DNA from: a phage
Reading direction: 5' to 3' (one strand)
Length of the DNA: 64,000 bases
Sequence record: PZ445451.1
The notes under the pieces were generated by a model, which had not been told where the DNA came from, made no database searches, and was given only the letters and a program-made list of their open reading frames with translations. The position numbers were made by a program, and so were the translations under genes. Of this stretch, positions 1 to 64,000 are shown piece after piece. Within the stretch, counting starts at the first letter, position 1. Every line of letters begins with the position of its first letter.

Positions 1-1
1 T

Positions 2-337
2 TGTGCAAGCGGTAAAAAACATGTTGTTACAGTAGGTGGTGCTTTCTTTAGTGACAACGAGAAAATAAAAGCAACTGTTACAGGTCAAACCTATCTACAG
101 TCTAATGCTTTAAACTGGGCTAGTAATGGCTACGCTAAAGCAGCAGGTACTAAGATTGTTATTCCAGGTGCAGGTGCAAATGGCGGCGATCTTGTGACAA
201 CTATAGCACGTGCTACATACGTGACAAATAGTTTGTACACAATAGATATTGCAGATCCAATTGTAACACCTACAGCAGAGAATACACAAATTAAAGCTCT
301 GAATCCTGTTACTTTTGTTACTGTCAACAATGCTTAA
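2..337 (+). CDS. 3' end of a structural (tail-fibre-like) protein, 5' truncated by window edge
   Basis: Open frame from window start to TAA at 335-337; same orientation as the fibre genes downstream; followed by GC hairpin. Confidence 0.4.
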   Translation, partial: CASGKKHVVTVGGAFFSDNEKIKATVTGQTYLQSNALNWASNGYAKAAGTKIVIPGAGANGGDLVTTIARATYVTNSLYTIDIADPIVTPTAENTQIKALNPVTFVTVNNA

Positions 338-340
338 TTA

Positions 341-361
341 AAAAGGGGCGAAAGCCCCTTT
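341..361 (+). terminator. Hairpin GGGGC-GAAA-GCCCC flanked by A and T runs
   Basis: Perfect 5 bp GC stem with GNRA-like loop directly after stop codon; T-rich 3' side. Confidence 0.5.
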
Positions 362-378
362 ATAAAAGGAGTAGTAAA

Positions 379-2340
379 GTGATTTTAACACGTCCAAATA
401 GTGCCATTGCAGACATGGTAGAGTCTCGCTATAGAAAGCGTAGAAGTTTTGCAAGTGGTTTTACCTTAAGAGATGCTCGTGAAGCATTGCTCTTTGAAGC
501 TGACGGTAACTACTATCAGTGGAAAGGTTCTCTACCTAAAGTTGTACCTGCTAACTCTACTCCTACATCTACTGGAGGGATTTCAGATACAGCTTGGAAA
601 AATGTGGGTAATGCAGATGACATTGCTCAAATAGAATCAGAATTAGATGCTATTGAAGCTGAAATTGAAGATCTTAGAGAATCCATTCCAGAAGCTGGTA
701 AATCAGCTTACCAGATTGCCGTAGACAATGGTTTCCAAGGTACTGAGACAGACTGGTTGGCTTCTTTAAAAGGTGATCCAGGTGCTCCATTAAAGCTGCT
801 AGGGACGCTATCTAATACCAACCAATTACCTGCAACTGGAAACAATGCAGGAGATGCATGGATTGTAGGCGAGAATATGTATGCTTGGGATGGTACTGCT
901 TGGAGAAAAGTAAACTCACAGGGGCCAGAAGGTAAATCTGCTTATGAAGTATGGCTTGCAGCAGGAAATGAAGGTACAGAACTAGATTATCTTGCTTCAA
1001 TTAAAGGTGATAAAGGGGAGCCTGGCCCAGAGGGGCCACAAGGTGTGCCAGGTAATAATGCTAATGGTTTTGATTACCAAGGCGCAGCTAATTCCGTTTC
1101 AGATCTTCCTTCTGCATCTCATGGAAACACATCTCAAGCATGGAGTGTTGGTACATATCTATACGTGTCAAACGGTGTAGAATGGATCAATATGGGCGCT
1201 ATAGTGGGGCCAAAAGGAGATAAAGGCGACAAAGGAGATAAGGGTAATACTGGTGATTCAGCTTATCAAGTCTGGTTAAATGCTGGTAACGTTGGTACTA
1301 TTGACGAATATATTGCCTCTCTGAAAGGAGAAAAAGGTGATAAGGGAGACAAGGGTGATCAAGGTGTACAGGGTATACAAGGCTTGACGGGGCCAACTGG
1401 CGCAGGGTTGACCATTATTGATATTCTGACTAACACTTCTGAACTACCACAAACTGGAGAAGATGGTGATGGTTATCTAATCAATAATGAACTTTGGGTC
1501 TGGTTGCAAGGAGCCACAGAGTGGACAAATGTTGGTCGTTTAGCTGGTACTCCAATCACTGCAAAAGGACACGTTGCGTCTGCAAGTGCGCTTCCTCCTA
1601 CAGCCAATTACGGTGATGCTTATCTGACGGAAGATACAGGTCATCTTTACATTTACACCTATAATGAACAAACTCAAACTGCTGAATATGTAGATATGGG
1701 TAGTTTGAAAGGTGATAAGGGTGAAAAAGGTGACGCTGGTACTAACGGTACAGACGGTGCAACTTGGATTGTTAAAACAACAGATCCAATCTCTAGTGAT
1801 GGTAAACAAGGTGATTATGCCTTTAATATCTCCACTGGTGAGGTGTTCTTAAAAACATCTGCAACTGTCTGGTCTTCTCAAGGTACACTACCTAGTATCA
1901 CAGATGCACCTAGTGATGGTAAGACTTATGCTCGTAAAGATGGGGCATGGGAAGAACTCACTAATTCTGTAGATGGTCAAGATATAGTTCCAACAAAAGT
2001 AACAACTAATTTTATAGAGGTTACAGCATATACCAACAATTCTGTTACAGGGGACTGGACACCTCCAGGAACACATAACATGAATGTGTTGAATCTTACT
2101 GGTAACGCTACTATAAAAGCATGGCCTGGTGTCGAAGATAGTACAAAACCTAAACCATTCTCTGCAATAGTTTATCTTATCCAAGATGCCACTGGAGGTC
2201 GTACTGTTACTTTAGATCCATCTTACAAAGTAATTGGTTCCAGTGATATTAATACAGATCCTAACGGAGTAACAATACTACAACTAACATATTGTGGTGT
2301 TGGTGATTACGTGGATGCTATTGTTGCTAAACGCACATAA
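379..2340 (+). CDS. Tail fibre protein with collagen-like Gly-X-Y tracts
   Basis: GTG start 6 nt after AAAGGAG; GDKGDKGDKG, GEKGDKGDKGDQGVQG and GDKGEKGDAGTNG tracts; three copies of a SAYQxWLxxGxxGT..YxAS(L/I)KG repeat. Confidence 0.8.
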   Translation: MILTRPNSAIADMVESRYRKRRSFASGFTLRDAREALLFEADGNYYQWKGSLPKVVPANSTPTSTGGISDTAWKNVGNADDIAQIESELDAIEAEIEDLRESIPEAGKSAYQIAVDNGFQGTETDWLASLKGDPGAPLKLLGTLSNTNQLPATGNNAGDAWIVGENMYAWDGTAWRKVNSQGPEGKSAYEVWLAAGNEGTELDYLASIKGDKGEPGPEGPQGVPGNNANGFDYQGAANSVSDLPSASHGNTSQAWSVGTYLYVSNGVEWINMGAIVGPKGDKGDKGDKGNTGDSAYQVWLNAGNVGTIDEYIASLKGEKGDKGDKGDQGVQGIQGLTGPTGAGLTIIDILTNTSELPQTGEDGDGYLINNELWVWLQGATEWTNVGRLAGTPITAKGHVASASALPPTANYGDAYLTEDTGHLYIYTYNEQTQTAEYVDMGSLKGDKGEKGDAGTNGTDGATWIVKTTDPISSDGKQGDYAFNISTGEVFLKTSATVWSSQGTLPSITDAPSDGKTYARKDGAWEELTNSVDGQDIVPTKVTTNFIEVTAYTNNSVTGDWTPPGTHNMNVLNLTGNATIKAWPGVEDSTKPKPFSAIVYLIQDATGGRTVTLDPSYKVIGSSDINTDPNGVTILQLTYCGVGDYVDAIVAKRT

Positions 2341-2343
2341 TCA

Positions 2344-2368
2344 AAGCCCCTTCGGGGGCTTATTGTTT
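2344..2368 (+). terminator. Hairpin AAGCCCC-TTCG-GGGGCTT after fibre gene
   Basis: 7 bp stem with TTCG loop 4 nt after stop; short T-rich tail, so possibly attenuating rather than full terminator. Confidence 0.4.
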
Positions 2369-2379
2369 AAGGAGATTAA

Positions 2380-5199
2380 ATGTATCCTATTCCTCTATTT
2401 ATGTCAACAACACCAGCTTCAGTAGTAACAGCTACATCTATAACTACTTCCTCTATTGGTATTGCAATAGTTGGTGGTAAAAAACAACTGACATACACAG
2501 TTACACCGGAAGATGGTGCATTATTTGATATAGCTTTTTCATCTTCAGATAATACCAAAATGGTTATAGATAATAGTGGTATGATGGAGTTTGTTGCCGA
2601 AGGTGGTTTTGATGCAATAATGACAGCTAAAAATAATTTAGGTGCTGTCTTAACTGATCAATCTGGTGGTTATGCTTCAGAATTAAGTGTGTACACTGAA
2701 AGTCTATCGGCTATGGATGTAGGCACTACTCAACAGTTAGTTGCTACAATCAGTCCAGAAGGTGCTAAAGACCTTCCAGATATGGTAATTACATACACCA
2801 CAACAGATCCAGAAGTAGCTACTGTAAGCCCTACAGGGTTAATAACTGCTCTTAAAGATGGCGGTTGCCGTATAGGTTGTACTGCAACGTATCAAGGAAC
2901 AGTTGTGGCCTCTGATAGGTCTTATTTAGGTGTTAATGCTATTCCTGTTATTTCTAATGTAACAGCCGTGGCAAACAGTTATGGAGACGTTCGTGTTGCT
3001 TGGGATGTAACTGATCCACTAGACGGTGATACTTATACTGTAGAAGTATTAGATTTAAGTGATAATAGTGTTCAGTGGACTACAACAACCACGAATACTC
3101 ATGCTTACTTTGATATCTCTGACTCTATTCCTCTTTATGGGTTTGCTCCAACATACCTTAAAATTAGCGTTAAGAGCACCAAAGCAGCAGCCGTTATCTT
3201 TAATAACTCAATAGCTACAGATGATTCATTCATTAAAGAAGTTATTGTCTTTGCTGGACAAGATAACGTAAATGCACACTTTACAGAACTATCTGGTGCA
3301 AATAAAGCAGCAATGAGTAGCACAACAGCCCGTAATGCATATGCTGCGCAACGTGGTTTAGCAAATGCTGAAGTTCTTCCGTTAAATACAGCTTCTGGAT
3401 CATCAGCAGCAGATAAATATGCTGACGATAAAGCTGGAACAGGTACACCAGACAATTACTGGTATGATCTGGATAACACAGCAGATGGGCCATGCTTAAC
3501 TAACTTTATCACTAAAGTCACACCTTATGCAAGTAAGGTTAAAGCAATTATTTGGGGACAAGGTGAAAATGATGCTGTATCAGCATCTTCGACTGTTGCA
3601 GGTAGGTACAGTAACACTACACGTTACCATGATGCTACGATAGCTATCTTTGATAAGATGCGTACAATAGTTCCTGCTTCTCAAGCAAAAATTGTTTGGC
3701 AGATCCTAGGACGTTCTTATTTATATGGTGTAGAAGTTAATGGTGTGGATTGGCAGAAGTACAGAAATGTACAAAGAACCATCTCTACAGCACGTGATGA
3801 TGTTATCATTGGTTCTTGGGTAGATGGTGCTGAACGTTACAGTGGCTATGTTTATGAAGAAGGTATTGATGGTCGTATCCATTATGTTTCTTCTGTATAC
3901 CAAACAGCAGCTACAAAACTTGCTAAATCGGCAGCAGACGGTACAGACTTAACATCAACGTCACCTGTTTGGGTTGATATGGCTGTTCCAACTGGAGCAA
4001 CAGCCACTTCCCAATCTAATCAAGATACAATTTTAGCATGGGATGCTCAAGGCTATAGTAAACACTACTTCCGTAATATTAACGTCTTAACCGCATCTGT
4101 ATTAACTGAACAAACGCTTAATACGAACAGTTATACGTTTACCTATGCAGATCAAGTAGAACAATATGGTTTTGCAGCAGGAACTGCTATATTTGATGTT
4201 GCATATTATGACGAAGCAAATGATGTGTTATCTCCTTTAGTACGTTTTAATGTTAATATTACAGCAGGAACCGAAGAAGATAAACCTGTCGTGATGGACT
4301 ATGATTTGACGCAAGAAACTCTCCCATCAGATGTTAAGGTTAATGGTGGGAACTCTTTTGCTCGTGCCTCTGGAGATAAACTTGTAGCCACTAACACCTT
4401 GGTTGCCCCGTTGGAGTATGTTGGTACTACCCCTGTAGGTAGACGTGTAACAGCTAACACAGCTACACAAATTTTTGTCAACAACGCCTTAACAAGTGCA
4501 AGCCCGTGGGTAAAGACCAACTTAACTGTTGCAGCTTCATCTGATAACTCTCCGGCTGGAACTACTGCTAATGTATTCAAATTAACTCCGACTACAACCT
4601 CTGGTAGTCATATCTTAACTGCAACATATACTAACGCGTACAACATATCTGCCGGACGTAACTGGTCTGCCTCTGTTTTCTTGAAAGCGAACGGGATTAC
4701 TAAGGCCAAACTAAGATTAAAAGCAGGAACTGAAGTTAATGAGGGTACTTTTGATTTAGCAGCAGGTACATTCACAGGAAGTGAAGCTAATATTATATCT
4801 ATGGGCAACGGTTGGTATCGTGCTATTCTGCATAAAACAGGGATAGCCAAACAGTCCTCCATAAGTTTTGAAATAATTGCCTTGGATGCAACTGGTGCGG
4901 AGATTTTCGCTGGAAATGGTACTAGTAACCTTGCAGTTTGGTTGCCACAGCTTGAAGGTGCTTCTACAGGAGAAACATCAAAAGCTGGATCGCCTTATGT
5001 CTGCACATATCCTGGAAATTTAGGAGGAGTATCCTTCACTATACCAAGGAACGGACATACTGGTGTGGATGTTTACTATTCCAACGGAGACGTTGTTCGT
5101 GACGTATTCTCTGGTACGGCATCTACTTGGACAATAAACTACTCCAGCTTGTACGATTGGGGATCAGTCTTTATTACAGGTTTGAAATATTACGACTAA
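2380..5199 (+). CDS. Tail fibre/tailspike with Ig-like domain and SGNH/sialate-O-acetylesterase-like motifs
   Basis: ATG after AAGGAG; Big_2-like segment (VGTTQQLVATISPEG...VATVSPTGLITALKDGG); FAGQDN and WGQGEND motifs resembling SGNH esterase blocks; 939 aa. Confidence 0.65.
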   Translation: MYPIPLFMSTTPASVVTATSITTSSIGIAIVGGKKQLTYTVTPEDGALFDIAFSSSDNTKMVIDNSGMMEFVAEGGFDAIMTAKNNLGAVLTDQSGGYASELSVYTESLSAMDVGTTQQLVATISPEGAKDLPDMVITYTTTDPEVATVSPTGLITALKDGGCRIGCTATYQGTVVASDRSYLGVNAIPVISNVTAVANSYGDVRVAWDVTDPLDGDTYTVEVLDLSDNSVQWTTTTTNTHAYFDISDSIPLYGFAPTYLKISVKSTKAAAVIFNNSIATDDSFIKEVIVFAGQDNVNAHFTELSGANKAAMSSTTARNAYAAQRGLANAEVLPLNTASGSSAADKYADDKAGTGTPDNYWYDLDNTADGPCLTNFITKVTPYASKVKAIIWGQGENDAVSASSTVAGRYSNTTRYHDATIAIFDKMRTIVPASQAKIVWQILGRSYLYGVEVNGVDWQKYRNVQRTISTARDDVIIGSWVDGAERYSGYVYEEGIDGRIHYVSSVYQTAATKLAKSAADGTDLTSTSPVWVDMAVPTGATATSQSNQDTILAWDAQGYSKHYFRNINVLTASVLTEQTLNTNSYTFTYADQVEQYGFAAGTAIFDVAYYDEANDVLSPLVRFNVNITAGTEEDKPVVMDYDLTQETLPSDVKVNGGNSFARASGDKLVATNTLVAPLEYVGTTPVGRRVTANTATQIFVNNALTSASPWVKTNLTVAASSDNSPAGTTANVFKLTPTTTSGSHILTATYTNAYNISAGRNWSASVFLKANGITKAKLRLKAGTEVNEGTFDLAAGTFTGSEANIISMGNGWYRAILHKTGIAKQSSISFEIIALDATGAEIFAGNGTSNLAVWLPQLEGASTGETSKAGSPYVCTYPGNLGGVSFTIPRNGHTGVDVYYSNGDVVRDVFSGTASTWTINYSSLYDWGSVFITGLKYYD

Positions 5200-5228
5200 T
5201 AAAAAAGGAGCCATTAGGCTCCTTTTCT
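5200..5228 (+). terminator. Bidirectional hairpin AAGGAGCC-ATTA-GGCTCCTT between converging genes
   Basis: 8 bp stem flanked by A run upstream and T run downstream, between + gene ending 5199 and - gene ending 5235. Confidence 0.6.
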
Positions 5229-5234
5229 TTTATC

Positions 5235-5666
5235 TTAATCAGTGAAAATTACGCTTACATCTTCTTTAGAAAAGAGTTTATGATCTTCACCTTTTGTCTC
5301 AAGAGTTTCATACAGGTTAAGAAGTTCTGAAACATCTTTCTCTACCAGTTTCTTCAATGTTGCAATTTTCTGTTTGCGATTCTTAATACGTTCAGCTACA
5401 ACCTTACGTTGGTATCCAGCAGTACGATAACCTGAGAAAGTTACACCAGTGAGACTTGCAGTTACAGGATCGTAATGACGTTCAATCTGAAATTTATTAA
5501 AAGGTACAGCGTCATCACGAATAATCTTACCGCCATTACTTACTTGACGAAGACCAGTAACTTGTTCCAGTCGTGCCATAGAAATCTTTGGAGATAGACC
5601 AGAATCCAGGTTCATACCGTTGTTAATCAGTGCTTTCAGGGTGATTTTGCTGTTCAGTGTACTCAT
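5235..5666 (-). CDS. Hypothetical protein
   Basis: 143 aa ORF with GGAGG 9 nt upstream of ATG; start overlaps 3' end of methyltransferase gene. Confidence 0.5.
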   Translation of the reverse strand: MSTLNSKITLKALINNGMNLDSGLSPKISMARLEQVTGLRQVSNGGKIIRDDAVPFNKFQIERHYDPVTASLTGVTFSGYRTAGYQRKVVAERIKNRKQKIATLKKLVEKDVSELLNLYETLETKGEDHKLFSKEDVSVIFTD

Positions 5667-6354
5667 TTAGTCGTTCCTCCGCTTGCTTAAAAATATTTAC
5701 ATCGGCTTCACAGCCTAAGTATTCTCTACCTGTTAAAAGTGCCGCAACTTGTGTTGTTGCACTTCCAGAGAAGAAGTCTAAGATTACATCTCCTTCGTTG
5801 GTATGTATATTAATAAGGTCACAAAACAAAGTCAAGTGTTTTTGTGTTGGATGAAAACGATCTGCTCCTTGATAGATAGGATACTCAAACACACCCTTAT
5901 GGTAGGAAGCATTGAAGGTTGGCTTCGAACCTTTAACACAAACAATAGCCATCTCTTTAGCGTTACTAAGATAGTTAACACCGCTGTTGATGGGTACAGG
6001 GTTTGTTTTAATCCATTCAATAGTACGGAACATACGAAAACCAAGCGGTTCAAGGATTTCACGTAGCTCCTGGATCTTCCAGATATCATACCAAACTATG
6101 CAAGTACCACCTTTTCTAAGCACCCTATAGGCTTCTTTGAATACTTCTTTAAAGTAAGGAATATCTACAACATCCCAATCACCAAAGTTGTAAGATACAC
6201 GGAATCTATCTGTATCTTTTCCAGTAGGCTCTCCAGATTGAAAATTTGTGTCACGAGAAATAGCATATGGTGGATCAGTAAGAATCAAATCTACACTATT
6301 GCTTTCGAGGGTTTGCAGGTAGTTTAATGCGGTGTTGTTTACAAATTCGCTCAT
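5623..6354 (-). CDS. DNA methyltransferase (DPPY motif, N6-adenine or N4-cytosine class)
   Basis: LILTDPPYA near N-terminus and FFSGSATT SAM-binding motif near C-terminus; motif order typical of beta-class amino-methyltransferases. Confidence 0.8.
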   Translation of the reverse strand: MSEFVNNTALNYLQTLESNSVDLILTDPPYAISRDTNFQSGEPTGKDTDRFRVSYNFGDWDVVDIPYFKEVFKEAYRVLRKGGTCIVWYDIWKIQELREILEPLGFRMFRTIEWIKTNPVPINSGVNYLSNAKEMAIVCVKGSKPTFNASYHKGVFEYPIYQGADRFHPTQKHLTLFCDLINIHTNEGDVILDFFSGSATTQVAALLTGREYLGCEADVNIFKQAEERLNEYTEQQNHPESTD

Positions 6355-6372
6355 TATATCTCCTTCAAAGAA

Positions 6373-6392
6373 AAGGAGCCGTTAGGCTCCTT
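6373..6392 (-). terminator. Hairpin AAGGAGCC-GTTA-GGCTCCTT followed by T run on minus strand
   Basis: Near-identical stem to the 5205-5224 hairpin; lies after the SSB gene. Confidence 0.5.
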
Positions 6393-6414
6393 ATATTTAC
6401 ACAATATTTAATTA

Positions 6415-7362
6415 TTAGAAACAGTGCAGGAAGTTTCGACCATACTGCAAACCAATAGGAGCAAATGGGATATCATCATCGAAATCTTGAACAACAGGTT
6501 CTGGTTCTTTCGGTGCTGGCTCTTTCTTCTCTACTTTTTTAGTTTCTTTCTTAACTTCTTGTACTGGGATAGACATTCCACGGATAGCAGCAGCTACTTT
6601 ATCAGACAAAGCAAGAACTTCACGAGCAGCTTCAATAATCTCTTCTGCCGTTACAGTTTTACCTGTATGATCACGACAAGCGTTAAGAATTGCGTGTCCA
6701 ACTGAAGCACCAAGATCATAGTCAGTTACATCAACGCCACGATCTTTAGCAATTTCAGCTTTCAGAGTAACAGTTGCAGATTGTACCACACCAGCCAAGT
6801 CGAAAGCATCACCTTTCACACCAGCACGTAGAAGCTCCAGAGCGCCGTTTACAGCGTGTCCTGTTTCAATCCCTACGGTATCACGTTTTTTGTAGTTAGG
6901 CTTGCTACCGTCATTATTAGAGGGCTTATTTCCACCTTTTGAAGAGGATTGTGCTTGCTGAACACCTTCTGTTGAAAGAATAGTGATTTTACCTTTAGAG
7001 GAATTATAGTATGTTTTGCCATTCCATTCAGAAGGTTTAACATCCATAGTTAGTTCTACACCTTTTTCGATAGTAACCCATTTATCACCATCTTTAACTT
7101 GCAGGTTTTCATGTTCTGGGTGCAGTTTAACTTCACCTAAGCTAACCCAAACACCTTTATCATCAGCACCAGCACCTTTCTCTTTAATAAGCAGAGATGC
7201 TTTGTGAGTTGATTCAATTTTCTTATCTGGTTGACCTGCAACCTTAATATAAGAGACTTTCATTTCATCAAACTTATCCAGTTTGACATATTCAACGATA
7301 CCTTCAGCCCAGAATGCTTCTTTTTTAGTACGACGGTCGATTTCAGAATTAATTACTGGCAT
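6415..7362 (-). CDS. ssb: Single-stranded DNA-binding protein
   Basis: C-terminal acidic tail QDFDDDIPF typical of SSB partner-binding tips; Gly/Ser/Asn-rich linker; sits in replication module. Confidence 0.7.
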   Translation of the reverse strand: MPVINSEIDRRTKKEAFWAEGIVEYVKLDKFDEMKVSYIKVAGQPDKKIESTHKASLLIKEKGAGADDKGVWVSLGEVKLHPEHENLQVKDGDKWVTIEKGVELTMDVKPSEWNGKTYYNSSKGKITILSTEGVQQAQSSSKGGNKPSNNDGSKPNYKKRDTVGIETGHAVNGALELLRAGVKGDAFDLAGVVQSATVTLKAEIAKDRGVDVTDYDLGASVGHAILNACRDHTGKTVTAEEIIEAAREVLALSDKVAAAIRGMSIPVQEVKKETKKVEKKEPAPKEPEPVVQDFDDDIPFAPIGLQYGRNFLHCF

Positions 7363-7378
7363 AAATTCTCCTCTATAA

Positions 7379-7777
7379 TTACATTACTTTAACACAAAAC
7401 TCTCGTAAAAGAGTAGCGTCAGTTTCTTCCAACAGGTATTTACCAAGACCAATACCAAATCCTATTTCACCACTTTCAAAATGGAGGATTTGTATCTTTT
7501 CTCCACCAAGGTTAATTACTTTTGCTTTTCCAGGATTATCCAAAACATCTCGTATTGTATCCTGTAGTAACATAAGCTCACGTTTTGTGATAGTGGTTTC
7601 AGATATCTCTTTGTTTTCTACTCTCACTGTTAAACGATTGTATCCACCAAAGAGACATAGTATTTGAATAAAAAAGGTATTATCTTGAGGTTCAACATCT
7701 TTTTTAGTTAGTTCAAGACGATTAGTTTCTCTACTGTAGAACGTCTCGACTAAGATTTTAGAACGATTATCTGTCAT
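7379..7777 (-). CDS. Hypothetical protein
   Basis: 132 aa ORF in co-directional gene string; no recognisable motif. Confidence 0.5.
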   Translation of the reverse strand: MTDNRSKILVETFYSRETNRLELTKKDVEPQDNTFFIQILCLFGGYNRLTVRVENKEISETTITKRELMLLQDTIRDVLDNPGKAKVINLGGEKIQILHFESGEIGFGIGLGKYLLEETDATLLREFCVKVM

Positions 7778-7820
7778 TCAAGTCCTCATAATAACACATA
7801 ATTGTAAGGTTTGTCAACAC

Positions 7821-8414
7821 TTAAATCTTAAATTCTTCGTTGTTAAGTGAATCCAGTGTACGTACTTCTGGTTCTTTGGGGATGAAAACGTCTTTTACAA
7901 AGCGGAACATAGGGAAACGTTCTGCCATTTTACGGACGTGTGCTTCTTTACCTGTGTAGCGGTGATTAATAGTACAAATATTAGTTTTCAGCGCAAATTC
8001 AAAATCTGGATGATATACATAATTTTGACCATCCCAGTAACACAGGCAAATAGCTACGTCAAAGTTCCATACGATTTCACTGCGTACACCTTCTTCCATG
8101 ATCATAAAGTTAAACTTAAGATCTTTATAGTATGCTTCAAATACCCATTTCAAATGTGGTAGTTCGGCATAAGTGTGTTCTGTTTGCTTAGTAAGTTGTT
8201 TAACATTACGTGCACCAACACCCAACATCAAAAATTTCTCTACTAGTACGAGTGTATTGTGGTTAGGCATACGCAAGTAAATATCAATATCTTGCGCAGG
8301 TTTCTCTAATCGCCAATCACGTACAGCGCCGCCAGCTACAATTGCAAACGGATCTACCAGTTGGCACATACGTAATACTTCTAAAGCTCGTACTTTTTGA
8401 TCTTCAATATTCAT
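7821..8414 (-). CDS. Pol-beta-type nucleotidyltransferase, CCA-adding/poly(A)-polymerase head-like
   Basis: AIVAGGAVRDW...DIDIY matches the GGxVRD...DxD head-domain signature; start moved to internal ATG 7 nt after AGGAG. Confidence 0.55.
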   Translation of the reverse strand: MNIEDQKVRALEVLRMCQLVDPFAIVAGGAVRDWRLEKPAQDIDIYLRMPNHNTLVLVEKFLMLGVGARNVKQLTKQTEHTYAELPHLKWVFEAYYKDLKFNFMIMEEGVRSEIVWNFDVAICLCYWDGQNYVYHPDFEFALKTNICTINHRYTGKEAHVRKMAERFPMFRFVKDVFIPKEPEVRTLDSLNNEEFKI

Positions 8415-8422
8415 ATTTTCTC

Positions 8423-9010
8423 CTATCGTTTCCACTCTTTGTGTTGTTCTACATGCTCAAGCATTTCATTATATAGTGCTTTAAGATGTGGAACAACTCT
8501 TTCATCTTCAGTTTCAAAGAATTTTGTAAGCTGCTCTGCTTTAGCTTTCAACCAGCAAAGATGCGCTTCAATTTCAGTATTAAAACGTCCCAGCGTTTTT
8601 ATGCGACTGTCTACTTTTATATTGGCTTTGTATTTATTACGATCTTTTTCGTAACTACATCCCACCATAGTCCCATGAGATCTTTTACTTACTCTATAAG
8701 CTAAGAACTTATTAAGATCTCCTGTTACTAAAAGACAGGTATTGGGAGAGTAAACTCTCCCTCCTATAATATCTTTATCAAGTTCTAAGTTTTCCCAGTC
8801 ATCCCAAGTTTGCAACCAGGAATAGAAATTGGAGAACAACTTCCATTCTTCACAAACTGTCACCCCATTATAACAAGGATCACGTTCTTGTTGACAAGGG
8901 GAGTAACACCTCCCCAACATAGACATCCATTTCATATAAGCAGGGTGCATAGTTCCTCTAGGAGATCTTACAGTAAAATCTCCATCAAAAATACCATGAC
9001 CATATACCAT
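8423..9010 (-). CDS. Putative freestanding homing-endonuclease-like / AP2-type DNA-binding protein
   Basis: YMKWMSMLGRCY...YNGVTVCEEWKLFSNFYSW resembles the N-terminal DNA-binding module of phage HNH/AP2 homing endonucleases; AAGGAG RBS. Confidence 0.4.
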   Translation of the reverse strand: MVYGHGIFDGDFTVRSPRGTMHPAYMKWMSMLGRCYSPCQQERDPCYNGVTVCEEWKLFSNFYSWLQTWDDWENLELDKDIIGGRVYSPNTCLLVTGDLNKFLAYRVSKRSHGTMVGCSYEKDRNKYKANIKVDSRIKTLGRFNTEIEAHLCWLKAKAEQLTKFFETEDERVVPHLKALYNEMLEHVEQHKEWKR

Positions 9011-9039
9011 AAAAACTCCTTATAAAACAATATGTTAGA

Positions 9040-12000
9040 CTAATGACAACTGGCCCATGAGTTACCAACATCGTACCCAGCAGTGAGAGGTACATTAAGA
9101 TTGTAATACTCACCAGCTTTATTAACAGCGATAGATGCTAATTCTCCAGCACGACTGTAGGCTGTAAACCAACCACCTTTCGGAGATTCATGTACGTTCG
9201 CCCAAATCTTGCCAGTACGTTTCTCTTCCTCTTCTTTCCAGGCATTAACTTTATCCAAACATTCTTTATCAATTTTCTTTTGTTCTTCTGGATCATCAAC
9301 TTGAGTCCAACCTAAAGATTCTTTAGAGAACCATTTAAAATGCACCAGATCACGAGTTACTTCAAGTTGTGCTTCATCGTGATATGCAATCATTTGTTGA
9401 ACGAATGACTTATTTTTCCAGTCATCAACAAAAAAGTCAACAGCTAATCCTTCTTCTTCGATAAGATCGTCGTAGATAACCATTGCTCTTTTTGCACAAA
9501 TAACACCACCACTCTGGAACAGAGAGTTAAGTATTGCGTGTGCAGATCGTGTAGGTACTTTTCTACCATCAATACCGAGAATGTATTTCTTACCTGTTTT
9601 AACCCAAAAGTCATGCAGACGTTCTTTAAGAAGCGCAAGAGGTTTTGCAGCTTCCCAGAAAGCATCGTATACAAGCTGTCCTGTATACATATCACTACCT
9701 ATAGTTTTTGCTACTTTTGCAGCTTGAGCACCATAAGTAATACCATACTTAACAGATTTAGCAGGGCTTCGTTCAAACTTACGACCAATAGTGTCAGAAA
9801 TACGTCGAGCCATCATTGTATGAACATCATTAGGTTTTTCCAATAATAGAGCATTACAATATTCGTGTGGTTCCTGCTCGTACCGCCAACAATTCCCTGT
9901 AATCGTGATGCAGTCTTTCTGACGCATAACCCATGTACCGAGTTCTGTTTGTGGACACCAAACATCTTCTACACCCCATTCTTCAATAGTCAGACTTTGA
10001 ACAGGGATGTGAGAGCGGTTAGCCAACGTTGCCACTTTTACTTTCTGGTCTTTCGTATTGAAGGCTACAGAAATATTACCCCCATGAACCAGGTATGAGG
10101 CAGTTAAGGCTGCTTCAAAAAGTTCTCCTGGGTTCTGCGCCCAGCGCCAAACAGGTTTTTGTTTATGTTTGTGCCAGTAACCATCCGCAATCAAAAAACC
10201 TTCCAAGAAAGCCACACGCTCGGCATGAGACATATTAACTACACGTTCTACCCACGGAACATCCCATTTACCTTGTTGAACAGAAGTTAAACTATTTACT
10301 TGATCTTGTTCCATGTTAAATGGAGCATTACAAATAATGTTATCTCCTGTGCAAAGCTCGGCAGTTGTTCTGACTTTAGGCACATAAGTATTCCCTGTAC
10401 TACGAGTATTAACATACCAACGGTGATCTGCTGTTGCACGATAAGTATGGGATTTTCCTTTAATCTCAAACGTCTTACTATTTTTATAGAAGACCTTACC
10501 TTTTACTTTAGTCCATTCTTTAAGTCCTGTTTCTGGGTTATATCCTAAGATTTCATCCCCTTCTTGTAGATCGTGATAACCAACCCAACCTTTACGGGTT
10601 AGTGCTTGTGCATCCATAGGTACACAGTAGTGTGATTCTATTTTTGCCTCAAGAGAATCAAAGTCATAACCAATTTGGAAGTATTTTGGAACTTCTACAC
10701 CAAATAAGTTACGCATTTCATATCCGTACAGAGATGTTACACGTGGGATATTTGCTACTAACCTATGTTTCATACGAGATGTAGCTGCATCACACGTTGC
10801 AGCAGGAGTTGGTATACGACCATCAGCCCTTACTGCTGCCAGATAACCTTTATCGTAATCCTCTTCATCTTCTTCCCAATCAGCACCACCACCTAGAATA
10901 GAGTTCCTACGGTGTTTATACGTAAGATACTGCACAATCTGCGTAGCATAAGGAAACTTTTCACCCAGTGCTTCCAAGTTAGGACAAATATCTTTCTCTT
11001 GCCCTTTTGTAAAGGAAGGGTTCGTAAGCACTTTAACACCACGACCTTTAGCTTTAGCAATACGATCTCTTAGTTTCCATTCCAAAGTTTCTGGTGTGCA
11101 CTCCAGATGATCACATCTGTCCTGGCAGAAGTTAGATGCTAACGTTTGATCAACATAGTCACGAATAGCTTTCTCCATTTGTGCTTCATCTTTCTTAATC
11201 TTAGTGCCAGATTTAAGAGTGATATCTTTATCTTTGTATTCAGATGGACTCCAACCTAAACCAACTAACCAGTTTTTAATATGTGTAGTGTCGTCTAAAG
11301 TAGCAGGTACTGTAGGATCACAAATAGGTTCTTCTGCTGGAATAGGGAGTTTAAACTCTTTACCTAAAGCAAATAACCACCAACCATCTTCTTTTTGTAC
11401 AAGTTCACCAGAATGTTTCTCTGCAAACTTTATCATGTTACTTGAAGGTTCACCATTCTTTTTAAACTGTAGTTTAGGTGGAATGAATGATTTCAAATAA
11501 CCTTTGGTAGCAGGTTTAGGAGGTAGCACAGGTTCTGCCTCTAAACGACATGCTTCCATTCGAGCATCCAGATCACGAATATTATCTTCTGCTTGTTTCA
11601 TATTGAAAGCAAAGCCACGGTGCTCTTGACGTGTAATAATATCAGCTACACGTTGTTCTAAGTTAAATGGTTCAGACCACTTATTATAATCACCCCACTC
11701 TTCCATCAAATAACGGAACACTGCGGTGTTAGCTTTGTTATCGTAAATACAGTAATACAGCATATCTGCTGCAAATGTTTTAAATCTTTCAGTTTCAGGG
11801 ATGTTTTTTCTAAAATCAATTTTAACATCCCCTCCAGCTTTCTTAGATAACTCTGCCAGACTATGACCACCGAAGCGATCAGGGTTTAGTGTCTTACTTA
11901 AGATCATAGTATCACAAATTTCAATGTTACTATTACCCCAAGTATTGTACTTAATACTGTAGTTGAGTTTAAAAAATAATTTAATTGCCAGTAAGTCGAA

Positions 12001-12354
12001 GTTAATGATGTTGTGTCCAACTACTTTGGTAATTTTATAGTTTGAATTACCTTTAAATTTACCTGTTCCATTTACAAAATCAGGAAAATCTTTAAGAGGG
12101 AAATGGGTATATTCTAAATGCTCATATTCCTCCAATCGGTATTCATACTTTCCGTCAGTCTCAATATACGGACGACCATCGAAAAGATATTTATCACCAT
12201 CATGGAAAGCAATAATCTCTCCAGTATCATGACTTTCGCACACAATACAGTGCATTGCAAAACTATCTTTTAAACGATATGGACTTGCCAAGTAATCTAC
12301 ACTTTCGTCATTAAGCAAGTTGTTACTTTCAATGTCGAAAGTAAAAGCTCCCAT
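9040..12354 (-). CDS. DNA polymerase family A with 3'-5' exonuclease domain, interrupted by an intein
   Basis: Motif A GYDFDSLEAKIESHY, motif B RSPAKSVKYGITYG, motif C AYHDE; AAGGAGG RBS; 245-residue insert between motifs A and B. Confidence 0.9.
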   Translation of the reverse strand: MGAFTFDIESNNLLNDESVDYLASPYRLKDSFAMHCIVCESHDTGEIIAFHDGDKYLFDGRPYIETDGKYEYRLEEYEHLEYTHFPLKDFPDFVNGTGKFKGNSNYKITKVVGHNIINFDLLAIKLFFKLNYSIKYNTWGNSNIEICDTMILSKTLNPDRFGGHSLAELSKKAGGDVKIDFRKNIPETERFKTFAADMLYYCIYDNKANTAVFRYLMEEWGDYNKWSEPFNLEQRVADIITRQEHRGFAFNMKQAEDNIRDLDARMEACRLEAEPVLPPKPATKGYLKSFIPPKLQFKKNGEPSSNMIKFAEKHSGELVQKEDGWWLFALGKEFKLPIPAEEPICDPTVPATLDDTTHIKNWLVGLGWSPSEYKDKDITLKSGTKIKKDEAQMEKAIRDYVDQTLASNFCQDRCDHLECTPETLEWKLRDRIAKAKGRGVKVLTNPSFTKGQEKDICPNLEALGEKFPYATQIVQYLTYKHRRNSILGGGADWEEDEEDYDKGYLAAVRADGRIPTPAATCDAATSRMKHRLVANIPRVTSLYGYEMRNLFGVEVPKYFQIGYDFDSLEAKIESHYCVPMDAQALTRKGWVGYHDLQEGDEILGYNPETGLKEWTKVKGKVFYKNSKTFEIKGKSHTYRATADHRWYVNTRSTGNTYVPKVRTTAELCTGDNIICNAPFNMEQDQVNSLTSVQQGKWDVPWVERVVNMSHAERVAFLEGFLIADGYWHKHKQKPVWRWAQNPGELFEAALTASYLVHGGNISVAFNTKDQKVKVATLANRSHIPVQSLTIEEWGVEDVWCPQTELGTWVMRQKDCITITGNCWRYEQEPHEYCNALLLEKPNDVHTMMARRISDTIGRKFERSPAKSVKYGITYGAQAAKVAKTIGSDMYTGQLVYDAFWEAAKPLALLKERLHDFWVKTGKKYILGIDGRKVPTRSAHAILNSLFQSGGVICAKRAMVIYDDLIEEEGLAVDFFVDDWKNKSFVQQMIAYHDEAQLEVTRDLVHFKWFSKESLGWTQVDDPEEQKKIDKECLDKVNAWKEEEEKRTGKIWANVHESPKGGWFTAYSRAGELASIAVNKAGEYYNLNVPLTAGYDVGNSWASCH
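9892..10626 (-). mobile_element. Intein in DNA polymerase with LAGLIDADG-like homing-endonuclease motif
   Basis: Starts with Cys right after motif A, TADH block B, LEGFLIADGY motif, ends ...ITITGN followed by Cys; removal restores normal A-to-B spacing. Confidence 0.65.
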
Positions 12355-12422
12355 TCTCCCTCCTTAAAATATTTCTAAAGTCTTAATTTGTTAATACTGT
12401 ACCACAAATTAATTGTTTTGTA

Positions 12423-12440
12423 AAGGGGCTTTCGCCCCTT
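12423..12440 (-). terminator. Hairpin AAGGGGC-TTTC-GCCCCTT upstream of polymerase gene
   Basis: GC stem with flanking A/T runs between two minus-strand genes. Confidence 0.45.
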
Positions 12441-12444
12441 CTTG

Positions 12445-12840
12445 TTATTTATTGTCAGCACTTAGTTGTACTTTAATAAGGCAATTAGGGACACCATTGG
12501 TATTTCTCAAGCCTACACGGTCAATTTTAACTGTTCCTGTTAAGCCACTAAAAGTGGAAACAATGTTATTAATGTTTTCATCCTTACTAGCGATATCAAG
12601 AACAACTTTATCACTAACATTTTTCAGCATACGATCTACAAGCTCTCCCACAAAACCACTGGTAGTTTGAATGAGAAGGTATAGGCAACCATCCTCAAAC
12701 CACAAATGTTCACCATAAGCATAACCGTATGGTTCTAATTCTAATCCGTCTTGAAATTTAAACTTAGCAATAGTTTTCGTATAATCATATGCTAAAGCAG
12801 AAGGGCATACCCCATAGAGGATGTTTTCGTTGTCTTTCAT
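12445..12840 (-). CDS. Hypothetical protein
   Basis: Start moved to internal ATG (MKDNENILYG) preceded by AAGGAG, which removes overlap with primase-helicase. Confidence 0.5.
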   Translation of the reverse strand: MKDNENILYGVCPSALAYDYTKTIAKFKFQDGLELEPYGYAYGEHLWFEDGCLYLLIQTTSGFVGELVDRMLKNVSDKVVLDIASKDENINNIVSTFSGLTGTVKIDRVGLRNTNGVPNCLIKVQLSADNK

Positions 12841-12850
12841 ATTTTTCTCC

Positions 12851-14623
12851 TTAATAAGAACCAGCAGAAATATTTTCTGGGTTACTTGTGTATTGATCGT
12901 AATCGTGAAGTGTAGCTGTTTTAATCTCATAGAAGAAACTACCTGCTGCACCAGTCTCTGAGAACTCACGGTTCTTTAGGATGTAGCAATATGTGCGGTT
13001 ACGTTCCATAGGATCTTCAGCTTGTTTATCACGCTCCAGCGCAATTGTGATACCAGCACCTTTAGCAAGGAAGCTACTACCCATTGCATCATCTTCTACA
13101 ATATGCTCATTACTATTGTTAGAAGACTTTTTAACGTGTGAAATTACAACAATGGTTATTGCGTACTCTTTCATAATGCGTTTGAGCCACGTCGCAAGTT
13201 CCTCTTGTTGTGACACGTCCATACCAGAAAGCAAATCAGAATAAGGGTCGATAACAAGAATGGTTACTCCGAAATAAATAATCATTTCCAGAACCTTCTC
13301 TTTAATCACATCTACGTTAGCTCCACGATCATCACAAACATAGAAACGTGGTGTTCCATCTTCCCGTTCGTAAAAATCACGAATCTTTTCTTCATTATCT
13401 TTTAAAATCTTTTCCTTCTCTTCTTTCGTTTTACGGTGAAGAGGGATATGCAAGAATGAAGACAGTAAGTTACGAGAATACTTCTTATACGTTGCCTCCA
13501 AAGATAAAATACCAAGAGTATGTTCTGGGTGTGCAAGAATAATGTGTTTCGTAATCTCGTTAACCAACAGTGTCTTACCGATACTTGTTTTTGCAAGTAT
13601 AACAGTAATTTCTTCTTCTACCAAGCCTCCACCTAACATATTCGAAGCAACACGCATGAATGGAGGAAGGGTGATCATTTTAGCTTCCAAGCATTCCAAG
13701 GCTGCTTCATACAGTACGTTAGAAGCGTAAACACCAGCAGGTGTGTACAGTTTAGCTTTGAAAAAGCGATCAATAAAATGATCAATTTTTCCTTCTACTA
13801 GTGCTTGGTTAGGATCTTTAACATCCGTTAGTTCCATCACGTAAACTTTATTACGTGGTAAGATTTTAACACATTTCTCAACTGCTGCACGTCCAGCTTC
13901 ATCATTATCCATACATAGAACAATCTTTTTAAATTGATCTAAGAATTTATAACGATGTTGAAGCTGCTTATGCAGAGATGTTTCGCCACAAGTACCAGAT
14001 ACTACAGCAGGAACAGGATATTTACCACCCTTGTTATAATCTTTTAGCATCTGTGTTGCAGCCAGCATATCGTGTTCACCACCAACGATTAGAATAGTAC
14101 CGCTGTGGTTACGATATTTAAACTCCCCAAAAAGATCACAATCCTTTCCTGTTTCACCGATAGGATGTGAGAAATCTTTTGGATCGATACGTTGTTTATA
14201 CCCAGCAATATTGTAATCTTTAGTTGTAGGGTATAGTGTTGAAATTACTTCGCCAGTAGCTTCATCGTACATATAGCGTACACCGAAAGGCTTAGAGATA
14301 TCTTCACGAATACCGCGATAACCTTTTGGATTAGTTCCAGTGCTGGCTTTTAGTTTATCATGTACTTCTGGATTAAACTCACTACCCAAGATATCCTCCT
14401 CTTCAATTTCTTCGCCGTGTGCATTTAACCATTTTTGATCAGGGATAGTAAAGCCACAAGAAAAACAATGTGCGCCTCGATGGTCTTCATCGGCATCTAA
14501 GCCATATACCATCAAATTGTTTTGTGATCGATCACGCCCTCCTTTCATACAACGAGGACACCCAGTATGTCCTTCTTGACTTAGATCAATGTTATACCCA
14601 TATTTATTTACAACATAAGACAC
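12851..14623 (-). CDS. Bifunctional primase-helicase (T7 gp4-like)
   Basis: N-terminal zinc ribbon CPRCMKGG...HCFSCGF, TOPRIM-like CMDNDEAG, Walker A AKTSIGKT and DnaB-like C-terminal domain. Confidence 0.85.
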   Translation of the reverse strand: MSYVVNKYGYNIDLSQEGHTGCPRCMKGGRDRSQNNLMVYGLDADEDHRGAHCFSCGFTIPDQKWLNAHGEEIEEEDILGSEFNPEVHDKLKASTGTNPKGYRGIREDISKPFGVRYMYDEATGEVISTLYPTTKDYNIAGYKQRIDPKDFSHPIGETGKDCDLFGEFKYRNHSGTILIVGGEHDMLAATQMLKDYNKGGKYPVPAVVSGTCGETSLHKQLQHRYKFLDQFKKIVLCMDNDEAGRAAVEKCVKILPRNKVYVMELTDVKDPNQALVEGKIDHFIDRFFKAKLYTPAGVYASNVLYEAALECLEAKMITLPPFMRVASNMLGGGLVEEEITVILAKTSIGKTLLVNEITKHIILAHPEHTLGILSLEATYKKYSRNLLSSFLHIPLHRKTKEEKEKILKDNEEKIRDFYEREDGTPRFYVCDDRGANVDVIKEKVLEMIIYFGVTILVIDPYSDLLSGMDVSQQEELATWLKRIMKEYAITIVVISHVKKSSNNSNEHIVEDDAMGSSFLAKGAGITIALERDKQAEDPMERNRTYCYILKNREFSETGAAGSFFYEIKTATLHDYDQYTSNPENISAGSY

Positions 14624-14635
14624 AGGATTCTCCTA

Positions 14636-14905
14636 CTAAAATGATTCGTTTGTCTCCATAATATATTGCATTTCCAAATCTTCCATATGTTTCTTAAATT
14701 GGTAAACAATTTCCGATGGGGAAATATCTATATCAAAAAGTTCTTTTGTACCAGAATAAAATCTAATACCATCAACAATAAGACCACCATAATAATCCCA
14801 ATCACTTTCTCGTGAGAAAGGGTTAGGTTCTTCATAATAGTAATCTACTTCAACAATAATAGGCTCTTTATTATCTTGTTTATACTCAAAATCAAAAGTG
14901 TTCAT
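14636..14905 (-). CDS. Hypothetical acidic protein
   Basis: 89 aa ORF packed between primase-helicase and glycosyltransferase genes. Confidence 0.45.
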   Translation of the reverse strand: MNTFDFEYKQDNKEPIIVEVDYYYEEPNPFSRESDWDYYGGLIVDGIRFYSGTKELFDIDISPSEIVYQFKKHMEDLEMQYIMETNESF

Positions 14906-15849
14906 TATAAATCCTCGATAAGCAGTCTGCGGGTTTCATTTAAATCATCAATATTGTAGTTATCTCTTACATACTTAGCAAGAGCCAATCCTTTCTCAAT
15001 ACAAACATCAGGAGATTCGATTAAGTATTCTACAATATCTTTCCACTCTTTAACTGAATCAGCAAAGAAGATTAGATCTTTAAATTCTTCAGTATAATAG
15101 TTCTCTCGTGGCGAACAAACGAGTGGCAAACCTTTAGCACCAGCTTCAAGAATTTTTAAATTACTTTTGGCATTATTAAAATGATTATTTACTAACGGAG
15201 CTATGGAGATTTGATGACCATCGTATGCTTCCATATAACACTCATAAGGACGAATACCTTCATAAACACAATCTGGTTGAATATTTTCTTTAATTTGCAA
15301 CCATTGAGCACTACTCAACTCTTCGTGATCTCTACGAAATCCACATAAAGTTAAATCTTTACCAAAATCAGGAAGAATTGCTAAATCATGTTTATGTGTT
15401 TCACTTCCCGCCCAAACCAGTGGACTTTTAGAATAACGATCTTTAGTAAGAACAAACTGTCCTTCATCAAAAGGTAATCCGTTAGGCACAATATGTACAT
15501 TATCATTGTATTGGCTTAATTCAACCTTTAATGCCGGAGTTGTTGTAGTTACAAGATCGCTTCTTTCAAGGAACCATTTTAGGTCATCTCGGATTTGATT
15601 TTCAAATAGTCCTTCAAGCATATGCCCTTCAGGAATAATTAAAGAATCATCCAGATCCATTACCAATTTAAACCCAAGTTGTTTAAGAGCCAGGAAACCT
15701 GGCTTTCCACGTGTTGGTACTCCATTGAACACAAAAATATTATGCTTAGGATTAATGGTCAGTTTGCGTTTATATGGCAAAATGATTCTATGAAAATCAC
15801 ATACACTATACTTTTCATTTCCGCGTGTGTCAAGAATAATATTAGGCAT
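14905..15849 (-). CDS. Glycosyltransferase, GT-B fold (paralog 1)
   Basis: C-terminal SNLKILEAGAKGLPLVCSP donor-binding-like motif; shares blocks CD(F/Y)HRI, VFN(G/R)V, DLDD, LTKDRYS with the adjacent gene. Confidence 0.55.
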   Translation of the reverse strand: MPNIILDTRGNEKYSVCDFHRIILPYKRKLTINPKHNIFVFNGVPTRGKPGFLALKQLGFKLVMDLDDSLIIPEGHMLEGLFENQIRDDLKWFLERSDLVTTTTPALKVELSQYNDNVHIVPNGLPFDEGQFVLTKDRYSKSPLVWAGSETHKHDLAILPDFGKDLTLCGFRRDHEELSSAQWLQIKENIQPDCVYEGIRPYECYMEAYDGHQISIAPLVNNHFNNAKSNLKILEAGAKGLPLVCSPRENYYTEEFKDLIFFADSVKEWKDIVEYLIESPDVCIEKGLALAKYVRDNYNIDDLNETRRLLIEDL

Positions 15850-15860
15850 ATAACTCCTTG

Positions 15861-16835
15861 TTAAAGACTTTCAATAACTTGACGACGCAGTTCATTGGCA
15901 TCTGCAAGATTATAATTAAGACGAACGTGTTCTGCAAGCATCATACCACGATCTTCTGTGTATCTAGGGTTCCTCATTAGCTTGACAACTTCATAATGCC
16001 AAGATGCTTTAGAGTCTGCATAGATAACAGCCTTTGCATCTACCGGATTGAAGTACGGCAGCACAGGAGAACAGATAATAGGAAGACCCTTTGCACCTGC
16101 TTCCAAAATCTTCAAATTGCTTTTACAGTTGTTGAAGTCATTATCTACCAGAGGAGCAATTGCAATACTGTGACCGTCATACACAGACATATACTCACCT
16201 AAATTTTTAATAGCTGGTTTATACTGTGCATTTGGAATTTTACGTTTTATTTTAACCCACTCCGCAGTAGTTAGATACTGACTGTTATTTCCAACAGGTG
16301 CAGAAGGATACACTTCATACCCTGCAATTGTCAATAGTGTATCATCAAATGTATTAGCTACAAGAGATAAATCAGGTTCATGGCTTGCTCCTCCAGCCCA
16401 AACAATAGGCGTGTCAGAATAACGGTCTTTTGTTAAAGTAAATTGACCTTCGTCGTAAGGCAGTGCGTTTCTAATAACGACAACATTACGATTTAAATGA
16501 CGAATTTTGTAAGCTAGGTATTCTGTTGTTACTGTAACAACATCTGCTAACTTAACCATCTCTACAATAGTTTTTGAGTGATTAGTAAATACGCCAGCCA
16601 TATAATGTTCAGGATTAAGCGAATAAAAATCATCTAAATCAACAATAATCTTAACACCTTGTGCCTTCAGGCGTTTAACTTCGTCTGATCCACGAGAATA
16701 CACTCTATTAAAAACTAAAACGTCTTTCTTAGGCTTAAACGTATTTCCCGCAAATGGCATTACAATACGATGGTAATCACAACCACTGCCTAACTTATTA
16801 TCACACTTAAGTACAGGAGTATTAGGATTTACCAT
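15861..16835 (-). CDS. Glycosyltransferase, GT-B fold (paralog 2)
   Basis: Same blocks as 14905-15849 including SNLKILEAGAKGLPIICSP; start set at internal ATG 6 nt after AGGAGG. Confidence 0.55.
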   Translation of the reverse strand: MVNPNTPVLKCDNKLGSGCDYHRIVMPFAGNTFKPKKDVLVFNRVYSRGSDEVKRLKAQGVKIIVDLDDFYSLNPEHYMAGVFTNHSKTIVEMVKLADVVTVTTEYLAYKIRHLNRNVVVIRNALPYDEGQFTLTKDRYSDTPIVWAGGASHEPDLSLVANTFDDTLLTIAGYEVYPSAPVGNNSQYLTTAEWVKIKRKIPNAQYKPAIKNLGEYMSVYDGHSIAIAPLVDNDFNNCKSNLKILEAGAKGLPIICSPVLPYFNPVDAKAVIYADSKASWHYEVVKLMRNPRYTEDRGMMLAEHVRLNYNLADANELRRQVIESL

Positions 16836-17508
16836 ATTTTTGAGCCTCCTCATAAGAGATAAAAGTTTTACCATTGCGAAGATCCTCCAGTGATTGTTTA
16901 TATTGTTCCCAGTTTACACCAATCCCCTGTTCTTTCTCTTCTTTTGACAGATTCGCAAAAGGTAAAGGATTATCTCCAAACACATCGTCAGGATGGATAA
17001 ACGCCATAATTCGAATAGGACATGGTACACCGAGAATGCCTCGGTTCAAACCTGCCAGTGGAACGCGCTGAATCCACTCTGCATCTTCATATCCATAACC
17101 GTGGGTGTATGAGCGGAAATAGCCAGCTTTCTCAATAACTGCACGGGAATACATACCAAACTGGCACATACCTAGTTCCCAAATAACCACCTCCCCTTCA
17201 ATACCTTTTACTTTATCTTTAAAGTATTCAGGCATACCAAAGAAATCCCAACCATTTTCCTTTGCCTGTTTTACAAAATATGTTTCCCACCCTGGAACAA
17301 CAGGGTAGCAATCATCATCAAAAATAAACCAGTAGTCATACCCTTCATCATAAAACTTTTTCATCAGTTCATTACGGGCATATGCAACACCTTTTCGTTC
17401 ACGATCATACTGTACAACAAAAGTAGCATTAGGATCAGTCACAAGATAATCTTTAAGAGGACGCTTACCTACAGTAATAACACCAACACCAATTTTTGTA
17501 TTTTCCAA
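16822..17508 (-). CDS. Glycosyltransferase, GT-A fold (family-2-like)
   Basis: FIFDDDCYP DxD-type motif and YGYEDAEW motif. Confidence 0.6.
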   Translation of the reverse strand: MENTKIGVGVITVGKRPLKDYLVTDPNATFVVQYDRERKGVAYARNELMKKFYDEGYDYWFIFDDDCYPVVPGWETYFVKQAKENGWDFFGMPEYFKDKVKGIEGEVVIWELGMCQFGMYSRAVIEKAGYFRSYTHGYGYEDAEWIQRVPLAGLNRGILGVPCPIRIMAFIHPDDVFGDNPLPFANLSKEEKEQGIGVNWEQYKQSLEDLRNGKTFISYEEAQKYGKS

Positions 17509-17517
17509 AATAACTCC

Positions 17518-18081
17518 TTAAATAATTTTATTCATGTCTTGACAATGTAAAAGGTGTGAAACAGCTTTTCTAGGATCATCATTACCTAAACGGTAGGTGT
17601 GAAATAAATATAACCCACGTAATAAACCTAGCCTTTTGTTGTTAGCATGTAATGCTTTAGAGAAAATTATATCAAACTGTATTGACCTTTCCTCAAAAGG
17701 GATTTCATTCCACAGACTCTTACGAAAGAGAAGAAAGAATCCTGCTAAGATAGCATCTGTAGGTACTTCCTCTATTGAGTTTCCCCATTCTAGATGTGCT
17801 CTTTTTGCAATCTCAATGTGGTGTAATATATTCGGATCTTCACTTCTTTCATTATTAAATAATTGATATGTTGATCCCAATCTGTTACAAGATGCACCAA
17901 GAACATCAAAATCAGGATTTGAACGGACAATTGATTCCAGCCAAGCAGGTTGTTCTGGAAGAAGAAACATTGTATCAATGTCTCTTAGGCAAATCCAACT
18001 ATCTTCTGGTAAGACACTTATTGTGTCATTGATACCTTTTCCAATATCTCCAGAAAGATAGGGAGTTATGTGAAATATCAT
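17518..18081 (-). CDS. Putative small glycosyltransferase-like protein
   Basis: ICLRDIDTMF DxD-like motif; clustered with three glycosyltransferases; weak assignment. Confidence 0.3.
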   Translation of the reverse strand: MIFHITPYLSGDIGKGINDTISVLPEDSWICLRDIDTMFLLPEQPAWLESIVRSNPDFDVLGASCNRLGSTYQLFNNERSEDPNILHHIEIAKRAHLEWGNSIEEVPTDAILAGFFLLFRKSLWNEIPFEERSIQFDIIFSKALHANNKRLGLLRGLYLFHTYRLGNDDPRKAVSHLLHCQDMNKII

Positions 18082-18138
18082 ACTCCCTCCGTATTATTAC
18101 TTTAGCATTTTTAGACTAAAAAGTCAAAATGGTTTTAC

Positions 18139-18333
18139 CTATTGATTACGTTTTGCGAGTTCCATTTGGATAGCTAAACTGTGATCTCGTGCTTCCATAT
18201 ACTCTTTATATGTTTCATTAAGATGATCACGACAAACATCACGCAGTTTAATCAGTTTATCTGTAGGGATACCACTAAGATCATCCCAAGATTTTACAAC
18301 TTCACCAGTATCATTGATCCCAATGGTTTTCAT
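18139..18333 (-). CDS. Hypothetical small protein
   Basis: 64 aa ORF in operon context. Confidence 0.4.
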   Translation of the reverse strand: MKTIGINDTGEVVKSWDDLSGIPTDKLIKLRDVCRDHLNETYKEYMEARDHSLAIQMELAKRNQ

Positions 18334-18589
18334 CTACAACCTCCTTAATTGCTACAGCACAGTTTTTGCAGATACACTGCCCTTTACCTTTAGAAATCTG
18401 GATGTAAGGTTCATTTTCATTTTCGCCCTTACGTGAGTCATATATTACAGAATTGAAGCACACAACGCAAATATTTTTTAAGATTGTATACTTATCAACT
18501 TTCTTTTTTGTTTTAAAGTTAACTTCAATAACATCAGCCATCAGTGTAACACTCCCAGTATATTGCTTTGTGACATAACCATAGAACAT
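18311..18589 (-). CDS. Cys-rich small protein, probable zinc ribbon
   Basis: CVVCFN...CICKNC paired CxxC motifs. Confidence 0.4.
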   Translation of the reverse strand: MFYGYVTKQYTGSVTLMADVIEVNFKTKKKVDKYTILKNICVVCFNSVIYDSRKGENENEPYIQISKGKGQCICKNCAVAIKEVVDENHWDQ

Positions 18590-18819
18590 TCAACATTATC
18601 GTGACTACGTGAAAAACGTTCCCAAACATCTTCATCGACTCGTAAAGCTATACAAGGATAGACGTTATCATTGATCATTTCAATTGAATAAACATCCACA
18701 TTGTCTTCGTCTTCGATGAACATCATTGCAAACTGTTCTAAATGTTTCCTAATGTAATGTACATCCTCTTCTGTAAGACCAATAACAAGATAACTTGCAA
18801 CGATAACGCCATCTTTCAT
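18541..18819 (-). CDS. Hypothetical small protein
   Basis: 92 aa ORF in operon context. Confidence 0.4.
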   Translation of the reverse strand: MKDGVIVASYLVIGLTEEDVHYIRKHLEQFAMMFIEDEDNVDVYSIEMINDNVYPCIALRVDEDVWERFSRSHDNVECSMVMSQSNILGVLH

Positions 18820-18829
18820 CTATATCTCC

Positions 18830-19339
18830 TTAGCGATAGAATTGATGTTCTTTGTAGCGGTACACTAGAACCATATCTTTTTCCCAGTGTGCTCTTATTG
18901 TAGATTTTTTAAAGTATAATGCTCCTTTTGTAATATCTAATGCAATTCGTAATTCTGGAAAATGCGTATCGAGATAAAGTAGACGTTCTGCTATAGCCTT
19001 AGCTTCCTTCCACTTATCACGTTCCATAACGTTGAATGTCTTTGTGTAAGAGAATTGTCCTTTTTGAAACAAAACTTCTTTTATAGTATCAGGGAAATAT
19101 GAATCTCTAGCCCTATTCAATACTACATTACCAACAGCAGACATACCGCGCTTTCCTTGATTACGACTTTCTGCATAGATTGCACAAGCTAATAGATTTT
19201 CTTTACTATCACGCTTTGTACACTTGTGAACTACTTTAGCAGTTTTTACGTTTGCAGCTTCGGCTTGCGCCACAACAGGTGTAAATGTAAAAGCAGTTAA
19301 GGATAGTAACGCAATTGCGACAAAGGTTTTTATTGACAA
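18830..19339 (-). CDS. Secreted cell-wall hydrolase (SleB-like), candidate endolysin
   Basis: Signal peptide MSIKTFVAIALLSLTAFTFTPVVAQA; CAIYAESRNQGKRGMSAVGNVVLNRAR...QKGQFS matches cell-wall hydrolase signature. Confidence 0.65.
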   Translation of the reverse strand: MSIKTFVAIALLSLTAFTFTPVVAQAEAANVKTAKVVHKCTKRDSKENLLACAIYAESRNQGKRGMSAVGNVVLNRARDSYFPDTIKEVLFQKGQFSYTKTFNVMERDKWKEAKAIAERLLYLDTHFPELRIALDITKGALYFKKSTIRAHWEKDMVLVYRYKEHQFYR

Positions 19340-19402
19340 ACTTGCCTCCTATTTTGTTAAACGAACTTTTATTGTAACACAGAAGAGGCTGTTTTGCAAG
19401 TG

Positions 19403-19421
19403 GAGGGGGATTATCCCCCTC
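19403..19421 (-). terminator. GC hairpin GAGGGGGA-TTA-TCCCCCTC
   Basis: 8 bp stem between two minus-strand genes; no clear U tract, so may be a stability or processing element. Confidence 0.3.
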
Positions 19422-19431
19422 TTAGACTCTG

Positions 19432-20034
19432 TTAGATATTGTAAACCTTTGTATGAGTTACTACACCATCTTCTACAAAATCAATACGTTCTTGATCCGT
19501 AACTAGTGCAGACAACACTTTAAATTTAATTTTTACACGTTCAAAAGCTGGTTGACCATCTTTAAGATAATTATGTTCGGTTGTCACTGTCTTGTTTACA
19601 AAATCAACTTTCGCTTTACCGTTTTCGCGCAAGTGGAATGTTTTTCCTGCTTTATACACAATTTCAACATTACCTTCGAGAGTAATTCCTTCAAAAAGTT
19701 CACCCTCTTCTTCATTTTCTTCACTTTTGAACAGACGACGAAACTCTTCCATATCAAGATAAACAACATCTTCAGAACAACTATCAGTAAGGTATGTCTT
19801 ACCATCCATTAACCCGAAATATTGCCAGATCGCAGAATAAACATCACTAGTTGATCCAAGGGTTTCCCTGAGTTTAGTTCCACGGATTACCTCATAAACT
19901 TCAAAACTGAAACCAGACTGCAAAGCATTAAACAGTACATCACTAACTTCTAAAGCATAATCTTCATTGTTGTCAATATCCACAAGAAAATTGCCGCTAC
20001 GAATAAGTTTTTGACCTTCTAAAGTAATACCCAT
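19432..20034 (-). CDS. Hypothetical protein
   Basis: 200 aa ORF; no recognisable motif. Confidence 0.5.
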   Translation of the reverse strand: MGITLEGQKLIRSGNFLVDIDNNEDYALEVSDVLFNALQSGFSFEVYEVIRGTKLRETLGSTSDVYSAIWQYFGLMDGKTYLTDSCSEDVVYLDMEEFRRLFKSEENEEEGELFEGITLEGNVEIVYKAGKTFHLRENGKAKVDFVNKTVTTEHNYLKDGQPAFERVKIKFKVLSALVTDQERIDFVEDGVVTHTKVYNI

Positions 20035-20061
20035 TGTTTTCTCCTCTTCTATTTAAAATAT

Positions 20062-20077
20062 GCGCCCCGAAGGGCGC
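20062..20077 (-). terminator. Hairpin GCGCCC-CGAA-GGGCGC after TerD gene
   Basis: 6 bp GC stem directly downstream of the TerD stop, followed by T-rich stretch on minus strand. Confidence 0.35.
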
Positions 20078-20086
20078 TATGATTTA

Positions 20087-20683
20087 TTACTCGAACCAAT
20101 CGTCGCCAGCGCCAAACGCTTTAACTACATCGTAAATGTCAAGCCCAGCTTTACCTACACCATATGCTTTCAGTTTCCATTCACTGTCTTCCCGTACCAG
20201 GGAGGCAACGTGGCAAATGGTGTTACCTGCAAGTTCTGGAGCCAAGAAGTCAAAGTCCAGCAGTTCAACATTACGTTCATCATCGAAGATTTTAAGGAAA
20301 CCTTCGGTAGCGTGACCAAGGCGTTTCTTACCCGTTTCGTCATCAATAGTAATTACGAATGCAATTTCCTGTGCTTCAGCAGAGATATTATCCAGTGTAA
20401 CATCAATCTGCTCCATTTGTCCTACACCGTCACGAACATCTTCACCTGCAAAAGTAGAACGTTCAGGATCAAATTTCTGTGCGTAGCATACCAGGTGGCG
20501 AGGAGACAACAGTTCCGGCAGACCAGATGCATTGTGTCGGCAAATCAGAGCACTAACATCCAGATCCAGTTTTTCGTTAGATTTCCAAGAGAATTCCAGA
20601 CGAATACGTTTCAGTGCTGGTGCGATCTTTTTCAGAGAAACTTTTTCGCTAGAACCTTTTTTCAGGGAAATTTTCTGAGTCAT
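20087..20683 (-). CDS. terD: TerD-family protein
   Basis: Blocks LDLDVSALIC, GEDVRDGVGQMEQIDVTL, acidic IDDETG and C-terminal WKLKAYGVGKAGLDIYDVVKAFG match the TerD fold pattern. Confidence 0.8.
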   Translation of the reverse strand: MTQKISLKKGSSEKVSLKKIAPALKRIRLEFSWKSNEKLDLDVSALICRHNASGLPELLSPRHLVCYAQKFDPERSTFAGEDVRDGVGQMEQIDVTLDNISAEAQEIAFVITIDDETGKKRLGHATEGFLKIFDDERNVELLDFDFLAPELAGNTICHVASLVREDSEWKLKAYGVGKAGLDIYDVVKAFGAGDDWFE

Positions 20684-20755
20684 AATTTATTATCTCCTTT
20701 GTTGTTAATTTACGTTGTCTATTTTACTAATCTTTTCTACAAAGTCAAGCGTTTT

Positions 20756-21550
20756 TTACGCTTTTGCTCCAAATTTTTTAACCCACTCACCAAACTCTTC
20801 GGATAGTAGTTTATCGTAAAGTTCTTCGTCAGACAAGGACAAATCTGCAATACCGATAAAATCAACATTATCATATTCTTTTGCCAAGTCTTTCAGGAAT
20901 TTAAAGTTTGCATTACCTACACCAACCATAAACCAGTAAACAGGTGTATTGCGGTGTTTGTTCAGTAAGCTACGTACTGCTGAAGTATCCATGTTCTCCC
21001 CGTCAGTTTGGAAGAAAATCATTGCAGGAGTACGATCAACTTGTGCATCAGTATCTACAACCTGTTCTACAACAGTACGTGTAACTTCTACAAGTTCTTT
21101 TTTACCAGTTAGTTTAGCAAGGAAACCCTTAGCCGGAACTTCTTCATACTCAACGACTTCGCGTGTAATATTTTTCATAGGTACACTACCGAAGTATGTA
21201 TCATAGATCTCTTGCATTACTGGGGCATAAGCTGTACCACCATTGATGCAAACATTAGACATACAAGAGCCGACATAATCATCATATACATCAGCCGTTG
21301 CAGGAGGCAGTTCAAAAGAAGAACTATTGAAAGCCCACATGTCAATCTGTGCATTATCATCAAACTTCATACCAAACGGCAGCAGCTTACCTACAAAATC
21401 ACTAACAGTGCCATCACGATACAGCTCACACATACTACCCGAAATGTCTAAGGCGCTACCGACACGAAGAACAACATCGTTAATCTTTTTCTTACGCAGA
21501 GATACAGTAAGAGTTTCTTGACGTTTTTTAAGACTGATTTTATTGGACAT
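20756..21550 (-). CDS. von Willebrand factor A domain protein (TerY-like)
   Basis: MIDAS-type DISGSM motif, later FQTDGE; adjacent to TerD as in bacterial ter loci. Confidence 0.7.
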   Translation of the reverse strand: MSNKISLKKRQETLTVSLRKKKINDVVLRVGSALDISGSMCELYRDGTVSDFVGKLLPFGMKFDDNAQIDMWAFNSSSFELPPATADVYDDYVGSCMSNVCINGGTAYAPVMQEIYDTYFGSVPMKNITREVVEYEEVPAKGFLAKLTGKKELVEVTRTVVEQVVDTDAQVDRTPAMIFFQTDGENMDTSAVRSLLNKHRNTPVYWFMVGVGNANFKFLKDLAKEYDNVDFIGIADLSLSDEELYDKLLSEEFGEWVKKFGAKA

Positions 21551-21551
21551 A

Positions 21552-21821
21552 TTATTTCTCCTTTCTGAGTGTAATGTTAGTAACTTCTAAATCCACTTCT
21601 ACCATTTCTGTATCATATGAAATACAGCTAAGTTGACCTCTTTGTGAACCGTTCAGACACATCGCTTGGTTTGTATTAACCTTAATAAACACTAAGTTTC
21701 TGAACGTATCTAAACCAGAATCTTGATAGGCAACATAATATACAAATGTATCACCTGCGTCAAGTTCTCCAAAACATTTAGGTTCATCTGATTTGTCGTC
21801 TTTGATATTAAATTTAAGCAC
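21552..21821 (-). CDS. Hypothetical protein
   Basis: 89 aa ORF within Ter-like cluster. Confidence 0.45.
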   Translation of the reverse strand: MLKFNIKDDKSDEPKCFGELDAGDTFVYYVAYQDSGLDTFRNLVFIKVNTNQAMCLNGSQRGQLSCISYDTEMVEVDLEVTNITLRKEK

Positions 21822-22377
21822 TATCTCCTCCTTTACCTACTTTCCAACCTAAATAGAAAGCCTCTCTGGTGATTTTTTGCAACTCGTTTAAAGAGATAGT
21901 TACAACTAAATCATCTTCAATTTCTAGCTTTGAGTCTTCTTCTGTCTCAATGCAAGTATTATGCACTTTGTGGTAAGGATTGTCAACACGTTTAAATTTA
22001 TTATTTTCAGTGCTGAAGAAGCAATCTGGATCTTCTTCTCCATCACCCCAACCCTGGTTAGGGTCTTCTTCAGATCTTTCTGTTGGGATTTCACCTGTAA
22101 AGTGCTCTTCTAACACCATAGCAATACCATCCCCAAGATCGGAAGAGAACATCAAATTACAAACTTCTTCCCAAGGCATAGACCACTTGAATCTTTTACG
22201 ATTGCCATGTTTATCTTCTTCGTTAGAGAAAACACTACCATAGCTATCATAATTGCCATACATCTCTTCAACAACTTTACCACCTTTCAAAAGAAATAGG
22301 TAGCAAGGAGAGCCATCGAAAGAGGTAGAAAGAGCAGCATTACCAGACTCTTTGCACAAGAAACTAAAACATCCCAT
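21814..22377 (-). CDS. Hypothetical acidic protein
   Basis: 187 aa ORF within Ter-like cluster. Confidence 0.5.
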   Translation of the reverse strand: MGCFSFLCKESGNAALSTSFDGSPCYLFLLKGGKVVEEMYGNYDSYGSVFSNEEDKHGNRKRFKWSMPWEEVCNLMFSSDLGDGIAMVLEEHFTGEIPTERSEEDPNQGWGDGEEDPDCFFSTENNKFKRVDNPYHKVHNTCIETEEDSKLEIEDDLVVTISLNELQKITREAFYLGWKVGKGGDSA

Positions 22378-22577
22378 TATACACCAGCCTTAAGATCAAT
22401 TATAGCCAAAGTTGTTTCAGAGTGTGTTTGCTCGTCTACAGGTGCAGTCATATGATAATACAAAAAATCTTCAACATCATACCAATCTGACTCTTGACCT
22501 TGTTTCCAACCATCAATGAAAGCATCTTCCATAATGGTTTGTAACTCTTCACGAGTTAAGTGAATATCTTTACTCAT
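22377..22577 (-). CDS. Hypothetical small protein
   Basis: 66 aa ORF with start/stop overlap to neighbours. Confidence 0.4.
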   Translation of the reverse strand: MSKDIHLTREELQTIMEDAFIDGWKQGQESDWYDVEDFLYYHMTAPVDEQTHSETTLAIIDLKAGV

Positions 22578-22810
22578 TACACATTCTCCTCTTTTACCAA
22601 TTCCATCGTTGAACTATCAAAACCATCTTTAGAAGAATAGGTATAGACAGAACGTAGTTCTCGCAGGACAGTAAATACATTAGGATCATCTAACCAAGCA
22701 TCCTGGAGGAGAACATAACGATCTTCATTGTCGTACTGGACAGCGATCATAGAACCAGACAGTTTGTAAATTTTAATATTCATAATATATTTCTCCTTAA
22801 AGTAGACCAC
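22577..22810 (-). CDS. Hypothetical small protein
   Basis: 77 aa ORF, translationally coupled. Confidence 0.4.
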   Translation of the reverse strand: MVYFKEKYIMNIKIYKLSGSMIAVQYDNEDRYVLLQDAWLDDPNVFTVLRELRSVYTYSSKDGFDSSTMELVKEENV

Positions 22811-23900
22811 GTTTAACAGTTTGAATCATACCATCTTCAAGAGATTGCACTTCTTGAATGTAATCAATACGAGCAGCACGGGCTTCAGTGTTGATTCGGT
22901 TAGTTTCTTCCAACATTTTAACTAAGTTTTCTTGATCACGACGTAATGTTTCAATATCCAATACTTGACGATTAGCAAGTTGTGTAGCTTCAATCTGGTT
23001 TTGTGCAGCCAGATCACTACCCATTGCAATAGCAGCATTAAATTCATTCAGTACGTTGTTCTGTGTATCGGCTGCTTTCTTCTGGCGTAGACTTTCAATA
23101 TACATAGAAAAGTTTGCAGAGTAAGCAGGGATAACGTTATTCACAATATTACGGGCTGATCGCATCAAACTTGCAGATACTTTCTGCATACTTTGTACAC
23201 GTGGCCCCATCTGAACACAGAGTAAACGTAAGGCTTTCAGGTCTGCAATACGAATTTCAAGCAGATCCATAGTATCACGAGTACGTTTACGCTCTTCTAC
23301 TTCATTTTCAGGTAGTGTATTAAGGCGAACTTCTTCTTTTTCATAAGTAGCTGTTAGAAGCTCTATATCCCTGTTTAAGCTAAGAGCATATTTTGCAATA
23401 GCCTCTTCTAAACGTTGCAGATATCGTAAAGAATCTTCTTCTTTTTTCAAGTCTGTTTGGAGTATCTTTACCAAACCTTCAATACGGTTATTGATGGTGT
23501 CAAATTCTCCAAACAAATCTTCTTTCATACCTAAAACTTTCTTAACTAGTTTACCTAAACCTTTAGATTGTTTAATAGAGTTAGGATCAAGTTGCTTTGC
23601 TTGCTTAATAAGTGCAGTTAAACGTTCACTCATTTCATCTCCCTGAGATGAACGCTGGTGTTTAAGCACTTCAGCATTAAGGTTACGAAGAGTAAGTCCT
23701 GCATCAGCACCAACCTGTTCAATCTCTTCACGAGACATTGGAGGCAGCATTTGTACAGGGCGTGCAACAGCAGGGGCATATACAGGACTTGCATCCATAG
23801 CACTTGGAGCAAACAAAGACTTACTTTTTTCTGTTGTTGCCGTGAATACACTCATTTCAGACGGTTTGCTTTTTACGGCACTGATAAAAGGACTGGACAT
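22797..23900 (-). CDS. TelA-like (toxic anion resistance family) coiled-coil protein
   Basis: 367 aa largely alpha-helical/coiled-coil protein of TelA size, flanked by TerD, vWA and TerC genes; assignment from context and composition. Confidence 0.45.
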   Translation of the reverse strand: MSSPFISAVKSKPSEMSVFTATTEKSKSLFAPSAMDASPVYAPAVARPVQMLPPMSREEIEQVGADAGLTLRNLNAEVLKHQRSSQGDEMSERLTALIKQAKQLDPNSIKQSKGLGKLVKKVLGMKEDLFGEFDTINNRIEGLVKILQTDLKKEEDSLRYLQRLEEAIAKYALSLNRDIELLTATYEKEEVRLNTLPENEVEERKRTRDTMDLLEIRIADLKALRLLCVQMGPRVQSMQKVSASLMRSARNIVNNVIPAYSANFSMYIESLRQKKAADTQNNVLNEFNAAIAMGSDLAAQNQIEATQLANRQVLDIETLRRDQENLVKMLEETNRINTEARAARIDYIQEVQSLEDGMIQTVKRGLL

Positions 23901-23968
23901 TCAATTTCCTCCATATTCTTTAGTAGATGGTGATACCTCTGTACCACCATCATAACACAAATTAAGTA

Positions 23969-24820
23969 TTAAACAAACATATCTAAATAATTTGTAGTAA
24001 TAAATGCTCCATCTGCTTCCAGATTAACATAACCAGTAGCATTAGTGGTTAAGAAATCCAGATCGAAGGACTCTTTAACACCACGTACCTCAACACGAGA
24101 AATATCGAATACAGGTAGTGTAACAGCCTCTTCGTGCAATACCGTACCTTTGTAGGTTGCCTTAATGATAAACTTGATATTACCCGTTCCCGCATCATAC
24201 AAAACACTTTCAAAGCCTTTGAGAGTATACTTATCACCAGAGGTGAAGTGCAAAGTTGCTTTGTTTACAGTACGTTTTTTACGAGGAGTTCCTTTCACAC
24301 GTTTATGATCACTACGTTTTTTGTATTTAGGAATGAATACAAACGATACACTCTCAAGAAAGGTATCAACATCAAGGATTTTAATATCCTCTGTTGCAGC
24401 AAATTTTGAAGTCGTTGCATCAAAATGCTTTTCCCTGCGATCATACATAAAGATATCAAAACGATCTTCTAAATCAAACAAATTATGTATCTTAATTTCA
24501 GAATGTTTGCACATTGCAGCAACCTTAAACTCTTCAAAACGTGGGTGTTCTACAAGCTCTTCAAGTTTTACACCAAAGACAGTATATTGCTTCGAAGTCT
24601 TTTCTGGTGTTGGCATTACAGAAGCATAGTCCCCGATTGCGCTCTTAAAGCAAAATTGCTCTTGACCTGTATTTTTACCAACGAATTTACAGTATTCGTC
24701 ATCGTGCATACTTTCTTTGGTAGTACCAACAAACTCAAAACCATCTTTATTCTTCTCAAGAATTTCTTGATTAAAGATCCAACCTTCCAGGCGATACACT
24801 TTACCAACTTCTAGTTTCAT
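23969..24820 (-). CDS. Hypothetical protein
   Basis: 283 aa ORF within Ter-like cluster. Confidence 0.5.
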   Translation of the reverse strand: MKLEVGKVYRLEGWIFNQEILEKNKDGFEFVGTTKESMHDDEYCKFVGKNTGQEQFCFKSAIGDYASVMPTPEKTSKQYTVFGVKLEELVEHPRFEEFKVAAMCKHSEIKIHNLFDLEDRFDIFMYDRREKHFDATTSKFAATEDIKILDVDTFLESVSFVFIPKYKKRSDHKRVKGTPRKKRTVNKATLHFTSGDKYTLKGFESVLYDAGTGNIKFIIKATYKGTVLHEEAVTLPVFDISRVEVRGVKESFDLDFLTTNATGYVNLEADGAFITTNYLDMFV

Positions 24821-24855
24821 CTGTTTCTCCTTCTTATTTAATCTGTATTAAATTA

Positions 24856-25446
24856 TTAACGACGACGTGAGCTACTAAAACTACGTTTCGACGAAGAATA
24901 ACTTTTCGAAGACTTACTATAAGAGCTAATAGGACTTGAGTAAGACTTACGAGCAGAGTAATCACTATTCACTTTTGTTGTTGATGGGCGTGAATACGTT
25001 TGTACACTTTGCTGCTTAATTGTGTTTTGTTTAGTGGTTGTATATGTATTTACAGGTTTATCATAAAAACTACGCTTTTGTGTTGTATATGATTTACTGT
25101 TAGTTGTAGGAGCAGCATTGTTATTAATAATGGTTGTATTGCTACCGCCATCTCTATAACCACCACCGCCACTATTACCACTCAACATATGACCAAGAAG
25201 CATACCTGTAGCAAATTCACCTACACCAGAAGAACTACTACCACCTCCTTGCACAACAACTGTTGAAGGTTGTGCAGGTGCTGCTTGAACAACTTGAGGT
25301 GCAGGTTGATTTACATATTGTTCATCTACCATCTGATTTGGTGTTTGTTGGTAACGTTGATTTTGTACATTTTCAGAATCATCACAACCTACCAGCAATG
25401 CACTACCTAATACAACTGCAACAATAAAAGATTTAATGTTTTTCAT
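24856..25446 (-). CDS. Lipoprotein with low-complexity Q/S/T-rich region
   Basis: Start at internal ATG after GAGGG; signal peptide ending in LLVGC lipobox; serine-rich basic tail. Confidence 0.55.
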   Translation of the reverse strand: MKNIKSFIVAVVLGSALLVGCDDSENVQNQRYQQTPNQMVDEQYVNQPAPQVVQAAPAQPSTVVVQGGGSSSSGVGEFATGMLLGHMLSGNSGGGGYRDGGSNTTIINNNAAPTTNSKSYTTQKRSFYDKPVNTYTTTKQNTIKQQSVQTYSRPSTTKVNSDYSARKSYSSPISSYSKSSKSYSSSKRSFSSSRRR

Positions 25447-25639
25447 TTGTAACCCTCTCATTTAAAGTCTCAACACAATTTTTAAAATCCCTAGAGAAAC
25501 AATACATCTGTTCTCCGTTCCTGTTGATAGTAATTGTATGGTTATCAATGTATGTTGTCAAGATAAAAATCAAACAAAATAACCCTAAAGCAAAACAAAT
25601 ATTTTCAAACAGAATCCAAAGAACACGTAAAACCACCAT
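25433..25639 (-). CDS. Small membrane protein
   Basis: 68 aa ORF with one hydrophobic helix (FALGLFCLIFILTTYI). Confidence 0.35.
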   Translation of the reverse strand: MVVLRVLWILFENICFALGLFCLIFILTTYIDNHTITINRNGEQMYCFSRDFKNCVETLNERVTNEKH

Positions 25640-25654
25640 CAGATCACCTCAACA

Positions 25655-25672
25655 AAGCCCCCGAAGGGGCTT
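25655..25672 (-). terminator. Hairpin AAGCCCC-CGAA-GGGGCTT after TerC gene
   Basis: 7 bp stem followed by TTTGTT on minus strand. Confidence 0.5.
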
Positions 25673-25678
25673 AATGAA

Positions 25679-26656
25679 TTAAGCAACAGTCTGGTCTTCT
25701 TTTTCAGGGAAGATTAAACTTGCAATAACACCCAGCCCCAGAGTACCTAACACAATATACATACTGATCGTCGGATCAATGTGTGCTGGCAGGAAACTCA
25801 CTTTTGCGTGCAGAGTTTCTGCAAACGGGTGATACATCAGTTTTACACCCACAAATACCAGGACTACGATAACTGCTTTCTCCAGATGAACCAAATATTT
25901 CAGTGCAACACTAAGGACAAAGAACAGAGCACGTAGACCTAAAATTGCACACAGCATTGAAGAAAATACAAGCAGAGGTTCTTGTGTCACTGCAATTACT
26001 GCTGGAACAGAGTCTACTGCAAAGATTACGTCAACCATTTCCATTACAAACACACAAACCAGAGCCGGAGTTGCTACACGAACACCATTTTTGATTGTGA
26101 AGAACTTCTCACCATCCATCTGATCAGATACAGGGAACAGCTTACGAACAATGCGAGTAACCCAGTGTTTAGAGTAATCAACTTCTGCGTCATTATCTCC
26201 AGCGAATACCATTTTAGCTGCACAGAAAAGGATGACCGCACCGAAGAAGATATTAACATACCAGCCCAAACTCAACAAGTAAGTGCCTACTGCTACAAAC
26301 ACACCTCGGAAGACAATCGCACCTGCAATACCCCAAAGTAGAATCTTGTGTTGCAAGTGTGTGCTTTTAATACCAAAACTTGCGAATACTGCCACAAATA
26401 CTACTAAGTTATCTACAGAAAGAGATTTCTCCAACACATACCCACTCAAGAACAAGCTCGCAAAATCAGCACCGTGTTGGAAGTATACAAAACCATAGTA
26501 GGCTAATGATACCCCAATCCAGAAAATTGACCAACCAACTGCCGATTTAAATGAAATCTCTTTGTTTTCTCTGTGTCCAAAGAAATCAATACAAATCGAC
26601 AACACTAAAATACCCACTAAAACAACCACATCAATAATTGGGAAACCCAGTTGCAT
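25679..26656 (-). CDS. terC: TerC-family integral membrane protein
   Basis: Multi-pass membrane protein with SLSVDNLVVFVAVFASFGI, the DNxxVF signature of TerC. Confidence 0.85.
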   Translation of the reverse strand: MQLGFPIIDVVVLVGILVLSICIDFFGHRENKEISFKSAVGWSIFWIGVSLAYYGFVYFQHGADFASLFLSGYVLEKSLSVDNLVVFVAVFASFGIKSTHLQHKILLWGIAGAIVFRGVFVAVGTYLLSLGWYVNIFFGAVILFCAAKMVFAGDNDAEVDYSKHWVTRIVRKLFPVSDQMDGEKFFTIKNGVRVATPALVCVFVMEMVDVIFAVDSVPAVIAVTQEPLLVFSSMLCAILGLRALFFVLSVALKYLVHLEKAVIVVLVFVGVKLMYHPFAETLHAKVSFLPAHIDPTISMYIVLGTLGLGVIASLIFPEKEDQTVA

Positions 26657-26733
26657 TCTCTTCTCCTCTTTAATGCGGAGGACAATCCTCCGCTCTATGT
26701 CTTATACTATAAACTGTTTTTAAAGAAAGTCAA

Positions 26734-26982
26734 CTAGTTCAGTTCTGTAATTTTAAGTTTATCTTCTTTGTTAATGATAGGGAAAGCTACAGCATCACCT
26801 ACATCATCAATAAAGCAAATAGCAAGACCACCTTCCACTTTGCTAACCTGACCGTTAAAGGCATGATACGGGGCAGGAACTTCATCCCCATCTTCAATGA
26901 GAATAGCCTCGTAAACCTTGCCGATAGTACAATCACGGGTGTTTATAAATTTTTCAAGCACTTCAACATTTACTTTACGCAT
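26734..26982 (-). CDS. Hypothetical small protein
   Basis: 82 aa ORF upstream of TerC. Confidence 0.45.
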   Translation of the reverse strand: MRKVNVEVLEKFINTRDCTIGKVYEAILIEDGDEVPAPYHAFNGQVSKVEGGLAICFIDDVGDAVAFPIINKEDKLKITELN

Positions 26983-26996
26983 ATAAAGATCCTCTC

Positions 26997-27203
26997 TTAT
27001 TTGTTAGATTGAAAGATACCACGGAGTACCGCAAGAATGAACGTCACACAGACTACACTCCAAAACGTTACAGGAACATGATGCCAGTCTAAGCCGATAA
27101 TGTCAATCATATAATTGTATGCTAAAAGCAGTAGCCAACTAGGGATTAACACAATCAAGAACACAACAATAAAACAACCTAATACTGCTAAAACACCTGC
27201 CAT
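26997..27203 (-). CDS. Small two-helix membrane protein
   Basis: 68 aa, two hydrophobic segments. Confidence 0.45.
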   Translation of the reverse strand: MAGVLAVLGCFIVVFLIVLIPSWLLLLAYNYMIDIIGLDWHHVPVTFWSVVCVTFILAVLRGIFQSNK

Positions 27204-27212
27204 ACTTTCTCC

Positions 27213-27929
27213 TTATTTCAGTTTGTAAACAATTACATTTAAACCTTTGTTTACTAGAGTTTCTTCGATCATAAGTTTTACAATATTCCAAGAACCTCCA
27301 GCCAAACCACAACCAAGCATTGGTAAACCTACAATTTTACCGCCTGAAGATACAACATCGTCTCCCATACTATCTAGCGCATTGTAGATAGCTTCATAAT
27401 TCAGGTCACGCTTACCTTCCTCACGACTACTATAACCATATTGTCCATATAAATTATAAATTGTCAAATTGTTTTCTGTATATTTGGTAAACGTACCTAA
27501 TTTTTTATAATCACCACGTTTAGTGGCACAATCTGCTTTAAACGCACCAGGCCACTTGCTTTTAATTTTTGGTGCAATACCACTACCCATAGTGCAAAAA
27601 CAGTTACAGCAGTGTGCTATAGCGTCTATATCGCCTCTCTCGGCTGCTGCTAAAAGATCACCGTATACCTCAACGATACCTGCTGGATAACTTGTTACAA
27701 TTTCATCTTCCCAGTACATTTTCTCTACACCACCGATCAGTGCAAAGTTTTGTGTAATGCGATCATCAATATAGTTAAGACCTGAAACATACACAGCGTA
27801 TTCATCCTGTGCTGTAATACCTTGCACACGAATTCTTAAGACACCATCTTTATCTGTTGCTACACGCCCAAAATCTTTTTCTGTAATATTGGTGATAGGA
27901 TCTCCGAAAGTCATTACTTTATTAGACAT
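27213..27929 (-). CDS. Rossmann-like nucleotide-processing domain protein (macro- or LOG/SLOG-like)
   Basis: DAIAHCCNCFCTMGSGIA and VGLPMLGCGLAGGSW Gly-rich loops resembling macro or LOG motifs; start set at ATG after AAGGGG, overlapping PRTase stop by 8 nt. Confidence 0.45.
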   Translation of the reverse strand: MSNKVMTFGDPITNITEKDFGRVATDKDGVLRIRVQGITAQDEYAVYVSGLNYIDDRITQNFALIGGVEKMYWEDEIVTSYPAGIVEVYGDLLAAAERGDIDAIAHCCNCFCTMGSGIAPKIKSKWPGAFKADCATKRGDYKKLGTFTKYTENNLTIYNLYGQYGYSSREEGKRDLNYEAIYNALDSMGDDVVSSGGKIVGLPMLGCGLAGGSWNIVKLMIEETLVNKGLNVIVYKLK

Positions 27930-28779
27930 AATAATCCCCTTTAACATTAGATTTGTTGATAATGTTGCTTTCAAAAAATTGACGTAGGAAATCAAAGTTC
28001 TCTTTGTATTTTTCAACGTTATTGTAACCTTCTGCAAGGCAACCAAAGAACAGTTGTTCTACATAATACAAAGGAAGTTGTGAAAGTGCAATTTTAAAAT
28101 CAACTTCGCTTTGACTCATTAGATACTTAATAGGACGAACCAAACATTTAGCATCAGTTTCTTGCTTAATCATTTTAATAAAAGCTGCCAGATTGTTGAT
28201 ATAGTTGAAGTTAAGTGCAGCTTCGGTATTGGCTTCTGTACCTTCATACTTTGCAAAGTACAGGAAAAACGTATCGTTTTCAACACCTTCTTTGTCTAAA
28301 ATTTCAATAAGTTTTTCTTCGTGTGTTCCTGTAATATTAACATCATCAATGAAAATCAGAGTTTTATTACCCCAGAAATCACGATTGATAGAGAAAGTGT
28401 CACCATCGATCAAAGCCTTACGATCTTCTTTGCTAAGAAATCCATAATCATTAATGTAGCTCACTTTACGATGAACGATATCCCACTCCACTGCTTTACC
28501 TCCTTTGATAGAGATTAGGTAGTTGAGGTGATCTACAAAATGTTCAGATAACACTGTAGCTGCATTTTTCACATAGTTATATGGAGATGGAATAACAACA
28601 AAACTTTCATTTACCAGTCGTTCTTCATACTTAGAAAAGAAACTTTCAGCCAGAATGCGCCCCATTCTTTTTGCTGCCTGGTTACTGCCAAACTTTAGCT
28701 TGGAATAATCTGCAATGTTAAATTTTGCTTCCTTCAGGTTAGTAAAAGTATTAGCAAAATGTTGAATTTGATTACGCAT
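27922..28779 (-). CDS. Type I phosphoribosyltransferase-domain protein
   Basis: PRPP-binding signature LIFIDDVNITGTHEE. Confidence 0.6.
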   Translation of the reverse strand: MRNQIQHFANTFTNLKEAKFNIADYSKLKFGSNQAAKRMGRILAESFFSKYEERLVNESFVVIPSPYNYVKNAATVLSEHFVDHLNYLISIKGGKAVEWDIVHRKVSYINDYGFLSKEDRKALIDGDTFSINRDFWGNKTLIFIDDVNITGTHEEKLIEILDKEGVENDTFFLYFAKYEGTEANTEAALNFNYINNLAAFIKMIKQETDAKCLVRPIKYLMSQSEVDFKIALSQLPLYYVEQLFFGCLAEGYNNVEKYKENFDFLRQFFESNIINKSNVKGDYYV

Positions 28780-29428
28780 TAATAAGTTCCTCTTTTTTAA
28801 GTTTAGCCAACAAGTCTTCTGGATTAATAATATGACAGAACTTCATCCCTATGTCAACAGCTTTTCCATCATAGATCAAACTATCTCCAACGTGTAAGAT
28901 CTCCTCTGGTGCGAGATCAAACGTTACCATTTCATCAAAAGAGAGTTTAAAAAACCTGGGATCTGGTTTACACAAGCAAAACTCATCAGAAAAATGCATA
29001 AAGTCAAATGGTAATTTTGTCAAGCCAGAATATACAGCTAAGAAACTACCAGGTACAAAATTGGTATTGCTTTTAATACTCAAAGAATAGGTTGAACTTA
29101 GCTCTTCCAACTTCTTGCAAAGTTCAGGGTTTAATGTTGGAGGATGTTTTATAAACATTGCTAAACAGTCTCTTTTTAACCCATCCACCTTATCAAGATC
29201 AATGTTCAAATGAGCAGAAAGTGTTTCCCAAGCATTTCTAGATGTTCCACAAATGCCTTTTTCTGCTTTTAAATCCAAGAGAGTTTTTACCTCTTTATAT
29301 ACGGTAGCTGCTTCTACCTCAGAACAAGAGGCATACTCGGCAATAACCTTGTTGCGTTCTTCTGCATACAAAGGATTAGCAGTAATAAGAGTATTCCATA
29401 CATCAAAAGAAATATGCTTAACAGTCAT
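28772..29428 (-). CDS. HAD-superfamily hydrolase (phosphatase-like)
   Basis: N-terminal ISFDVWNTLI motif I-like block and C-terminal HVGDSLIYDGK motif IV-like block; overlaps PRTase start by 8 nt. Confidence 0.55.
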   Translation of the reverse strand: MTVKHISFDVWNTLITANPLYAEERNKVIAEYASCSEVEAATVYKEVKTLLDLKAEKGICGTSRNAWETLSAHLNIDLDKVDGLKRDCLAMFIKHPPTLNPELCKKLEELSSTYSLSIKSNTNFVPGSFLAVYSGLTKLPFDFMHFSDEFCLCKPDPRFFKLSFDEMVTFDLAPEEILHVGDSLIYDGKAVDIGMKFCHIINPEDLLAKLKKEELINA

Positions 29429-29429
29429 T

Positions 29430-29585
29430 TTAATCCTCCGTCCAAAAGAATATCATCTGCTTAATTTTATTAATCTCTTGATGTAGTAACTTTCCAGCAT
29501 GTGATTGATCTTTAATATTGACAGCAAGAATTTCAAGCTCCGTCAGTTTTTCTTGGATAGCTTTATATTCATCATCTGTAAGCAT
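29430..29585 (-). CDS. Small coiled-coil ORF (51 aa), not in ORF track
   Basis: ATG after AAGGGGAAG; stop overlaps the RBS of the HAD gene. Confidence 0.3.
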   Translation of the reverse strand: MLTDDEYKAIQEKLTELEILAVNIKDQSHAGKLLHQEINKIKQMIFFWTED

Positions 29586-29596
29586 TTTCTTCCCCT

Positions 29597-29800
29597 TTAG
29601 AATGGTAATCTTTGTATATCACTTATCCCCACACCAAGAAGTCTAGCAATATCCTTATCTAAAAGCAACTCTTTTTGTTCTAAAATGTTAATCAGATCTC
29701 CTAATACTTCTTTAATGTCACGATCATTTTTAGCAACGTGACCACCTGCTGTATCAACTTTATCTTTAAAAACAAAATAATGATCCATAATACCCTCCAT
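29597..29800 (-). CDS. Hypothetical small protein
   Basis: 67 aa ORF directly after terminator hairpin. Confidence 0.4.
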   Translation of the reverse strand: MEGIMDHYFVFKDKVDTAGGHVAKNDRDIKEVLGDLINILEQKELLLDKDIARLLGVGISDIQRLPF

Positions 29801-29807
29801 ATAAATA

Positions 29808-29827
29808 AAGGAGGCTTTCGCCTCCTT
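29808..29827 (-). terminator. Hairpin AAGGAGGC-TTTC-GCCTCCTT after ATPase gene
   Basis: 8 bp stem followed by T-rich run on minus strand. Confidence 0.55.
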
Positions 29828-29834
29828 TTATCAC

Positions 29835-30995
29835 TTAGTAAGAACGACCACCAAACACATACTCTGTGTAGTTTTTACGTTCTTTGTTTTTAATAACAAC
29901 TTCAATGTTGTTACCTTTATCATCGGTGAACATAAAGTGATAACCGTCACCACCCATTGTACGAATGTGTTTTTCATCATACGTTAGCAAGATACGGTCT
30001 ACACCCCAGTAGTAGTCACCTTCTTCATCTTTATCTTCTACGGTAACAATCCCTTCCATTTCAGGAAGATGCTCTTCACCTAGTTTATGGTCTACAGCTA
30101 CAACATAACGATTACCGCTAAACAAACCTTGTGCTGTCATACCGTCAATATCGGTATCTGACGAAACATCTCCTGTACGATCTACACCGTTAACTTTCAG
30201 AAGTTTAACCTCTTTTGCAGCATAGCGGTGTTCAGTAATACTGATACCCATCAATGCAAGTGCATCAGAGAATTTGTCATTAGGGTAACGGTTAAGTTCT
30301 TCTACTAATGACTGAACAATATCAAAGTTCAAATCCACGGAGAGATTATAAAGCGTTTCAAAATCTGGTAAGAAGGCTTTGTTCTCCAGATTTTTAGCCA
30401 GATAATCATCCATAGTAGCTTTAGGTAGTTTCTTATAGCTAAAACTGTAGAAAATACGGCTAGGACGATTACGCAAAAATTCTGATACATAACCATCATT
30501 TTTAGTCAATACAAACAGTTTGTCGTAGCCACCAACACCATCCAGCAGGGTAAGCAAACCATCTTGTGCATCTTTTTCAGCATACAGTTTATCAAATTCA
30601 TCGATCATAATCATCACAGGTTGTGTGATTTTAGACATAAAATTGATAAAGCCTTCACCATTAAAAGCACTACCGATAGAAATAGTAGGAATACCCATTT
30701 CACGAAGAGCAGAAGACAGCATTTTAGCTTGCAAAGTTTTACCGCTACCTTTCGTACCTTCAAGGAGAACACCTGTGTTTTTACCTTTGCGGCTAAGGAA
30801 CGTTTTGATAATACGTTCTGATTTATCATCAGTATCACCGTATGTTACTGAAGGGACTTCCATATCGTTTTTAGGATACAGGAAGAACTCACCACTTTGA
30901 GTAACACCTACACCAAAAGTTCCTGCTGGAATTTCTTCAATATCTGTACCAGATTTCTGACGCAGAAAGATTTGATTGCCGAATACTGTAAACAT
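29835..30995 (-). CDS. P-loop NTPase (AAA-like), paralog of 46733-47860
   Basis: Walker A GTKGSGKT, Walker B IMIDEFDK, LLTLLDG and NRPSRIFY blocks shared with the plus-strand paralog. Confidence 0.6.
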   Translation of the reverse strand: MFTVFGNQIFLRQKSGTDIEEIPAGTFGVGVTQSGEFFLYPKNDMEVPSVTYGDTDDKSERIIKTFLSRKGKNTGVLLEGTKGSGKTLQAKMLSSALREMGIPTISIGSAFNGEGFINFMSKITQPVMIMIDEFDKLYAEKDAQDGLLTLLDGVGGYDKLFVLTKNDGYVSEFLRNRPSRIFYSFSYKKLPKATMDDYLAKNLENKAFLPDFETLYNLSVDLNFDIVQSLVEELNRYPNDKFSDALALMGISITEHRYAAKEVKLLKVNGVDRTGDVSSDTDIDGMTAQGLFSGNRYVVAVDHKLGEEHLPEMEGIVTVEDKDEEGDYYWGVDRILLTYDEKHIRTMGGDGYHFMFTDDKGNNIEVVIKNKERKNYTEYVFGGRSY

Positions 30996-31015
30996 AGTTT
31001 TCTCCTCTATTTAAT

Positions 31016-31486
31016 TTAGTCAGATTCCCAAATGTTGTCTTTCTTAACCCACATTCGTTGATTATCTGAACCTCTATAACGTTTCGTTGTTGGTTGATTC
31101 ATATCATACTTACCATCTATCACTATGTCAACCAGTTTTTTAATTTTCTCTGGAATTTCTTCAAAAAGATATCCTGTATATAAGACAATATCTTTTTTGT
31201 TTCCAAAACAATCTCTTACCTTCTCAAGAACATACTCTACAGTGTCAATGTTCTCTTTGTCAAGAGGTTCACCACCTAAAACTGTTAATCCTTTAATGAA
31301 AGGTCGAGATAAATCTTCCAAGATAAGATCTAATGTTTCAGCAGTGAACTCTTGTCCGTAGTTATACGACCAGGCTTTCTGGTTAAAGCAGCCACGGCAA
31401 CCGTGGCTACAACCGCTCACCCACAAAGAGCATCTTACACCGTCACCGTTGAGCATGTCAACAGGTTCATATCCGGCGTAATTCAA
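31016..31486 (-). CDS. nrdG: Anaerobic ribonucleotide reductase activating protein (radical SAM)
   Basis: CSHGCRGCFN radical-SAM cluster motif near N-terminus; ATGA overlap with nrdD stop. Confidence 0.85.
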   Translation of the reverse strand: MNYAGYEPVDMLNGDGVRCSLWVSGCSHGCRGCFNQKAWSYNYGQEFTAETLDLILEDLSRPFIKGLTVLGGEPLDKENIDTVEYVLEKVRDCFGNKKDIVLYTGYLFEEIPEKIKKLVDIVIDGKYDMNQPTTKRYRGSDNQRMWVKKDNIWESD

Positions 31487-33282
31487 AAGTGTTTCTCCCT
31501 TTCTAGTACCTCTTGCATTTTACCTTTATTATAAGGGCGAGAGTTAGGAGCAGAAAGGTATCCTGACACTCTTCTGATCACAGATATGGATTCTTCTTCA
31601 TGATTTCCACAACTTGGACACTCGAAGCCTTTAGCTGTTGCCTTAAATTCACCATGAAAACCACATTTGAAACACTGATCTACAGGTTGGTTCACGCCAA
31701 AATAAGGAATTTTGTTGTAGGCATAATCTACAAGAGTTTCCAGTGCTTGCAAGTTATTTTTAAGGTTTGGTGTTTCTACATAACCTATGTTCCCACCATT
31801 ACTAATTTGTGCAAAACCTTCCTCATAATCCCATTTTTGGAACGGGGTAGTGTGCATCCATACAGGTTGATGGAAAGAGTTTGTCAAGTAGTCACGATCA
31901 ATAGAACCAGGATAGCGATCATTTAATGCTTTGGCAAATTTATAGCACAAGGATTCTGCTGGTGTTCCATACAAACTAAAAGCTAAACCAGAACGTTCTT
32001 TAAATGTGCAACAGATATCCTTCATATATTGAAGGATGTTTTTACCCATTGCTTTTGGATTGGTGTTATTTGGGTATAAAATCTCCATAGCTTCTGCTAA
32101 ACCTACATAACCGATACTAATAGAGGCATAACCACCTTCAAATAGTTTACCAATCTCTTCATTAGCTTCTAGTCGAGCTAAAGCCCCTTCCATAAACAAT
32201 GTAGGGTTTTGAGATGCTTTGGTATGTCTAATACGGTTAACACGTAGCATATGTGCCTTATACGCCATCTCCATATGTTGTTCCAGCAGTTCAGTAAATA
32301 AGATGCCCTTTTCACGGGATTCTGCTGCAATGATAGGTAAGTTTAAAGAAACTACGCCTAAATTGAAACGACCATCATATTTTTCACCTTGCTCTGTTGC
32401 ATAGTATGACAAGAAACTACGGCAACCCATGCTTGTGACGCGACCATCTGAAGATCCTGTAACTTCTTTGTTTAAAGGTACAGAGATAAAATCAGGATAA
32501 ATGCGTTCAGCACAACACTCCATTGCCAGTTGCTTCAGATCATAGTTTGGATCGCCAGCTTTCATGTTAACACCATCTTCCAAGAAGAAGATAACTTTAG
32601 GAAACACAGGAGTTACCCTATCTTTTCCTAATCCTTGTTTGTGCACCATTAGGTAGTTTTTAGTGATCATTCTACCAAAAGCAGAGGTATCCAAACCTAA
32701 ACTAATTGTTATAAAAGGTGACTGACCATTTACACTCATTAGGGTGTTCACCTGGTAGATTAAAGTTTGCATTGCATCATAGACCTGTTTATCTACCATA
32801 CGCATAGCAATATCATAATCGCCAACATCGGCATATATTTTATTAAAACTTGCTTTAACGTATTGACTAAGCCCAGTATCAATATGTGCACAAGTTTGTC
32901 CACCATATTGGCTAGAAGCTACTGCTTGAATAATTTGAGTTAGGACAGTAGTCGCTACACCGATAGACTTTGGTTTTTCAATATGTGCATTACCAATACG
33001 GAAACCGTTCTCAAGCATATCTTGGTAATTTACCAGGCAACAATTAGTTAGAGGTGAGAGTAAATAATCTAAATCGTGAATGTGACCATACCCACTTTTA
33101 TGCCATTCTGCCAGATCTTCCGGTAAAATATGGGTCATTGCCATGTGCTTGCTTAGGATACCTGCTAGTAAGTCTCGGTGAGTATTAACAATCATTGCAG
33201 GTTTGTTTGCATTTTCACGAGTAAATTCTTCGGATGTTTGTTCGAGGAATCCGATTACATCCTCATATAGTTTTTGGGTCAT
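31483..33282 (-). CDS. nrdD: Anaerobic ribonucleoside-triphosphate reductase
   Basis: C-terminal zinc ribbon CFKCGFHGEF...CPSCGN and glycyl-radical motif RRVSGY; start set at ATG 5 nt after GGAGG instead of track start inside hairpin. Confidence 0.9.
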   Translation of the reverse strand: MTQKLYEDVIGFLEQTSEEFTRENANKPAMIVNTHRDLLAGILSKHMAMTHILPEDLAEWHKSGYGHIHDLDYLLSPLTNCCLVNYQDMLENGFRIGNAHIEKPKSIGVATTVLTQIIQAVASSQYGGQTCAHIDTGLSQYVKASFNKIYADVGDYDIAMRMVDKQVYDAMQTLIYQVNTLMSVNGQSPFITISLGLDTSAFGRMITKNYLMVHKQGLGKDRVTPVFPKVIFFLEDGVNMKAGDPNYDLKQLAMECCAERIYPDFISVPLNKEVTGSSDGRVTSMGCRSFLSYYATEQGEKYDGRFNLGVVSLNLPIIAAESREKGILFTELLEQHMEMAYKAHMLRVNRIRHTKASQNPTLFMEGALARLEANEEIGKLFEGGYASISIGYVGLAEAMEILYPNNTNPKAMGKNILQYMKDICCTFKERSGLAFSLYGTPAESLCYKFAKALNDRYPGSIDRDYLTNSFHQPVWMHTTPFQKWDYEEGFAQISNGGNIGYVETPNLKNNLQALETLVDYAYNKIPYFGVNQPVDQCFKCGFHGEFKATAKGFECPSCGNHEEESISVIRRVSGYLSAPNSRPYNKGKMQEVLEREKHF

Positions 33283-33301
33283 TAATCCTCCGTGGAAAAT
33301 A

Positions 33302-33324
33302 AAAGCCAGCATTAAGCTGGCTTT
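33302..33324 (-). terminator. Hairpin AAAGCCAGC-ATTAA-GCTGGCTTT upstream of nrdD
   Basis: 9 bp stem followed by TTATTTTCC on minus strand. Confidence 0.55.
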
Positions 33325-33371
33325 AGGGTGGATCTTTATTTTAAATCTTTTTCGTAAGATTGTCCTTGATC

Positions 33372-34322
33372 TTAGTCAAGGTTTTTGGTAATACGTGTAC
33401 AACCATCAGAAGTCAAACCGTCAACTTGAGTTTCCCAAGTGCCATGAATATTTCGGAACAATGTTGTTACACCTTTTGGTTCATTAATAATGATTGCCAT
33501 AACAAGTTTAGGATCGATAACAGACATAATCTTTTCCTCAATACCCTCTGTAATAACATTATTACGCACAATATTAATTACATCTTCTTGTACAGAAAGG
33601 GTACTTACGTTCTTAAGAGTATATACCTGCTGCGTAGTGTAAATGATACGAACATAACTTACAGAACGAGTAGGCACAGGTTTACGCGGTCGGCGAAAAC
33701 GTGGTTTTGGTGAAGATTCAGTCTTACTTTCATTTTTTGAATAATACTCCTCAAACAGTTTAGTAAATGTTTTTACATCAACTACAAACCGATCTTTCCT
33801 ATATGGAGAATTCTTATGTGCACCATTAATACCACTGTTTTCATCGAAGAAAGTAATGTTTTCTTCAGTTGAATACATTAGATAATGATCTGCATTTTTC
33901 CAATGTGGTTGTGGACAATGAGGATTACAAACGGAAAGCAAGTAATTAATATTTTCTTCCGTGGCCTCAGTATCAAGGAAACACGTATTATGCACAGTCA
34001 GTTGTACTTTTTCAGCCATATCTTTTTCTTTATCCTCTTTAGCAAGATATTCAGTACGAATAATCTCCAGAAAACCTTCAGGTGTTACTTCCATAAATTT
34101 ATATTCAGGATGAAGCTCCATATATTCAAATCCACAACCATCTAATTGCTGTAGAAAGTTAGGGTAGAAGAACAAATCATTAACACTGTGAATCAGATCA
34201 TTGATTTCTGCTTCAGTTGTGTAACCAAAACTCTTGTGAATTGCTTCGTTAAGAATATGCAGGATACCCATCTCTTCTGCTGCTTTTTTAACTTCCAGTT
34301 TATTAGCGTAAAATGCAATCAT
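33372..34322 (-). CDS. Hypothetical protein
   Basis: 316 aa ORF; no recognisable motif. Confidence 0.5.
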   Translation of the reverse strand: MIAFYANKLEVKKAAEEMGILHILNEAIHKSFGYTTEAEINDLIHSVNDLFFYPNFLQQLDGCGFEYMELHPEYKFMEVTPEGFLEIIRTEYLAKEDKEKDMAEKVQLTVHNTCFLDTEATEENINYLLSVCNPHCPQPHWKNADHYLMYSTEENITFFDENSGINGAHKNSPYRKDRFVVDVKTFTKLFEEYYSKNESKTESSPKPRFRRPRKPVPTRSVSYVRIIYTTQQVYTLKNVSTLSVQEDVINIVRNNVITEGIEEKIMSVIDPKLVMAIIINEPKGVTTLFRNIHGTWETQVDGLTSDGCTRITKNLD

Positions 34323-34339
34323 TATGTTCTCCTTCTAAA

Positions 34340-34774
34340 TTAGTTTAAAATTTCTTTTGCAATGGTAGAAGCAAGTTTTCCATCATATTGATTCGGATAC
34401 TCTGCTTTAAGGTGTTTCATCATATCTGGCATTTTCTTGCCTGTCAAGGCAAATTCTTCAGCAATAGCTCGAAGATCATCTTCAGATAGCATTTCTGGTA
34501 AATATTTTTCCAGAATGGTGATATCACGCATAGCTCGCTCACATTTGCTAATGGAGGCATTAACTTTCTTAAGCGAGTCTAGTTCCTCTTTAGCGTGTGC
34601 AATACCAATCTTAACAATGTTAATCATAATATCATCTTCTGATTTATTCAGATTTGCCTTTTGAGTACGAGCAAGGTCAAACTCACCAATAATATTAGTT
34701 AACAAAGCAAAAGCACCCTTATCGGTTGTACGTGCTAAGATACGATCTGCTTTCATTTGTGTCACAATAGACAT
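34340..34774 (-). CDS. GatB/YqeY-domain protein
   Basis: ILEKYLPEMLSEDDLRAIAEEFALTGKK...GKLASTIAKEIL matches the C-terminal signature of YqeY/GatB-type domains. Confidence 0.55.
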   Translation of the reverse strand: MSIVTQMKADRILARTTDKGAFALLTNIIGEFDLARTQKANLNKSEDDIMINIVKIGIAHAKEELDSLKKVNASISKCERAMRDITILEKYLPEMLSEDDLRAIAEEFALTGKKMPDMMKHLKAEYPNQYDGKLASTIAKEILN

Positions 34775-34786
34775 TCTATTCTCCTC

Positions 34787-35359
34787 TTATTTGCTAATGC
34801 TTTGAATCTTATTTACAACACGGTTTATTGCCAGTGAAGCCCTAGGCTCCGCAATACCTGTTGCATAGATATAAGGATGACCTTTTGGAGACTCCCTCAT
34901 ACCGAATGAACCTAATTCTAAACCATATTCATCCTCTACGTCAACCCCAATATTAGTGGGTACTAAATATGTTTTAACTCCATAATAAGTAGAGAAGAAA
35001 CAGCGCATAGCGTTAGCATACTCTTCAATTGTAGCATCAGGGTAGAACTCAATCAACTCCAATTTCAAGAAAATATTAAAATGGGTATCATCTAAATTTT
35101 CTTCTGTGCGGTAACATGGTGTTAGTGCCATATACGGATTACCTACTGCAAATTCAAAACCATCCTTCTCCATTTGCAGGAAAGATTGTTCTGCACTAGC
35201 TACATAGTATTTACCGTTAGGATGCCCTAATGGGCGATCCTCTTTATTTTCTGGTAGTGTATACGCCAGTATATCAGCATCCACGAGATATGGAACTTCT
35301 AACATTTGTGCAAATCGACCATAGTAATCAATAGCTTGAGCTATTACTGCAACATTCAT
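34787..35359 (-). CDS. Minimal class II aminoacyl-tRNA-synthetase-like catalytic core (class IIb-like)
   Basis: CYRTEENLDDTHFNIFLKLE resembles class IIb motif 2 (FRNEG...HNPEFTMLE); GIAEPRASLAI resembles motif 3; only 190 aa, no anticodon-binding domain. Confidence 0.45.
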   Translation of the reverse strand: MNVAVIAQAIDYYGRFAQMLEVPYLVDADILAYTLPENKEDRPLGHPNGKYYVASAEQSFLQMEKDGFEFAVGNPYMALTPCYRTEENLDDTHFNIFLKLELIEFYPDATIEEYANAMRCFFSTYYGVKTYLVPTNIGVDVEDEYGLELGSFGMRESPKGHPYIYATGIAEPRASLAINRVVNKIQSISK

Positions 35360-35607
35360 GATCGACCTCCATTGCGGAATGCACGTTTAGTAATGTTTGA
35401 CATAGTGATCAAATCTTGAAGCGTCATACCAGGAAAATGCTGTTCAAGAACACCTTCAACAGCGCCTACAATATCTGATAACTCAATAAGTTGCATCAGC
35501 TTGCAATCTTGATCAATAGCATCTTGAAGTTCATAAAGCTCTTCTTGAATCTTAGCAACAGAACCATATTCCTCTTTGCTAATCTCCTTCAAATGATACC
35601 CTGCCAC
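35356..35607 (-). CDS. Small all-alpha protein, possibly MazG-like NTP pyrophosphohydrolase
   Basis: EExxExxDAI...ELSDIVGAVEG acidic helix pattern; weak. Confidence 0.3.
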   Translation of the reverse strand: MAGYHLKEISKEEYGSVAKIQEELYELQDAIDQDCKLMQLIELSDIVGAVEGVLEQHFPGMTLQDLITMSNITKRAFRNGGRS

Positions 35608-35617
35608 TTTAACCCCC

Positions 35618-38392
35618 TTAGTTTATCAGTTTATTTATGTCTGGTAAAAGATTTATTTCACCTAAGAAATCACCTTCACCTTCCTCTAGCCAACTCTCAT
35701 ATGCTTGTGCATGATTATAGTTACCATCAAAAGAATCTGCAACAAATTTTTCTACAGTTTTTCGAGATGTGCCAGCGCCAAATACACCAAGTTTAATACT
35801 ATTGATCGGTAAAGTGGTGCTTGTTGGTACTTTCTCTGTTGCAACACGGTTGATATCTATAATCTCCTGTACGGTTGTGTTCCATTGTAAGCATTTAACA
35901 CAACGGGTATGCGCTACATACAGTAGGTTTCGCTCTGCCTCTTCCAGTCCTACCCATTCACCAGTTTTTTTATCATAATTGGAAGGAAAATCATTAGCAA
36001 CAATAACCTGATCCCACTCCAAACCTTTAGACTTGTGTGCTGTAGTCAATGTGACTTTTGCTGTAGGAGAATTTCTATGCGTTCTAAGTGTATGTGCTAT
36101 AGTGTTTGCCTTGCCAGAAACTACGATGTTTAACAAGCGTTTAGCATCTGGATCAGCCTCTGCACACTCAACAAATTCATTCCAGTCTGCGTAAGGTAAT
36201 ACAGTTTCATGTTTTACTTTCTCAATATCTCCTCTCCGAAGAGCATTAACACTATCTACCATAGAGATAAAATCCCTGGTATCTACGTTAATAATAATTT
36301 CTTCCCCATCTGCAATACGATCCATTGCCTCCATAAGCAAGGTTAAATTCTTGCGAAAGATGATAGTGTAAGGTTTTGTATAGTCTACAACATCTGATTT
36401 GTAGCTACCTACTACAGTATCAAAGCCTTTACCAACCAAAGGATGACGCAAAGGTTCTTTATCGCTTAAAATCATATTGGCAATGTTTGCCACTTTGGGG
36501 CCAAAACGGAAGCAAGCAGTTAATGGAAGCTCTGCCCCATACTTAGCTGTTTCAATCATCATATTAGAGCTACCTCTAAATTGATAAATGCAGTTGTGGC
36601 TAAGAATTTCATTGCCAAAGAAGTTAGCAGTATCCTCTACTTCAATATCATAATAGATACCCTCACTATCTACAATGTCCACAATCTCTTCTGCCGTTAC
36701 AGTATCACCATCTTTTACCAACACAGACATGCCTTTAAACAAACCCGCTGCCGGAATTAAGTTATATTTGGCACTGTTCACAGAGGACATGCATTCTTTT
36801 AAAGATGCAAACGGAACTATTTCAAGGATCTTTTGTGCAAAACTCAATGCTTCACGATAAGAATTGAAATATTTACGTACACGGTAACGACCTTCCAATT
36901 TAGCAGCACTTACGCTTACACCTGCTTTAATCAGTGAAGAATAGATCGGCATTTCACTTTCTGTCCACTCAAAACTAACTTGTGTTCCTTTACAACCTTG
37001 TGCTCGCAAAGTCACTGTTAGCATTTTTCTTTCATCTACTGCACAATTGATGCTGTGCCAGTGTGGATAAGCAAAATGATAATCTTTATCCTCTAAAAGT
37101 TTAAAACCATTTTGTCCGAATTGTTCAAAGATGTTATTGATCCTTTCTTGATTAATGCCGCGTGAACTTGCTTCAAATACACAAGTAGGAATGCCATATT
37201 GTAAACTGTATGCCATTTCTTTTTCCATAGCAGCTTCACGGTTTTCAACAATATCCAACACCCATAATTTCTGTGCTTTTTCAGAACGTGTACGTTGCCC
37301 CAGTTTAGAAAAACCTTCTTTATCATCGAATTTGTTAGTGATCCCTACTCGGAAACCTAAATCTTTCCTCCACATTAGGTATACCACCATCTGATCATCT
37401 TTCAGAACATAGGATGAAGCCCAAATACGATGGTTATGTGTCATATCTAAAGTTTTACCTGTGGCAGTAATAATATTCCTACCTTTTGTACGTGTAGATA
37501 AAGTCTTATTTGTTACTTTTCTAAATGTAATTTTACCATTAGAATAAGACTCTACCTTATCACCGATTTGTAGGTCTTTCATTGTAACCTGACCATTCTC
37601 GGTATTAAGTACCGTGTTTTCCGACACACATTGGAATTCATCGCCCACTACCACAATTTGTTTTGCAGATTTAGCATTTCGCAGAATAGACAAGAATGCA
37701 GGGTTAACATCCTGGAATTCATCACCAAAAATAATGTCATAACCAAGATCAGCACCTGATAACTCAAACAATTTTACATAGGTGTCATGCGTCATCAAAG
37801 TATCTGTGTTAGGATCAATGCGCTCTCGCCACAATTGTTTTGCATACTTAACTACTTCTGTAATTAGTTTGTGTTCGTTAATACCTTTTCTTTTAATATC
37901 TGCAAGATGTACACCAGGGAAATGTTTACGGCTGATAAAAGGATCATCCGAAAATTCAAACTTACCTACGGTTTGCTTGATCATTAAACCAATCATAGCA
38001 CGAGTTAAAAGTGTTTTCCCTCGTTTATCAATAAGATTATTAATCTTAAATTTCTTTGCTATCTCACTACCTGTACCTGCAACGTTAACATACTGTCCTT
38101 CTGGTCGTGACAGTTTTGCACGTAAACGATGATCCAGGAATTGATAGCAAATGGAATGCAATGTACGGCATTCTACATTTGGTGGCATCTTACGCCGTGC
38201 TTCTTCTGCCATGCTTTTATTGAAAGCTAAGTAAAGAATGCGATCTTCTGTACTGTTAGCCAGCAAATAAAGTGTTGACGTTTTGCCTGATCCAGATTTA
38301 GCTTGGATAGTTAAAAAACGATGGTCTGGAAAAGCCTCCTTAATAGCTGTTTGCTCTTCTGTTGGAGTAAAACTCAACTCTTTCTTAGCCAT
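35618..38392 (-). CDS. UvrD/Rep-family (SF1) DNA helicase interrupted by an intein
   Basis: Walker A AKSGSGKT, motif II IIFGDEFQD, motif III split as VVVGDEFQ / CIYQFRGSS by a 346-residue insert; start set at ATG after AGAGAGG. Confidence 0.85.
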   Translation of the reverse strand: MAKKELSFTPTEEQTAIKEAFPDHRFLTIQAKSGSGKTSTLYLLANSTEDRILYLAFNKSMAEEARRKMPPNVECRTLHSICYQFLDHRLRAKLSRPEGQYVNVAGTGSEIAKKFKINNLIDKRGKTLLTRAMIGLMIKQTVGKFEFSDDPFISRKHFPGVHLADIKRKGINEHKLITEVVKYAKQLWRERIDPNTDTLMTHDTYVKLFELSGADLGYDIIFGDEFQDVNPAFLSILRNAKSAKQIVVVGDEFQCVSENTVLNTENGQVTMKDLQIGDKVESYSNGKITFRKVTNKTLSTRTKGRNIITATGKTLDMTHNHRIWASSYVLKDDQMVVYLMWRKDLGFRVGITNKFDDKEGFSKLGQRTRSEKAQKLWVLDIVENREAAMEKEMAYSLQYGIPTCVFEASSRGINQERINNIFEQFGQNGFKLLEDKDYHFAYPHWHSINCAVDERKMLTVTLRAQGCKGTQVSFEWTESEMPIYSSLIKAGVSVSAAKLEGRYRVRKYFNSYREALSFAQKILEIVPFASLKECMSSVNSAKYNLIPAAGLFKGMSVLVKDGDTVTAEEIVDIVDSEGIYYDIEVEDTANFFGNEILSHNCIYQFRGSSNMMIETAKYGAELPLTACFRFGPKVANIANMILSDKEPLRHPLVGKGFDTVVGSYKSDVVDYTKPYTIIFRKNLTLLMEAMDRIADGEEIIINVDTRDFISMVDSVNALRRGDIEKVKHETVLPYADWNEFVECAEADPDAKRLLNIVVSGKANTIAHTLRTHRNSPTAKVTLTTAHKSKGLEWDQVIVANDFPSNYDKKTGEWVGLEEAERNLLYVAHTRCVKCLQWNTTVQEIIDINRVATEKVPTSTTLPINSIKLGVFGAGTSRKTVEKFVADSFDGNYNHAQAYESWLEEGEGDFLGEINLLPDINKLIN
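36593..37630 (-). mobile_element. Intein in helicase motif III
   Basis: Begins CVSENTVLN, block B THNH, ends YYDIEVEDTANFFGNEILSHN followed by Cys; excision rebuilds canonical GDxxQ-IYxFRG. Confidence 0.65.
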
Positions 38393-38393
38393 T

Positions 38394-38870
38394 TCAACCT
38401 CTCTTAATTTGTTTAACAAGCATAGGAACAAAATCTCGTTTTAAAATTTGTTCAATAATGTGATCAGGTAGCTGTTGGAAATTATAATTAAAAGCTACTG
38501 TCTCACCTTTAGGTGTTTCTACCCGCACATATAACATGTTACGAAGTTTATCCACTTGTGCTGTATATTCTAAACCACGTAATTGATGCATTGCAAACAT
38601 CAAATCATCAGGTTCAGTTTGGAATCTATCACTTGTCTGCATCAAGGATAAGGTAAAAGGTAGATTTTCCCTAAGAGCTACCTTCTTAGGCACTAATGAA
38701 GGGAAATACTCCCCAATAACTTCCTGTGTAAGCTGAATACACTCTTTTTCAAGCTGGTTTTGTTCCTTGAGTTCACAAACACTTTTTTGTAAAGTGTTAA
38801 CCTCTTTTTGCAAGGCTGCTAGTTGAGCATTTAACTTTCTTTTTTGATTACGACCAAAACGTTTAGACAT
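38394..38870 (-). CDS. Hypothetical protein with N-terminal coiled coil
   Basis: 158 aa ORF. Confidence 0.5.
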   Translation of the reverse strand: MSKRFGRNQKRKLNAQLAALQKEVNTLQKSVCELKEQNQLEKECIQLTQEVIGEYFPSLVPKKVALRENLPFTLSLMQTSDRFQTEPDDLMFAMHQLRGLEYTAQVDKLRNMLYVRVETPKGETVAFNYNFQQLPDHIIEQILKRDFVPMLVKQIKRG

Positions 38871-38878
38871 ATTTCCCC

Positions 38879-39394
38879 CTAGTAAAACCCCTTAACAATT
38901 TGTATTAACTCGGCACAACGATTGACCAACTTTTCCTCGTACAATACACGTTGTGGCATATGTTGTATAATATACTCCATTTGCTCATGCCATGTCCACT
39001 TTTCTTTTTTGTCCGGGATAACATCACTAGCACGAGAATTATCTTTTAATGTTTGTATAATCCAATTGCTTGGAAAGTGCTCTCCACCTTTCTTAAATGG
39101 TTTATAGTGGCCTAGAGTGAATTGAGAATCCCCTGTTAGAGCACCCAATTTATTTAGATGGATAATCAAACTACGAAACACGTAGTATTCATAGATGTTA
39201 TCCACCGTATAGCAAGCATAATATTTCAAGATGCCCTTATCTCGCGGATACTTACCAACATCCAGATTGCACCAGTTGACATTTTCTGGATCATAGTGGT
39301 GTTCCTTAAGCCATATTTCTCTTTCATCAAAGTCTGGATATATTACCGCCCTGCTTACAGAGTCAACAAGTGGAGATTGAGCATCAAAAAACAT
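38879..39394 (-). CDS. Hypothetical protein
   Basis: 171 aa ORF. Confidence 0.5.
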   Translation of the reverse strand: MFFDAQSPLVDSVSRAVIYPDFDEREIWLKEHHYDPENVNWCNLDVGKYPRDKGILKYYACYTVDNIYEYYVFRSLIIHLNKLGALTGDSQFTLGHYKPFKKGGEHFPSNWIIQTLKDNSRASDVIPDKKEKWTWHEQMEYIIQHMPQRVLYEEKLVNRCAELIQIVKGFY

Positions 39395-39415
39395 TATATT
39401 TTCCTTATTGGTTTG

Positions 39416-39856
39416 TTAAACGTTTTCTAAATCTTTTAAGGCATTACCCAACGTTAGAACAATAACATCGTTTGCTGCCTCTTCCCCATTGATATTGGTG
39501 AAATTTGGTGTGACAAAAGTAACCATATAAAACTCGTCCACCTGGAAGATAGCAATAACACCATCCATCTTAACATCTTGACGAAAGGAAAAACCAATCA
39601 TCTTCTCTTGCAAAGGCATCTCCCCTTCCTTCATTACCGCTAGGGAGTTTTCAGGAATGTTATATTTATCTGCTCCGATGTAGATGTACGTAATGTTATC
39701 TTTATCGTGATGATACAGGGTTGCTTTTTCCATATCTAAACCTGACAGATCAAATACGTTAATTTCTTGTGTAGTCTTCATAAATATCCTCCCAAATCCA
39801 ATAATCATCTGTGTAAGTAGGATGCCTTTTATCCCACTCTGTTCTAGCCCAAGCAA
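39416..39856 (-). CDS. Hypothetical protein (start uncertain)
   Basis: Track ORF overlaps upstream gene by about 100 nt; true start probably an internal ATG near 39781-39808. Confidence 0.4.
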   Translation of the reverse strand: MLGLEQSGIKGILLTQMIIGFGRIFMKTTQEINVFDLSGLDMEKATLYHHDKDNITYIYIGADKYNIPENSLAVMKEGEMPLQEKMIGFSFRQDVKMDGVIAIFQVDEFYMVTFVTPNFTNINGEEAANDVIVLTLGNALKDLENV

Positions 39857-40145
39857 CCGCTGCTACCAACACATCACCATGACAAGGTTGAGGTGAGCAG
39901 AAGCAAACTAAGTCTTTCCCTTCTAATTCTAACAAATCCTCAAGAGTGATTTTACCACAACGAATTTGTTCCCACAACCACTCTTTATATCTTTGTATAG
40001 TTGATCCTCGTGGTTCATCATCCTTTAACTTGAAAGGATTTGCAAACTTTGAGGCTTTTAACCCCATATGAGGCATAGCTCTGCCAATGTACACTGCACC
40101 TTCAGGTATTACTTTACCTAAGTGGTAAAAATTTAATACTTTCAT
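39759..40145 (-). CDS. Hypothetical Cys/His-motif protein
   Basis: LVCFCSPQPCHGDVL motif suggests metal binding. Confidence 0.45.
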   Translation of the reverse strand: MKVLNFYHLGKVIPEGAVYIGRAMPHMGLKASKFANPFKLKDDEPRGSTIQRYKEWLWEQIRCGKITLEDLLELEGKDLVCFCSPQPCHGDVLVAAVAWARTEWDKRHPTYTDDYWIWEDIYEDYTRN

Positions 40146-40146
40146 A

Positions 40147-40497
40147 TTAACCCAAACACATCTGCGCGATCAAGCCTTGTATAAATTTATTAGCTTCTTT
40201 ACTGTCGTAGTCAGTCTCTTCTGGATATCCATCTTCATCGTACACAACTGTACCTTCAATATACCCTGCCTCAATTAAGGCGCGGATCATATCAAATTGC
40301 CAGCATGAGTTACCAAATGGACGTTTACCATTAAAACACTCTTCTTCTCTCCATAACGTAGAGAGTAGTTGTCGGAAATATTCCCGTACAGTGACAGTAC
40401 CAAGATCTGAATCCTCAAACATAACATCCAGGGCATCAGGATTGCTTTTCTCTACATAAGGAATATATTTAACACCATTAATAGTTACATCAAGCAT
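40147..40497 (-). CDS. Hypothetical protein
   Basis: 116 aa ORF. Confidence 0.45.
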   Translation of the reverse strand: MLDVTINGVKYIPYVEKSNPDALDVMFEDSDLGTVTVREYFRQLLSTLWREEECFNGKRPFGNSCWQFDMIRALIEAGYIEGTVVYDEDGYPEETDYDSKEANKFIQGLIAQMCLG

Positions 40498-40869
40498 TTA
40501 TTTCTCCTTATCATCATATTCTAGGAACATATCTGCACGATATGCTTTACGCTCTTCAAACTTAGCAGGATCTACAACAATAAGCAATACAAGGTTAACA
40601 TCTAAATACTTTTTAACAAATAGAAATAAATCTTTTCCACAGTTAAAACCTACACCAGTATAGGCATCCCCATATTGATCTACTGATTTAATCTTCTTAC
40701 TAACCGTACATTCTATGCTATTCTTTTCTTCTTGGTATAAGGCTTTCCCACCCCAATATGTAAAGAATTTAGTACCGTCAGCACCAAGTTTAAAACCCTC
40801 TGTTGCATGTCCCGCAAATGAAAGTAAGCATAACCAAGTGATCATCAGGTACTTTAGCATTTTAACCAC
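40498..40869 (-). CDS. Secreted small protein
   Basis: N-terminal signal peptide MVKMLKYLMITWLCLLSFAGHA. Confidence 0.45.
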   Translation of the reverse strand: MVKMLKYLMITWLCLLSFAGHATEGFKLGADGTKFFTYWGGKALYQEEKNSIECTVSKKIKSVDQYGDAYTGVGFNCGKDLFLFVKKYLDVNLVLLIVVDPAKFEERKAYRADMFLEYDDKEK

Positions 40870-41344
40870 CTAATTGCAAATGTTTAGAAAGAACAATATC
40901 CCACTGATCACCACAACCGTTATCTATGCGGAACATAATGTACGTATCATCTTCTTCTACGACATATAATACCTCATAGGAATTACAACAGCCTTCCCAA
41001 TTTTTAACAGCCTCTGGTGTATCATGTGTAAAAATTTCATTACCATCATATGACCAAAACAAAGGAGTAAGGTTTTCGAACGTCAGTGAAGTAGGGTTCA
41101 CTTCGTCTTTAACTGCTTCCTCATATTCCTTATGCGTTTGTACTGCTTTAGTTAGTGTACTCATGTCTATCTCCTTTTCTCCTTCTTGACTATGGAGGAT
41201 AGCGAACTCTCTAAACTCCACCTCACGCCATGTTTTCAGGTAGTGCTTTATAATTTGATCAACATCTGCCTGTTCAACGTTACTTTTCAAGCAATAGTAG
41301 TCATGGTCTTCACCCATTCTACCCCATATGCTATACATTGTCAT
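40862..41344 (-). CDS. Hypothetical protein
   Basis: 160 aa ORF. Confidence 0.45.
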   Translation of the reverse strand: MTMYSIWGRMGEDHDYYCLKSNVEQADVDQIIKHYLKTWREVEFREFAILHSQEGEKEIDMSTLTKAVQTHKEYEEAVKDEVNPTSLTFENLTPLFWSYDGNEIFTHDTPEAVKNWEGCCNSYEVLYVVEEDDTYIMFRIDNGCGDQWDIVLSKHLQLGG

Positions 41345-41612
41345 CTGATTGATCCTTCACATTGTTCTTGGCATACACAGGAATAACATCATGGTGATCT
41401 TTATTACTTTCGTCTGTTAAAGCCCAAAACAACTTACCTGCCGGATGTTTAAAGATGTAAGCAATAGGTTCCTCTTCCTGTGCTTCTTTGCTACGGATGC
41501 CATCCCGCCAGGCAAGCCAAGTGTAGATCATCATCTCTTGACGTTCTTCTTCATTAGGCCACAGATGGGGTAGAAAGTTTTTATCAAACCATTGCTTAAA
41601 CTCTTCAGTCAT
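41331..41612 (-). CDS. Hypothetical protein
   Basis: 93 aa ORF. Confidence 0.45.
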   Translation of the reverse strand: MTEEFKQWFDKNFLPHLWPNEEERQEMMIYTWLAWRDGIRSKEAQEEEPIAYIFKHPAGKLFWALTDESNKDHHDVIPVYAKNNVKDQSDDNV

Positions 41613-41622
41613 AGTCTACTCC

Positions 41623-41787
41623 TTAGCGTACAAAGTTAACTTCTGCTTCTTTCAGCTTTGACACTTCTACATAACCACCATGATCATCTTTAATCCATTC
41701 TTTTCCTTTACGGATGATAACAGGATATGTAGAGTGAGTAAGTTTAGGTACAGATCTTTTTGTTTTAGTGATAGAAATGTTTTGCAT
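41623..41787 (-). CDS. Small basic ORF (54 aa), not in ORF track
   Basis: ATG 6 nt after AAGGAG on minus strand. Confidence 0.35.
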   Translation of the reverse strand: MQNISITKTKRSVPKLTHSTYPVIIRKGKEWIKDDHGGYVEVSKLKEAEVNFVR

Positions 41788-41847
41788 AGTAATCTCCTTA
41801 GTAAATTTTACATAGAGTCTAGATTATTTAGTAGGTAGAGTCAATAA

Positions 41848-42114
41848 CTAATTACTGTTAGATCTGTACTCTGTCTTCCATTCACAATGGTAAACTTCAA
41901 CAGGTTCTAACTTCCAGTGTTCAGGAACTAGTTCAGGACAATATCTACAAAAGAGAAATAGATAGATAACTAAGACAGGTATTAAATAGTAAAATGGTAT
42001 ACGATCATAACCATACTTACGAGATAACATGTAGACATATAGATAGGGTATAACAATTAATCCTATAACTATAAGTAAGAAGAGAAGTATAAACCTTAGT
42101 GTAGTAACATCCAT
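41848..42114 (-). CDS. Small two-helix membrane protein
   Basis: 88 aa, two long hydrophobic segments. Confidence 0.45.
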   Translation of the reverse strand: MDVTTLRFILLFLLIVIGLIVIPYLYVYMLSRKYGYDRIPFYYLIPVLVIYLFLFCRYCPELVPEHWKLEPVEVYHCEWKTEYRSNSN

Positions 42115-42278
42115 AGTATTCTCCTATACAGTAATATACTCTGTTCCTGCCCCTCCATGAGTGACAGGAACAATATCTATAGAGAATACTAACTCGCTTC
42201 GCTCGTCACCTTTCAGGTTTAGGGTAGCATGTTTTTCTGAAAAAGTCAATACTCTCCACAAAACTTTACAAAATACTT

Positions 42279-42551
42279 TTACATAGGTACAACAGAGTCT
42301 GTTTTGAAGTCGTACATATGATTTACACCTGTGATTTTTGACATAGAGATCGCACGTTTAGCACCTGCAATTACCTGGTCTGTCTTCTTAATCTCTTCAC
42401 GGAACTTACGCACAGTTAGAGAGAAGAAACGATGATCCATCCATTGACGATTCACACGATCACGCTTGAAGTGACGGAAATCTTCAATCTGTTTATTGCG
42501 CAATCGGCGCAGTACATGCAATAATTTATAGTAAGGGTGTTTATTTTTCAT
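42279..42551 (-). CDS. Small basic protein, possible nucleic-acid binder
   Basis: 90 aa, rich in R/K. Confidence 0.4.
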   Translation of the reverse strand: MKNKHPYYKLLHVLRRLRNKQIEDFRHFKRDRVNRQWMDHRFFSLTVRKFREEIKKTDQVIAGAKRAISMSKITGVNHMYDFKTDSVVPM

Positions 42552-42554
42552 AAT

Positions 42555-42983
42555 TTATTCTCCAAATCGAAAATCGTCAATATCATCAAACCATACACAA
42601 TGGCGAGTCCTTTCTTTTTCTGTTGCAGACATTGTTTCAACAGCTTTAGGACTAAGCACAACAGGAATGTAACGAACAGGTCGTTCATAGTAGTAGCCAT
42701 ACTTTTCTGTATTAGCTGCCTCAAAGACTTTACGGCGTTCTTCAAGATCTTCTATGGTGAATCCTACCATATAACCATCATGTTTGCTACCCCATCCTTC
42801 CTCACTTTCAACAATCGGGATATAAAAGCCGTTACGCGTCCCTGACGCTGGTTTTTCTTGAGCCTGAAGGCAAGCCTCCCATCCTGCTTTAAAGACGTTA
42901 TAGAGCGATTTACGCACGTTATGAGTGCCGCTTTCGCTTGCTGGATAGAGTTCATTAAATTTATCTTGGATTTGTTGTGTCAT
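42555..42983 (-). CDS. Hypothetical protein
   Basis: 142 aa ORF. Confidence 0.45.
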   Translation of the reverse strand: MTQQIQDKFNELYPASESGTHNVRKSLYNVFKAGWEACLQAQEKPASGTRNGFYIPIVESEEGWGSKHDGYMVGFTIEDLEERRKVFEAANTEKYGYYYERPVRYIPVVLSPKAVETMSATEKERTRHCVWFDDIDDFRFGE

Positions 42984-43126
42984 ACTCGCCCCTTAGTGAT
43001 TATTTGACCAGCTAAACAAATAGCTTGTAGTACAATAAAGAAGTAGCCTAATTTTACACTACCCAATACCCAGAATGCAATGTTTGCAAACAAACAAAAA
43101 GCAATATTAAGTCTAAAGAATAACAT

Positions 43127-43327
43127 TTAATCCCCTTCATATTTAGGTAAAGGCATATATGCCACAATAGGAGGGTAATCAAAGTGAAAATGATGGTTCA
43201 CCACAATAATCTTACCAGACATACTTTTATGCACTTCACAATACCCTTTTTCACCATCTTCCATTACCACCACATACTCACCTAGTGGGATATCGTATGG
43301 ATCTTCTACTTTTACCCATTCTGTCAT
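43127..43327 (-). CDS. Hypothetical small protein
   Basis: 66 aa ORF. Confidence 0.4.
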   Translation of the reverse strand: MTEWVKVEDPYDIPLGEYVVVMEDGEKGYCEVHKSMSGKIIVVNHHFHFDYPPIVAYMPLPKYEGD

Positions 43328-43593
43328 TTTGGAAATACCTCTTGTCCATCTTCATGCATTTGTAGTAAAGTTTCACAGATTTCATACACATTCTGGTATG
43401 TTACAACTGAGAGATCAGATTCTTGATCTTCGACAAGCATAGCACAAAGAGCTTTAATGTCAATACCTTTACAATGTTCCGTAGCTACACGGTACATTTC
43501 ACCATCCTCCCAAACAATTGGTTGCGGGAGCAAAACATCTGTACCATCTTCACAAGTTACAATGTAGTCTGCAATATTATCACGAATTTTCAT
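43324..43593 (-). CDS. Hypothetical small protein
   Basis: 89 aa ORF with ATGA coupling. Confidence 0.4.
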   Translation of the reverse strand: MKIRDNIADYIVTCEDGTDVLLPQPIVWEDGEMYRVATEHCKGIDIKALCAMLVEDQESDLSVVTYQNVYEICETLLQMHEDGQEVFPK

Positions 43594-43847
43594 TGTACTA
43601 CCCCCTTAAATCCAGATGTACTGCCAGTTTTAACTTTTGCTTTAAGATGTTCCAACTCTACCATAGGTGTTGCTACTTGTATAGGATTTTCCTCAACCTC
43701 ATAAATATAATATTCATAATAAGCATACTTACCAATAGAGTGCAGATACTTAATTGCATGTTCAGGCGAATCTGCTTCAACATACCCTAAATCTTTTGTG
43801 GTACGACCTTCGCAATCACCTTCGGTAGTTACATGATAAAGTGTCAT
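43590..43847 (-). CDS. Hypothetical small protein
   Basis: 85 aa ORF. Confidence 0.4.
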   Translation of the reverse strand: MTLYHVTTEGDCEGRTTKDLGYVEADSPEHAIKYLHSIGKYAYYEYYIYEVEENPIQVATPMVELEHLKAKVKTGSTSGFKGVVQ

Positions 43848-43996
43848 AAAACCTCCTCATAGTAAGGTAAAGCCTTGATCAGTTGTTCTGAAGTGCCATT
43901 TTGCACCCACGTAACACCATTGTCAACAGAAACATACCCTTTTTTGTCAATAAATTTACGCAGACAGTCAGTGAACTTGTTTTTGTAGATAACCAT
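43844..43996 (-). CDS. Small ORF (50 aa), not in ORF track
   Basis: ATG after AAGGAG; stop overlaps next start (ATGA). Confidence 0.35.
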   Translation of the reverse strand: MVIYKNKFTDCLRKFIDKKGYVSVDNGVTWVQNGTSEQLIKALPYYEEVL

Positions 43997-44010
43997 GTTT
44001 ACTCCTTTGT

Positions 44011-44196
44011 CTATTGTTCTTTCTCAACTTTACGCAGTTCATCTCGGCAATTGTTTTGATATTTTTGATCATTTAGTTCCTCCTTTGTAAGGACTGTAAT
44101 TAGTAGTTCATTAACAAGTTTTGGAATTGATTTCCCTTCTGCCTTTGCGCGATTTAACAACGCGTTATAAGTTGCAGAGTCAAAATTAATATTCAT
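44011..44196 (-). CDS. Ribbon-helix-helix-like small DNA-binding protein
   Basis: MNINFDSATYNALLNRAKAEGKSIPKLVNELL resembles CopG/Arc-type RHH N-terminus. Confidence 0.4.
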   Translation of the reverse strand: MNINFDSATYNALLNRAKAEGKSIPKLVNELLITVLTKEELNDQKYQNNCRDELRKVEKEQ

Positions 44197-44211
44197 TTGG
44201 TTTTCTCCTTA

Positions 44212-44568
44212 TTACATCCACAGATTATGGAAATACTTAGCAAACAAAATACGACCTTCTAAACGATCTTGCCGTTGTTTTTCATTAACTTCTTCCGGTG
44301 GAGTTGAGTCCTTAAAAGAAGACTCCATTTTTTCAAGAATTTCTAACCAGTGTTCTGCTGCTCGTTCTTCCATATAAGGTAGATAGTCACCTTTAGCGTG
44401 TGGGTACATCCGACGAAGTAACCCACTAGGAATTTTAATATTGTTTGTGGCTATCACTTTTGCACGATACGCAGAAAGTGCATTGTAGATCAGTTTACTT
44501 AGTGTCACATCTAGATCAAGAAGATCACTCTCTTCAAATTGAATTTCATCGTGTACAATTTTCATCAT
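44212..44568 (-). CDS. Hypothetical protein
   Basis: 118 aa ORF. Confidence 0.45.
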   Translation of the reverse strand: MMKIVHDEIQFEESDLLDLDVTLSKLIYNALSAYRAKVIATNNIKIPSGLLRRMYPHAKGDYLPYMEERAAEHWLEILEKMESSFKDSTPPEEVNEKQRQDRLEGRILFAKYFHNLWM

Positions 44569-44849
44569 GCCTTCTCCCGATCTGCGTCTAATTTCAACAA
44601 GAAAGCTGTATACTCTTCCGAACCTTGGTGTAAAAACATGCGATAAGAGCTTACCAGTTTTTTCGTTGTTGTATAACGTTCCATTTCCCCAACAATACCT
44701 CCACCCAGTGTGTAGAGCACAACACCCTCAAACCCAACATGAGTTACTACTTCAACCAAATCTGTGTTATCCCAATGGTAGTTAGGTGACACAATAAGAT
44801 CGCCAACTGTCAGTTTAATGTTTGCTGCTTCGTCTTGTGAATAGTACAT
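44565..44849 (-). CDS. Hypothetical protein
   Basis: 94 aa ORF. Confidence 0.45.
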   Translation of the reverse strand: MYYSQDEAANIKLTVGDLIVSPNYHWDNTDLVEVVTHVGFEGVVLYTLGGGIVGEMERYTTTKKLVSSYRMFLHQGSEEYTAFLLKLDADREKA

Positions 44850-44861
44850 TTTGTTCTCCTC

Positions 44862-45152
44862 TCACATTAAGACACGTTTTGTACCGATGGGAGCATTGTC
44901 GAACATGTTTATCACTTTGTCAAGTTTGTGTACTAACTCGTTCGTAATGTTCCACTCTTTGTATGATCTCCATTGTTTCTTATTCTCACCTACCTGGTGT
45001 AAAACTTTGATTGGTGCATTCAAACGTACATTGCGTTCTTTGTCCTCTTCAAAAGAGGCTAACCATTTTTCGTTATGCCCATGAACAGCAATAATAATGC
45101 CAAAACCATCAAAAGTTTCTGTAATATTCTTAGTTGCTAGTGTGATGTTCAT
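44862..45152 (-). CDS. Hypothetical protein, first gene of the minus-strand block
   Basis: 96 aa ORF next to divergent intergenic region. Confidence 0.45.
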   Translation of the reverse strand: MNITLATKNITETFDGFGIIIAVHGHNEKWLASFEEDKERNVRLNAPIKVLHQVGENKKQWRSYKEWNITNELVHKLDKVINMFDNAPIGTKRVLM

Positions 45153-45210
45153 ATCTAACCTCTTTTGTTACGATACACACAGAGTACCAGAAATTAATTT
45201 CAGATCAAGT

Positions 45211-45239
45211 ATTGACATACTGTTTTATTGTGCTAATCT
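45211..45239 (+). promoter_or_regulatory. Candidate sigma70-like promoter for the plus-strand block
   Basis: TTGACA at 45211-45216, weak -10 (TAATCT) about 16-17 nt downstream, in divergent intergenic region. Confidence 0.3.
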
Positions 45240-45271
45240 TAATGCATACACAAACGAGAGGAGATAAACGA

Positions 45272-45823
45272 ATGCAAAACACCGATCTGACTTGGATAGA
45301 AGCTAAAGAAGCCATGTTAAAAGGCAAACGCGTTAAACATAAATACTTTTGCGAAGGAGAATGGTTTGAAATGCGTAACCGATCCCTTGTAGATGAAAAA
45401 GGGAATGACATGGGACAATGGTTCAAAAATGAAATTTGGCAGGGAACAGGTTGGTCTATAGTTGAAGAGCAGCCTAGCCCAAGCGCACTGTTTAGCCCTA
45501 TTATGTATCGCGTTATCGGTGCTTTAGTTGTTGATCACGGGATTGCAGTGGAAAAAGAATGCTGGGAAGAGGTATCTTTTTTCAACCTGGCTTCTTATGC
45601 AAAAAGCCATATGCACTTGTTTGAAGAAGGGGATGAATTTGTTCTTCGTATGCGATATGGCAAAGAATTCAGATTACCACTTGATAATGATGTAGACACT
45701 GTTGTAAAATGGTTAGCAGAGCATTACGCTTACGATGCAATTTGTGGTCGCAGCTTCGGCAACGAACGCTGGGACATGATTTGTGAAAAATATGATTTTG
45801 AGCCGGAGTACGGAGTTTTATAA
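45272..45823 (+). CDS. DUF2829/Tad2-like N-terminal domain fused to an unknown C-terminal domain
   Basis: Start at ATG after GAGAGGAG; LTWIEAKEAMLKGKRVKHKYF...WQGTGWSIVEE recalled as matching the DUF2829 pattern. Confidence 0.4.
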   Translation: MQNTDLTWIEAKEAMLKGKRVKHKYFCEGEWFEMRNRSLVDEKGNDMGQWFKNEIWQGTGWSIVEEQPSPSALFSPIMYRVIGALVVDHGIAVEKECWEEVSFFNLASYAKSHMHLFEEGDEFVLRMRYGKEFRLPLDNDVDTVVKWLAEHYAYDAICGRSFGNERWDMICEKYDFEPEYGVL

Positions 45824-46074
45824 TGTTAAGTATCAAACCTAAAATGATAACAGCAGATGAAGCAGACTTTATTTTCAAATGTGGACGTGTATGGAGAGAA
45901 TTCACAAAAGGGAATGAAGTGGTGGTTGTTGTCGAACACAAGATATCTATCCAGGATCTGTTTGGACAATATGTTGATGTTATTAAATTAGGTATTGACA
46001 AGGGTTTAGTTGAGGTGTTAACATTAGATCAAGTTGAAGCAGAGCACCTCGATAAAGTGGTGGTTGAATTTTAA
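45823..46074 (+). CDS. Hypothetical small protein
   Basis: 83 aa ORF, start overlaps upstream stop. Confidence 0.4.
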   Translation: MLSIKPKMITADEADFIFKCGRVWREFTKGNEVVVVVEHKISIQDLFGQYVDVIKLGIDKGLVEVLTLDQVEAEHLDKVVVEF

Positions 46075-46094
46075 AATACAGACGGGAGAAAGGT

Positions 46095-46268
46095 ATGAGT
46101 TTCTTTGTTACAGTATTTATGGCTATCTGGATTGTAGTCTCACTCGTTCTTTTCCTGGTGGGTTGTCTGGAAGAGATTAAGAAAGCGGTTATTTGCGGTT
46201 TCTTTGGCTTTATTATCTCTCCTGCCTGGATGTGGTTCTTCATTATGATTGGTTTCCTTAAAAGGTAA
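46095..46268 (+). CDS. Small membrane protein (57 aa), not in ORF track
   Basis: Two hydrophobic helices. Confidence 0.4.
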   Translation: MSFFVTVFMAIWIVVSLVLFLVGCLEEIKKAVICGFFGFIISPAWMWFFIMIGFLKR

Positions 46269-46282
46269 GTGAGGAATAAAGA

Positions 46283-46720
46283 ATGAGTAAAACAAACGCA
46301 ATCGCAGATAAAGCAACGGATGTACTTCTGAACATGGTTAACGTCACTATTCAAACAATGAGTGATGTTGTGGAGTTTGGAAAACAACAAATTCCAGAAG
46401 TAATCCATCAATTATTAGTGTGGAAAGCAGTATCCGCAGGTTTATGGCAACTTTTTAGTATTTGCTTTATGCTTATTACTTTTATTGCTGTGCGGAACAT
46501 CGTAAAAGCAATTAAAGATAAAGAATGCCTGTGGTCACGAGATCGTTATGGTGAAGTATCTGCTTTACCTATTGTTGGTCTTGTTGTCTGTGCTTTCTTT
46601 TTCTTTTTAGGGTTTGTTATTTTCTTTTCGAATTTTGATTGGCTAAAAATCATTATTGCACCAAAAGTGTATCTGATTGAATTTGCTGCTGATTTAATTC
46701 GTTCATCTCAACAAAGATAA
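46283..46720 (+). CDS. Membrane protein, two transmembrane segments
   Basis: 145 aa with LWQLFSICFMLITFIAV and IVGLVVCAFFFFLGFVIFF hydrophobic segments. Confidence 0.5.
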   Translation: MSKTNAIADKATDVLLNMVNVTIQTMSDVVEFGKQQIPEVIHQLLVWKAVSAGLWQLFSICFMLITFIAVRNIVKAIKDKECLWSRDRYGEVSALPIVGLVVCAFFFFLGFVIFFSNFDWLKIIIAPKVYLIEFAADLIRSSQQR

Positions 46721-46732
46721 AAGGAGTTTAAA

Positions 46733-47860
46733 ATGAAATACACGATTTATGGTGATATTGTAAGTGTAAATAAAGATATGGGCGTGGAATCTAACTATCT
46801 TCCACCTGGATTCTATACTGTTAGTCGTGATCCCCTTGGCAATTATTTTTTAAGCCGTGGTAATCTGACAGGTGTACCGGATGTTCTGTATGGTGAAACA
46901 GAAAAACGAGCAAATCACGTTATTCGTACATTCCATCGCCGGAGTGCACAAGGTAAAAATACAGGCTTGCTTCTGACAGGAACTAAGGGCAGTGGTAAAA
47001 CTATGTTAGCCAAACTCATTAGTCGTGACCTTGTAGAAGAAGGTATTCCAACTATTATGGTTACTCAAGCCTACAGTGATGCTAATTTCATTGAACTTAT
47101 TAGCAAGATCACAGACAAAGCAGTCATTATTTTTGACGAGTTTGATAAAGTATATGAGAAGAAACAAGATCAAGAAGCACTTCTCACTTTATTAGATGGT
47201 ACTGGCAGTGGTAATAAACTGTTTATTCTGACTAAAAACAGTGGTTTTATCTCTGAATTCTTTTTAAATCGTCCTAGTCGTGTGTTTTATAATTTTAATT
47301 ATGATAAAATCTCACTAGAAACTATGATTGACTATTTAGATAAAAACCTGGATAACAAAGCACACTTTGATAATTTCCAAAGACTTTGGGATGTAAGTTT
47401 AGAGTTGTCCTTTGATGTGATCCAAGGTATAGTAGAAGAACTTAATTTCTATCCTGATTTATCCTTTAAAGAATGCATCTCTATGATGGGCGTTTCTTTG
47501 GGTGGTGGTAATAAATGGGATATCAGCAGCGTTGTTATTAATGGAAAACTTCAGAAAGTTAGCTGGGTATCTAGTTGGCATAACTTCACACCTGCAATCT
47601 TTTTAGGTGGTTCGTGCACACTAGACGTGTACTTGTCATCTCCAAGTGATGCAGACTCTAAAGAAGCCCTTGCTAATAGCTCTTACGTGGTTTTTGATGA
47701 TGAAGGCGATGCTCGAATTCCATTGAATGCGACAAAAATGAAAGCAGATCTTATTACAGGCGGTAAAATAGTTGTGTTTAGTGATGATCCAGAAGATTCT
47801 TTCCGTATTGTTCTGGAACCAACTATCACCAATGGTGCAACTTTGGCAAGTGTGTTTTAA
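46733..47860 (+). CDS. P-loop NTPase (AAA-like), paralog of 29835-30995
   Basis: Walker A GTKGSGKT, Walker B IIFDEFDK, LLTLLDG and NRPSRVFY blocks shared with the minus-strand paralog. Confidence 0.6.
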   Translation: MKYTIYGDIVSVNKDMGVESNYLPPGFYTVSRDPLGNYFLSRGNLTGVPDVLYGETEKRANHVIRTFHRRSAQGKNTGLLLTGTKGSGKTMLAKLISRDLVEEGIPTIMVTQAYSDANFIELISKITDKAVIIFDEFDKVYEKKQDQEALLTLLDGTGSGNKLFILTKNSGFISEFFLNRPSRVFYNFNYDKISLETMIDYLDKNLDNKAHFDNFQRLWDVSLELSFDVIQGIVEELNFYPDLSFKECISMMGVSLGGGNKWDISSVVINGKLQKVSWVSSWHNFTPAIFLGGSCTLDVYLSSPSDADSKEALANSSYVVFDDEGDARIPLNATKMKADLITGGKIVVFSDDPEDSFRIVLEPTITNGATLASVF

Positions 47861-47875
47861 GTAAGCCAGCAAATA

Positions 47876-47900
47876 AAAACCCGCTTCGGCGGGTTTTCTT
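47876..47900 (+). terminator. Rho-independent terminator AAAACCCGC-TTCG-GCGGGTTTT
   Basis: 9 bp stem with TTCG loop followed by T run. Confidence 0.6.
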
Positions 47901-47934
47901 GTATTAATACCAGATTTAATAAGAGGAGTAATAG

Positions 47935-49338
47935 ATGACAGCACCAAAATCATGGGAACAATATAAAGAAGAATTAACACCCCTTGCTAAAAATCACAAT
48001 ATTCAAATCCTGGGTTATGTTGGGGAATGGAAAGGGAGCAAGACTAAACTTAAACTATCTTGCCCTGATCATGGAGAGTGGGAAAGTACCACAATCGCTA
48101 AATTTAAAACTAAAGGCAGTAAATGTTGCCCCGATTGCAATGGTCGTAGAAAAGTAACAGAAGAAAAGGAATGTATTTCCCTTGTTGATATTGCTAAAGA
48201 AAGAGGGTTTACTTTTATAGGTCTTGCCGAGGAGTGGCGAGGTGTGCGAACAAAAATTCGCATAGTTTGCCCTAAACATGGAGAGTGGAACACCACGCAC
48301 ATTATTGATTTTAGGAATGGACGTGGTTGTCCTATCTGTTCTGGTAAGAAGCCGTTAACATGGGAAACAGAATTACCGATCTTGGCAGAGATAGCACAGA
48401 AGAAGGGGTATCAGGTGTTAGGGTACGTTGGAAAATGGAAAGGGTGTTACACAAAACTTGATTTGTTGTGTCATTGTGGGAACAGATGGGATACTACAAG
48501 TATTAACAGTTTTAAAAATGGCAATGGTTGTCCTTTATGTAGGAGGGAGAATATAAGGAAGGCAAAAACAATATCCGACGATCAACATATTGCAGATTTC
48601 TTTTCTACAGGGAAATTTAAGGAAGGCACTATCTTCACCAATACAGGGAAACGTAGTTGTAGTAAATCAGGAGATATTATCTGGATGATCGAGTGTCCTG
48701 TTTGCTCCCATGATGAATATGTTCAAGCAGGTGTTTGCGATGGTAAATTTTACTCTAGAGGAAGTGATCTTAAACAAGGAAGTATCCCTTGCCGCTGTGC
48801 AACTAGCTATCATTATACAGAAAATCAGATTACCTACAAAGTGAGAAAGGAAATAGAAAAGAAAGGGTATGTCTGGGTAGATTGGATTACCAAACCATCT
48901 TCTATAGGTAAGTTTAAATATCTTTGTCTTGTACATGGGGAGCAGATAGGGAGTGCTCGTAACTTATTAACTCAAGGGTGTGGGTGTTCACAGTGTGCTG
49001 GTCATAGTCAACAGCAATTATATATTAATATTGTTAAAGATAATGATATTACAGTTGCTCTTAAGTTTGGCATAGCTAAAGATAGTGACAGGCGATTAAA
49101 CAGTCAAAATAGCCGTAATCTGTTTTTTATGGAGCGTATTTGTTTATATGATTTTAGTACAGTGAAACAGTGTAAGGCTGCTGAAAGAGCTATAAAGAAA
49201 AAATTAAAAACTGGTATCTTAACAGCAAGAGAGTTGAAAGATGGTTATACAGAAACAGTAAGTGTTTCTGATTTGGAAAATCTTCAAAAAATTATTACAC
49301 AATATGGTGGCAAATTAGTATACAGTAAGGAGATGTAA
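47935..49338 (+). CDS. Tandem zinc-ribbon repeat protein with C-terminal T5orf172/GIY-YIG-like domain
   Basis: At least four repeats of CPxHGEW...F(K/R)xGxGCPxC; C-terminus QQQLYINIVKDNDITVALKFGIAKDSDRRLNSQNSRNL resembles T5orf172-type domain. Confidence 0.45.
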   Translation: MTAPKSWEQYKEELTPLAKNHNIQILGYVGEWKGSKTKLKLSCPDHGEWESTTIAKFKTKGSKCCPDCNGRRKVTEEKECISLVDIAKERGFTFIGLAEEWRGVRTKIRIVCPKHGEWNTTHIIDFRNGRGCPICSGKKPLTWETELPILAEIAQKKGYQVLGYVGKWKGCYTKLDLLCHCGNRWDTTSINSFKNGNGCPLCRRENIRKAKTISDDQHIADFFSTGKFKEGTIFTNTGKRSCSKSGDIIWMIECPVCSHDEYVQAGVCDGKFYSRGSDLKQGSIPCRCATSYHYTENQITYKVRKEIEKKGYVWVDWITKPSSIGKFKYLCLVHGEQIGSARNLLTQGCGCSQCAGHSQQQLYINIVKDNDITVALKFGIAKDSDRRLNSQNSRNLFFMERICLYDFSTVKQCKAAERAIKKKLKTGILTARELKDGYTETVSVSDLENLQKIITQYGGKLVYSKEM

Positions 49339-49890
49339 ATGCGGATTACTGATAAGTATGTGTTCTTCTTTTCAGCAAAAGATGAATTTAGCAACTGGTA
49401 TCTATCATCTTTTATTGAACCTTTAGCACCCAAGTATAATAATTCTATTACAAGTTCTGTTGAATTTACTTGTGTGGAACAATATATGATGTGGAGAAAA
49501 GCATGTTTGTTTTATGATTACAGTATTGCATCTTCTATTTTAACCGGAGATCTAAGATATACAGGAGAAAAAGAACAAGCATATTATAAGCGACTAGGCA
49601 GATTAGTTAAAGATTATGATGAAGATACCTGGACTTCTTTACGGGAGAAGATTGTCAAACGTGGTTTGTATCTTAAATACACACAAAATGAAGATCTCAA
49701 AAATAAACTTATAGCCTACGCAGATAAGGAGTTCGTAGAGGCAAGCCCCTATGATTCTATTTATGGTATCAAAATGGGGATGTGGGATCGTGATGTGGAA
49801 AATAAGGACTGTTGGAAAGGACAAAATCTTTTAGGAAAATGGCATACAGACCTTGCTGTTTATCTAAAAACACAATCTGATATTTCCTGA
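49339..49890 (+). CDS. NADAR (YbiA-like) domain protein
   Basis: FFFSAKDEFSNWY, CVEQYMMWRKACLF and DSIYGIK...GQNLLGKWHTDL align with the conserved YbiA blocks. Confidence 0.6.
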   Translation: MRITDKYVFFFSAKDEFSNWYLSSFIEPLAPKYNNSITSSVEFTCVEQYMMWRKACLFYDYSIASSILTGDLRYTGEKEQAYYKRLGRLVKDYDEDTWTSLREKIVKRGLYLKYTQNEDLKNKLIAYADKEFVEASPYDSIYGIKMGMWDRDVENKDCWKGQNLLGKWHTDLAVYLKTQSDIS

Positions 49891-50103
49891 TATTTTGAAA
49901 ATTTTTATTTTTATAAAAAGGGGTGTGGGTTTCATGTACGGAAATTCACCCTCTGCACAGTATATCCAGAGTAAGTAGTATTCTACACCCTGTTAATAAA
50001 GTATTTAATTTGTTTGTTGGACTATGGTATCTGATCTTTAAAAGGCATACTATCTCTTAACTACTACTTATAACAAAACAGTAAAATCATTTTTATAAAA
50101 AGG

Positions 50104-50310
50104 ACAAAATTATTTAAAGTTTTTACAGATTTTTGGATACAAATTTTGAAAATGAAAAGTTCAAGTTTGGTCAAAATTATTTAAAGTTTTTGTACGTATT
50201 TCTATCCAGATTTTGAAAATGAAAACTTCAATTTTTTAAAAATTCCCCAGTTTATTTAAAGTTTTTTTGCCTTTTTCCGTAGAAAAATCAAAAATGAAAA
50301 GTTCAATTTC
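50104..50310. repeat. Three AT-rich tandem repeat units of about 65-80 bp
   Basis: Each unit has TATTTAAAGTTTTT (50112, 50177, 50253) and TTTTGAAAATGAAAA(G/C)TTCAA (50144, 50211, about 50290); the latter holds the inverted pair TTGAA...TTCAA. Confidence 0.6.
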
Positions 50311-50326
50311 GTGTTTTTATAGGTGT

Positions 50327-50445
50327 GCGTATGATAATCATTCTCATTTGTAAATGAGAATCATTATCATTTAATTATGTAAGTGATAATCATTCTCAGT
50401 AAGAGAATGAGAATCATTAGCAAATGAGAATTTTTCTCATTTAGA
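50327..50445. promoter_or_regulatory. Cluster of Fur-box-like palindromes
   Basis: GTATGATAATCATTCTCATTT-GTA-AATGAGAATCATTATC near-perfect palindrome; GATAATCATTCTCA...GAGAATGAGAATCATTA; AATGAGAA-TTT-TTCTCATT; 13-15 of 19 identity to GATAATGATAATCATTATC. Confidence 0.45.
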
Positions 50446-50703
50446 GAATAACGCGCAGGGGCGGTGTTTGTCTCGCGCTCCCGTGTCCCCTCGCCATACA
50501 ATAAGAATAGCATAACCAACAACAAAAGCAAGCGATTATTTTTATCTTTACATTTCTTTACAAATTTATTTTAGACGAGCTACCGGCGATCAACCTTCCA
50601 ACCAGTGCCCCCTGGTATGTTAGCCCCGCCTTTACGCCGTGGGGGTGGCGTTTCCTCTTCTGTATGTAAAACAGTATAAGCCCGATCCCTGGGCTTGTCA
50701 AGA

Positions 50704-50970
50704 TTATTTTTTGTTTTCTTGCCAGGAAAGGACACCTAACCAAAAATACATATCGCCCCGCGCCCCTGGCGGGATCTTGCTTTCCCCGCCGCCACTGCAA
50801 GCCCATAAATAACCATCAGCGAACGGATCAAAATGTTCTATCTCTTCCACCTTATGATCGCCCAGGTTGAGAACGGTTTCAATCTTTAAGCCCGTTGCGC
50901 TTGCTACCTGGTGCACCGTGCCGCCTTGCCAGCCCAATGAGTGCATGAGATGTAAAGGAGTATTTGTCAT
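50704..50970 (-). CDS. Hypothetical protein inside GC-rich island (possible moron)
   Basis: 88 aa minus-strand ORF with RBS-like AAAGAAAGGG; surrounding 0.6 kb is visibly more GC-rich than flanks. Confidence 0.4.
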   Translation of the reverse strand: MTNTPLHLMHSLGWQGGTVHQVASATGLKIETVLNLGDHKVEEIEHFDPFADGYLWACSGGGESKIPPGARGDMYFWLGVLSWQENKK

Positions 50971-51078
50971 GGTATCGCCCTTTCTTTGATGTGCGCCCTG
51001 GTTGGCGCGGTAGAAAGATAATAGCCGTTTCCTTTATAGATAGCAAGCAAAAAAGAAATGAAAAAAGATTAAAAATGG

Positions 51079-51107
51079 TTGACGTTACCAGGATAATAAC
51101 ATATTAT
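51079..51107 (+). promoter_or_regulatory. sigma70-like promoter TTGACG-17-TATTAT
   Basis: Good -35/-10 match with 17 bp spacer upstream of the early gene array. Confidence 0.45.
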
Positions 51108-51234
51108 TCATCTTGTCGAGGGGGGCAAGGCACAACGACAATAAATAAAAGGCGGGTGCAATGCAGGACGGGCAAAGGTGAGGATCTCCATAATCCACCG
51201 TCACAATAACATTACTTATAAAAGGTTGATAACG

Positions 51235-51330
51235 ATGATCAAGAAAGAAAACAGCTTGACGGTTGGAACGATTAACGCTATCATTCTAGCCGTTCCATTT
51301 TGGATTGTAGTAGCGGTTGTTATTTTCTAA
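51235..51330 (+). CDS. Small hydrophobic peptide (31 aa), not in ORF track
   Basis: MIKKENSLTVGTINAIILAVPFWIVVAVVIF, one transmembrane helix. Confidence 0.35.
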   Translation: MIKKENSLTVGTINAIILAVPFWIVVAVVIF

Positions 51331-51339
51331 AAAATATTC

Positions 51340-51395
51340 TTGACAACGTTTTTTAATCTGATAAGATGTATCACATAGGGCGGCAATAGTGCCGC
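51340..51395 (+). promoter_or_regulatory. Promoter plus 5' stem-loop unit (PeSL-like)
   Basis: TTGACA 51340-51345, 16 bp spacer, TAAGAT, then CACATAGGGCGGCAATAGTGCCGC hairpin at predicted transcript 5' end. Confidence 0.65.
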
Positions 51396-51419
51396 TCATA
51401 ACAGAAGAGAGAAATAATC

Positions 51420-51692
51420 ATGGCATCATATAGCGCATCAATGATCGTAACGGGCATGACTGGTAAACCTATGCGCGGTGGCGGATCTTTCGCTAACATC
51501 AATATTGATGGGCGTTTATCCCTGGATGCAGCGATCACCGTGGCACGGGAAACATTTAAAAAAGAATGTAATTTCAATAAACAAGATTATCTCGGCTTCG
51601 TTATTGAAAAAACAGCGCGCTTTGTTGATTATAAAAGCCCGAAAATGATCGACACTACACTAAAAGCGCAAGATGTAGCATTTTTGCTTTAA
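51420..51692 (+). CDS. Early protein, unknown function
   Basis: 90 aa ORF downstream of PeSL unit with A/G-rich RBS. Confidence 0.55.
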   Translation: MASYSASMIVTGMTGKPMRGGGSFANINIDGRLSLDAAITVARETFKKECNFNKQDYLGFVIEKTARFVDYKSPKMIDTTLKAQDVAFLL

Positions 51693-51695
51693 GGC

Positions 51696-51755
51696 TTGAC
51701 ACTGAAAAATAATTTAGTAATATATACCACATAGGGCGGGAAATGGTTTCCCGCC
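51696..51755 (+). promoter_or_regulatory. Promoter plus 5' stem-loop unit (PeSL-like)
   Basis: TTGACA 51696-51701, 16 bp, TAATAT, then CACATAGGGCGGGAAATGGTTTCCCGCC hairpin 51735-51755. Confidence 0.7.
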
Positions 51756-51777
51756 AAATCAAAGAAAGGGTAACACA

Positions 51778-52140
51778 ATGAGCAAGCAAATCAATACTAT
51801 CATGTTAAACCTGGTATCTTTCCGCGATGACGTGAAAAATCTTTCGCGTGATGCAGTGGATGCACGGATCGAAAGCTATCGCACACAGATCGCAACATTA
51901 CCGTTAAAACGTGATCAACATGCCGCTAATATGATGCTTGGTGCTATGATTAAAAAGATGATTCAGTGTGATCTTACCCTGGCTTATGAATATGCTGGCG
52001 ATCTCTTTGTAACGTATAATAAGCCCGTTCCAGGTATGAGCACCACGGAAGAATTGCATGCCTTAAATTTGCGACAAGATGCATGGGATAACATGCGCCG
52101 TGTTATGGTATGGGCCGAAAGCGGTAAAATTTACGAATAA
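51778..52140 (+). CDS. Early protein, unknown function
   Basis: 120 aa ORF, RBS AAAGAAAGGG. Confidence 0.55.
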   Translation: MSKQINTIMLNLVSFRDDVKNLSRDAVDARIESYRTQIATLPLKRDQHAANMMLGAMIKKMIQCDLTLAYEYAGDLFVTYNKPVPGMSTTEELHALNLRQDAWDNMRRVMVWAESGKIYE

Positions 52141-52146
52141 AAACGG

Positions 52147-52200
52147 TTGACATTGCACTAAAACCTGATAAGCTATCTTAAAGCGGGAATTGTTCCCGCT
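52147..52200 (+). promoter_or_regulatory. Promoter plus 5' stem-loop unit (PeSL-like)
   Basis: TTGACA 52147-52152, TAAGCT -10, hairpin AGCGGGAA-TTG-TTCCCGCT 52182-52200. Confidence 0.6.
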
Positions 52201-52218
52201 TACATAGGATAAAACTTT

Positions 52219-52365
52219 ATGAAACAATATGTAATGAGTATCCACACCAAAAACGGCGCTACTGTTACGACTCCGGCACGGTTTGCACTTGTAAACCGTT
52301 GCAAGAGACTAAAACGAGAGTTAAAAAATAACCGTGCAACGGGCTTTAAACGCTGGGGAGGATAA
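52219..52365 (+). CDS. Small basic ORF (48 aa), not in ORF track
   Basis: MKQYVMSIHTKNGATVTT...RWGG; its last codons contain GGAGG 6 nt before the TTG start of the next ORF. Confidence 0.4.
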   Translation: MKQYVMSIHTKNGATVTTPARFALVNRCKRLKRELKNNRATGFKRWGG

Positions 52366-52367
52366 TC

Positions 52368-52628
52368 TTGTTTTTTCTAAAAGTTTGTGATAATGTGATC
52401 GCTTTTGAACATGCTACAACGTTCGACCTGGCGAGATACGCTATCAGGTTTAAAGATAATGTTTATCCCCGTGCTGGCGGCGGTTACACTATTTTTAATC
52501 ACCGTAACGCTCAATTAACGGATATAACTAATCCAGATCCTGGAGTGTATCGGATAGGCTGGCTACCGTCAAAAGACGCTGCAAGCATGTTTAAGGTGTG
52601 TAAACTACTAACAGAAGAGGCGAACTAA
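52368..52628 (+). CDS. Early protein, TTG start, translationally coupled
   Basis: 86 aa frame with no in-frame ATG near 5' end; GGAGG 6 nt upstream of TTG. Confidence 0.45.
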   Translation: MFFLKVCDNVIAFEHATTFDLARYAIRFKDNVYPRAGGGYTIFNHRNAQLTDITNPDPGVYRIGWLPSKDAASMFKVCKLLTEEAN

Positions 52629-52629
52629 C

Positions 52630-53184
52630 ATGGGGCGTGAATATGTGATCCAGTCCTGGGTAAAGCATGATGCTAATGATCCGCGCATAATACCAGATGA
52701 CATGATCGATCACATGGTAGGGTATAGCGGGGAGCAGATAGGAAATCGAGCGGCAAAGAGCAACGGCAACACCAGGACGCGATCCGTTCGTCCTGGATGG
52801 CTGGCGAATGGTAACGCTGACATTGCAAGCGCCGCAGATCCAAGCGATGACGCTAAAAATAATCCCTTGTACAGCATTGATCCGGCTTTTAAGGTGTTGG
52901 AAGAGTATCCCGCTAAATTAGCCGCACTAGATAAGGCATACGAAGAAAAGCGCATGGCCTGGACTGTATACAACACCGCTAAAATGGTGCTAGATGCAAA
53001 ACTAATTAAAGCCCAGGAGAAGATCAATAAACTTGTTACCATAGCGCAAGAGGAAGACCAGGGCGACCAGGAGGAAGAGGAAGAAATCATGCCTACCCTG
53101 GAAGAGGAAGAGATCCAGCCATACATGCCGACAGAAGAGGAAAAAAGACAAGCCCTAAAAAATTATGAAAATTGCATTGTGTAA
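52630..53184 (+). CDS. Early protein with strongly acidic C-terminal tail
   Basis: 184 aa; EEDQGDQEEEEEIMPTLEEEEIQPYMPTEEE tail; ATG overlaps previous stop. Confidence 0.55.
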   Translation: MGREYVIQSWVKHDANDPRIIPDDMIDHMVGYSGEQIGNRAAKSNGNTRTRSVRPGWLANGNADIASAADPSDDAKNNPLYSIDPAFKVLEEYPAKLAALDKAYEEKRMAWTVYNTAKMVLDAKLIKAQEKINKLVTIAQEEDQGDQEEEEEIMPTLEEEEIQPYMPTEEEKRQALKNYENCIV

Positions 53185-53187
53185 GGC

Positions 53188-53243
53188 TTGACATATGCAA
53201 ACAAGCCCCGTAATATGTACCACATAAAGCGGGGCAACGCCCC
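53188..53243 (+). promoter_or_regulatory. Promoter plus short stem-loop
   Basis: TTGACA 53188-53193, 17 bp, TAATAT, then GGGGC-AAC-GCCCC hairpin. Confidence 0.5.
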
Positions 53244-53265
53244 ATAAGGTGAAATAAAAAATCAC

Positions 53266-53293
53266 TTGACACCTGAAATCAGTAAGCTATAAT
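53266..53293 (+). promoter_or_regulatory. Consensus sigma70 promoter TTGACA-16-TATAAT
   Basis: Perfect -35 and -10 hexamers with 16 bp spacer; no following hairpin. Confidence 0.65.
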
Positions 53294-53330
53294 GCTTATA
53301 TAGATTGAAACATTACTAAGGAATAAAAGC

Positions 53331-53510
53331 ATGGCTATTATTGCAAAGACTGAGATCGTAGGTTTAGATTCTATCATCCTGGCATATGAGGAAGCTATAG
53401 AAATGTATGTGGTTTCCTATGGTGATTATATCCGTGAATATAAATCTATTGATCTAGCTTTTGAATGCTATATTCGCCAGGTCAATAAAGCATATGATGA
53501 TTATCGTTAA
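53331..53510 (+). CDS. Small ORF (59 aa), not in ORF track
   Basis: ATG after GGAATAAAAGC; downstream of consensus promoter. Confidence 0.4.
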   Translation: MAIIAKTEIVGLDSIILAYEEAIEMYVVSYGDYIREYKSIDLAFECYIRQVNKAYDDYR

Positions 53511-53529
53511 AAGTTTTAGTCTTGTGCTA

Positions 53530-53558
53530 TTGACAACGAACGATAGTACAAGCATAAT
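53530..53558 (+). promoter_or_regulatory. sigma70-like promoter TTGACA-17-CATAAT
   Basis: Good -35, acceptable -10; no clear hairpin. Confidence 0.5.
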
Positions 53559-53605
53559 AACTTTTATCGGGAATACTCCTAACTAATCAAAAGAGATTAA
53601 AGACT

Positions 53606-53971
53606 ATGGCTAAAAATATCAATGTTTCTGCTTATGCTACCCTGGCTAACACTGCTAAAATTGAACTATCCAGCATTGAAGCGGTACATATTAGCGCCCG
53701 TCGCTGGTTTCAAAAGTCTTATGGTAATACTTATTTCTCTTTGATGGTTGACGTTGAGATCGGCGGTAAACTGATCGAAGTAGTTAACGTTCCGTTTCAA
53801 TATGGTTATGGGGATCATTTTGATACCGTTGCCCTAGAAGAGTTTAGCAAGGTTATCAACCTGGAAGGTAAAGAGTTTTCAAATTATGCTTACCTTTCCC
53901 GCTTTTGCCGTGATAATGGGATCGCTGTATACAGTCATGCAAGCGATGTAAAACGTAAAAAAGATTTATAA
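53606..53971 (+). CDS. Early protein, unknown function
   Basis: 121 aa ORF, RBS AAAGAG. Confidence 0.55.
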   Translation: MAKNINVSAYATLANTAKIELSSIEAVHISARRWFQKSYGNTYFSLMVDVEIGGKLIEVVNVPFQYGYGDHFDTVALEEFSKVINLEGKEFSNYAYLSRFCRDNGIAVYSHASDVKRKKDL

Positions 53972-53977
53972 AAAGCA

Positions 53978-54035
53978 TTGACAGCACGAATAAAAAGCAT
54001 ATAATACTTATATCGAGAGCGGGAATAGTTCCCGC
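53978..54035 (+). promoter_or_regulatory. Promoter plus 5' stem-loop unit (PeSL-like)
   Basis: TTGACA-16-TATAAT (53978-54005), hairpin GCGGGAA-TAG-TTCCCGC 54019-54035. Confidence 0.7.
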
Positions 54036-54059
54036 CTCACTGAAAAAGAGATTAACATC

Positions 54060-54299
54060 ATGGCTAAATCTAAAATGTACAACGGTCACAAAAATAAAAC
54101 TCATTGGAATGTAAGCCTTTGGATTAATAATGATGAATCGTTATACTTATACGCTGTAGGTTTAATAAATGAGTGCGGCAATAAAGATAAAGCGGCGGAT
54201 CTGATGTGCTACAGATTAAAACAGGATGGAATCACTCATACACCTGATGGTTTCAAGTATAGTAAAACTGCAATCCGTGCCGCTATGGTAGGAATGTAA
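54060..54299 (+). CDS. Early protein, unknown function
   Basis: 79 aa ORF downstream of PeSL unit. Confidence 0.55.
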   Translation: MAKSKMYNGHKNKTHWNVSLWINNDESLYLYAVGLINECGNKDKAADLMCYRLKQDGITHTPDGFKYSKTAIRAAMVGM

Positions 54300-54308
54300 T
54301 AAAAGCAG

Positions 54309-54368
54309 TTGACAACGTTTTTTAATCTGGTATAGTTTATCGCATAGGGCGGGAAATGGTTTCCCGCC
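54309..54368 (+). promoter_or_regulatory. Promoter plus 5' stem-loop unit (PeSL-like)
   Basis: TTGACA-16-TATAGT, hairpin GGCGGGAAA-TGG-TTTCCCGCC 54348-54368; core identical to the 51696 unit. Confidence 0.7.
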
Positions 54369-54390
54369 AAATCAAAGAAAGGTTATCATT

Positions 54391-54618
54391 ATGGCTATCG
54401 TTATTGTTCGCGTATCCGGCACGGTTGGAATCTCCCAGGTAGTAGCAGTTATCACCGAGAAGAAAGGGGATGATCTTCACTCCTCATTGAATAGCTGGGC
54501 GGTCGCTAACTTTGGGCAATGGTCGAGCGTTGAGTACATCGAATCCTACCAGGTGCCAACGATTAGCCTGACCGATCTCAACGTTGATCGTCTGTTATGC
54601 CTGGATCAATTAAACTAA
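54391..54618 (+). CDS. Early protein, unknown function
   Basis: 75 aa ORF, RBS AAAGAAAGG. Confidence 0.55.
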   Translation: MAIVIVRVSGTVGISQVVAVITEKKGDDLHSSLNSWAVANFGQWSSVEYIESYQVPTISLTDLNVDRLLCLDQLN

Positions 54619-54626
54619 AAATAATA

Positions 54627-54684
54627 TTGACAAGACAACTAAAATTAGTAAAATGTAATTCATAGGGCGGCAATAGTGCCGCCC
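54627..54684 (+). promoter_or_regulatory. Promoter plus 5' stem-loop unit (PeSL-like)
   Basis: TTGACA-16-TAAAAT, hairpin GGGCGGCA-ATAG-TGCCGCCC 54665-54684. Confidence 0.65.
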
Positions 54685-54705
54685 CTAGTAAGAGAGATTA
54701 TCAAA

Positions 54706-54921
54706 ATGGCTAATATCCGCACCTTGTTAAAAAATGCAAAGCAAGTTTTATTTTCAGATGACGAGTATTTCAACAAAGACATTACAGGCGTGAAAAATTT
54801 AAAAGACGTGAAGGATGTTATCGGTATCCGTGGATCTTTACGTAAAGGTGACATATACGGTAACAAGGTGCAATATAAACTGTCAAAAGATTATGATTTT
54901 ACTTTGACAATTATTTCATAA
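54706..54921 (+). CDS. Early protein, unknown function
   Basis: 71 aa from ATG (MANIRTLLKN); the track start lies inside the 5' hairpin. Confidence 0.5.
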   Translation: MANIRTLLKNAKQVLFSDDEYFNKDITGVKNLKDVKDVIGIRGSLRKGDIYGNKVQYKLSKDYDFTLTIIS

Positions 54922-54927
54922 AACTAC

Positions 54928-54988
54928 TTGTAAACCTGGTAAAATAAAGTAAACTATATTCATCAAGGCGGTGGAATAGCCCACCGCC
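54928..54988 (+). promoter_or_regulatory. Weaker promoter plus 5' stem-loop unit
   Basis: TTGTAA-16-TAAACT, hairpin GGCGGTGG-AATAGC-CCACCGCC 54967-54988. Confidence 0.5.
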
Positions 54989-55012
54989 TAACAAAGAGAA
55001 GAGGAAAACATC

Positions 55013-55183
55013 ATGATCACTTTCACTACCCGTGAAGCCGCTCGCAACGTTGCACGTAAAGTTAACGCCGCCAACCTGGGCGCTACGCTTAAAGCCCCGG
55101 TGAAAGATGAATCAGGAAAATGGATCTTTCCTGGTCTGCGTCACGCTGATAAGCTGGGAACATTAACGTTAAAAAATAAATAA
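55013..55183 (+). CDS. Small ORF (56 aa), not in ORF track
   Basis: MITFTTREAARNVARKVNAANLGATLKAP...; RBS AGAGAAGAGGA. Confidence 0.45.
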   Translation: MITFTTREAARNVARKVNAANLGATLKAPVKDESGKWIFPGLRHADKLGTLTLKNK

Positions 55184-55190
55184 TATCCGC

Positions 55191-55249
55191 TTGACAGTAG
55201 CATCGTTTATAAGTAAAGTAACAACAACGGCGGGAAATGGTTTCCCGCC
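55191..55249 (+). promoter_or_regulatory. Promoter plus 5' stem-loop unit (PeSL-like)
   Basis: TTGACA-17-TAAAGT, hairpin GGCGGGAAA-TGG-TTTCCCGCC 55229-55249. Confidence 0.7.
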
Positions 55250-55269
55250 ATCAATAAAGAGATAAGATT

Positions 55270-55629
55270 ATGAAATCAGTAAAAGCAATTAAAACTTACA
55301 TTGTGTCGGCTATTTCTTTTGATGGTACTACAACCGAAAAAGAAAAAATCACCGAACTGATGCGCCGTTTTAACTCTGAATACTGGTATCAATCTAATCG
55401 TGATCGTTATAATAACAATATGGTACAAGCTGTTAAAAGCTGGTTACAAGGTTTACCGTCAGATATCAATATCGCTTTTAATTATAACGAGATCGATCAA
55501 TTATTAATTGAATGGAAGTACATAAAAGAAACAAGCAAAGAAACAACCGTTACCCGTGAGCGGGAAAATTATTGGTTATATATTGCAAGCATGATCGTAA
55601 CTTTGGCAAAATATCATAACGTAGCGTAA
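55270..55629 (+). CDS. Early protein, unknown function
   Basis: 119 aa ORF, RBS AAAGAGATAAG. Confidence 0.55.
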   Translation: MKSVKAIKTYIVSAISFDGTTTEKEKITELMRRFNSEYWYQSNRDRYNNNMVQAVKSWLQGLPSDINIAFNYNEIDQLLIEWKYIKETSKETTVTRERENYWLYIASMIVTLAKYHNVA

Positions 55630-55643
55630 TCGAGAGGAAAAAC

Positions 55644-55781
55644 ATGAACGCATCACAGCAGATCGAAAAATTCAACCGCAACAAAGCGAGTAAAGATTGG
55701 AACGAAGAGATCACCAAGAAAGGCGACAAGCGGAACAAAACAAAAAGAGATCGCAGCAGCAAAAGATACTGGAACGAATAA
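55644..55781 (+). CDS. Small lysine/arginine-rich ORF (45 aa), not in ORF track
   Basis: ATG after GAGAGGAAA; followed by terminator. Confidence 0.4.
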   Translation: MNASQQIEKFNRNKASKDWNEEITKKGDKRNKTKRDRSSKRYWNE

Positions 55782-55786
55782 CAAAA

Positions 55787-55810
55787 AAGGGCGCAATAAG
55801 CGCCCTTTTA
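55787..55810 (+). terminator. Rho-independent terminator AAGGGCGC-AATAA-GCGCCCTT + TTT
   Basis: 8 bp GC stem followed by T run. Confidence 0.65.
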
Positions 55811-55899
55811 GCTTATATAGAGGCTTGTTGCTTATAGGCAAGGGTAACGCCAGGATAAGCCTATAAACCACGTTAGACGGCTTTACAGGAGCTTTAAAA

Positions 55900-56082
55900 A
55901 TGAAATTAGAGGAAATAAGCAAGGCACTAGCCCAGGGGCAAAGGTTATGCGCCCGATATCGTGATCAATATGGCTTCATAACTAGCGGCGTGATCCTGGG
56001 GATGGAAGGCAATAAGATTTTTATTGACACGTTGAAAAACGTTGTATATAGTGACAATATAATCTCAATAAAACATATATGA
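55900..56082 (+). CDS. Hypothetical small protein
   Basis: 60 aa ORF after ACAGGAG RBS. Confidence 0.45.
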   Translation: MKLEEISKALAQGQRLCARYRDQYGFITSGVILGMEGNKIFIDTLKNVVYSDNIISIKHI

Positions 56083-56492
56083 GGCAAGAAATGAAAAAAT
56101 TATTGATCGCTGGTTTACTCTCTTTTGGCATGGTTGGAACATCTAGCGCGGCGATATCCTCCACAGTAGCAGAATTAAGCGCCGTTGATGCAATGGAAAA
56201 CGTCATGATCATTAATAATGCGATCCCCGATGAAATCATGGAGGATTCACACATGATCGCTTATGGTGCTGTTACACAACTAACGGCAAAAATAGATAAA
56301 TCTATTGTTAATGGCTTAAATGAAGATGTACCATGTGAAATTATTACCAGTGTGCTCACTACTCAAAATTTTACGCCGTGGCTAAAAAGTATTCAAAAAG
56401 TACACAGTACAGCCGCAGATCGTAGCAATGAAAAACTAGTGTCAGCACTTGCAACGTATACCCTAGCAAAATGCACCGAAATAAAAGATTGA
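56079..56492 (+). CDS. Secreted/periplasmic small protein
   Basis: ATGA-coupled start; signal peptide MKKLLIAGLLSFGMVGTSSAA (second in-frame ATG at 56091 also possible). Confidence 0.55.
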   Translation: MRQEMKKLLIAGLLSFGMVGTSSAAISSTVAELSAVDAMENVMIINNAIPDEIMEDSHMIAYGAVTQLTAKIDKSIVNGLNEDVPCEIITSVLTTQNFTPWLKSIQKVHSTAADRSNEKLVSALATYTLAKCTEIKD

Positions 56493-56539
56493 CAACATAG
56501 AAAGCACGTTATAAGATACACACAACAAAGGAGAACTAC

Positions 56540-56842
56540 ATGAACGGCATAGCTAAAACGTTTTTTCTTTTTTCTGGTGTAAATGATCCATCAATAAAAG
56601 TCGATAGCGTAAAAGAAAACAATACTATCACCGCTAAATTGTTTCAAGATGAAACAAATAACGTGCTAATCATTAATCTTAAAGAAATAACAAAAGGTTA
56701 TTATACTATTGCTTACCATGCGATCTATAATGCTGGTACTAGTGAGGAAGTGCAAACAAGCAACAACGAAAGCGCGGCGCTACCTGGTGATCTGGTGCTG
56801 GGCGTTATCAGTTTAATTGTCAATGATTTTTTTAAGGAGTAA
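56540..56842 (+). CDS. Hypothetical protein
   Basis: 100 aa ORF after AAGGAG RBS. Confidence 0.5.
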   Translation: MNGIAKTFFLFSGVNDPSIKVDSVKENNTITAKLFQDETNNVLIINLKEITKGYYTIAYHAIYNAGTSEEVQTSNNESAALPGDLVLGVISLIVNDFFKE

Positions 56843-56846
56843 AACC

Positions 56847-56942
56847 ATGCCCTATTTACATTTATTTTTCGGTATCTTATTGACAGGATCTTTTTTCTTC
56901 TGTATGCTTGTTTCTATTGTAAACCACGTTTTAAAACATTAA
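56847..56942 (+). CDS. Hydrophobic micro-ORF (31 aa), not in ORF track
   Basis: MPYLHLFFGILLTGSFFFCMLVSIVNHVLKH; ATG 7 nt after AAGGAG. Confidence 0.4.
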   Translation: MPYLHLFFGILLTGSFFFCMLVSIVNHVLKH

Positions 56943-56951
56943 GGAAACAGC

Positions 56952-57071
56952 ATGAAAATTATTCCCGTACAGTATAGCGTAATAAATCCAGCATATGAGG
57001 AAGGAAGGAAAACAAGCATGGCTTTATGTTGTATTGCTACTATAGCCATGTTATTATACACTGTGTTTTAA
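56952..57071 (+). CDS. Micro-ORF with hydrophobic C-terminus (39 aa), not in ORF track
   Basis: MKIIPVQYSVINPAYEEGRKTSMALCCIATIAMLLYTVF; RBS AAGGAAAC. Confidence 0.35.
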   Translation: MKIIPVQYSVINPAYEEGRKTSMALCCIATIAMLLYTVF

Positions 57072-57100
57072 TAGGTTTTATAGTTGTACGCTTTAAAGGC

Positions 57101-57128
57101 TTGACAATTTTTTGTTATGCTTTAAAAT
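57101..57128 (+). promoter_or_regulatory. sigma70-like promoter TTGACA-16-TAAAAT
   Basis: Good -35/-10; following hairpin degenerate (CGGC-AAAG-GCCG). Confidence 0.5.
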
Positions 57129-57171
57129 ATATCTTGAAAACGGCAAAGGCCGCAAACAAAAGGGTAAAATT

Positions 57172-57495
57172 ATGAAATCTGTGATCGGTGTTTATTTGGA
57201 TAATTCTGATTTTTTCTATCATCGCGCTCGTTTCCTTGATGCTATTGATATGATAGAATCAGGCTTTAAAGAATACCGCCTTGCACATGATGACCTGGAA
57301 GCATTACAGGGCAATAGTGTTTTTACATTGCAAGCGAAAGCACTATGTAAAAGCCGGATCGACATTGCGAGCAAAAAGATAGAACGCGGCATGTCCTGGT
57401 TGCGCACCGCAGAAATCAACATGGGGCAATGGTACGGCAAAAACTTAGAAAATAAACATACCTTTGTCAATGTAGAAAATATTGAAGATTATTGA
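57172..57495 (+). CDS. Early protein, unknown function
   Basis: 107 aa from ATG (MKSVIGVYLD) after AAAGGG; track start lies upstream of the predicted transcript start. Confidence 0.5.
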   Translation: MKSVIGVYLDNSDFFYHRARFLDAIDMIESGFKEYRLAHDDLEALQGNSVFTLQAKALCKSRIDIASKKIERGMSWLRTAEINMGQWYGKNLENKHTFVNVENIEDY

Positions 57496-57557
57496 TTGAC
57501 AGCACATCTAACGAGTAGTATATTGTATCTCATAGAGCGGGGAAATGGTTTCCCCGC
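57496..57557 (+). promoter_or_regulatory. Promoter plus 5' stem-loop unit (PeSL-like)
   Basis: TTGACA-17-TATATT, hairpin GCGGGGAAA-TGG-TTTCCCCGC 57537-57557 (compensatory G:C relative to other copies). Confidence 0.7.
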
Positions 57558-57577
57558 CTTAAAAGAAGAGATAAGCT

Positions 57578-57862
57578 ATGAAGATCACAAAAGCACTTTC
57601 CAACTATGCAGCACGTCGCGGATTATGCTTATCCGTTGAAAACTTAGGGAAAGAAGATTTTTTGTGTTTTTGGGAGCTTGAAAATGAAAGTGAATGGTTG
57701 TTCTCTTATTCTATCTGCGAAGATCAAAACGGTTGTTTGTTAACCTGGCGCGGTAATATCTATCTACCGGAAGAAATCAAAGAAGAATTGCCAGGCACGA
57801 TCATGACTGAGAAACAGCTTAAGGAAGTGATTAATTTTGTAGGGCAAAACATTAAAAAATAA
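57578..57862 (+). CDS. Early protein, unknown function
   Basis: 94 aa ORF, RBS AAGAAGAGATAAG. Confidence 0.55.
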   Translation: MKITKALSNYAARRGLCLSVENLGKEDFLCFWELENESEWLFSYSICEDQNGCLLTWRGNIYLPEEIKEELPGTIMTEKQLKEVINFVGQNIKK

Positions 57863-57863
57863 T

Positions 57864-57920
57864 TTGACACTAGGCAAACAACGTAGTAAAGTTTATCACA
57901 TAGGGCGGCAATAGTGCCGC
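57864..57920 (+). promoter_or_regulatory. Promoter plus 5' stem-loop unit (PeSL-like)
   Basis: TTGACA-17-TAAAGT, hairpin GCGGCA-ATAG-TGCCGC 57905-57920; near-identical to the 51340 unit. Confidence 0.65.
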
Positions 57921-57943
57921 TCATAACAGAAGAGAAACAAATC

Positions 57944-58114
57944 ATGATCCCGACTATGTTTTATGTATCGCGCAAAGGTCACAATATTTTTTGGTCTGAA
58001 GATTTAAATGAAGCCATGACGTTTGCCCGTGATCGTGTTGCTATCGGTGGCGTTAACATTACTGTAACCGATGAAAACGGCATTGAATACTATAACGGCG
58101 ACGATGAAGAGTAA
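57944..58114 (+). CDS. Early small protein (56 aa)
   Basis: ATG (MIPTMFYVSRKG); track GTG start lies inside the 5' hairpin. Confidence 0.5.
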   Translation: MIPTMFYVSRKGHNIFWSEDLNEAMTFARDRVAIGGVNITVTDENGIEYYNGDDEE

Positions 58115-58121
58115 TTAATAA

Positions 58122-58142
58122 GGCGGGGGAGTATTCCCCGCC
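58122..58142 (+). other. PeSL-type hairpin without an upstream promoter
   Basis: GGCGGGG-GAGTATT-CCCCGCC directly after a stop codon and 20 nt before next ATG; no TTGACA/-10 upstream. Confidence 0.45.
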
Positions 58143-58161
58143 GTCAATAAAGAGGTAAATC

Positions 58162-58431
58162 ATGAAAATATCTTTGGACGTTGCAATCAAGGCCATCGAA
58201 TCCGGTTACACCCTGGTAAAAGATGATAAGGCTAAAATAGTGCATCATGTTAACAAGGAAACAGGCGAAAGCATGATCACATATAAAGCCGCCTACTTTC
58301 TCCAATCAGTAGCAGATCCGCGCGTACAACGCCAGGTTACAGCGGCTATTGCTAAAAAATTATGTGCTTTACAGGGCACAAGTTTTAACGAGATCGCCCC
58401 GTGTTTTGACTGGTCGAGCTTGAAAAAATAG
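58162..58431 (+). CDS. Early protein, unknown function
   Basis: 89 aa ORF, RBS AAAGAGG. Confidence 0.55.
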   Translation: MKISLDVAIKAIESGYTLVKDDKAKIVHHVNKETGESMITYKAAYFLQSVADPRVQRQVTAAIAKKLCALQGTSFNEIAPCFDWSSLKK

Positions 58432-58432
58432 T

Positions 58433-58494
58433 TTGACAATATGCTGTTATCTGGTAAAGTGTACGACATAGGGCGAGGCAATAAGGCAACGCCC
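58433..58494 (+). promoter_or_regulatory. Promoter plus divergent 5' stem-loop
   Basis: TTGACA-16-TAAAGT, then ATAGGGCGAGGCAATAAGGCAACGCCC imperfect hairpin. Confidence 0.5.
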
Positions 58495-58513
58495 ATTAAT
58501 GAGGGGTAGAATC

Positions 58514-58618
58514 ATGTTAGAGAAAATTTTCACGGTTGTAATAGTGGGCCTGGCGTTATCGGTTGGATTGGTTGCAACTATGGCTAACATGATCCTATCT
58601 TCCCACGGTATTGGATAA
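58514..58618 (+). CDS. Hydrophobic micro-ORF (34 aa), not in ORF track
   Basis: MLEKIFTVVIVGLALSVGLVATMANMILSSHGIG; RBS GAGGGG. Confidence 0.4.
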   Translation: MLEKIFTVVIVGLALSVGLVATMANMILSSHGIG

Positions 58619-58628
58619 GGTGAATCAA

Positions 58629-58844
58629 ATGATCACGAATAAGACAGGTAAAACAGAATTTTTACGCAGCTTGCAAATAGGTAAACCTGAGATCTGGCAT
58701 TGCACTAAATCCGCGCATAATGAAATGAAAGATTTTACCGCTACTTTACAACGTGTTAAAATATCTATCACACAGAAAAAAGCCTTGTTAGTAGTAGAAA
58801 ACGAGATCCCGCAAACCATTATTATTGTCGAGCGTACAGCATGA
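58629..58844 (+). CDS. Early small protein (71 aa)
   Basis: ATG 6 nt after AAGGTG; track TTG start less likely. Confidence 0.5.
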   Translation: MITNKTGKTEFLRSLQIGKPEIWHCTKSAHNEMKDFTATLQRVKISITQKKALLVVENEIPQTIIIVERTA

Positions 58845-59227
58845 AAACTGAAATCATTAACGAAATGATCAACGGCTATAAAGAAGCCTTTATTTTTGCC
58901 GAACCAGCGACGGATCACAATGGGGAATATATTGAGAATCTAGACGATTATGATTTTTCTCCTAGCGCCCTGAAACGTATTACCAGCGATGTGACCGCCT
59001 TTTGTAGTGCCAATGTTGCCGCTATCTCTGAGGCAATGAGCGACGGCGCTACAGCAAACCAGATCGGGAATGATTTACATTTTACCCGTAACGGTCACGG
59101 CGTAGGTTTTTGGGATCGCCCTGAAATATACACTACTAACACCGCCAACCGTTTAACTGATGCAGCTAAATTAATGCCATTGGTGCATGCTTACATTGGT
59201 GAAGATAATTTGATTTATATTGACTAA
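58841..59227 (+). CDS. Early protein, unknown function
   Basis: 128 aa ORF, ATGA-coupled to previous gene. Confidence 0.55.
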   Translation: MKTEIINEMINGYKEAFIFAEPATDHNGEYIENLDDYDFSPSALKRITSDVTAFCSANVAAISEAMSDGATANQIGNDLHFTRNGHGVGFWDRPEIYTTNTANRLTDAAKLMPLVHAYIGEDNLIYID

Positions 59228-59232
59228 AAGTG

Positions 59233-59290
59233 TTGACACCGATCCCCAATATGTTATTATTTACCACGTAAGCGGGAAATGGTTTCCCGC
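59233..59290 (+). promoter_or_regulatory. Promoter plus 5' stem-loop unit (PeSL-like)
   Basis: TTGACA-16-TATTAT, hairpin GCGGGAAA-TGG-TTTCCCGC 59272-59290. Confidence 0.7.
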
Positions 59291-59314
59291 CAGGTAATCA
59301 AAAAGGTAAATACT

Positions 59315-59704
59315 ATGCGCAACCTGGTTTCTGTTTCTAACGTTGAAAAATTTCAATCTTTACAGGGTATCGTTAACAACGTAGCGCCTTTTTTAGTCAA
59401 CGGCTTGATTGCAAAGATGAAAAATAAACATCATGCGGCATGGTCTGCTTACTGCTTTGATAATGATGAAAAAGCGGCTGAAATGATGCTAAATATGCTG
59501 TTAGACAGTGTAGAATCATCTTTACCGGAAAACATCGCAGAAGAGATCACCTATCGTTATAATATGGCGATCACTTACCAGGAGGTTGCGCAATTTAATA
59601 TGATGGACGATGACGAACAACAGGATCAGGAAATGTTTTGGGAGTATGCTGATCGTCAATCGGCTTTTGATGAAAAATTAGCGATGTATTATAACGAATA
59701 TTAA
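59315..59704 (+). CDS. Early protein with acidic segment
   Basis: 129 aa from ATG after AAAAAGG; track start lies inside promoter/hairpin. Confidence 0.55.
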   Translation: MRNLVSVSNVEKFQSLQGIVNNVAPFLVNGLIAKMKNKHHAAWSAYCFDNDEKAAEMMLNMLLDSVESSLPENIAEEITYRYNMAITYQEVAQFNMMDDDEQQDQEMFWEYADRQSAFDEKLAMYYNEY

Positions 59705-59717
59705 TACACGGTAAAAG

Positions 59718-59745
59718 AAAGGGGCGCACTAAGCGCCCTTTTTTG
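59718..59745 (+). terminator. Rho-independent terminator GGGCGC-ACTAA-GCGCCC + TTTTTT
   Basis: GC stem followed by six T. Confidence 0.65.
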
Positions 59746-60089
59746 TATTCTTTTTTCACGATGGAAACAACACGTAAAGAATAGGCGTAAAGGTGGCGTA
59801 AAACCATCTAAAACCGACTGTAACCGCTTAAACAAGGTAGGAATGATTAATCACCTTACCAGGGTGAAAAAGCTGTTATAAAGCTACCTAGAGCGTTTAA
59901 AGCACATAGGGAATAATTTGCTTTTTATCTTGCCTTTTATCCTGCTTTTGATTATTATTATGGAACGGGCGGCACCTGGGGACAGGGGAAGATAATCACC
60001 GGAAGATCCCGCTATATATTGATAGCTAATACCTATTAAACAACAAAACATCAAAGGAATAAACTATCAAATCTTTACAATCCTACCTA

Positions 60090-60150
60090 TTGACACAGGA
60101 TCACCCTTATACTAATATGTATCCCGTAGGGCGGGAAATGGTTTCCCGCT
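60090..60150 (+). promoter_or_regulatory. Promoter plus 5' stem-loop unit (PeSL-like)
   Basis: TTGACA-17-TAATAT, hairpin GCGGGAAA-TGG-TTTCCCGC 60130-60150. Confidence 0.7.
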
Positions 60151-60168
60151 TGATATAGGAATCATACC

Positions 60169-60402
60169 ATGATCGAACAAATTAAAAGCACTACACCAAA
60201 TGTTAACGGCAATGTTTCACACTTTATCGGTGATAATGAAAGGGGCACACCATACGCCGCCGTAACCGTGCAACCTAATGGCGATTATTGGTTTACCGTG
60301 TACGGATCATACTCTTTCGGACGCCCGGCACATGATAAGATCTTGCAAGCGGTTAAACCTGCGGGGAAGAATATCACAGCAGAAAAATTTTATAAAAAAT
60401 AG
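60169..60402 (+). CDS. Early protein, unknown function
   Basis: 77 aa ORF. Confidence 0.55.
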   Translation: MIEQIKSTTPNVNGNVSHFIGDNERGTPYAAVTVQPNGDYWFTVYGSYSFGRPAHDKILQAVKPAGKNITAEKFYKK

Positions 60403-60403
60403 C

Positions 60404-60432
60404 TTGCTTTATTTCTTCTGTTAACTTATAGT
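60404..60432 (+). promoter_or_regulatory. sigma70-like promoter TTGCTT-17-TATAGT
   Basis: Acceptable -35/-10; downstream GTAGGGC start conserved but hairpin degenerate. Confidence 0.4.
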
Positions 60433-60477
60433 TATCGCGTAGGGCAAACAATTTTAAACGGTAAACGAGGAATCACC

Positions 60478-60861
60478 ATGAGCAATATCATCAACCTGGC
60501 AGCGACTGTAAACGGTAAAGATTTTAACGGCGCTGTAGACCGTGATCCTATGTGGTGCTTATCAGTGTTTAAAGGCGACCTGGTTGAAGTTAGAACAACC
60601 GAAGGCTATAGCGATGATTATAAATGCGAGATCCATTTACATAACTGGTACACGGGGAAAACTTATGCGCTGAATCACGCATTTATCGGGAAAATTGAAT
60701 ATCGCGAAATGATCGACGAAGAAACGGGGCAAGATTTTAGCGATTATGTTTATATCCGTTCAGAAACATTAGCCGAACGCTTGATCGAGAAAATGAAAGC
60801 AAAAAATAAAATTAATTTAGCTCATTGGCTTGATATAACAAATGATCCGGCTTACAAGTAA
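60478..60861 (+). CDS. Early protein, unknown function
   Basis: 127 aa ORF, RBS ACGAGGAA. Confidence 0.55.
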   Translation: MSNIINLAATVNGKDFNGAVDRDPMWCLSVFKGDLVEVRTTEGYSDDYKCEIHLHNWYTGKTYALNHAFIGKIEYREMIDEETGQDFSDYVYIRSETLAERLIEKMKAKNKINLAHWLDITNDPAYK

Positions 60862-60876
60862 ATAACATTTCACACC

Positions 60877-60903
60877 AGGGCGCACAAAGCGCCCTTTCTT
60901 TTT
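60877..60903 (+). terminator. Rho-independent terminator AGGGCGC-ACAAA-GCGCCCT + TTCTTTTT
   Basis: 7 bp GC stem and T-rich tail ending the early gene array. Confidence 0.65.
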
Positions 60904-61106
60904 ACCTAAATAAAGATGATAGCTTTTACCTATCAAAAACGTTCACCGAAAAAAGTGAATAGATCGCGGTATCGAGCTAATCAAGGAGCAGATGAACAAC
61001 CATACCATGAAGATCATAAGGCGCTTACAACGTGTTTTAGACCGCTTATTTTTAATTTCTCAATGTAACTATCGGGCAAAAACAGCCTTTTTCTTGTCTT
61101 TCCTCT

Positions 61107-61182
61107 TAAATGATAATCATTCTTATTTATAGCTGATTATTTATGCAATAAACTGCATAATGCAATAATGATAATCATTCTT
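61107..61182. promoter_or_regulatory. Two Fur-box-like sites
   Basis: AAATGATAATCATTCTTA (61108-61125) and AATAATGATAATCATTCTT (61164-61182); the latter matches the Fur consensus at 16 of 19 positions. Confidence 0.45.
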
Positions 61183-61573
61183 AACTTATGACCATCTAAC
61201 CTATAAAATAATAAGTTATCTAACTAAATTAAAACTAATTATCCCACCTTTATTTATAACTTACTTTTACTATCTCATTGATAACCTTATATTAAACAAC
61301 AATAACCAATATAAATCATTACTAAGCTAACTATAATCTATCTAACCCTTAAAACTATAACTATAATCTATCGAATTGTTGCACAAAGTAACTATTAAAT
61401 TGTTAGTAACTTTACTAAATAATTAATATCCTATCTATTTATGATCTAATCTTTACCTTACTATCTATTACCTAAATAACCATTTCATACAGAAATTATT
61501 TCATACAATAACTATAACAAGAAATATAATTCGCAAGCGTATCATTAGCAGCCTATGCCGGACACATAGGCGG

Positions 61574-61719
61574 CTAATAATAACGCAACTACACACCCCA
61601 CATAATAACCATCACCGATAGTTATTATTTGTGCTTATGTAGCTTGCAACAATTGCAAGCGCAACAATATACATGGTATATTGTATCCCTTACATTGTTG
61701 CGGTGCGTTATTATTAGCT
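61574..61719. repeat. Long nested imperfect palindrome
   Basis: Outer arms GCTAATAATAACGC (61574-61587) and GCGTTATTATTAGC (61706-61719); inner CGCAACAATA / CATTGTTGCG; GCTTGCAA-CAA-TTGCAAGC at 61643-61661. Confidence 0.6.
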
Positions 61720-62045
61720 AATGTTTGGAACATTGGCTATAATATAAGCTACATATAATAAGCTATACAATAATAAACATAATGAATAATGACACTGATG
61801 ATCATAATGCGCCACCTTCCAGGGGGCGCTATGTGAACACAAAGAAATCTTTCTTGTCAAGAAAAATATCACCATTATTGCGCAAAATTATTTATATCTG
61901 AACAGATGATTTTTCATACTATTGCCCCCTATAGTATCCCTATTTGTTGTAATGTATTCCCCTATTTGTTGAGCCTACTCTCTTAAAAGCGCAATAAATT
62001 AGAATTATCTTGATTTTTAGGTAGTTTTATAGTATAGAAAATATG

Positions 62046-62064
62046 CAAATGATAATCATTATCA
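62046..62064. promoter_or_regulatory. Fur-box-like site
   Basis: GCAAATGATAATCATTATC matches GATAATGATAATCATTATC at 17 of 19 positions. Confidence 0.5.
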
Positions 62065-62240
62065 GCTATCTTCCACAGGTGGCACTATTTCACGCCAGAT
62101 CATTTCATTTGGCAAGGTGTATATAGATGTTTAGAAATGCCAAGCCATTGATTTACTTAGAATTTATCTGTTTTGTTGTGAGTAGTGCCTTTCTTGCTCA
62201 GAAAATAATCAAAAGTCTTATAAGTCATTGAATGATAATG

Positions 62241-62259
62241 CAAATGATAATTATTCTCA
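62241..62259. promoter_or_regulatory. Fur-box-like site
   Basis: GCAAATGATAATTATTCTC, 15 of 19 match; preceded by another AATGATAAT half-site at 62232-62240. Confidence 0.4.
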
Positions 62260-62380
62260 TTGATATTTGAGGGGGACGGTCGGCAGAAATCGGGGGCGCT
62301 AAAAATCGCGTTAAGCACCTCTCGCAAGCGAGCAGTATTTTGCGGCAAGTTATTGATATTATTGGCTTTACGCTTATGGA

Positions 62381-62490
62381 AAGGGGGTGTGTCGAAATAA
62401 ATCGGGTATACCGGAAAATTTTTGTGGCATAGATATTTATTTGTCTATATTATGTACAAAGGGGTGTGTTAAAAATAATAGGTATATATA
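62381..62490. repeat. Two copies of a roughly 30 bp direct repeat
   Basis: AAAGGGGGTGTGTCGAAATAAATCGGGTATA (62381-62411) and AAAGGGGTGTGTTAAAAATAATAGGTATAT (62459-62488), about 80 percent identical. Confidence 0.5.
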
Positions 62491-62717
62491 GAATAATTGA
62501 TAGGGAAATCCTATACTAATCCCTCCATTAATGATGTTCCTAGGTTGCTGTTCTTGTAACAGATGAAAAGACGCTGTATGATGTGTGGCATGAGACGTAA
62601 ATTTATAAGATGCAAATAATGCTTGCATTGAATAGAAATGTCTGTATAGTGGTTTGCATACCGCGCACGACGCGTTTCCATTTTCAATAAAATGTTAGCA
62701 TTATGGGGAGGTAGAAA

Positions 62718-63179
62718 ATGAGACAACTATCTATACTGGAAGCACATGTGCAATGTGTTGCAGATTATGTCAAAGAACACTCAAGTTTGTTGGATGTAAC
62801 CTGTGCAGTGCAAAATGATGTAGGTATTGTCTGTGTGCGACATATCTTATCTGAAACTCGTTATGAAGTATTTCGTGCCAAGTTGTTTGGATGTGATCAA
62901 GTGCATGTAAACTTCTTGGATTCCAATTTTCGTTATGCTTTAGAAAATATTGATGATTATCTTCCTTGCTCTCCGACCGGATATGTGATGATAGCAGCAA
63001 ATGAAGTAACACCAAACAACAGTGAGCGGGAAACTTTGTTACGGAAGAAAATACGCCAACTGCAAGTGTTGAATGAACTGAAAGAAGAGATTGAAAAAGA
63101 ACTGAAAGAAGATTTTGGTATGCTTCCAAAAGACGCTTTGAAATGGTTTGATGAACTAGGAGAGGAAAGTTATGAATAA
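62718..63179 (+). CDS. Hypothetical protein with C-terminal coiled coil
   Basis: 153 aa ORF after GGGGAGG RBS. Confidence 0.55.
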   Translation: MRQLSILEAHVQCVADYVKEHSSLLDVTCAVQNDVGIVCVRHILSETRYEVFRAKLFGCDQVHVNFLDSNFRYALENIDDYLPCSPTGYVMIAANEVTPNNSERETLLRKKIRQLQVLNELKEEIEKELKEDFGMLPKDALKWFDELGEESYE

Positions 63180-63348
63180 AGAAACTACTGTGTACTTAGT
63201 AACAAAGAATACCCCAGGCTGGAGCCAATGCAGCACTGTCCCTTACAAGATCTGTGCAACATTAGAACTAGCACAACGTGCAGAAGCAGAAGTGAATGCC
63301 ATGCAATACAGCTATGGTGAAATCATTCCTTTTACTCTTGAACAATAA
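63172..63348 (+). CDS. Small ORF (58 aa), not in ORF track
   Basis: ATG inside the last codons of the upstream gene, after GGAGAGGAAAG. Confidence 0.4.
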   Translation: MNKETTVYLVTKNTPGWSQCSTVPYKICATLELAQRAEAEVNAMQYSYGEIIPFTLEQ

Positions 63349-63359
63349 GGAGTTGTGTA

Positions 63360-63812
63360 ATGTTTGAAATTGGTAAAGTGTATCGTTTTAAAAACCCATC
63401 TTATATCCGTAAGTTTGCTAACGTGTCTGAGTGCAATAGCAGGATTGCTTCTTTTTTAGGTGATTCATATTTTCGTGTATTAGATGTGGATGATTGGTAT
63501 GGTGTCACTGCTTTGCAATCCTTAGCAGGAGAACAAGAAATTATCGCTCAAAATGAAGGAGACTTTCTTCAGTGTTACACGTTGCTTGCAAAAAGTGAGT
63601 TTGAGTATTTTGTAGAAGTCTTAGAGGAAGCACCAAAAAGTAAACACGAAGAGAAATACCTGCTTGTAGTGGATGGAGTTCCGATCATGGAAACCATCTC
63701 CCGTGAGGAAGTTGAAAAAGAGGCGAAACGTTACAAGCTGGATCGTACACAGAGTGTAGTTGAAGTCTATTCTCTTGTTGGTGTTGCAGATATTAGTGTG
63801 AACATCGTATAA
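63360..63812 (+). CDS. Hypothetical protein
   Basis: 150 aa ORF after AAGGAG RBS. Confidence 0.55.
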   Translation: MFEIGKVYRFKNPSYIRKFANVSECNSRIASFLGDSYFRVLDVDDWYGVTALQSLAGEQEIIAQNEGDFLQCYTLLAKSEFEYFVEVLEEAPKSKHEEKYLLVVDGVPIMETISREEVEKEAKRYKLDRTQSVVEVYSLVGVADISVNIV

Positions 63813-63860
63813 TATATGTGTAATGACAGATACATTCTTCGTGTATCTGATAAGTCTCCT

Positions 63861-64000
63861 ATGTTTGACTGGCGGGGTTGGTGGCTACTAGCTCCGATGC
63901 AAGGTCTGACAGACGTGGAAAAGGAGGCTTATGTGTATACAAAAGAAGAGATAGAAGATAGCCTTTATTTGACAGATAACATTAAGAATGGTATCTTTGA
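63861..64000 (+). CDS. Hypothetical protein, 3' truncated by window edge
   Basis: Open frame from ATG 63861 to window end; weak RBS. Confidence 0.3.
   Translation, partial: MFDWRGWWLLAPMQGLTDVEKEAYVYTKEEIEDSLYLTDNIKNGIF

Follow-up and report, generated by a model that had tools for sequence, protein, structure and literature searches.

The closest described counterparts of the phage protein analysed here are macrodomains that act on ADP-ribosylated DNA. T4 Tk.4 has been named AdfM (anti-DarT factor Macrodomain), and its deletion sensitises T4 to DarTG2 (bioRxiv 10.1101/2025.11.20.689424); the AdfM of phage PhiKZ removes thymidine-linked ADP-ribose (T-ADPr) from DNA in vitro (PMC13309987). 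SCO6735 from Streptomyces coelicolor cleaves thymidine-linked ADP-ribose on DNA, reverses DarT-made T-ADPr both in vitro and in cells, and strongly prefers T-ADPr DNA to protein substrates; its activity is abolished by the Q85A mutation and lost in N27S, and in the subclass that it forms with BT1257 from Bacteroides the mobile loop is ∼5 residues longer than in TARG1 or DarG (PMC9411070). The substrates of human TARG1 comprise T-ADPr DNA, U-ADPr RNA, and Glu-ADPr protein. A different eraser, the NADAR protein of Escherichia phage Bas60, neutralises DarT1 and not DarTG2 (PMC11825919). Ter systems, in which the present gene is embedded, have been predicted to make nucleoside derivatives with phosphoribosyltransferases (PRTases) and HAD enzymes (Anantharaman, Iyer & Aravind 2012, as summarised in PMC7824862).

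The window is a 64,000-nucleotide stretch of phage DNA (PZ445451.1), and its minus strand carries at 27213–27929 a complete ORF (238 aa plus stop in the ORF list and translation) whose product is 100% identical to a protein of Escherichia phage PaulScherrer (Bas60, phi92-like; MZ501100.1, bas60_0070), deposited there under the name "putative macrodomain protein." The original prediction had proposed a macro- or LOG-like domain with two Gly-rich loops, translationally coupled to the preceding PRTase and HAD genes. Both loops are present in this ORF, the 8-nt overlap between its start and the PRTase stop is correct, and the gene is packed tightly against its PRTase and HAD neighbours. The gene and its parts are as follows.

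27213–27929, minus strand: coding sequence of the two-domain N-module–Macro protein, bas60_0070 (ORF list, translation, identity to MZ501100.1)
27935–27942, minus strand: Shine-Dalgarno sequence AAAGGGGA, 5 nt 5′ of the ATG at 27929 (direct sequence reading)
27922–27929, minus strand: 8-nt overlap of the macro gene start with the PRTase_3 stop, ATGTCTAA (sequence)
27678–27929, minus strand: N-module, residues 1–84, acidic (pI 4.4) and all-beta, with the motif D-x-GR-[IV]-A ... F-x-[LI]-[IV]-GG-x3-M-[YF]-W
27216–27677, minus strand: macrodomain, residues 85–238, of the TARG1/DarG/SCO6735 (ALC1-like) class (Pfam, PDB matches, AlphaFold2, Foldseek, PADLOC)
27573–27626, minus strand: loop 1, residues 102–119, DAIAHCCNCFCTMGSGIA, with His106, Asn109, and Gly115-x-Gly117 aligned with SCO6735 His24, Asn27, and G-x-G
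27396–27443, minus strand: Gln163 and the long mobile loop, residues 163–178; Gln163 aligned with SCO6735 Gln85
27288–27326, minus strand: phosphate-binding loop, residues 202–214, LPMLGCGLAGGSW, with Gly206, Gly208, and Ala210 (alignment with SCO6735 and TARG1)

The stop codon of the PRTase gene (TAA) occupies 27922–27924, and a second 8-nt overlap, at 28772–28779, links the HAD stop to the PRTase start. In MZ501100.1 the macro gene begins 18 nt farther upstream, at the ATG at 27947, which yields a protein of 244 aa; because AAAGGGGA precedes ATG 27929 and direct reading of the sequence in front of ATG 27947 finds no Shine-Dalgarno sequence, ATG 27929 is the better supported start. Full-length conservation extends to 54 other phi92-like phage genomes and to a divergent metagenomic relative (53% identical); given this conservation, the Pfam Macro score above cutoff, and the AlphaFold2 pLDDT values, a chance ORF can be dismissed.

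Residues ∼85–238 can be assigned with high confidence to a macrodomain of the TARG1/DarG/SCO6735 class. The Pfam Macro model (PF01661) scores 31.5 bits over residues 106–217, against a curated gathering cutoff of 22, and sequence matches in the PDB are led by SCO6735 (5e3b, 2e-15) and BT1257 (2fg1, 1e-14), followed by TARG1 (3e-10) and DarG (7e-4). AlphaFold2 predicts a three-layer α/β/α macro fold with pLDDT >90 for residues ∼81–238, and the best structure found with Foldseek is TARG1 (E = 4.6e-13, TM = 0.90 normalised to the target), with a probability of 1.00 for TARG1, BT1257, DarG, and SCO6735 alike. Of the 50 Foldseek PDB matches listed, all at E ≤ 9e-08, 49 are macrodomains; the entry at rank 37 among the matches listed is the de novo designed serine hydrolase OSH55. 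Profiles for DarG cover the macro part of the protein (NCBIfam, 3e-13; PADLOC, 5.7e-14, over model positions 6–144 of 329), and the NCBIfam DarG equivalog NF048014 reaches 49.8 bits, below its cutoff of 250, with positions 4–147 of 338 matched. Profile and structure classification thus settles the choice between macro and LOG in favour of the former. A LOG/SLOG nucleotide phosphoribohydrolase was suggested by a superficial likeness of Gly-rich loops in a Rossmann-like α/β protein, and by nothing more; there is no match to such a family at E values up to 0.1 in Pfam, NCBIfam, PHROGs, or PADLOC and none among the 50 Foldseek PDB matches listed, and the PGGxGTxxE motif is absent from the sequence. 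With neither profile nor fold in its support, we reject this assignment as having a negligible probability. The macro label itself holds for the C-terminal two-thirds of the protein, residues 1–84 being a separate module that the original prediction had missed.

The macrodomain has the catalytic set of SCO6735 (His106, Asn109, Gln163, Gly206 and Gly208, and the mobile loop), residues for which the roles of the loop-1 and Gln85-type positions have been defined in that enzyme (PMC9411070), and is predicted on these grounds to be catalytically competent. Gly206 and Gly208 match SCO6735 Gly126 and Gly128 in the alignment; among 55 homologues, Gly115-Ser-Gly117 and Gly206-Cys-Gly208 are invariant or nearly so, and Gln163 and Asn109 are nearly invariant in the family; the domain belongs to the Gln-type subclass, as do SCO6735, BT1257, and T4 Tk.4. 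In length, the mobile loop equals that of SCO6735 and BT1257, with a gap of at most one residue over positions 163–178 in the HMMER alignment. The TARG1 catalytic dyad Lys84/Asp125 is not kept and is replaced by Gln163/Ala210. Two properties of the protein count against a role in cleaning DNA: the lysines with which SCO6735 positions DNA, Lys34 and Lys89, correspond to Ser116 and Ser167, and, in contrast to the strongly basic SCO6735, its macro domain has a near-neutral pI of 7.7 and its N-module is acidic. T4 AdfM likewise has no equivalents of Lys34 and Lys89 and yet protects, so that these lysines are not required for anti-DarTG2 function.

Among the described proteins, T4 Tk.4 is, like the Bas60 protein, a stand-alone macrodomain protein encoded by a phage. 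It is 30% identical to the Bas60 protein over the macro domain (E = 9e-18), shares its His/Asn/Gln catalytic residues, and is likewise recognised by the DarG model of PADLOC, and both phages encode a NADAR anti-DarTG1 factor in addition (the AdfN and AdfM pair in T4). By homology, the Bas60 macrodomain is a phage-encoded, DarG-like relative of a validated AdfM. The two differ in that Tk.4 is a macro-only protein of 155 aa with a shorter mobile loop, whereas the Bas60 protein has the extra 84-aa N-module, and in that Tk.4 adjoins the tk/vs genes, whereas the Bas60 gene lies in a Ter/PRTase cluster. SCO6735 (5E3B) and BT1257 (2FG1), the best-matching solved structures by sequence, have in common with it a Gln-type active site in place of the TARG1 Lys/Asp, the Asn, His, and Gly residues, and the long mobile loop, but are bacterial orphan proteins without an N-module. 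The DarG antitoxin of DarTG2 (Thermus aquaticus, 5M3E; Foldseek E = 5e-10, TM = 0.81) belongs to the same macrodomain class and, like PhiKZ AdfM, has the function expected here, T-ADPr removal from DNA; both have a catalytic Lys (Lys80, Lys78) where the Bas60 protein has Gln163. DarG differs further in its C-terminal DarT-binding domain and adjacent darT gene, neither of which occurs in the Bas60 locus: no PADLOC DarT match was found among the neighbours scanned, and the genes next to bas60_0070 encode PRTase_3 and a 68-aa membrane protein. Human TARG1/OARD1 (4J5S), although the closest structure, is 28% identical and differs in its catalytic dyad.

From the domain architecture, fold, class, conserved catalytic residues, homology to validated enzymes, and genomic context, we infer that the bas60_0070 macrodomain is probably an orphan-antitoxin-like ADP-ribosyl glycohydrolase that erases DarT2-type thymine ADP-ribosylation of phage DNA. 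The domain would bind ADP-ribose on thymine N3 of single-stranded DNA (possibly on uracil in RNA) and free ADP-ribose; Gln163, kept in place by Asn109, would orient the distal ribose, with the Gly-rich loops gripping the diphosphate. During infection, such an AdfM-type counter-defence would clear DarT2-type marks from replicating phage DNA. The relevance to ADP-ribosylating host defences that the original prediction had raised is well supported by the homology to validated anti-DarTG2 macrodomains (T4 Tk.4/AdfM and PhiKZ AdfM). Members of the macro family occur in 2,989 of 50,697 phage records and in many genomic contexts, as expected of a self-sufficient counter-defence gene. The literature searched contained no experiments on the bas60_0070 protein or on Bas60 or phi92-like phages infecting DarTG2 hosts.

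A candidate partner is encoded elsewhere in the window.

49339–49890, plus strand: NADAR protein, bas60_0111 (Pfam PF08719, 125 bits; annotation; PMC11825919)

This is presumably the validated anti-DarTG1 factor AdfN^Bas60. Given the T4 parallel (AdfN and AdfM), we propose the macrodomain as its functional counterpart, with NADAR clearing the DarT1-type guanine modification while the macrodomain would act in parallel. If the anti-DarT2 assignment is right, phi92-like and phAPEC8-like phages would hold both erasers of DNA ADP-ribosylation, NADAR for guanine and the macrodomain for thymine, in a T4-like pairing that predicts resistance to DarTG1 and DarTG2. These phages have a broad host range and are of interest for therapy, and dual erasers would be useful for host-range prediction and phage engineering; such a role would extend known biology rather than change it.

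The surroundings of the gene, all on the minus strand, are as follows.

27922–28779, minus strand: PRTase_3, a ComF-like, Ter-associated phosphoribosyltransferase, the upstream neighbour (Pfam PF15610, 142 bits)
28772–29428, minus strand: HAD family-IA phosphatase (Pfam PF00702, 27.6 bits; NCBIfam HAD-IA matches)
26734–27203, minus strand: two small conserved ORFs after the macro gene, of 68 aa (predicted membrane protein) and 82 aa
29807–29828, minus strand: terminator-like hairpin, upstream bound of the sm67-sm51-HAD-PRTase-Macro-sm68-sm82 block
25679–26656, minus strand: TerC membrane protein (Pfam PF03741, 132.6 bits)
22797–23900, minus strand: TelA (Pfam PF05816, 116 bits)
20087–21550, minus strand: TerD (20087–20683; Pfam PF02342, 98 bits) and a vWA-TerF-like protein (20756–21550; Pfam PF10138, 134 bits)

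PRTase_3, HAD, TerC, TelA, the vWA-TerF-like protein, and TerD are thus encoded on the same strand within ∼10 kb, and the macro gene lies, as in the nucleoside-derivative module of Ter systems, in a (phage-borne) Ter cluster with PRTase_3 and HAD; unlike these two, the Macro domain is not among the components given in the summary in PMC7824862. Neither an ATP-grasp protein nor a TIM-barrel lyase was found among the Ter-cluster genes scanned. Because a promoter scan was uninformative (29 promoter-like sites versus 26 ± 5 in shuffled sequence, no excess), the boundaries of the transcription unit are inferred only from gene spacing and the one hairpin. An attempt to connect the upstream AAA ATPase with the "MoxR ATPase" anti-DS-28 gene of Bas54 established no link.

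HAD adjoins PRTase_3 in every lineage examined, and the two form a self-contained pair in 157 phage records. The macro gene is not their constant partner: contigs L013 and L014 and the phages Rhizobium RHph_TM61 and Caulobacter CcrColossus have no macro gene within 6–8 kb of HAD-PRTase_3, and the distance is 7.5 kb in XaC1 and ∼10 kb in one related ∼153-kb phage. The macro family, for its part, is about 20 times as widespread as PRTase_3. Linked to Ter and widely conserved, HAD-PRTase_3 is a module in its own right, next to which a macro gene occurs in one phage group only. Across that group, identity is 76–82% for PRTase_3, 53–67% for the macro domain, and 30–40% for the N-module, a gap in conservation that suggests different selective regimes. 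A search with PRTase_3 against the PDB returned no match, and since it has no solved relative, no substrate can be inferred from it. That the gene is conserved in this phage group directly downstream of the PRTase/HAD pair, and overlapping it, counts against the DNA-eraser assignment.

This arrangement raises the possibility of a small-molecule pathway in which the macrodomain would join the HAD phosphatase and the Ter PRTase_3 as a third enzyme, acting on a soluble (ADP-)ribosyl or phosphoribosyl substrate such as ADP-ribose-1″-phosphate, O-acetyl-ADP-ribose, or the product or precursor of the Ter "nucleoside-like metabolite," with the N-module as a tether, as for the MazG-like enzyme described below. 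The tightness of the block with its two start/stop overlaps is consistent with such a pathway, as are the order HAD-PRTase_3-(N-module/MazG-like)-Macro, which is conserved despite the divergence of the macro domain to 50–67% identity, the confinement of the N-module to this slot with a MazG-like NTP pyrophosphatase or Macro as its partner, and the predicted chemistry of Ter systems (PMC7824862). In Rhizobium phages the slot after HAD-PRTase_3 holds a Nudix hydrolase, and members of the macro family adjoin PRPP-synthetase-like genes in Vibrio phages and lie beside NAMPT and Nudix genes in a 368-kb contig. Set against this are the HAD-PRTase_3 pairs with a distant macro gene or none nearby, the ∼20-fold excess of the macro family, the far stronger conservation of PRTase_3 than of macro or N-module, the T4 family member that works as a stand-alone anti-DarT2 factor with no PRTase_3 nearby, and the absence of any substrate clue from PRTase_3. 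We regard a shared pathway as possible, if unlikely, and as less supported than the anti-DarT role. Since the pair and the macro family are each widespread without the other, the part of the original prediction that had the protein process a PRTase/HAD nucleotide intermediate or counter NAD-depleting defences is not directly supported, and of its overall interpretation the macro fold and the link to ADP-ribosylating defences remain. A pathway of NAD+ reconstitution was considered separately. NARP1 comprises a Prs-like kinase and a NAMPT-like transferase, and NARP2 comprises NAMPT and an NMN adenylyltransferase; NARP3 consists of PnuC and NadR. According to the abstract of the NARP3 paper, NARP1 recycles ADP-ribose and NARP2 converts nicotinamide via NMN. 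As the enzymes of NARP1, NARP2, and NARP3 match neither PRTase_3 nor HAD, this candidate was dropped.

Somewhat more doubtful still is an active ADP-ribosylhydrolase aimed at RNA (e.g., uracil-linked) or protein (Glu/Asp-linked) marks made by ADP-ribosyltransferases of host defences or of the phage. SCO6735 and TARG1 also hydrolyse uracil-linked ADP-ribose on single-stranded RNA (PMC13036486) and Glu/Asp-linked ADP-ribose on protein (PMC9411070), and a protein that is not basic and has no DNA-positioning lysines would fit such targets; yet the in vivo phenotypes of phage homologues are known only against DarTG2, SCO6735 strongly favours T-ADPr DNA over protein, and T4 AdfM protects against DarTG2 without those lysines. 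Since macrodomains of this class accept O-acetyl-ADP-ribose and Glu/Asp-linked protein ADP-ribose as further substrates, the physiological substrate could differ.

Residues 1–84 are the part of the protein that has not been described before; bas60_0070 is otherwise fairly ordinary. The N-module is rare: an exhaustive profile search found it in 6 proteins, of which P0121 and P0125 resemble repeat-protein noise, and a word-indexed profile search returned 3 proteins only. Searching the PDB with a sequence profile of the N-module/MazG-like family gave nothing significant. Related phages carry the N-module as a fusion with a MazG-like pyrophosphatase, whose gene lies between those for the PRTase and a separate macrodomain; the phi92-like protein corresponds to the N-module/MazG-like and macro gene pair less the MazG half. 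The MazG-like label comes from sub-threshold Pfam matches in 22 of 26 members, from the acidic motifs ETGECAD and GECxDVIICAxDLA, which resemble the MazG-type metal-binding motif, and from phage genes with a MazG-like pyrophosphatase annotation, to which identity is ∼40%. The N-module is a separate small acidic beta-barrel-like domain and probably serves for targeting or as an adaptor.

The N-module has been seen only in the slot after HAD-PRTase_3, and its swapping between a MazG-like enzyme and a macrodomain, always after the conserved pair in a phage-borne Ter system, is the less expected aspect of the locus. Its occurrence on a MazG-like nucleotide pyrophosphatase hints at a small-molecule role, and it is conceivable, although we consider it improbable, that the N-module is an adaptor recruiting interchangeable nucleotide-derivative hydrolases (Macro or MazG-like) to the Ter HAD-PRTase_3 pair, in which case the macrodomain would act on a soluble ribosyl or ADP-ribosyl metabolite instead of, or besides, DarT-modified DNA. 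Were this so, the compound that the Ter "nucleoside-like metabolite" module synthesises or degrades would become accessible to biochemistry for the first time. The function of the Ter-linked PRTase and HAD enzymes has been unexplained since 2012, and the compact phage version of the module makes a tractable test case.

In a database comparison, the window matched Escherichia phage PaulScherrer (MZ501100.1) at 100% identity; this is BASEL phage Bas60, a phi92-like Justusliebigvirus of the Stephanstirmvirinae. The gene under study, bas60_0070, is a real ORF with the extent and both Gly-rich loops (residues 102-119 and 202-214) given in the original prediction:

27213-27929, minus strand: bas60_0070, 238 aa

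The predicted 8-nt overlap between the stop codon of the upstream PRTase gene and the ATG at 27929 is also present (ATGTCTAA), as is a similar 8-nt overlap between the HAD stop and the PRTase start. In MZ501100.1, the gene is labeled "putative macrodomain protein" and starts at 27947, 18 nt farther upstream (window 27930-27947, minus strand). Because a strong Shine-Dalgarno sequence (AAAGGGGA) lies 5 nt upstream of the ATG at 27929 and inspection of the sequence revealed no ribosome-binding site at the ATG at 27947, the deposited start has probably been placed 18 nt too early, and 27929 is the better choice.

The original prediction had left the fold as either macro or LOG and proposed HMM- and structure-based classification, which came out as macro. 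Pfam Macro matches residues 106-217 (31.5 bits versus a cutoff of 22), and the solved structures closest in sequence are those of S. coelicolor SCO6735 (2e-15), Bacteroides BT1257 (1e-14), human TARG1 (3e-10), and DarG (7e-4). An AlphaFold2 model built from 55 homologues has pLDDT >90 across residues ~81-238, and its top Foldseek matches in the PDB are TARG1 (E 4.6e-13, TM 0.90), BT1257, DarG, and SCO6735; among the matches listed, 49 of 50 are macrodomains, the exception, at rank 37, being a serine hydrolase designed de novo. NCBIfam (3e-13) and PADLOC (5.7e-14) each have a DarG model that matches the protein, in both cases over its macro part alone. The Pfam, PDB sequence, Foldseek, NCBIfam, and PADLOC searches returned no LOG/SLOG-like match, which excludes the LOG alternative. 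Judged by its sequence, bas60_0070 is a new member of the AdfM/DarG-like phage macrodomains (AdfM, anti-DarT factor Macrodomain), its macro identity having already been annotated.

TARG1's Lys/Asp dyad is absent from SCO6735, which relies on Gln85 (the Q85A mutant is inactive), held in place by Asn27; Gly126 and Gly128 are also needed, and a mobile loop 5 residues longer marks its subclass (PMC9411070). The enzyme is efficient at stripping off ADP-ribose that DarT has attached to thymidine in ssDNA, and it can rescue cells from DarT (PMC9411070). In the alignment, the bas60_0070 protein has His106, Asn109, Gln163, Gly206, Gly208, and Ala210 and a mobile loop of the same length as that of SCO6735, and these positions are nearly invariant across its family. 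Since these SCO6735-type residues and the loop length are kept, the protein is predicted to be a catalytically competent Gln-type ALC1-like macrodomain. The DNA-positioning Lys34 and Lys89 of SCO6735, however, are replaced by Ser116 and Ser167, and T4 Tk.4 likewise lacks these lysines.

By tblastn, the macro family is very common, with matches in 2,989 of 50,697 phage records, the T-even tk.4 genes among them; according to a published survey, 41% of myoviruses carry Macro domains (PMC9503650). The bas60_0070 macro domain is 30% identical to T4 Tk.4 (E 9e-18), recently named AdfM, the deletion of which renders T4 sensitive to DarTG2 (bioRxiv 10.1101/2025.11.20.689424); in an independent study, a PhiKZ-type AdfM took thymine-linked ADP-ribose off DNA in vitro and protected against DarTG2 (PMC13309987). 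Bas60 also encodes a NADAR anti-DarTG1 factor, AdfN^Bas60, that neutralizes DarT1 but not DarTG2 (PMC11825919) and presumably corresponds to the following gene, ~21 kb from bas60_0070:

49339-49890, plus strand: bas60_0111, NADAR (PF08719, 125 bits), annotated "YbiA-like N-glycosidase"

On the simplest reading, bas60_0070 would be the thymine-specific partner of this guanine-specific eraser, as in T4.

The only unusual feature of bas60_0070 is its undescribed N-terminal module (residues 1-84, N-module). Most homologues are macro-only proteins of ~150 aa, and the extra ~84 residues are found only in phi92-like proteins and metagenomic P0002 (53% identical). The module, which is acidic (pI 4.4) and rare (6 matches among 1.84 billion representatives), is homologous (pairwise E 7e-7) to the N-terminal half of 180- to 190-aa proteins whose genes, in related ~145- to 155-kb myoviruses, lie between PRTase_3 and a separate macro gene. 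The C-terminal half of these proteins is, on sequence grounds, MazG-like: Pfam MazG matches 22 of 26 below threshold, the motifs ETGECAD and GECxDVIICAxDLA are invariant, and the proteins are ~40% identical to annotated MazG-like pyrophosphatases of T4-like Klebsiella and Enterobacter phages. The phi92-like fusion is collinear with this gene pair except for a single clean gap of ~100 residues, the MazG-like half, and no MazG-like sequence occurs elsewhere in the window. The module is also found alone (71 aa) or joined to a different C-terminal region. One might guess that it is an adaptor. In Citrobacter phage Tr1 (L007 6983-7590), two CDSs (142 and 60 aa) are annotated where the N-module/MazG-like frame lies; tblastn matches to the two halves cover both, which points to a frameshift, an error in sequencing, or a real split.

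Seven closely packed genes make up the block around bas60_0070 (sm67, sm51, HAD, PRTase_3, N-module-Macro, sm68, sm82), with successive intergenic gaps of 11, 1, -8, -8, 9, and 14 nt. It is bounded upstream by a hairpin and separated from TerC by 77 nt; TelA, vWA-TerF-like, and TerD come farther downstream. Across 20 loci surveyed, some related and some distant, HAD-PRTase_3 is an adjacent, often overlapping, invariant pair in all lineages examined, from E. coli myoviruses to large Xanthomonas, Rhizobium, Brevundimonas, and Caulobacter phages; PRTase_3 is present in a total of 157 phage records, and no solved relative was found for it.

HAD-PRTase_3 pairs (neighborhood locus, coordinates)
L019 7333-8816
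L020 4093-5608
L021 7316-8849
L013 5317-6837
L014 5298-6840

Genes in the slot after the pair
L020 5857-6420
L003 7457-8011
L013 6838-7782

Depending on lineage, this slot holds Macro, an N-module/MazG-like pyrophosphatase, Nudix (Rhizobium phage RHph_TM61), or SPFH/Band-7. Only in the phi92-like/phAPEC8-like group does Macro come right after the pair, after an intervening N-module/MazG-like gene, or as a fusion with the N-module; in more distant phages, it is 7.5-10 kb away or missing from the neighborhood, and Nudix or SPFH occupies the slot. Identity falls from PRTase_3 (76-82%, enterobacterial group) to macro (53-67%) and N-module (30-40%). Members of the macro family recurrently occur with genes linked to ribose-phosphate or NAD: one, in a 368-kb contig (L005 1997-6911), sits beside a second macro gene, near NUDIX plus NAMPT and SIR2, and in Vibrio phages K354 and 184E37.1 (H53, H54), the family adjoins annotated PRPP synthetase genes.

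On balance, we favor a stand-alone anti-DarT2 eraser as the probable role of bas60_0070, because its catalytic machinery corresponds to that of enzymes with precisely this activity, its T4 homologue has that phenotype, the macro family is much commoner than PRTase_3, and Bas60 already has the complementary NADAR. Joint action with HAD and PRTase_3 on a soluble metabolite appears unlikely; it would fit the translational overlaps, the synteny across the whole phage group, the N-module common to bas60_0070 and a nucleotide pyrophosphatase, and the way hydrolases of nucleotide derivatives (Macro, MazG-like, Nudix) repeatedly turn up after the pair. We see a slimmer chance that the substrate is ADP-ribose on another macromolecule, RNA or protein, as the broader in vitro range of SCO6735 and TARG1 would allow.

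The N-module, taken together with the HAD-PRTase_3 Ter module, is the higher-value lead. The region upstream of the block is headed by an AAA+ ATPase; a "MoxR ATPase" of V5-like phage Bas54 is needed against the predicted defense system DS-28 (HIDEN-SEQ preprint), and homology between the two was looked for but not established. Of the genes listed below, TerD, vWA-TerF-like, TelA, and TerC form, together with PRTase_3 and HAD, an almost complete phage-borne Ter system (20087-29428, minus strand), of a type known from some jumbo phages (PMC7824862):

20087-20683, minus strand: TerD
20756-21550, minus strand: vWA-TerF-like
22797-23900, minus strand: TelA
23969-24820, minus strand: 283-aa protein between TerC and TelA
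25679-26656, minus strand: TerC
29835-30995, minus strand: AAA+ ATPase, 386 aa

TerD, TerF, TelA, and TerC are all entered as "hypothetical protein" in the PaulScherrer record. A 31-residue motif (PRKK..V.K.T..H..G..YT.K...SV; 45% identity, pairwise E 5e-5) is common to the 283-aa protein and P0124, a protein in which the N-module precedes an uncharacterized C-terminal region.

What the first reader, a model, noticed from the sequence alone, without database searches (positions are those of the whole stretch)
36593..37630. Second intein, splitting helicase motif III of the UvrD-like helicase
A 346-residue insert with canonical ends (Cys start, THNH block B, ...ILSHN followed by Cys) interrupts GDEFQ / CIYQFRGS. 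Two inteins in two replication proteins of the same phage suggests ongoing intein traffic. The central part has no obvious LAGLIDADG or HNH motif by eye, so the endonuclease type is unclear.
Basis: partly seen in the sequence, partly recalled or inferred. Interest (0 to 1): 0.5.

Follow-up and report, generated by a model that had tools for sequence, protein, structure and literature searches.

The report
Mobile helicase intein, unusual endonuclease
The 346-residue insert in this coliphage's UvrD-like helicase is a genuine, recently mobile intein that GenBank already annotates, but its central domain belongs to a large endonuclease family absent from Pfam, NCBIfam, PHROGs and the PDB, and may be a very divergent GIY-YIG nuclease.

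Summary
Window 36593..37630 (- strand) encodes a 346-aa in-frame insert (Cys1, T64xxH67, His345-Asn346, then Cys+1). It splits helicase motif III, GDEFQ|CIYQFRGS.

The window is Escherichia phage PaulScherrer (MZ501100.1). Its GenBank record already annotates this intein and the DNA polymerase intein, so the intein itself is not new.

Evidence that it is an intein and mobile:
- Intein-less alleles about 98% identical lack exactly these 1038 nt.
- All 22 fixed nucleotide differences between intein-plus and intein-less alleles lie within 27 nt upstream and 51 nt downstream of the insertion point, the pattern co-conversion would leave.
- A Klebsiella phage carries the intein at 93-98% nt identity over its first ~600 nt, while the exteins are about 72% identical.

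The central ~200 aa are neither LAGLIDADG nor HNH. No Pfam, NCBIfam, PHROG or PDB sequence match was found. An exhaustive profile search still finds 1352 cluster representatives, mostly at the same helicase site.

The parts
35618..38392 (-). Precursor gene: intein-containing UvrD/Rep-like SF1 helicase, 924 aa plus stop. The mature helicase would be 578 aa.
   Evidence: ORF. GenBank CDS bas60_0082. Pfam UvrD-helicase E 8e-12 and UvrD_C E 8e-11.
37631..38392 (-). N-extein (aa 1-254). Ends ...VVVGDEFQ, the first half of helicase motif III.
   Evidence: Translation. Alignment with intein-less alleles.
36593..37630 (-). Intein, 346 aa, class 1 (Cys1 ... His345-Asn346).
37406..37630 (-). Hint N-terminal lobe (intein aa 1-75), carrying block A (Cys1) and block B (T64-H-N-H67).
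   Evidence: Pfam Hint, Hint_2 and Intein_splicing; NCBIfam intein_Nterm. C1 is held in 103/106 and H67 in 107/113 family members. Coordinates checked.
37061..37405 (-). Central lobe 1 (intein aa 76-190), the putative nuclease core. Secondary structure order is beta-beta-alpha-beta-alpha-alpha. Near-invariant residues are Y84, R94, G96, R113, E117, W123, E138, S142 and P148. It is GIY-YIG-like.
36806..37060 (-). Central lobe 2 (intein aa 191-275), an alpha/beta lobe with conserved R250, R252, K/R253 and Y258. Presumed DNA-binding or specificity lobe.
   Evidence: AF2 secondary structure. Conservation. dN/dS 0.15-0.24, and a divergent mosaic patch relative to phage KP2025. The function is inferred.
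36593..36805 (-). Hint C-terminal lobe (intein aa 276-346), carrying blocks F and G and ending ...NFFGNEILSHN.
   Evidence: NCBIfam intein_Cterm 20.1 bits, above its 15.6 cutoff. H345 is held in 96/111 and N346 in 97/111 family members.
35618..36592 (-). C-extein, starting with the Cys+1 codon (36590-36592) and reading CIYQFRGSS..., the second half of motif III, through to the stop codon.
   Evidence: Translation. Intein-less alleles have Ser at this position.
37631..37657 (-). Upstream tract holding 6 of the 22 fixed nucleotide differences between intein-plus and intein-less alleles. Best read as co-conversion.
   Evidence: Comparison of 4 intein-plus and 5 intein-less alleles: fixed differences at gene nt 736-762 only. 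The last 12 nt are shared with intein-plus phage KP2025.
36542..36592 (-). Downstream tract holding 16 of the 22 fixed differences. It includes Ser to Cys at +1, Gln to Ser at +9, and Lys to Ile/Val at +13.
   Evidence: Fixed differences at gene nt 1801-1851 only. The derived states are shared by KP2025 and absent from the intein-less Phapecoctavirus nieznany.

Best explanation
This is a bona fide class-1 intein inserted in motif III of the phage's UvrD/Rep-like helicase.

Splicing (inferred from conserved chemistry, not assayed). The 924-aa precursor should excise itself through:
- an N-S acyl shift at Gln254-Cys1, assisted by block B T64xxH67;
- trans-thioesterification to Cys+1;
- cyclisation of Asn346, assisted by His345;
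- an S-N shift.
The products would be a 578-aa helicase reading GDEFQ-CIYQFRGS and a free 346-aa intein.

Homing (inferred from population signatures). The roughly 200-aa insert between Hint blocks B and F is the homing endonuclease. In a mixed infection it would cut intein-less helicase alleles at or near the motif III coding sequence. Recombinational repair would then copy in the intein plus about 30-50 bp of flank.

Endonuclease type (suggestive). The module is neither LAGLIDADG nor HNH. It is a widespread family not found in the libraries searched, built of two lobes.
- Lobe 1 (aa 76-190) is most likely a very divergent GIY-YIG-type catalytic core. Proposed equivalences to I-TevI are Y84=Y6, G96=G19, R113=R27 and E138=E75. 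Arg94 replaces the second Tyr, and Glu117 replaces His31.
- Lobe 2 (aa 191-275) is most likely the DNA-binding lobe.
This echoes the catalytic-plus-binding layout of GIY-YIG homing endonucleases.
For: Intein:
- In-frame 346-aa ORF with Cys1, TxxH, HN and Cys+1.
- Pfam Intein_splicing, Hint and Hint_2, and NCBIfam intein_Cterm above its cutoff.
- AF2 pLDDT 92.2 and pTM 0.89.
- GenBank annotation.

Mobility:
- The 1038 nt are exactly absent from alleles about 98% identical. About 37 of 56 records at 95% identity or more carry the intein.
- All 22 fixed differences lie within -27 to +51 nt of the junction.
- Between PaulScherrer and Klebsiella phage KP2025, synonymous divergence is saturated in the exteins (about 72% nt identity). 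It is about 0.1 in the first 190 intein codons (93-98% nt identity).
- The derived flank states C+1, S+9 and I/V+13 are shared by both intein-plus lineages.

The central domain is functional:
- 1352 cluster representatives at E<=1e-3 and 122 at E<=1e-30.
- Y84, R94, G96, R113, E117, W123 and E138 are 97-100% conserved, and all are kept in this copy.
- dN/dS in lobe 1 is 0-0.08.
- Free-standing relatives that have lost the splicing residues keep these residues. Four of the six I examined sit 11-48 nt downstream of uninterrupted UvrD-like helicase genes.

GIY-YIG-like:
- The secondary-structure order is beta-beta-alpha-beta-alpha-alpha.
- hhalign gives colinear alignments of about 80 columns to two independent GIY-YIG profiles (P 0.018 and 0.04). 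Only 2/150 and 7/150 column shuffles reach the observed score. Other intein segments score P 0.17-0.74.
Against: - Neither splicing nor DNA cleavage has been measured.
- The GIY-YIG assignment is not statistically secure. No Pfam GIY-YIG hit appears in any of 31 members at E<=1. hhalign probability is only 1-3%, whereas two true GIY-YIG families link at 89.6% with equally shallow profiles.
- The second Tyr of the motif is Arg. The Asn position is not conserved (N in 43%, and E in this copy).
- Differences confined to the junction could also arise from one ancestral recombination event rather than repeated homing.
Confidence: 0.75

Rival explanations
1. It is an intein with an active homing endonuclease, but the central domain is a nuclease of a new or otherwise unrelated fold. 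On this reading the resemblance to GIY-YIG (a small beta-beta-alpha-beta-alpha unit with Tyr, Arg and Glu) is convergent or coincidental.
Confidence: 0.25
2. It is an intein whose central domain no longer acts as, or never was, a nuclease. It could be a DNA-binding, maturase-like or regulatory module. The intein would then persist vertically and spread only by ordinary recombination between co-infecting phages, or with help from a trans-acting endonuclease.
For: No nuclease activity has been shown. There is no significant match to a nuclease family. The phage carries other putative endonuclease genes: the phi92 gp200 homologue at window 38879..39394 is annotated as having an HNH-like fold.
Against: Charged and aromatic residues are near-invariant across 113 divergent members, and dN/dS in lobe 1 is 0-0.08. 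Transfer is recent relative to the divergence of the host gene. The fixed differences hug the insertion point tightly. Free-standing copies keep this domain while losing the splicing residues, which fits a selfish nuclease. The gp200-like gene is present in both intein-plus and intein-less phages and has no Pfam hit.
Confidence: 0.08
3. It is not an intein. The insert would be a lineage-specific accessory domain that stays within the mature helicase.
For: Pfam Intein_splicing scores 33.7 bits, just below its gathering cutoff of 35.8. The original phi92 annotation described '2 discontinuous domains' without naming an intein.
Confidence: 0.01

Closest known systems
The same feature as annotated in GenBank MZ501100.1 (phage PaulScherrer/Bas60; BASEL collection, PMC8594841)
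   Same: Same gene (bas60_0082, 'intein-containing UvrD / Rep family helicase precursor') and same intein. The authors delimited inteins by comparative genomics.
   Different: The annotated mat_peptide is one codon longer because it includes Cys+1. Neither the record nor the paper says anything about the endonuclease type, mobility signatures or family distribution.
Canonical LAGLIDADG inteins (PI-SceI, PI-PfuI, PI-PkoII, TliVMA)
   Same: Class-1 Hint splicing domain, with an endonuclease module inserted between blocks B and F. Insertion is in a conserved catalytic motif of a DNA-metabolism enzyme. Spread is by homing.
Bacterial UvrD-helicase inteins (16 counted in Novikova et al. 2016, PMC4760082)
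   Same: Same kind of host protein: an SF1 UvrD-like helicase.
   Different: That survey does not describe the insertion site or the endonuclease type in the text I searched. I could not test whether those inteins belong to the family found here.
GIY-YIG homing endonucleases (I-TevI) and GIY-YIG repair nucleases (UvrC N-domain, Slx1)
   Different: These enzymes are not known as in-frame intein domains (PMC2677866; preprint 10.1101/2025.01.02.630785). Here the second Tyr is Arg, His31 is Glu and the Asn is not conserved. Sequence similarity is far below that between true GIY-YIG families.
'Fractured genes': split inteins with a free-standing GIY-YIG or Vsr-like endonuclease gene between the halves (Dassa et al. 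2009, PMC2677866)
   Same: An intein associated with a non-LAGLIDADG, non-HNH endonuclease in phage-like DNA-metabolism genes.
   Different: Here the intein is contiguous and the endonuclease module is in frame inside the Hint domain. There is no split and no separate ORF.
HO endonuclease of yeast (a free-standing, intein-derived endonuclease)
   Same: The free-standing relatives found here (P0045, P0054, P0065, P0067) keep Hint remnants plus the central domain but have lost the splicing residues.
   Different: They sit directly downstream of an uninterrupted copy of the presumptive target gene, like phage free-standing homing endonucleases. Their activity is untested.

Membership tests
Intein (class 1, Hint superfamily) | In-frame insertion that is absent from otherwise colinear orthologues | tested here: met
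   Exactly 1038 nt are missing from five alleles about 98% identical. The mature length is 578 aa in both forms.
Intein (class 1, Hint superfamily) | Hint fold | tested here: met
Intein (class 1, Hint superfamily) | Catalytic residues: Cys/Ser1, block B TxxH, C-terminal His-Asn, and a Cys/Ser/Thr nucleophile at +1 | tested here: met
   C1, T64, H67, H345, N346 and C+1 were read directly. They are conserved in the family: C1 103/106, H67 107/113, N346 97/111; +1 is S in 77, C in 17 and T in 2.
Intein (class 1, Hint superfamily) | Curated profile match | tested here: inconclusive
   NCBIfam intein_Cterm scores 20.1 bits, above its 15.6 cutoff. Pfam Intein_splicing scores 33.7 bits against a 35.8 cutoff, and intein_Nterm 17.9 against 24.5.
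Intein (class 1, Hint superfamily) | Protein splicing activity | not testable with these tools
   This needs expression and detection of the ligated helicase and the free intein.
LAGLIDADG homing endonuclease domain | LAGLIDADG motifs and the alpha-beta-beta-alpha-beta-beta-alpha fold | tested here: not met
   No Pfam LAGLIDADG hit in 31 family members. Solved LAGLIDADG inteins align only through their Hint part, over 131-157 residues with TM 0.29 or less.
HNH (beta-beta-alpha-Me) endonuclease domain | HNH motif with conserved His/Asn and the beta-beta-alpha-metal finger | tested here: not met
GIY-YIG nuclease superfamily | Core fold beta1-beta2-alpha1-beta3-alpha2-alpha3 | tested here: inconclusive
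GIY-YIG nuclease superfamily | 'GIY' Tyr in beta1 and 'YIG' Tyr-x-Gly in beta2 | tested here: inconclusive
   Y84 (112/113) and G96 (113/113) are present. The second Tyr is replaced by Arg94 (112/113).
GIY-YIG nuclease superfamily | Catalytic Arg in alpha1 and metal-binding Glu in alpha2 | tested here: inconclusive
   R113 (111/113) and E138 (110/113) sit in the predicted alpha1 and alpha2. hhalign pairs E138 with I-TevI E75 and with the corresponding UvrC Glu. The equivalence rests on non-significant alignments.
GIY-YIG nuclease superfamily | Conserved Asn after alpha2 | tested here: not met
   The candidate position 153 is Asn in only 49/113 members and Glu in this copy.
GIY-YIG nuclease superfamily | Significant sequence-profile similarity to known members | tested here: not met
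   No PF01541 hit at E<=1. hhalign probability is 1-3% (P 0.018-0.04). The I-TevI-like versus UvrC control reaches 89.6% at E 1.9e-6.
Homing (mobile) genetic element | Presence/absence polymorphism, junction-confined flank differences, and greater similarity than the host gene across lineages | tested here: met
   About 37 of 56 close records carry the intein. All 22 fixed differences fall within -27 to +51 nt. Against KP2025, intein dS is about 0.1 while extein dS is saturated.
Homing (mobile) genetic element | Site-specific cleavage of the empty allele, and super-Mendelian inheritance | not testable with these tools
   This needs cleavage assays and phage crosses.

The most novel reading that the evidence does not exclude
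This intein family carries a homing-endonuclease module not described in the libraries or papers I could search: an extremely divergent GIY-YIG-type catalytic lobe plus an alpha/beta DNA-binding lobe, fused in frame inside a contiguous Hint domain. It would be the first GIY-YIG-class endonuclease reported inside a contiguous intein. The module has spread to over a thousand UvrD-like helicase clusters, mostly at motif III and sometimes at other sites, and possibly to at least one phage methyltransferase (a fold-level match only, TMq 0.56). It has also repeatedly left the helicase gene to become a splicing-dead, free-standing endonuclease gene directly downstream of an uninterrupted helicase gene.
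Probability: 0.4. Interest if true: 0.6.

Novelty: new variant of a known kind. Interest (0 to 1): 0.45.

Why it matters
The intein itself is ordinary and already annotated, so the finding as written adds little.

The endonuclease module inside it is the part worth attention. It is abundant: 1352 clusters at 50% identity. It is strongly conserved and confidently modelled. Yet it is absent from Pfam, NCBIfam, PHROGs and the PDB.

If it is an active nuclease, it adds a fifth or sixth type to the short list of intein-associated homing endonucleases. It would also be a new scaffold for sequence-specific DNA cutting.

Contiguous-intein and free-standing forms both occur next to the same target gene. 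That gives a natural system for asking how inteins gain and lose endonucleases.

For phage genomics, the junction-confined differences and the intein-plus/intein-less polymorphism are practical markers of recombination among Justusliebigvirus phages, some of which are studied for therapy.

Tried and rejected
- Word-indexed protein searches, with the whole intein and with an 82-sequence profile of lobe 1, returned only 2 and 7 hits. They could not supply family context or a transitive link to an annotated nuclease. The exhaustive search was what revealed the family.
- The first AF2 run, on a 3-sequence alignment, was unusable (pLDDT 41).
- Profile searches of the PDB with the central domain found nothing meaningful: ElxO at E 0.24 and no hits.
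- PHROGs gave only non-significant hits to the central domain.
- Foldseek against the PDB recovered only Hint-based hits, because the model cannot be trimmed to one domain.
- The afdb50 library was unavailable.
- hhalign against a single I-TevI sequence found nothing.
The UvrC genome scan returned only close enterobacterial relatives, which made a narrow profile.
- I considered a hidden out-of-frame or antisense endonuclease ORF inside the intein, as reported for some actinophage inteins, and rejected it. The only alternative ORFs are 61-79 aa and have no Pfam hit.
- I considered the nearby gp200-like 'HNH-like' gene as a trans-acting helper and rejected it. It is present in both intein-plus and intein-less phages and has no Pfam hit.
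- I considered the helicase accessory-domain reading and rejected it (see rivals).
Full report
**Source and observation**

The window is Escherichia phage PaulScherrer (Bas60, MZ501100.1, genus Justusliebigvirus, phi92-like), record positions 32676-96675 on the same strand.

The finding lies in a minus-strand gene, 35618..38392. GenBank already calls it an 'intein-containing UvrD / Rep family helicase precursor', with an 'intein' mat_peptide at 36590..37630.

- The N-extein ends ...VVVGDEFQ.
- The insert begins at Cys1 (37628-37630), has T64-H-N-H67, and ends ...NFFGNEILSH345-N346 (36593-36598).
- It is followed by Cys+1 and IYQFRGSS.
- The insert is 1038 nt, or 346 aa.

The GenBank feature is one codon longer because it includes Cys+1. 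Alignment with intein-less alleles shows that this residue belongs to the extein. The BASEL paper says its inteins were delimited by comparative genomics (PMC8594841). The existence of the intein is therefore already on record.

**Is it an intein?**

- Pfam finds UvrD-helicase and UvrD_C in the exteins. In the insert it finds only Hint, Hint_2 and Intein_splicing. NCBIfam's intein C-terminal model passes its cutoff.
- A first model from three sequences was useless (pLDDT 41).
- An exhaustive profile search supplied homologues. A 31-sequence alignment then gave a confident model, with pLDDT 92.2 and pTM 0.89.
- Solved LAGLIDADG inteins (PI-PfuI, PI-PkoII, TliVMA, PI-SceI) align only over 131-157 residues, which is the splicing domain.
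- Among 103 family members with both flanks on record, all start with Cys. 83 end in HN and 11 in SN. The +1 residue is Ser in 77, Cys in 17 and Thr in 2.

This is a class-1 intein by every feature that sequence and predicted structure can test. Splicing itself remains untested.

**Comparison with orthologues**

Of 56 phage records at 95% nt identity or more to the gene, about 37 contain the insert. The rest (alia, inny, AV123, KMB37, EC_OE_11, VivaForever and others) match in two pieces that span 1776 bp in the record against the 2814-bp query, which is 1038 bp less.

The intein-less alleles read GDEYQ-SIYQFRGSQ, an uninterrupted SF1 helicase motif III. The more distant Phapecoctavirus orthologue also lacks the insert and reads GDEFQ-SIYQFRGSQ.

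I compared four intein-plus and five intein-less alleles. All 22 fixed nucleotide differences lie within 27 nt upstream and 51 nt downstream of the insertion point. None lies elsewhere in the 1737-nt extein sequence. The fixed differences include Ser to Cys at +1.

This is the pattern expected if the intein arrived together with short donor flanks, that is, by co-conversion.

**Horizontal transfer**

Klebsiella phage KP2025 has the intein at the same site.
- Its exteins are about 72% identical to PaulScherrer at the DNA level, and synonymous sites are saturated.
- The first ~600 nt of the intein are 93-98% identical, with dS about 0.1.
- A divergent patch in lobe 2 (dS about 0.9) shows that the intein is itself a mosaic.
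- KP2025 shares the derived flank states (C+1, S+9, I/V+13) that distinguish intein-plus from intein-less alleles.

The DNA polymerase intein (window 9889..10623) is also present in some Justusliebigvirus genomes and absent from others. It assorts independently of the helicase intein.

**The central domain**

Residues 76 to 275 sit between Hint blocks B and F, where intein endonucleases normally sit.
- No Pfam, NCBIfam, PHROG or PDB sequence profile matches them, either in this copy or in 30 relatives.
- There is no plausible alternative-frame ORF.
- The domain is nevertheless common. The exhaustive search found 1352 cluster representatives at E<=1e-3 and 122 at E<=1e-30.
- Most are embedded in 800-2500 aa UvrD-like helicases at the same site, GDxxQ|SIYxFRG (84-87 of 103).
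- A few sit at other helicase sites, such as DE|CQD in motif II.
- In the viral structure library only two other proteins partly share the overall fold: a helicase (TMq 0.61) and an adenine methyltransferase (TMq 0.56).

The model shows two lobes.

Lobe 1 (aa 76-190)
- It runs beta(81-88), beta(92-98), alpha(111-116), beta(121-128), alpha(131-145), alpha(161-181).
- Its near-invariant residues are Y84, R94, G96, R113, E117, W123, E138, S142 and P148. This copy keeps all of them.
- Its dN/dS among phage alleles is 0-0.08: 7-11 synonymous changes against 0-2 non-synonymous.

Lobe 2 (aa 191-275)
- It is an alpha/beta unit with conserved basic residues.
- Its dN/dS is 0.15-0.24.

**Is lobe 1 a GIY-YIG nuclease?**

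In favour:
- The strand and helix order is that of the GIY-YIG core.
- The conserved residues map onto I-TevI as Y84=Y6, G96=G19, R113=R27, E117=H31 (same i+4 spacing) and E138=E75. I confirmed my I-TevI sequence against 1mk0 and 1ln0.
- hhalign against an I-TevI-like profile and against a UvrC N-domain profile gives colinear alignments of about 80 columns that pair the same motifs. P is 0.018 and 0.04. Only 2/150 and 7/150 column shuffles reach the observed score. The other three intein segments score P 0.17-0.74.

Against:
- The hhalign probabilities are 1-3%. The I-TevI-like and UvrC profiles, equally shallow, recognise each other at 89.6%.
- The second Tyr is Arg, and the Asn position is not conserved.

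I therefore treat 'GIY-YIG-like' as the leading hypothesis, at roughly 55-60%, not as established membership.

The literature I could search lists LAGLIDADG and HNH as the in-frame intein endonucleases. Vsr-like and endonuclease VII-like enzymes appear only as separate, antisense or out-of-frame ORFs. [quoted passage not shown] UvrD inteins as such are known in bacteria (PMC4760082).

**Free-standing relatives**

Several 328-350 aa hits are separate genes. They keep the Hint remnants and all conserved lobe 1 residues. They lack Cys1, the block B His and the terminal Asn.

Four of the six I examined (P0045, P0054, P0065, P0067) start 11-48 nt after the stop codon of an uninterrupted 483-499 aa UvrD-like helicase gene. 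The other two are on short contigs without that context.

A module that persists next to its presumptive target after losing the ability to splice behaves like a selfish endonuclease. This supports a nuclease role for the central domain. It is also interesting as a possible intein-to-free-standing transition.

**Verdict**

The observation and the intein interpretation are correct, and the intein is very probably still mobile. The finding as written is already recorded in GenBank, so it is not a discovery.

What is new is the nature of its endonuclease. It is a large family absent from the libraries searched, two-lobed, neither LAGLIDADG nor HNH, and possibly a highly divergent GIY-YIG enzyme.

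I rate it a new variant of a known kind, of moderate interest. The decisive tests are a splicing assay, a cleavage assay with active-site mutants, phage crosses, and a domain-level structural comparison.

Noticed in passing
L054:3340-4392; L055:4001-5002; L056:2087-3088; L137:3001-4014; L138:1943-2929: Free-standing 328-350 aa genes homologous to the whole intein. They keep the Hint remnants and the conserved central-domain residues but have lost Cys1, the block B His and the terminal Asn. Each lies 11-48 nt downstream of an uninterrupted 483-499 aa UvrD-like helicase gene (in L054, motif III reads GDNFQAIYLFRQA). They look like intein-derived free-standing homing endonucleases sitting beside their target gene.
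   Followed up: partly
window 36590-36592: The GenBank 'intein' mat_peptide (36590..37630, 347 aa) includes the Cys+1 codon. By alignment with intein-less alleles, which have Ser there, that residue is the first C-extein residue. The annotated boundary is therefore one codon too long.
   Followed up: yes
window 9889-10623 (- strand), within DNA polymerase gene 9040-12354: The first intein (245 aa, annotated) is also polymorphic. About 12 of the listed Justusliebigvirus records cover it. Most others match the gene in two pieces covering 78% of it, consistent with lacking the intein. It assorts independently of the helicase intein. Its central part gives only a faint LAGLIDADG_3 hit (E 0.084). 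Some records (phiWec187 and 'Campylobacter phage' A145, A150, C3, A110a) match in two pieces spanning about 3547 bp for a 3313-bp query, which suggests a different, larger insertion. The Phapecoctavirus polymerase hits cover the intein region in a single piece.
   Followed up: partly
P0082, P0086, P0087, P0090 (representative-library proteins); BFVD A0A8S5TZY8: The same central domain occurs in inteins at other sites of UvrD-like helicases, for example ...VDE|CQDLN in motif II. It also occurs in giant multi-intein helicases of up to 2536 aa. One phage adenine DNA methyltransferase partly shares the overall fold (TMq 0.56).
   Followed up: partly
L004 (Klebsiella phage KP2025), gene nt ~1381-1620, equivalent to window ~36770-37010: The intein is a mosaic. 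Against KP2025, the 5' 600 nt and the 3' end are 88-98% identical, but lobe 2 contains a patch at 47-82% identity (dS about 0.9). This implies recombination within the intein, or exchange of the presumed specificity lobe.
   Followed up: partly
phage records MG065639, MG065645, MG065656, MG065689: Records labelled 'Campylobacter phage' with host Campylobacter jejuni are 98.3% identical to this E. coli phage across the helicase and polymerase genes. The host labels look doubtful.
   Followed up: no
OZ035770.1 versus MN850632.1: Two records both assigned to the species Justusliebigvirus alia differ in the helicase intein. OZ035770 has it and MN850632 lacks it. The polymorphism therefore exists within a named species.
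   Followed up: partly
window 38879-39394 (- strand): This 171-aa gene, two genes upstream of the helicase, is the phi92 gp200 homologue. Other records annotate it as 'predicted HNH endonuclease-like fold' or 'HNH endonuclease', but it has no Pfam hit at E<=0.1. It is present in both intein-plus and intein-less phages.
   Followed up: partly
window 38393-38431: The mechanical ORF list extends the helicase ORF to a TTG at 38431, overlapping the upstream gene. The annotated ATG at 38392, preceded in phi92 by an annotated ribosome-binding site, is the more plausible start.
   Followed up: no
tool behaviour (versus 25): The word-indexed protein search returned 2 and 7 relatives. The exhaustive profile search found 1352. 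A low count from the indexed search should not be read as rarity for this family.
   Followed up: yes

Follow-up and report, generated by a model that had tools for sequence, protein, structure and literature searches.

Among the viral sponges that sequester bacterial immune signals, Tad2 is one of the principal known families. The known sponges are short, homo-oligomeric proteins with positively charged pockets, and Tad2 is often found fused to other sponge domains (Acb4, Sequestin); indeed, it was through such fusions that Sequestin was discovered (PMC12265669). In HgmTad2, the gcADPR pocket comprises residues W21/N22/G23 and W87/L88/S90/T92/D93, and gcADPR binding is markedly reduced in the mutants W21A/N22A and S90A/T92A/D93A; only about 1% of Tad2 proteins are predicted to be devoid of the gcADPR site. 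Relatives of Tad2 have been shown to diversify towards other signals, including His-ADPR, N7-cADPR, cCMP/cUMP and cyclic dinucleotides (PMC12393519). The Tad2 alignment used here consists of SPO1 Tad2 and 15 homologues (Supplementary Table 12 of Yirmiya et al.); in these 16 sequences G17, R22, G24, W25, N26, G27, W73, D79, D84 and W85 are invariant, and S76 is nearly so.

The gene considered here lies in a stretch of phage DNA of 64,000 nucleotides (the window), whose sequence matches that of Escherichia phage PaulScherrer (Bas60, MZ501100; Stephanstirmvirinae, Justusliebigvirus, phi92-like) at 100% identity; window coordinates are those of MZ501100 minus 32675. It occupies positions 45272..45823 of the + strand (ATG at 45272, TAA at 45821-45823) and encodes a protein of 183 aa, bas60_0105, annotated in the source record as a hypothetical protein and homologous to Phi92_gp217 (99% identity). 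A sequence-only reading of this locus had placed it first in a + strand operon, and indeed bas60_0105 is the first + strand gene past a divergent intergenic region of 119 bp (45153-45271), and the next gene, coding for a protein of 83 aa (phrog_4868; 45823..46074, + strand), has its ATG at 45823, overlapping the stop codon of bas60_0105. The ribosome-binding site, GAGAGGAG (45256..45263, + strand), is located 8 nt 5' of the ATG and is conserved in the Phapecoctavirus Ro121c4YLVW, with which the TTGACA block and the surrounding bases of the promoter region are also shared. This block (45212-45217), a 16-nt spacer and TAATCT (45234-45239), extended by a TG at 45231-45232, make up a candidate sigma-70 early promoter (45212..45239, + strand), which may plausibly serve bas60_0105 as an early promoter of the host type; it is given as a candidate only, since a consensus promoter scan passed over 45212-45239 because of the weak -10 element. 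A literature search found no paper mentioning Phi92_gp217 or the three PHROG families discussed here; bas60_0105 has previously been annotated only as a hypothetical protein, and current Tad2 definitions do not capture the family to which its N-terminal domain belongs.

The protein is composed of two modules joined by a short linker. The N domain (residues 1-65; 45272..45466, + strand) belongs to phrog_3474, a family of proteins of roughly 60 aa: residues 4-65 match this 64-aa family in PHROGs with an E-value of 4e-25. The junction (residues 66-72, EQPSPSA; 45467..45487, + strand) is followed by the C domain (residues 73-183; 45488..45820, + strand), a complete copy of the normally stand-alone phrog_11295 protein; residues 73-182 match this 110-aa family end to end (PHROGs, E 3e-50), so that the extra C-terminal domain proposed from the sequence is both real and unusual. 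Consistently, when 1.84 billion representatives were searched exhaustively with phmmer, 46 proteins were returned, in which the N and C parts are mostly found as separate small proteins: the N module alone in about 33 (22 of at most 80 aa, 11 with assorted extensions, one tandem duplication) and the C module alone in about 10 (104-114 aa, with one of 191 aa carrying an N-terminal extension). Among the same matches are three long repeat proteins (P0003, P0021 and P0022); P0021 and P0022 were rejected as homologues, their scores being summed from chance matches of short repeats such as 'WNGTAWSIVASPNPAGAT'. A profile search with the C module added further stand-alone proteins of 92-130 aa, and no fusion of the two modules was found by profile search outside the phi92 cluster. 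By tblastn, the N module is present in 510 phage records (Klebsiella, Escherichia, Salmonella, Citrobacter, Erwinia and others) and the C module in 140, nearly all of them Stephanstirmvirinae; both domains are matched closely (at least 90% identity for N, at least 95% for C) in 32 phage records. Searches with the whole protein as a single sequence (Pfam, NCBIfam, phmmer against the PDB) gave nothing useful, and a word-indexed homologue search with bas60_0105 recovered its own cluster only; the same type of search with the N-family profile recovered 30 small unannotated proteins, none with a precomputed Pfam domain. A joint MAFFT alignment of the two families and the fusion protein was discarded, as it wrongly set the C-domain homologues against the N domain, and the two domains were therefore modelled separately.

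Other members of the N family carry extensions of their own, in which a Pfam scan detected no domain. An N domain followed by a variable middle part and a very basic tail, KGKGHNKL(K/Q)K(G/R)KKK, recurs in several phages (database proteins P0004, P0012 and P0014; L002 4202-4636), and P0017 contains two N domains in tandem.

Two members of the N family are found in positions suggestive of early expression. A clear member (79 bits) lies in the left terminal repeat of the T5-like phage poul149 (L012 2989-3186), which we take as the pre-early region, and another (64 bits) lies between the topoisomerase gene gp52 and motA/asiA in the T4-like Bragavirus vB_SdyM_006 (L011 2480-2671). Such early positions are typical of host-takeover and counter-defence genes.

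From the sequence, residues 1-65 had been likened to the DUF2829 family that includes Tad2; the relationship stands at the level of the fold and fails at that of family membership and ligand-binding motifs. An AF2 model of residues 1-69, computed with no templates (pLDDT 88.9), consists of a helix alpha-1 and a small antiparallel sheet, that is, the N-terminal helix and antiparallel beta sheet of the Tad2 monomer. When this model was compared by Foldseek with 350,542 PDB chains, the six best matches were all Tad2 (TM 0.56-0.65, probability 0.60-0.87), while all matches after these had a probability of at most 0.10; the domain corresponds approximately to SPO1 Tad2 (89 aa) deprived of the beta2-beta3 insertion (residues 36-59). 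The matches are specific to Tad2, and the structural comparison is decisive for the fold, so that the N module is regarded as a minimal Tad2-fold domain. Profile comparison points, if weakly, in the same direction: hhalign aligned the N family with the Tad2 alignment at 91% probability (E 9e-7), over the first 26 columns only (helix alpha-1 and strand beta-1), with 0.1% for a control with the C-module alignment, and an N-family HMM searched against PDB sequences ranked SptTad2 first (E 0.13), two more Tad2 entries being among the five listed. On the other hand, the DUF2829 search proposed earlier gave no significant match: for bas60_0105 there was none to PF11195 in Pfam at E<=10, and 5 of the 33 N-family members gave sub-threshold matches (best E 0.0028); P0015, scored separately, reached 14.5 bits against a gathering score of 25 bits.

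The residues that the family conserves are also different. In the alignment with Tad2, both R-x-GWNG and W-x-x-S-Q-T-D-x-L-A-E-D-W are absent from the N domain, and, because of these missing invariant ligand motifs and of the lack of a Pfam match, the domain is regarded as divergent and not as a canonical Tad2. The N family conserves A11, G18, H23 (or N), F26, E30, E42, G44, W50, W56, G60 and W61, all of them present in bas60_0105, and in place of the Tad2 motifs it has H23-x-x-F26-(T/C)-x-x-E30 and W50-x-x-G-E-x-W56-Q-x-x-G60-W61. With the correspondence anchored on a common glycine (G17 in Tad2, G18 in the N family) and on the C-terminal W-x-I-V, F26, W50 and W61 take the places of W25, W73 and W85 of Tad2, while N26, G27, S76, D79 and D84 have no counterpart. 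The N family thus shares with Tad2 (SPO1 Tad2 gp34.65, HgmTad2 = AcrIIA7, SptTad2, ModTad2) the N-terminal signature (F/W)xEAxxAxKxGxxV, aromatic residues at the equivalents of W25, W73 and W85, a small size and a location in early or accessory regions of phage genomes; it differs from it in length (about 60 aa versus 80-105 aa, without the beta2-beta3 insertion), in the absence of the gcADPR-binding residues of R-x-GWNG-K and S-Q-T-D-x-L-A-E-D, and in having its own conserved H23, E30, E42 and W56. As F26, E30, W50, W56 and G60-W61, the most conserved of its residues, fall within the segments aligned to GWNG and W..SQTD.LAEDW, which build the Tad2 pocket, this surface appears to remain under constraint, probably to suit another ligand or partner.

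Membership of Tad2 proper and gcADPR sequestration against Thoeris do not follow from the fold relationship alone, and the sequestration of the Thoeris signal, put forward on the basis of sequence resemblance, is unsupported as stated, the gcADPR pocket motifs being absent. That bas60_0105 is a canonical Tad2, forming a tetramer, sequestering gcADPR (1''-3'/1''-2') through its N domain and thereby protecting the phage from type I Thoeris, would agree with the specificity of the fold match and with the weak profile similarity; it is nonetheless highly improbable, as the PF11195 threshold is not reached and as the invariant GWNG loop and the S/T/D of W..SQTD.LAEDW, whose equivalents in HgmTad2 are needed for binding, are replaced. 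The absence of the gcADPR motif argues against a classic anti-Thoeris activity; moreover, Bas60 is restricted by the type I CBASS of E. albertii, which signals through 3'3'-cGAMP, and this signal builds up in cells infected with Bas60, as seen in their filtered lysates (PMC12265669), so that an effective cGAMP sponge is unlikely. The ligand of bas60_0105, if it has one, is thus probably neither gcADPR nor 3'3'-cGAMP. A fold that is kept while every ligand-contacting residue is swapped makes the N family a candidate either for a new signal specificity or for a use of the fold other than as a sponge.

The reading that we prefer, and hold only tentatively, is that bas60_0105 is an early, non-catalytic binder engaged in counter-defence or host takeover, most probably as a homo-oligomeric sponge. 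According to this proposal, the protein would be made early from the host-type promoter and would act without catalysis; its Tad2-fold domain, and possibly also a basic/aromatic site of the C domain (see below), would sequester an immune signal that is derived from nucleotides but is neither 3'cADPR nor 3'3'-cGAMP; and the fusion would bring two binding modules together in a single polypeptide, as the Tad2-Acb4 and Tad2-Sequestin fusions do. It is from these fusions, from the way in which Sequestin was discovered and from the traits common to sponges (PMC12265669) that we infer a sponge. As in Acb4-Tad2 of Pasteurella phage Pm86 and in Tad2-Sequestin (PF21825), a Tad2-fold module is joined in bas60_0105 to a second module that also exists on its own (PMC12265669), and both modules stay conserved; unlike in those sponge-sponge fusions, the partner, phrog_11295, is not among the known sponges and folds differently, the Tad2-like module is a non-canonical one placed at the N-terminus, and the fusion is confined to one phage lineage, with an origin that can be traced to an inversion. 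A more specific version, in which phrog_3474, found in over 500 sequenced phages of enterobacteria, would be a 'mini-Tad2' class of sponges with a re-specified pocket, phrog_11295, on the strength of its fusion to such a module, a new sponge family with a fold like that of secretion chaperones, and Phi92_gp217 a dual sponge, is doubtful.

What the C domain may contribute has to be judged from its fold and from its conserved residues. [quoted passage not shown] Pfam scans of 11 C-family members at E<=10 detected neither a CesT nor a YbjN family, and a C-family profile search of PDB sequences gave nothing relevant. The domain therefore resembles type III secretion chaperones (CesT/SycT/ShcF/ExsC) and the YbjN family (AmyR, DR_1245, DUF2170) without any sequence or profile relation to them; it differs from them in having no helix between strands 3 and 4 and in a conserved basic/aromatic set that is not described for these families, and in being encoded by a phage, outside the context of a secretion system. 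Likewise, no Pfam, NCBIfam or PDB sequence match, and in particular none to the known sponges (PF13876, PF21825, Tad1, Acb2), was obtained for the C domain and its homologues, and its fold does not resemble the predicted alpha-helical structure of the PF21825 (Sequestin) proteins. Across 22 diverse homologues, K111, S112, R128, Y129 and G159 (numbering of the full-length protein) are invariant, and H113, R160 and W167 are conserved in at least 90%; four basic residues together with a Ser, a Tyr and a Trp would be the set expected of a site for an anionic ligand. The genomic contexts of the distant homologues are uninformative accessory regions.

That this fold is most often a protein-binding one counts against a sponge, and it suggests the main rival explanation, somewhat unlikely in our estimate, namely that the CesT/YbjN-like C domain dimerises and holds a polypeptide (for example the product of the translationally coupled 83-aa gene or a host protein), with the N domain as a second protein-interaction module, so that bas60_0105 would be an adaptor or chaperone, or an inhibitor or decoy of a host factor, and not a small-molecule sponge. 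In favour of such a role, HgmTad2 was initially described as an anti-CRISPR, and most of the relatives that were compared have the 83-aa gene directly behind the C-domain gene or close to its 3' end, with an overlap of the stop codon in Ro121c4YLVW and in phage VEcB as well. The association is not strict, however: in Citrobacter phage Tr1 the two genes are separated by an extra gene of 82 aa, and in the metagenomic contig L010 the next gene called lies about 170 nt beyond the C-domain gene and codes for 120 aa; Klebsiella phage phi1_175008 also has an additional annotated gene (243 nt, about 80 aa) between the C-domain gene and the 83-aa gene. The similarity to chaperones is, moreover, one of fold, with no sequence or profile link, and the K-S-H/R-Y/G-R/W constellation looks more like a site for a small anionic ligand than like a peptide groove. 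The same constellation, being polar and conserved across the 22 diverse homologues, could alternatively be an active site (K-S-H, R-Y, G-R), with the C domain acting enzymatically, either to destroy an immune signal or to modify some molecule of the host, and the N domain serving to recruit the substrate. Signal-cleaving enzymes, such as Acb1, are indeed used by phages; an enzymatic C module is, however, less likely than an adaptor, and very unlikely in absolute terms, since it shows no similarity to any enzyme fold or family and the fold class is typically non-catalytic.

The origin of the fusion can be followed by comparison with related phages. In the Phapecoctavirus Ro121c4YLVW, the N module makes up the first 66 residues of gp098 (144 aa, with a different C-terminal part), which is divergent from gp099-gp104; gp103 is a stand-alone C module of 112 aa and gp104 the 83-aa protein. 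The unfused order is also observed in Citrobacter phage Tr1 (N protein of 65 aa, C protein of 112 aa), in Klebsiella phage phi1_175008, in a metagenomic contig and in VEcB, a phage of the same genus as the window; since every outgroup is unfused, the fusion is a derived state, specific to phi92-type phages (32 records). With respect to these relatives (VEcB, Phapecoctavirus and two other Stephanstirmvirinae phages among them), a block of about 1.2 kb (44212..45469) is inverted in the window, as indicated by blastn and by the order and strands of the genes; three small genes (118 aa; 94 aa, phage-tudor; 96 aa, DUF7325) lie in it, along with the region of the divergent promoter and the part coding for the N domain. 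In the blastn comparison with VEcB, 44217-44565 (97%) and 44855-45373 (89%) are inverted, while the flanks, 42000-43990 and 45576-49500, are collinear. In the DNA alignment to Ro121c4YLVW, the similarity to the N module of gp098 stops after V64-E65-E66, at about 45469, and the similarity to the C-module gene begins exactly at the start codon of the latter, which reads CTG here (L73, 45488-45490) and ATG where the gene stands alone. One stand-alone relative starts with MFSPIMY where bas60_0105 has LFSPIMY; the 18 nt in between (45470-45487, coding for QPSPSA) match neither parental gene in the alignments to gp098 and gp103. The inversion of the block thus set the N domain immediately upstream of, and in frame with, a once independent 110-aa gene, the ATG of which became CTG.

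The rearrangement was not a clean reciprocal inversion. A 61-aa ORF (44011-44196, - strand) at the left inversion breakpoint was considered as a remnant of the C-terminal part of gp098 and rejected, as the two are unrelated, which is what speaks against reciprocity; this ORF has a weak match to phrog_36888, is absent from VEcB and Ro121c4YLVW and is variable within the genus. Many phi92-type genomes align to the window only from 44200 on, so that the left breakpoint looks like an insertion hotspot. At the other end, a sharp mosaic boundary coincides with the stop codon of the fusion gene: the DNA of the C module is only about 55-80% identical between the window (45488-45823) and VEcB (L005 3114-3703 compared), whereas the adjoining 83-aa gene is 97-100% identical. 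The C-domain allele of VEcB is close to the Phapecoctavirus one, and a divergent C allele beside a near-identical 83-aa gene implies replacement of the allele by recombination; the 3' mosaic boundary shows that the recombination history exceeds a simple inversion. Within the inverted block, the phage tudor-domain gene (PF24144, 94 aa; 44565-44849, - strand) is present in Ro121c4YLVW and missing from VEcB.

An origin by rearrangement raises the question whether the architecture has any meaning, the fusion being possibly a neutral by-product with one or both halves functionless. In line with this, the region is a mosaic hotspot, both families are accessory, and VEcB-type phages show the N-domain gene in visible decay: in VEcB the separate gene for the N module (gp144; L005 2062-2241) is degraded, encoding 59 aa with the substitutions W8S and G18D, a beta hairpin lost by internal deletion after EWFEM and a changed C-terminus, and a near-identical 60-aa form, P0026, is among the database proteins. 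Some backgrounds can therefore do without the N module. In the fusion, on the other hand, selection is evident in both halves. Ratios obtained from comparisons with PaulScherrer in the set PaulScherrer, JohannJBalmer and EC.P2, where counts are small, give a dN/dS of 0.08-0.16 for the N module and of 0-0.05 for the C module, while the 7-residue linker, in three phi92-type phages, displays three non-synonymous and no synonymous differences. Both halves of the fusion thus remain under purifying selection, small as the counts are. A functionless fusion, like an enzymatic C module, is hence less likely than an adaptor; with low dN/dS in both halves, all of the conserved family residues retained, a linker that drifts and the fused form occurring in 32 sequenced phages, we consider it quite unlikely.

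Should either module prove to bind an immune signal, the interest of bas60_0105 would rise substantially. The PF11195 and NCBIfam definitions miss a minimal branch of the Tad2 fold that is present in the genomes of hundreds of coliphages and of Klebsiella and Salmonella phages, therapy and model phages included. The fusion itself shows, in a case that can be traced, how two accessory genes can be welded together by a small inversion spanning a divergent promoter, and it nominates the orphan family phrog_11295 by the same logic that uncovered Sequestin. Bas60 belongs to the public BASEL collection and grows on E. coli K-12, where the readings set out above are directly testable; it has been used experimentally as a CBASS-sensitive phage, and one of its small proteins, Bas60_220 (Ksap2), triggers the Klebsiella Avs2 system; bas60_0105 plays no part in either. 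The identity of bas60_0105 with Ksap2, the Bas60 protein sensed by KpAvs2, was considered and rejected, Ksap2 being the product of a different gene.

Further along the + strand, at 47935-49338, a protein of 467 aa contains four CapR homology repeats and a T5orf172 domain; it is hypothetical in the record, while its relatives are annotated as endonuclease. Directly after it, at 49339-49890 (+ strand), a YbiA-like/NADAR protein is encoded. NADAR domains reverse the ADP-ribosylation of DNA, and for this reason the gene at 49339-49890 may also serve counter-defence, within the operon that contains bas60_0105.
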